Origin: Ignisphaera sp.
Lineage (GTDB): Archaea; Thermoproteota; Thermoprotei_A; Sulfolobales; Ignisphaeraceae
Length of the DNA: 11,129 nucleotides
NCBI GenBank assembly: GCA_038821645.1
Contig: JAWBDT010000027.1
Location: 1-11,129, forward strand
Direction: 5' to 3'
Positions 1 through 11,129 of this stretch are shown one piece after another (the stretch's first letter is position 1; each line of letters opens with the position of its first letter). Position numbers and translations under genes: made by a program. The notes under the pieces were generated by a model. That model saw only the letters and a program-made list of their open reading frames with translations. It was not told the origin of the DNA and did no database searches.

Positions 1-154
1 CCATAGACCAACTAGAATCTATAGCAATACTATAGAGAGAAATAGTTGAAGCAAACTTTTCGCTACATCTAAACCTAATGAGAAACGGCACATCTTCACT
101 CTTACCCTCAACTATGAATCGTTTACCTAATCTCGATTCAACAGATATAGGCAT
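1..154 (-). CDS. vWA (MIDAS) domain protein, N-terminal 51 codons; runs off the left edge
   Basis: Hand translation from ATG at 154: MPISVESRLGKRFIVEGKSEDVPFLIRFRCSEKFASTISLYSIAIDSSWSM, open to the edge. It ends in a hydrophobic strand plus DxSxS (IAIDSSWSM), the vWA MIDAS motif. GGTG lies 5 nt and TTTATTA about 30 nt upstream. Confidence 0.7.
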   Translation of the reverse strand, partial: MPISVESRLGKRFIVEGKSEDVPFLIRFRCSEKFASTISLYSIAIDSSWSM

Positions 155-588
155 ATATGCACCAATAACACTTGTACTCAGAAGACTAATAAATATGTCA
201 TAAATAGTATGAAGTAATTTAATACATTAGCTAAAATATGGATTTTTTTTTTGAATACTCTTATTCAGTAGGTTATTAATTATAACGTCCTTGAGAGTTG
301 CATTAATAAATATTATAGATCTACGTCCAATAGTACTTAACAACTCTTTGATGTAGCTTCTTCTTATTACTTTGTAACTACTACTAAAGCTCTGAGGTCG
401 CCAAAGAAAGATATATTGATTATTCACATCATCAGGATAATTAAAAATTGTTGCTGGGTCTTAGGACTGATAAGTTCTTTAAGAAATATAGTTACAACGT
501 GGATCTAGTGAAGTAATGCTATTCTATTCTGCTATCTTTTCATATTTATTTATGTGTTTATTTAACTATATTTTGTTCTCTATCTATA

Positions 589-1428
589 TTATTTTCCTAA
601 AGAGAGTTGTTCTATGCTTAGTGTATTTCTGAACCATACATCTATTTGTGGAAACGGTATCTCTATACCTGCATCACTTAATGCTTTCTTCATTTTCCAT
701 AACAGATCCTTCATAGTGTCGTAAGCTACTTGTGGTGGTGTCCAAACTCTTACTGTTATTGCTACACCGCTTTGTTCAAGATTTGATACAAAGATATCTG
801 GAGCTGGATTTACAAGCACATATGGATGTTCATCTAACACATTCTTTATTACTCGATACGCTTTTTCAGCATCTTCTTTGTACGATATCGAGAGCTTGAA
901 CTCTATTCTTCTAGCTACAGCTTTGCTAAAATTCTTCGTAATACCGCTAATTATTTGTGTATTAGCTACACTGATGATGATGCCATCAAAAGTTCTTATA
1001 CGTGTAAAGATAGGAGATACTTCTGTTACTTCACCTGCATTATTTGCTACTTCAACAATTTCACCAACGCTTATCGTCTTTTCAATCATTAGATAGAGTC
1101 CTGCAAAGAGGTTCGATAAAAGTGGTTGAAGAGCTACACCAATGACTATACCCGCAAAACCTCCAGCTAATACAAATCCTGTAACATCTATACCGATAGC
1201 TCCAAGAGCTACTACAACAACTGTAAACAGTAACACATAGTATATAGCTCTACTCACATTAGACGCTATAGCCTTTGATGTTCTAGCTGAAAGAAATTTT
1301 AAGAATGTTCTTCTGACTATGATACTAATCGCTATTCCAACAACTATTATAGACACAAATACGATAACCCTGTATATAGCTTCATTATTCAAAAGCGATA
1401 TATTCTCGATAATGTCTCTTAAACTCAT
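589..1428 (-). CDS. mscS: Small-conductance mechanosensitive channel (MscS family)
   Basis: Three N-terminal hydrophobic helices, Gly/Ala-rich TM3 (LAGGFAGIVIGVALQPLLSNLFAG), beta domain (GEIVEV..GEVTEVS..TRIRTFDG), C-terminal GIEIPFPQIDV. Start placed at ATG 1428 (TGATG overlap with the upstream stop, GTGGGG upstream) rather than GTG 1440. Confidence 0.93.
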   Translation of the reverse strand: MSLRDIIENISLLNNEAIYRVIVFVSIIVVGIAISIIVRRTFLKFLSARTSKAIASNVSRAIYYVLLFTVVVVALGAIGIDVTGFVLAGGFAGIVIGVALQPLLSNLFAGLYLMIEKTISVGEIVEVANNAGEVTEVSPIFTRIRTFDGIIISVANTQIISGITKNFSKAVARRIEFKLSISYKEDAEKAYRVIKNVLDEHPYVLVNPAPDIFVSNLEQSGVAITVRVWTPPQVAYDTMKDLLWKMKKALSDAGIEIPFPQIDVWFRNTLSIEQLSLGK

Positions 1429-2150
1429 CAATATCCCCACAACATATCGCTTCTAAAACTAATTAAAGGCGATTTAACTTCTTCTGGTTCATCTATAGCT
1501 CTATACCCAGATTCGATAGGTTCTTTCTCATATTCTACAACAGCTGTTGAAGAGCTGTTGATAGTTACTATAATGCGTTGAGTACAACATCTCCAGCTAC
1601 CGTATTTATAGAATATGTATAGGGGTGAGGAATCTAGAAGAAGTTTAGATAAGATAGCAAATCTATCTAATTTATTCCTTACCTCTAGATGTGATAAACA
1701 AAAACCTAGATCTATCTCTCTAGGTTTCTCTAAAAAAACATCTGTTTTACAGTACCTAGCGATAAGCCCACTCATATCTCCATATCTAGATGGTGGACCA
1801 TAGAGGGTGTATTTATATAAATTGTGAAGGGGAATTATATCTATAATTACGAAAGAGCTACCACTATAGCTATAGACAGCTGCATCGATCGGTAAATAGA
1901 AGTAGAGAGATAGACTATCCATTGGCGGGACATAGATAGGTCTATTGAATTCACATAAGATATACTTTGTGATAAATCTTGGGTAATAGACGGGATACAT
2001 AGGTAATAACTTTAATACACCTTTTGTTATCACCTCTTTCTCGACTACATCATCTCTATACCTTCTATACAACACATTATCTCCTAAAACATCAACATAA
2101 ACTCTATACATACCCACAATAACAGATGTCTCTATCTCTCTTCCAAACAT
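1428..2150 (-). CDS. DUF432 family protein
   Basis: 240-aa ORF with motifs I recognise as DUF432-like (P..P..IT.YIL.EF..PI.VPP, PIDAAV, KYTLYG...G.IARY); 1-nt overlap with mscS. Confidence 0.75.
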   Translation of the reverse strand: MFGREIETSVIVGMYRVYVDVLGDNVLYRRYRDDVVEKEVITKGVLKLLPMYPVYYPRFITKYILCEFNRPIYVPPMDSLSLYFYLPIDAAVYSYSGSSFVIIDIIPLHNLYKYTLYGPPSRYGDMSGLIARYCKTDVFLEKPREIDLGFCLSHLEVRNKLDRFAILSKLLLDSSPLYIFYKYGSWRCCTQRIIVTINSSSTAVVEYEKEPIESGYRAIDEPEEVKSPLISFRSDMLWGY

Positions 2151-2181
2151 CTATAGACCACTAAGAACCTCAAAGCTACAC

Positions 2182-2189
2182 TTATTAAA
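2182..2189 (-). promoter_or_regulatory. Candidate archaeal TATA box (TTTAATAA) for DUF432-mscS
   Basis: TATA-like octamer 31 nt upstream of ATG 2150; the AT-rich background weakens it. Confidence 0.45.
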
Positions 2190-2330
2190 AAATGGTTAAC
2201 ATCAATAAATTTGCCTAAGGTTTGCGATAACAGTGCAATTTAATTAACATCATGTATTTCGTAAAGAGGCGCTAAACATTCTTTCATAACATTACTCACT
2301 GTACAAGAATTTAAATAGACTTTGATTAAG

Positions 2331-3086
2331 CTAGTAGCTTAGGGTTTCTAGGTATTCTGTTTTATCAGGTATTCCAGCTTCTTTAAACGCTTTTCTTCTA
2401 TTGATACAGCTTTCACATGTACCACAATGTTTTTCAAGTCCTTTATAGCAACTCCATGTTCTATAAACAAGATCGCCTACCGTATTGTAACACATTTTCA
2501 AGAGTTCACTCTTCTTTAGCATGGCTATACTTGGTGTCCATACCTCGATACCTCTCCTATCTCTGAAGTGGCATATCTTTAGCGCTGATTCTATTGAAAG
2601 AAAACATTCTGGTGAACAATCAGGGTACATTGGCTCGCCCGTATCTTTTCGTGGCTCTACATCGCTGTACTGGCTACCTAAAACCACTACAGCTTTATCA
2701 CATACACCTTGCTCCAGCAATGTATAGGCATAAGCTGTAGCTATTGTAAGCATAACGATATTCCTAATCGGTACAACTACTGTTCTCTCATATTCCTTCT
2801 TTATATCTACAGTTTCATCTACTAATTGAGTACCTTTCCAAAGTTTCTTCATAAACGATATATCTAGAACCAATAAATCTATAACCCTTCCCCATTTCCT
2901 CTCTACAGCAACACTATTCAATTCACTAACAATTCCTTTTACAGTTTCTAGCTCCTTTCTAGAAGCCTTGTGACCATAATCAAAAAATACAACAGATGCA
3001 TCATAACCTTTACTAAGCCAATAAACTAATGAACACATGCTATCTACTCCCCCACTAACTAAAGCAACAACTCTTGTTTTAACCAC
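2331..3086 (-). CDS. queC: 7-cyano-7-deazaguanine (preQ0) synthase QueC
   Basis: PP-loop SGGVDS, FDYG, VPIRN, YPDC and Zn-binding TWSCY-x5-HCGTCESC; GTG start preceded by GAGGTGGTGA SD. Confidence 0.95.
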   Translation of the reverse strand: MVKTRVVALVSGGVDSMCSLVYWLSKGYDASVVFFDYGHKASRKELETVKGIVSELNSVAVERKWGRVIDLLVLDISFMKKLWKGTQLVDETVDIKKEYERTVVVPIRNIVMLTIATAYAYTLLEQGVCDKAVVVLGSQYSDVEPRKDTGEPMYPDCSPECFLSIESALKICHFRDRRGIEVWTPSIAMLKKSELLKMCYNTVGDLVYRTWSCYKGLEKHCGTCESCINRRKAFKEAGIPDKTEYLETLSY

Positions 3087-3161
3087 ATATCACCACCTCA
3101 TCTGTTTGGAGATTTTTAGTGAACATAAAGATACAAATATTTAGTGATTTAAATAAACTCT

Positions 3162-3785
3162 TTACCTTATTCCTATGATTTTATGAAGCTGGGGCAATAC
3201 TCTATATGGAAGGTTATGTTTAAGTACATACTCAACAAGTTCTGTATAGCTTATTGTGTAACTATTTGGCTGTACAGATAATCTATCTAATGGAACATGC
3301 CTCGATACATATTTTATCAACTCATGAAAATCTTTCTCAGGATCCGTGATCACGAACTTAATCCATAGTCTATCTATAGGTATTTTACCCAACTTCATAC
3401 CCAGATAATCTGGATTAAACGATGGTAGCTTTGGTGATGCTACAATTAGATCAACCATTTCTTTAACTATATCAGAAGGCTCCACAGATGCATTGGTCTC
3501 TATCGCTACTCTAAATCCAAGTCTCTTTAATTCAATTACTAACTTATCGAGCTCCGATAATTGCAGTAGAGGTTCTCCACCAGTTATTGTAACCCATCTA
3601 GCTCTAGATTCTATAGCTTCTTTCACGATACTATCTATACTCATCTCTTCTCCATCATTCCATGCATACTTGGTATCACAATACCTGCAACGTAAATTGC
3701 AGCCCGAAAGCCTTATAAAAAAGCATGGAACACCTATTAGCACACCCTCGCCTTGGATAGACTTGAACATCTCTACTATCCTTAT
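3162..3785 (-). CDS. queE: 7-carboxy-7-deazaguanine synthase QueE (radical SAM); start likely ATA 3785, first ATG at 3770
   Basis: SIQGEG, FIRLSGCNLRCRYCDT (CxxxCxxC), TGGEPLLQ, IETN, SPK, QP, PQLHK. The in-frame upstream codons read I-R-I-V-E, and GAGGTG (3794-3799) sits 8 nt before the ATA. Confidence 0.93.
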   Translation of the reverse strand: MRIVEMFKSIQGEGVLIGVPCFFIRLSGCNLRCRYCDTKYAWNDGEEMSIDSIVKEAIESRARWVTITGGEPLLQLSELDKLVIELKRLGFRVAIETNASVEPSDIVKEMVDLIVASPKLPSFNPDYLGMKLGKIPIDRLWIKFVITDPEKDFHELIKYVSRHVPLDRLSVQPNSYTISYTELVEYVLKHNLPYRVLPQLHKIIGIR

Positions 3786-4156
3786 GGATACCCCACCTCA
3801 ATCCAACTAGTTGGAGACTCATAAATTCTAACCTTTATACCTAGGAACGTGATTCCAAGAGCTTTTAATGATGTACAGATACGTTCAAGTATATATGTGG
3901 CTATAAGCTCAGAGGTCACATTTTTATCTCTAAATACTTCATTGAGATAGGTGTGATCCAATACTTCAATTGCATCTCTAGCAATTTTCTTAAGCAAAAT
4001 AATGTCTATAACCATATTCATTTCACTCAATGAATTTGATTCAACTTCAACATCAACTATATAGGTATGTCCATGTAGATTTCTACAAGGTCCCTGATGA
4101 TTTTCTATTCTATGAGCAGCTGAAAAGTATTCTCTAACACCAACTCTATATCTCAT
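3782..4156 (-). CDS. queD: 6-carboxy-5,6,7,8-tetrahydropterin synthase QueD (PTPS family)
   Basis: FSAAH, CRNLHGHTY, LDHTYLNE, TSELIA, YESPTS motifs; ATG 4156 (or TTG 4159) with GAGGT upstream; adjacent to queE and queC. Confidence 0.93.
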   Translation of the reverse strand: MRYRVGVREYFSAAHRIENHQGPCRNLHGHTYIVDVEVESNSLSEMNMVIDIILLKKIARDAIEVLDHTYLNEVFRDKNVTSELIATYILERICTSLKALGITFLGIKVRIYESPTSWIEVGYP

Positions 4157-4783
4157 CAACCACTACCTCATAGATGTTTTATCTATTAACAAATTTTATG
4201 GATCAGATATTATATTCATGTCTTCAATATTTCCAATACTAATCATATGTATCCCTAAACCTAGAGAAATATCATAAAATTTCGATGACAAATCAACAAA
4301 CATAAGATAGTGCATCAATCATAGACTCTACACTCTTAATAAACTTGGTGCATAGTATCTAGACAAAATAGTTAACTAGAGACTAAAGTGATTATAGCTA
4401 GAACTTTATTCATTCTTCATACAATATTATTTATCGAGTTACAGATAGTGATGATAATCTTATGCTTACCTCTGTAATATTTTAACCTTAAAATCTATCT
4501 TGACATATTGCTATATTTGATTTACTTTATCTAGTTAGCTTTCTTCTTTTTCAGCAACATTTTTATTTCAGATAAAAGTCTAGTGAAAGGGGTATGTAGA
4601 GGATAATAGTATTCTACTCAATATAGAGCTATGTTAGAGTAATATGTAGATCTCAAGTCTGAAGTATAGCTACATCTGGTAATCAATATCTCTATTAATT
4701 ATAAATCGTGATTTAAATTATTTATTGCAATAGATTATGAGAAGATAGATACAAGCTCATATATATTTTCATATAAGATGTAT

Positions 4784-4789
4784 AAAAAA
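4784..4789 (-). terminator. Oligo-T archaeal terminator candidate for the glycoside hydrolase gene
   Basis: T6 run on the - strand 25 nt after the stop codon. Confidence 0.35.
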
Positions 4790-4814
4790 TGAATGAGTTA
4801 ATAGGTTCATAATG

Positions 4815-7800
4815 TTACCAAAGCACTCTTATTGGTGGTGCTGATAACCCTTCTATATCTGTTGTTTTTGTATCACTACTTATTGTTATACCTATGTATA
4901 GTTGTTGATTTGGTGAAGCTGTTAGCTTCGGTATTATTATTGGATTGCTATTGGCTTCCTCTAGATGTGCTACACCGTTATATGTTACATTTGTCCATCC
5001 GCTGCCCCATAAAGTCGCCTTAAGTTCAGATTTAATTGATGAGAGATCTATTCTGAAACTACTACCAGTTATCACAGCATTTTCAACTACTTTTTGATTA
5101 TTAACATATATAGCTGAGACACCTACTTCAGACATAGAGGCCCAACCATCTCTAGGTATCACTATTCTGCCTCCAACACTATTGAACTCTATCTTAACAA
5201 TATCTCCTTCTGCTACATTTATGGTACCTTTATTTGTTGTTATCTGACCACCATACCCAACTTTAAATTCCATATATCCTGATAGATTAGCAGGTCTAGC
5301 GGCATTGATCTTCACAGGACAAACATCTCCACTACAGCTTCCCAGTACAACTTCTTGTGGCTGATATTCTCCGATAATTTGTACTGGTAGATATAGTCCT
5401 TTTGATAACCAGTAGTTTCTTATACTCCATTTCAGATATACCCATGGAACCTTGATACCGCCAAACTCTGTTCCAAGCTCTGATACAGTAAAGTATAGGT
5501 TCTCCCAACCACTTAGATAGGTATATCTTCCCGCAATCTTCACAAAATCATTCCAACACCATGCTAAGTATCTTCCAGACGCCCTTGGCACAGTTATTCT
5601 AAATGCAAAATACTCCCAACCCATATTTCCATGCCAAACCTCAAATCTCTGATTAACCTTTAACTGATCAACATATATCGTTATAGGCACTACATCAGCT
5701 ACGTCACCAGCACCCTGAAGTCCATGGTAAGAGAACCACACCATAAGCTCCACTTCATTATCGTTTACACCTCTACCTCTGCTAGTATCTCTCATTAGCC
5801 ATGTCTCAAATGCAAAATTATACAGAATCCTCTTATCAGTATGTGTTATGGAGTAACTATCTACATAAACACATAGCTTCACATTATCATTAACTAAATC
5901 ACGTACTCTTATAGGCAAATCAACACGCTCATTAGTAATAAACCCTTCAGGAGCAGGTCCATAATCATTCCAAGGCTTTCCACCAACCCAAATCTCTGGA
6001 TACCCATGCACCCAACCACCAGTACCTGAATAATTAACATCTATTACTACATCCAATTGATAGTCCTTAGGTCCATAAACTTTAGCAACAAGCTGAACAT
6101 TACCTCGAGTAATTCCAGGACAATTCCATAAATTACCCTCTAATACAAATTCACATACACCATTACCATCAGTATCCAAACATGCCCATGGAAACACATT
6201 ATTACTATCAGCAATCAAAGTGACAACAGTTCTAGTAGTTGTTGGTGTAGGGGTAGTAGTTGGTGTAGTTATAACAGTTGTTGTTGGTGTAGGGGTAGGT
6301 GTGGTTCTAGGTGTTGTAGGCGTTGTTACAACAGTAGTTGTAATAGGAGTAGTAGTTGTTATTGTTATTGTTCTGATTATTGTTACTGGTACTGTTGTTG
6401 TATGTGTAACTGGCACAATAGTTGTTATAGGTGATGTAACTGTAAATGTTACAGTAACTGTTACAGGAACATTAACAACAGTCGATAGAGTAACAGGAAC
6501 AACAGTAACAGTAGTTGTTGGTGTTGGTATTGGTGTAGGAGTAGGCGTTGCCATTGTTACTTCGTACCATAATGTTTGATATGAGCTACCTATGGATATG
6601 ACTTGGTTTCCTCCCGATGTAGTTACAGATACCGGTGATTTCCTCTTACCTGTGTTGTCTAGCGCATATGCTGTTGCTCTATTGCTTGTTTTAATAGTTA
6701 TTGTTGCCTCTATTCCTTCGGTAATTGTTGGTGCTCTGCCCATATCTCTATATGTTGTCAGTTTTAGTCCGTGAAGGTTTGGTACTGATGCTAGATCTGT
6801 TGTGGCTGTAAATAGTAGTTGTTTATTATCGTAATTGTAGATCTTTGTCTCTGTATTAGTTGTTAATCCTACTGCTACTATCAGTACTCTTTTAGCGTCT
6901 CTAAAGCTCGATCCATCTAATACATGTATAGCTATTGTTGCCCAACCATTTAGTAGCGTATTCTTAACCTCTATGGCAATTTCCCCTAGGTCGAATCTTT
7001 TACCACCAATAAATCCTGTCAGAACTTTGCTTCTAGATGTATTAACTATGAACACGCATCTACCAGATTCTCTGCAATCCCATATTAATTCACCAGTATC
7101 GCTAACATACAGAGGTTGACTAGGTGCGGGAACATCTCTTGGTAGTAATGTATTTGGTGGTCTAGAGCGATTTGATGGTACAACTACTACACCGTGGAGT
7201 AGTGCTGTATGTGCAGGATTGCCGGCCATTCTACCATTTGGAAGATTCCATACGCCAGCTGTTCTAGACCTGATAAACTCTATTTCTTGATCTCTAGAAA
7301 GTTCAACAGCAACCCATTGCCTAGCTACCTGGACGTCGCCTCTGACAAACAACATATGTGCTGTAATCATCATAGCCCATCTTTGGGGATCTTGACCGAA
7401 ATCTAGTGTAGCCATGATACGTCTCGTATCGAAATTCCATCCATAATCTGGGTCTCCATAACAGTAAGGTAGTATTCCATCCCAGTCATGGAATGCTCCA
7501 TAAGCTGACAGGAATACCCATCCTTCTGCTCTATACATGTTTGGAAATGGATGATTGTATTCGCTTATAGTATGAGGTTTACCAGCTATTTTTTGATTAG
7601 CCATTCCAACAATTGTACTTGATGTGGGATTATTCACCATAGCGGTATTCAGTACATAGTAATCACCAGACCAGAAGTCGCCAGCAGGATAGTTCCAGTA
7701 TCCATGTGAATCAGCTAAATCCATATGTTGCATGATGTTGGGTGTCCCTCCCCATGTCATCTGCGTACCTATTACAAGTGCTTTTACTTTTAGTTCATTC

Positions 7801-8810
7801 TTTAGATAGTTGTACATATCTCTAAAGTAGTCGTAGTCTAGATACCACAGGAATTGTGCCCAATCTCTTTGTGCTGCTGTAGGTCTGTTACTGTATTCAC
7901 TTAGTGTAAAAATCTTTACAGTTCCTGCTTCAAGATTCTCATCACTGTATAAACTTCCCCACGCATTCCTTAAGTTTGTTGTTGAACCATATTTCTGTCT
8001 CAAATACTCATTCCATTTTTTCTGAAGCTCAGATTTAAACACGTCTGGAAGTCTGTCTACTGCTCCATCAAACCATCCAAATACCATACCGTACTCATTT
8101 AAGATCTCTATAAACGCTATGGCAGGATCTTCAGCATAGGATAGCCCTGTGTATGGATTTACATGGGTTAGTAGTTTTCTTGCGAACTCCTTTTGAAGAT
8201 CTCTAACAGGTTTGTAGAAGAAACCTAGAATGTGCTTATCCTTGATATTCATTGAATCTACTTCTCTCGGTAGACCATCTGATGACGAAAAGCTTCTGTA
8301 ACAAAGCAGATTGATATTCACATAGATACCGTTCTCTTTAAGTTTAGCAACTAGGTAGTCAAGCCTATCAAGTCTTGTTGGATCAAGTTCCCTTGTACCA
8401 GGAGCTCTAAATATGTTATCTGAAGTCCAGTGAGCATCTAGTGCATGTAATCTAACAAGATTTATGCCATATTTAGCGAATCTTTTAGCTAAAGCTTCTG
8501 CTACACTTTGTGGAGCAAATATTGCTGGAGATACAAGATTTATGCCTAAAAACCTTATCCTTTGGCTTCCTACGTATAGATGTCCATCGCTCCCCACATA
8601 GACGTGTCCATACTTACCAGCCGGTTTATGTAGATAAACAGACAGATCTATTGAGGTAGCTTCACCGTCATTCCATGGAAAGTAGAACTGAAATAGAGTC
8701 TGCTGACTATTTGCTGATACAGGTCGACTTAAGTATGGTAGTACTATCGAAACAGTTAAAATACATAAAATGGCTATCGATAATACATGTACTGATCTTC
8801 CTACCTTCAT
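4815..8810 (-). CDS. Secreted multidomain glycoside hydrolase: clan GH-A (GH5-like) module + Thr/Pro/Val linker + GH12 endoglucanase + C-terminal domain of unknown function
   Basis: Signal peptide aa1-33 (ending VSA). GH-A motifs GINLVRLH, EILNE239, DSHGYW, TISE417YN. Linker aa753-864. GH12 motifs NLWN, GYPEIWVGGKPWN, NFAFETWL, E1021LMVW, ELGTE1115FG, as in Pyrococcus EglA-type Cel12. Confidence 0.9.
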   Translation of the reverse strand: MKVGRSVHVLSIAILCILTVSIVLPYLSRPVSANSQQTLFQFYFPWNDGEATSIDLSVYLHKPAGKYGHVYVGSDGHLYVGSQRIRFLGINLVSPAIFAPQSVAEALAKRFAKYGINLVRLHALDAHWTSDNIFRAPGTRELDPTRLDRLDYLVAKLKENGIYVNINLLCYRSFSSSDGLPREVDSMNIKDKHILGFFYKPVRDLQKEFARKLLTHVNPYTGLSYAEDPAIAFIEILNEYGMVFGWFDGAVDRLPDVFKSELQKKWNEYLRQKYGSTTNLRNAWGSLYSDENLEAGTVKIFTLSEYSNRPTAAQRDWAQFLWYLDYDYFRDMYNYLKNELKVKALVIGTQMTWGGTPNIMQHMDLADSHGYWNYPAGDFWSGDYYVLNTAMVNNPTSSTIVGMANQKIAGKPHTISEYNHPFPNMYRAEGWVFLSAYGAFHDWDGILPYCYGDPDYGWNFDTRRIMATLDFGQDPQRWAMMITAHMLFVRGDVQVARQWVAVELSRDQEIEFIRSRTAGVWNLPNGRMAGNPAHTALLHGVVVVPSNRSRPPNTLLPRDVPAPSQPLYVSDTGELIWDCRESGRCVFIVNTSRSKVLTGFIGGKRFDLGEIAIEVKNTLLNGWATIAIHVLDGSSFRDAKRVLIVAVGLTTNTETKIYNYDNKQLLFTATTDLASVPNLHGLKLTTYRDMGRAPTITEGIEATITIKTSNRATAYALDNTGKRKSPVSVTTSGGNQVISIGSSYQTLWYEVTMATPTPTPIPTPTTTVTVVPVTLSTVVNVPVTVTVTFTVTSPITTIVPVTHTTTVPVTIIRTITITTTTPITTTVVTTPTTPRTTPTPTPTTTVITTPTTTPTPTTTRTVVTLIADSNNVFPWACLDTDGNGVCEFVLEGNLWNCPGITRGNVQLVAKVYGPKDYQLDVVIDVNYSGTGGWVHGYPEIWVGGKPWNDYGPAPEGFITNERVDLPIRVRDLVNDNVKLCVYVDSYSITHTDKRILYNFAFETWLMRDTSRGRGVNDNEVELMVWFSYHGLQGAGDVADVVPITIYVDQLKVNQRFEVWHGNMGWEYFAFRITVPRASGRYLAWCWNDFVKIAGRYTYLSGWENLYFTVSELGTEFGGIKVPWVYLKWSIRNYWLSKGLYLPVQIIGEYQPQEVVLGSCSGDVCPVKINAARPANLSGYMEFKVGYGGQITTNKGTINVAEGDIVKIEFNSVGGRIVIPRDGWASMSEVGVSAIYVNNQKVVENAVITGSSFRIDLSSIKSELKATLWGSGWTNVTYNGVAHLEEANSNPIIIPKLTASPNQQLYIGITISSDTKTTDIEGLSAPPIRVLW
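6219..6554 (-). repeat. Low-complexity Thr/Pro/Val linker within the hydrolase gene
   Basis: TPTPTP, TVTVT and TTTP runs; explains the Val/Gly-rich antisense ORF 6220..6579. Confidence 0.9.
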
Positions 8811-8852
8811 AAAGCCATCCCCTGTCTATACGTAGTAGTGTATTGCCCAGAA

Positions 8853-8859
8853 TTTTAAA
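8853..8859 (-). promoter_or_regulatory. Candidate TATA box (TTTAAAA) for the hydrolase gene
   Basis: 42 nt upstream of ATG 8810, with a purine-rich AGGGGATG SD-like stretch before the start. Confidence 0.4.
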
Positions 8860-9336
8860 CATTTATTAATATATTTATTGGGTATGTTTATACTTAATTA
8901 ATTTAAAAACCACAAAATAGTTTTATTACATCTCTTAATGTATTAATTAAGGATGAGGGTTCACAGTACGAAACATTAAATAATCCATTATGATCAGAAT
9001 CAAGTTATTTTGTAGAGAAATAATCTTTCATCAAATTCTGTCAGAATTGATGTCATATATCTCTTTGTAGGGAACATATAGAGTTCTGGACCACAGTATT
9101 ATAGTTATCATTTCTGCTTTACTATTCAGATGACCTACTTTCATAGATTTCTATAGATTTCCACTACCTATATACCGTATTAAGTCATACTTATATCAAT
9201 GTCGTAGCCCCTTTCTATTCAAATAATGTATAAGAATTACCAACTTTGATAATACTATCCACTTTTGCACGTCTGATTATTATCACGCAATACACCTTAA
9301 AAAGTCGCTTAAATGAGTTGAGTTCATTCAATTGGT

Positions 9337-9385
9337 TGGTGCCGCAGCCGGGATTTGAACCCAGGTCACGGGCTCGAAAGGCCTG
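9337..9385 (-). other. 3' half of tRNA-Glu(TTC); probable att site at the end of an integrated element
   Basis: - strand CAGGC-CTTTCGA-GCCCG TGAC CTGGG-TTCAAAT-CCCGG CTGCGGC A CCA: anticodon arm, T arm, acceptor 3' strand and CCA. No D arm or acceptor 5' strand upstream; 61 nt downstream of the integrase stop. Confidence 0.88.
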
Positions 9386-9446
9386 TTCATATCTATATTA
9401 ATTTGCACGGTCTATGTATATCGTATGTAATATCTAGTTGCAGGTG

Positions 9447-10712
9447 TCAAATACTCTCTGATAATATTTCCTTTAGCTTCTCTAAGTACTTTGGGTAGTA
9501 TTTGTCTGCTTCTGATAGGAGGTTTTCGTACCTTGCCTCACTTACCTTTAGTTCTCCGAATCTACTTTGGATGAATCTTGTTACTTCTCGAGACATTACC
9601 TGGATCATTGTTCTCCACGCCGCTTTCCTCATGGTTTTTGGGGGTAGTAGTCCGTGTTTTTTGCATAGTGTGTGACTGATGATCTGTTTACCTTTTTGTT
9701 CTCTGTATTAGTTTGGCTGTTTCTTTTGAGATGTATATCCATTCGCATGGTTTGCTGATCTCCTTTAAACCTAGGTAGTATCTGCAGAAGCCTTTGTCTT
9801 CGAAGCATACAAGCCTTTTCGTCTCTATCCCTAAGGGTTCTACTGCGATGATCTCTTCGGGTCTTCAGTTCTGCACCATCTCCATGGTATGCACGAGTCT
9901 AGCTTCGCTCTCGAGCATAGCTCTGTAGAGCGCGTAATATGTTGGGTGGTTCTGCTTGAGGTATGCGAGGATCTTCTTAATCTACTCGTGCTCTATTGGG
10001 TAGGGCCTTATGTCGAGTTTATACCTTCTACCTGGAACCACGAGAACTATCCACGCGTAGGTCTCTGGCGGTATCCTTCTCCTGAACATGAGGTACTGTG
10101 CATAGTGCCTAAAGATGTTCCTGACCCAGCCGAGGGGGTGTGCTCTGCGATCTGGTACACAAGCTCTTCCGAGAGTTCTCTACCCTGCAGATACCTCTCG
10201 AAGTATGATCTGTACTTCCTAATCATCTCCTCCGTTCTAACCTTGCGGAACCTCTTACTCTCTCTAAGAAACCTCTCAAAATCTTCACTCCACTCGAGCT
10301 TTACGCCTACGAAACCCACACCCAGTAGCTTCCTCAAATCCTCTCTATAGATATCCACAACACACCTCAGAACAATGTTTCTGAGGTACTCATCTCTAAG
10401 CATATACCTAACGAGCTCTAGTGCTGCAGAATAATCCACAGAACCGTCTTCTCTAACTATACCAGCTAGCTTGAGCCTTTCACCAGCTGATACAACTCTG
10501 TTGAACTCTTCAGATGTTGTGTGCTGAAGTATCTTTATGAGTAGTGAATCTGATACAAGTATCTTTCTATTCCTAACCCTGCTAAACGTCGAATACGAGA
10601 TAGAGAGATCAGATGATTTGAGCTTCTTAACGCTTACAATGTATTCGAACAACTTGTAGCGAGCATCATCAATCTTAGATATATCGAGATCCTTGAACCA
10701 CAAACCACACAC
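9447..10712 (-). pseudogene. Crenarchaeal tyrosine recombinase/integrase with N-terminal HTH, disrupted
   Basis: ORFs 10047..10712 and 9447..9632 join through other frames: ...IAEH/PLGWVRNIFRHYAQYL..RPYPIEHE*IKK..LYRAMLESEARLVH..QN*RPEE..RLVCFEDKGFCRYYLG..KPCEWIYISKE../VNRSSVTHYAK/HGLLPPKTMRKAAW..FIQSRFG..VSEARYENL. Frameshifts near 10140, 9691 and 9660; stops at 9982-9984 and 9865-9867. Confidence 0.88.
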
Positions 10713-10958
10713 TCATGTCATCAGCGATTTATCGAGTCTAGCTTTATAGTATCTTCTATCAATGTATATGATCTTTGCTAGCTCGAGTCCTCTTAAGATC
10801 TCTACCAGTTTTTCTTCATCGATATCTTTTCCGTATCTTTCTTTAATGATCCTGGCAACAACTTTTGGCAACGTCTCTTTGCCAGGATCTATACGTATAT
10901 ATGGTGAACTTCTTAGTGCCTGGTCTACGAATATTTCTAGAGAGTCTCTGGAAAGCAC
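10713..10958 (-). CDS. Small hypothetical protein, winged-helix-like
   Basis: 81 aa, GTG start; amphipathic helices (KVVARIIKERYG, DEEKLVEILRGLELAK) followed by a beta-hairpin-like IIYIDRRYYKARL; its stop directly abuts the integrase start. Confidence 0.6.
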   Translation of the reverse strand: MLSRDSLEIFVDQALRSSPYIRIDPGKETLPKVVARIIKERYGKDIDEEKLVEILRGLELAKIIYIDRRYYKARLDKSLMT

Positions 10959-11129
10959 TTTAGATTAGTTTAATTATCTCAATGATTATGGTAGCTATAG
11001 TCAGCTATTTTTTATCAAGCTATGGTTAATACTCTCTACATTATTAGTTTCAATAATTCTGTTACGGATCCACATTATCCTACATTACACCGAGGATACG
11101 GAAAACTAGATAACTAAAGAAGATGGCGA

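Follow-up and report, generated by a model that had tools for sequence, protein, structure and literature searches.

The window, an 11,129-nt stretch of a contig from Ignisphaera, a hot-spring archaeon, carries on its minus strand a single open frame of 1331 aa in which a signal peptide, a clan GH-A barrel with beta domains, a 113-aa Thr/Pro/Val linker, an EglA-type GH12 domain and a 190-aa all-beta tail follow one another (Table 1). With a probability of roughly two in three, this frame encodes a real bifunctional secreted beta-glucanase, the assembled joint between its catalysts included. In the mechanism proposed, a GH148 retaining endo-glucanase, with E239 as acid/base and E417 as nucleophile, would be tied by a flexible and probably glycosylated Thr/Pro/Val linker to an EglA-type GH12 retaining endo-glucanase, with E1021 as nucleophile and E1115 as acid/base. 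The all-beta C-terminal domain would anchor the chain to polysaccharide or to the cell surface, and beta-1,4 as well as mixed beta-1,3/1,4 glucans would be degraded by both catalysts working next to each other, in the manner of the Thermococcus MDG. The protein is a new combination of known modules, and similar archaeal multi-enzyme chains are already known.

An earlier sequence-only reading had placed a GH-A barrel and a GH12 domain in one secreted frame, joined by a linker of about 110 aa. Both catalytic modules and the linker were recovered in the present analysis, secretion being predicted from the signal peptide as read in the translation; neither the tail domain at the C terminus nor the risk of misassembly in the linker had been noticed.

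Table 1. Features of the gene and its flanks, with positions in the window
Feature	Position	Strand	Basis
Putative archaeal TATA element (TTTAAAA box, 43-49 nt upstream of ATG)	8853..8859	(-)	sequence read
Whole gene	4815..8810	(-)	1331 codons plus TAA stop; ATG start; 1365-aa orthologue in G013
Predicted signal peptide, residues 1-34 (K2/R5, then a hydrophobic stretch and VSA|NS)	8709..8810	(-)	translation read by eye
GH148 catalytic (beta/alpha)8 barrel, residues about 35-500	7311..8708	(-)	Igag_0510 identity, AlphaFold2, Foldseek
E239 codon, predicted acid/base (NE motif just past barrel strand 4)	8094..8096	(-)	alignment and model
E417 codon, predicted nucleophile (ISEYN inside barrel strand 7)	7560..7562	(-)	alignment and model
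C-terminal beta-sandwich region of the GH148 module, residues about 501-752	6555..7310	(-)	all-beta in the model; family-conserved
Thr/Pro/Val-rich linker, residues about 753-865	6216..6554	(-)	composition; tandem repeats
127-nt stretch that also opens own-genome contig C29; assembly-graph branching point	6364..6490	(-)	exact identity
GH12 catalytic domain (EglA type), residues about 866-1140	5391..6215	(-)	Pfam and structure-entry alignments
E1021 codon, predicted GH12 nucleophile (EglA E197)	5748..5750	(-)	aligned with 3vgi and E-to-A entry 3wxp
E1115 codon, predicted GH12 acid/base (EglA E290)	5466..5468	(-)	aligned with 3vgi and E-to-A entry 3wr0
All-beta tail domain without family match, residues 1141-1331	4818..5390	(-)	AlphaFold2; homologues found
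Putative archaeal terminator (T6 run, about 25 nt past the stop)	4784..4789	(-)	sequence read

Catalytic modules and their residues

The N terminus reads as a Sec signal peptide when inspected by eye, and this is the most divergent stretch of the protein between the source genome (G000) and its sister species G013 (pN 0.14). The box upstream of the start codon and the T-run past the stop are possible transcription signals, and Rfam and tRNA scans over the window returned no match.

The N-terminal module had been likened to a poorly classified GH5-like family, a view that the comparisons do not bear out. Over residues 1-760 it is 60% identical to Igag_0510 (E 0.0, 95% coverage), which is placed in GH148 and credited with a short insert of non-CBM4 type in PMC5725463, and further matches were Fervidibacter proteins of the GH148+CBM4 type. 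The module is assigned to GH148 by this homology to Igag_0510. The GH5 profile PF00150 stayed below threshold, with 17.9 bits against a cut-off of 23.5 and a match confined to residues 100-168. The GH42 profile PF02449 gave a partial match at 22.6 bits against 21, pairing residues 211-394 with profile positions 109-282 of 376; the same local GH42 likeness was reported for EngU, which is without galactosidase activity (PMC5725463). Relatives of the module are named GH42 beta-galactosidase by NCBI.

The barrel was modelled by AlphaFold2 with a pLDDT of 93.4, and Foldseek placed GH5, GH42 and GH35 barrels closest, with probability 1.0. In the model, one strand (residues 231-235) precedes E239 and another (residues 413-419) holds E417, which, when the barrel strands are counted manually from the DSSP list, would set the two Glu after the fourth strand and in the seventh, as expected for this clan. 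N238/E239, E417 and the GH-A signature residues were invariant in 30 of 30 aligned sequences, namely the window plus 29 hand-picked from the 120 listed of 707 matches. In EngU, both E239 in INNEN and E581 in VTEYN were found to be essential (PMC5725463). A helical insert of the short non-CBM4 type, at about residues 242-340, lies in the model between strand 4 and helix 4, where other GH148 members carry a CBM4.

The GH12 module scored 44.5 bits with PF01670, against a curated cut-off of 27, and matched Pyrococcus furiosus EglA (3vgi) over window residues 845-1135 with an E of 3e-42 and TMDG_GH12-2 (7s8k) with an E of 3.9e-41; a beta-jelly-roll fold is predicted from the 3vgi alignment. The entries 3wxp and 3wr0, in which EglA has Ala at a catalytic Glu, mark the columns opposite E1021 and E1115, the roles of the corresponding E197 and E290 in EglA being described in PMC4853606. 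Both catalytic Glu pairs are intact, as had been claimed, and all four residues are conserved: E239 in ILNEYG, E417 in ISEYN, E1021 in NEVELMVW and E1115 in GTEFG. By a manual count on the alignment, the EglA calcium site is partly kept, DxDxDG being replaced by DTDGNG and D142 by Asn. In EglA this site comprises D68, D70, D72, N74, E76 and D142, and it is absent from MDG GH12-1 too (PMC4853606); it is not a family-defining feature.

The partial conservation of the calcium-binding residues, together with the lower activity of full-length Thermococcus MDG relative to its separate GH12 domains, would fit a real fusion in which one of the modules lacks hydrolase activity and serves, for instance, as a glycan-binding or structural part. 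This is very improbable, considering that the four catalytic Glu are kept, that the GH-A signature is invariant throughout the alignment and that dN/dS is as low as 0.035 in the barrel and 0.11 in the GH12 domain. The corresponding values were 0.17 for the beta region and 0.14 for the tail, all obtained between G000 and G013 with a custom Nei-Gojobori script on these two genomes, which indicates that purifying selection acts on each module.

Regarding the substrates, the characterised relatives, EngU, Fsa04715Cel, EglA and the MDG GH12 domains, cut beta-glucan, lichenan and CMC, and the beta-glucan part of the earlier proposal for a hyperthermophile enzyme remains likely. The glucomannan part found no direct support: solved GH5 mannanases are the nearest folds of the barrel, yet at 12-15% identity, and the characterised GH148 enzymes are glucanases.

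The C-terminal tail and the relation to known enzymes

The tail was modelled by AlphaFold2 with a pLDDT of 88.9 and had no match in Pfam or NCBIfam. A Foldseek search against the PDB gave a best E of 5.6e-3 and no convincing solved fold, VIA-align in its wide setting reached a best Z of 4.1, the rows for CBM40 and CBM66 lying at Z 3.0-3.6 amid unrelated folds, and the ESM Atlas returned no usable match. The domain was aligned alone (alignment A3), the joint GH12 and tail alignment (A2) having misplaced tail homologues under GH12. Other GH12 enzymes and small surface proteins carry it too, and this recurrence, together with a confident model that matches no known fold, makes it a candidate for a new module of binding or anchoring. 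Its most likely, putative role would be to hold the enzyme on polysaccharide or on the cell surface.

Among known systems, the closest parallel is the MDG of Thermococcus sp. 2319x1, described in PMC4853606 and PMC12265866 as GH5-GH12-GH12-CBM2-CBM2 with all three catalytic domains active. It contradicts the earlier statement that only one catalytic domain is present in characterised archaeal GH12 enzymes, and the source genome itself also encodes a GH12-GH12-tail protein. Both MDG and the window protein are secreted archaeal hyperthermophile enzymes (secretion of the latter being predicted) with an N-terminal clan GH-A barrel, EglA-like GH12 and terminal non-catalytic modules, and MDG GH12-1 is said to derive from Ignisphaera. 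They differ in that the barrel is GH5 in MDG and GH148 in the window, that MDG has two GH12 domains instead of one and CBM2 modules where the window has the tail, and that MDG is euryarchaeal and the window crenarchaeal; the module combination of the window did not occur in the passages of these two papers that describe MDG.

On the GH148 side, the window joins, via Igag_0510, the family of its founder EngU (PMC5725463) and of Fsa04715Cel from Fervidibacter sacchari (PMC11535203), both of which are thermostable endo-beta-glucanases (PMC5725463, PMC11535203). These enzymes share with it the NE after strand 4, the [ST]EYN in strand 7, the post-strand-4 insert and the C-terminal beta domains, whereas they carry a CBM4 within the barrel and one catalytic module, in place of the short Igag_0510-type insert and the GH12 behind. 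Igag_0510 of Ignisphaera aggregans and an own-genome paralogue on contig C24 (836 aa) are 57-60% identical to the window across the whole GH148 module; they have an N-terminal membrane anchor and a Thr-rich stalk and end after the beta domains, unlike the window protein, in which a predicted cleavable signal peptide is found and the Thr-rich stretch continues into GH12. EglA (3VGI) has both catalytic Glu in place, as in the window GH12, but is a single-domain enzyme, and its calcium site is kept in the window in part. The cellulase EBI-244 (AEB53062 / F6M085; Graham et al.), from an Ignisphaera-dominated enrichment, is extracellular and multidomain with a divergent GH-A barrel, a likeness by description only; in reviews it is filed either under GH5 or under a new GH-A family, and no EBI-244 name occurred among the 120 listed of 707 matches, most of which are nameless.

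GH12 domains are also found on Pro/Thr linkers with other catalysts and without GH148 in P0124 (GH5-GH114-GH12-CBM2, 1646 aa) and P0135 (GH5-GH12-GH114), and the own-genome contig C29 encodes a Pro/Thr-linked GH12-GH12-tail' protein (897 aa), likewise without GH148. Large GH12-bearing frames were present in G031, G193, G286 and G010 as well, none of them with GH148.

Distribution and assembly of the joint

GH148 together with GH12 was found only in the source genome and in the one sister genome G013, whose 1365-aa orthologue has an identical module order and a linker of different length. G013 is collinear with window positions 1-9383, the downstream genes QueD, QueE, QueC, DUF432 and MscS are the same, and the flanking proteins are 86-91% identical. 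At the distant Ignisphaera GH148 loci of G003, G010, G011 and G012 no Que genes lie within about 5 kb, so that synteny at these loci gives no support either way. No complete form of the fused protein was found in a 5.8-billion-protein collection or in JGI metagenome contigs. In the former, none of the proteins of 732-2330 aa scored by word index with residues 870-1331, and among proteins of 337-2000 aa the tail retrieved only P0122; in the latter, the junction peptide had no relative, all 594 pattern matches being rejected by tblastn.

The residues 750-870 comprise 54 Thr, 21 Val and 19 Pro, and because the linker repeat is common to other genes of the genome, the single chain depends on the assembler's walk. 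Contig C29 leads from the shared 127 nt into a different GH12, the same linker motif precedes GH12 in both C29 and C30, and in G013 an overlap of this kind, again of 127 nt, exists with contig C9, which makes both contigs k=127 graph-assembler paths with a possible bias in common. It is conceivable, if rather doubtful, that the frame is an assembly chimera in which GH148 and GH12-tail from different genes or strains were joined in both MAGs via the linker repeat; the true genes could then be a GH148-linker-tail' and another N-terminal part followed by linker-GH12-tail. That a contig end coincides exactly with 127 nt of the window interior, among many other 127-nt end overlaps in the genome, shows a graph path through a branching vertex, and G013 gives the same picture. 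In line with this, read depth on the GH12/flank side and the GH148 side was unequal in three of four runs, at 31 versus 15.5 (X1), 192.8 versus 50.5 (X3) and 50.5 versus 31.6 (X5), but it was equal across the linker in X10 (30.9 and 30.5). Among the Logan contigs of four public runs none spans 6385-6495; words of 31 letters make spanning the linker impossible, so the missing bridge neither supports nor refutes the joint.

Two other assemblies continue differently. P0002, from another MAG, is 97% identical over residues 1-750 and has the same linker motif followed by a tail'-like domain without GH12, and P0122 has GH12-tail at 97% identity flanked on both sides by unrelated sequence. Nevertheless, P0002 includes just 26 residues of the tail'-like domain before its contig ends within repeated sequence, and its own continuation is therefore no safer. 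Against a chimera, the assemblies of data sets from two species followed one and the same path, bordered by unique sequence at either end, and the repeat is about 130-165 nt long, across which ordinary read pairs reach. Moreover, since the GH148 side is the sole assembled entrance and both assembled exits are GH12, GH148-linker-GH12 would hold either way. As a possible missing partner for the second GH12, the GH5-linker gene that opens G013 contig C1 was looked at and rejected, G000 having only a stand-alone GH5 paralogue.

A possible alternative, though still a minority one, is that the locus varies among strains, the linker repeats acting as recombination sites, with fused and other forms coexisting and the window representing one allele. 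The different continuations of closely related assemblies are consistent with it, as are depth ratios ranging from 1:1 to about 4:1 among runs and the uneven divergence of X10, in which 5 differences from the window fall on the GH12 side and 56 on the GH148 side. The dS of the gene (0.08-0.14) is lower than that of its neighbours (0.21-0.50), which would fit recent exchange. However, assembly error and mixed species in metagenomes could give the same pattern. More generally, where paralogues have Thr/Pro linker repeats in common, short-read assemblies are broken or wrongly joined at the very points on which the domain architecture depends.

Significance and exchange of modules at the linker

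If the joint is real, as the favoured reading of a bifunctional beta-glucanase has it, this would be the first GH148 seen with a second catalyst fused and, following the Thermococcus MDG, the second kind of glucanase with several catalysts in hyperthermophilic archaea. The enzyme would then be a candidate for high-temperature beta-glucan and cellulose breakdown and a natural test of tethering two endo-glucanases at about 90 C.

A wider and unlikely, speculative reading is that Ignisphaera holds a kit of parts, in which GH148, several types of GH12 and the tail are exchanged at a conserved recombination joint in the linker. The tail would then be a new fold that binds the enzymes either to substrate or to small membrane-anchored surface proteins on the cell, with which it is shared. 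If true, this would represent a simple archaeal counterpart of cohesin-dockerin display. The linker segment concerned comprises 127 nt identical between genes with far-apart catalytic domains, and the tail recurs on small archaeal surface proteins. The products seen are GH148-GH12-tail, GH12-GH12-tail', tail'-GH12 and a still-open X-GH12.

Frame and catalytic modules

The window, which makes up the entire 11,129-nt contig C27 of a genome of 1.57 Mb (31 contigs, 97.8% complete), carries the gene of interest as one uninterrupted frame at 4815..8810 on the reverse strand; its best matches among named proteins are assigned to Ignisphaera. Judged from sequence, its product of 1331 aa would most likely be a secreted bifunctional GH148-GH12 beta-glucanase closed by a terminal domain without family. 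The four glutamates singled out in the sequence-only reading were found where it had placed them, in the motifs ILNEYG (E239), ISEYN (E417), NEVELMVW (E1021) and GTEFG (E1115), and its two-module frame likewise stood, whereas its view of the N-terminal module and its premise of single-catalyst archaeal GH12 enzymes did not.

Modules of the 4815..8810 product, with dN/dS between this gene and its sister-species counterpart (own Nei-Gojobori script, gene pair)
Module	Residues	Strand	Length or composition	dN/dS
Signal peptide	N terminus	(-)	basic residues, hydrophobic run, VSA|NS; assigned from sequence reading alone	
Large N-terminal module (GH148)	about 35-752	(-)		barrel 0.035; beta region 0.17
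Linker		(-)	about 113 residues; 54 Thr, 21 Val and 19 Pro within residues 750-870	0.25
GH12 domain	about 866-1140	(-)		0.11
Tail	1141-1331	(-)	190 residues	0.14

The N-terminal module had been regarded as a poorly classified orphan, but it falls in the named family GH148 because of its kinship with Igag_0510, its invariant catalytic motifs and its barrel model. A word-index search with residues 1-760 returned 707 proteins with E <= 0.001, and among the best 120 of these 707, which were examined, Igag_0510 of I. aggregans showed 60% identity at 95% query coverage; the set also contained many CenC/CBM4-bearing proteins, about 900 aa long, of Thermoproteota, Fervidibacter and other bacteria. PMC5725463 lists Igag_0510 in GH148 and describes its insert between strand 4 and helix 4 as short and unlike CBM4; in EngU, the founding member of the family, activity is lost on substitution E239A (INNEN) or E581A (VTEYN). 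When the window was aligned with 29 sequences hand-chosen from the best 120, both insert types being included, N238/E239 and E417 proved invariant in all 30. The AlphaFold2 model obtained from this alignment (pLDDT 93.4) places E239 four residues past strand 4 and E417 within strand 7, according to a manual reading of its strand list, in agreement with the earlier expectation of catalysts at barrel strands 4 and 7. Foldseek matched the barrel model to GH5 mannanases, GH42 and GH35 with probability 1.0 and 12-15% identity, and no nearer solved relative appeared among the matches listed.

In Pfam, the same module gave a weak local GH42 match (22.6 bits, residues 211-394), and the GH5 profile stayed under the cut-off at 17.9 bits. 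The local GH42 likeness accounts for the NCBI label 'beta-galactosidase' on close relatives; EngU is itself described as resembling GH42 without galactosidase activity (PMC5725463, available text). The accessible parts of PMC5725463 and PMC11535203 present characterised GH148 members as thermostable endo-beta-glucanases, with EngU hydrolysing CMC and having barley beta-glucan and lichenin as its best substrates (PMC5725463), and with Fsa04715Cel of Fervidibacter catalogued as GH148+CBM4+GH148 (PMC11535203). EBI-244, an archaeal cellulase previously proposed as a possible relative, is filed differently among the reviews and tables consulted: as an unclassified GH5, as a GH5-like protein carrying three domains of unknown kind, or in a 'new GH-A clan' family.

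The GH12 module matched PF01670 at 44.5 bits (Pfam cut-off 27) and aligned with P. furiosus EglA (3vgi) across residues 845-1135 at E 3e-42, and with GH12-2 (7s8k) of MDG, the multidomain glycosidase of Thermococcus sp. 2319x1, at E 3.9e-41. In the alignment, the columns of the EglA catalytic glutamates substituted by Ala (PDB 3wxp, 3wr0) coincide with E1021 and E1115; in EglA, the nucleophile is E197 and the proton donor is E290 (PMC4853606). By manual alignment count, the EglA calcium site is kept in part, with DKDGDG becoming DTDGNG and D142 becoming Asn, and this site is likewise absent from MDG GH12-1 in the available text of PMC4853606.

The joint between GH148 and GH12

The linker joint is the weak point of the single-chain reading. 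A linker motif of about 50 aa is common to the window and to the sequence preceding GH12 on two other contigs of the genome, C29 and C30, and the first 127 nt of C29 recur without change at window 6364-6490. Six more pairs of contig ends in this genome share an overlap of exactly 127 nt, and since such exact overlaps are the mark of graph assembly with k=127, the window contig follows one route through a branching vertex, and the alternative exit from it, C29, is another GH12. Public data point both ways. Logan contigs from four hot-spring runs of four studies all end within 6385-6495, and depth on the GH12/flank side versus the GH148 side was 31 vs 15.5 in X1, 192.8 vs 50.5 in X3, 50.5 vs 31.6 in X5 and 30.9 vs 30.5 in X10. 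This depth imbalance (window 4500-9100) may represent strain mosaics, and strain-level variation at the GH148-GH12 locus is a live alternative. Among public proteins, P0002, from a MAG, shares 97% identity across residues 1-750 and the same linker motif, after which it continues into a tail'-like domain (related to the tail) with no GH12 and ends there, at the contig end, while P0122 carries GH12-tail at 97% identity with unrelated sequence on either side.

As evidence in favour of the joint, the same module order is found in the sister-species genome G013 (9 contigs), whose 1365-aa gene lies on an 88.9-kb contig and is followed by QueD, QueE, QueC, DUF432 and MscS as in the window, the two being collinear over window 1-9383. 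GH148 matches occur in 8 of the 26 family genomes, with a frame >1300 aa in these two only. The flanking proteins of the two genomes are 86-91% identical, and they are therefore distinct data sets; G013 repeats the 127-nt overlap at a contig end, so the two assemblies may have a bias in common. In each of them, GH148 is the one side from which an assembled path enters the vertex, and the two assembled paths leaving it run into GH12 domains. The GH148-GH12 fusion is considered real with a probability of about 0.65-0.75.

As side observations on the runs, the GH148-side contig stops near 9344 in X1, X3 and X5, and X10 shows 56 differences from the window on the GH148 side against just 5 on the GH12 side.

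Selection and the terminal domain

The dN/dS values between the two species indicate that selection maintains both catalysts and the tail. At 0.08-0.14, the dS of the glycosidase gene falls below that of five neighbours (0.21-0.50) by a factor of two to five, and protein identity between window 4815-8810 and its G013 counterpart (L021 6973-11070) reaches 96-98%, versus 86-91% for the five housekeeping neighbours; the low dS would fit a recent exchange of the glycosidase gene between both species. Change is greatest in the signal peptide (pN 0.14, 34 codons).

Residues 1141-1331 had no match in Pfam or NCBIfam. Searched against the full library, residues 870-1331 matched 93 proteins at E <= 0.001, of which about 18 share the tail alone, and the aligned tail homologues are mostly of 150-260 aa, consisting of an N-terminal hydrophobic signal and the domain, many with a C-terminal hydrophobic anchor. 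P0140 joins GH12, linker and tail, and within the genome itself the domain also closes a GH12-GH12 protein encoded on C29 and occurs in a protein of 393 aa from C5. Because the tail recurs on GH12 enzymes and anchored surface proteins, a binding or anchoring domain would be the best guess. Its model is all beta and confident (pLDDT 88.9), and it found no convincing solved fold (Foldseek best E 5.6e-3; VIA-align best Z 4.1 among 48,161 chains), nor a usable match in the ESM Atlas. Across the tail family (window 4818-5390; C5:7329-8510; P0158-P0212), whose small members are archaeal, the anchor, where present, comes after an EVPE-like motif, and the N terminus of the C5 protein resembles, in our own reading, an archaeal pilin-type signal (RRGLS plus hydrophobic run).

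Genomic setting and related enzymes

Downstream of the gene, window 589-4159 encodes MscS, DUF432, QueC, a radical-SAM QueE-like protein and a 6-pyruvoyl-tetrahydropterin-synthase-type QueD, a 7-deazaguanine (queuosine/archaeosine-type) cluster unrelated to glycan use. With such neighbours, including the DUF432 protein and the MscS channel, the glycosidase gene stands outside any sugar-use cluster.

The genome is rich in GH12, with seven matches above the Pfam cut-off; among them are the 897-aa GH12-GH12-tail' protein, a tail'-linker-GH12 gene truncated by a contig end (its complete G013 form has 653 aa) and two anchored proteins of simple build. Among 301 sampled genomes of the class, 25 matched a GH12-tail query at E <= 1e-10, with full-length matches in the window's genome and G013 only and large GH12-bearing frames of 1123-1715 aa in four more. 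A Pfam scan of 16 long matches identified P0124 as GH5-GH114-GH12-CBM2 and P0135 as GH5-GH12-GH114. It had been assumed that characterised archaeal GH12 enzymes have one catalytic domain; this is refuted by MDG, characterised as GH5-GH12-GH12-CBM2-CBM2 with three catalysts, all active (PMC4853606, PMC12265866, available parts). GH148 with GH12 would be a new combination inside a known enzyme kind, and among the papers listed on GH148, on Ignisphaera GH12 and on archaeal GH148 + GH12 no description of the two joined was found.

A second two-catalyst enzyme of 897 aa was observed at C29:4071-6764 (L004/L007), comprising signal peptide, GH12, Pro/Thr linker, GH12, Pro/Thr linker and tail', with the Glu motifs seen by eye in both GH12 copies; its counterpart locus lies on G013 C9 (L023 1-2313). 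On G013 C1:1-1431 (L022), a GH5-like cellulase gene with a tandem Pro/Thr linker is cut off by the start of the contig and may be another multi-module enzyme split by assembly; its counterpart in the window's genome is a stand-alone paralogue only, 58% identical, on C2.

Window 9337-9383 (-) holds no more than the 3' portion of a tRNA (T arm, acceptor, CCA), and at the corresponding place G013, whose homology ends at 9383, carries tRNA-Glu(UUC) intact. Beyond 9383, a 61-aa ORF resembles an integrase C terminus (phrog_5127, E 9.7e-5), GC is higher (0.42-0.46), the ORFs are without family, and the final 195 nt of the window are 97% like contig C8 of the same genome. From its sequence, window 9337-11129 reads as the probable boundary of an element inserted into tRNA-Glu. 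What comes next in G013 is reverse gyrase instead, and in the window's genome the reverse gyrase gene is truncated where C11 ends.
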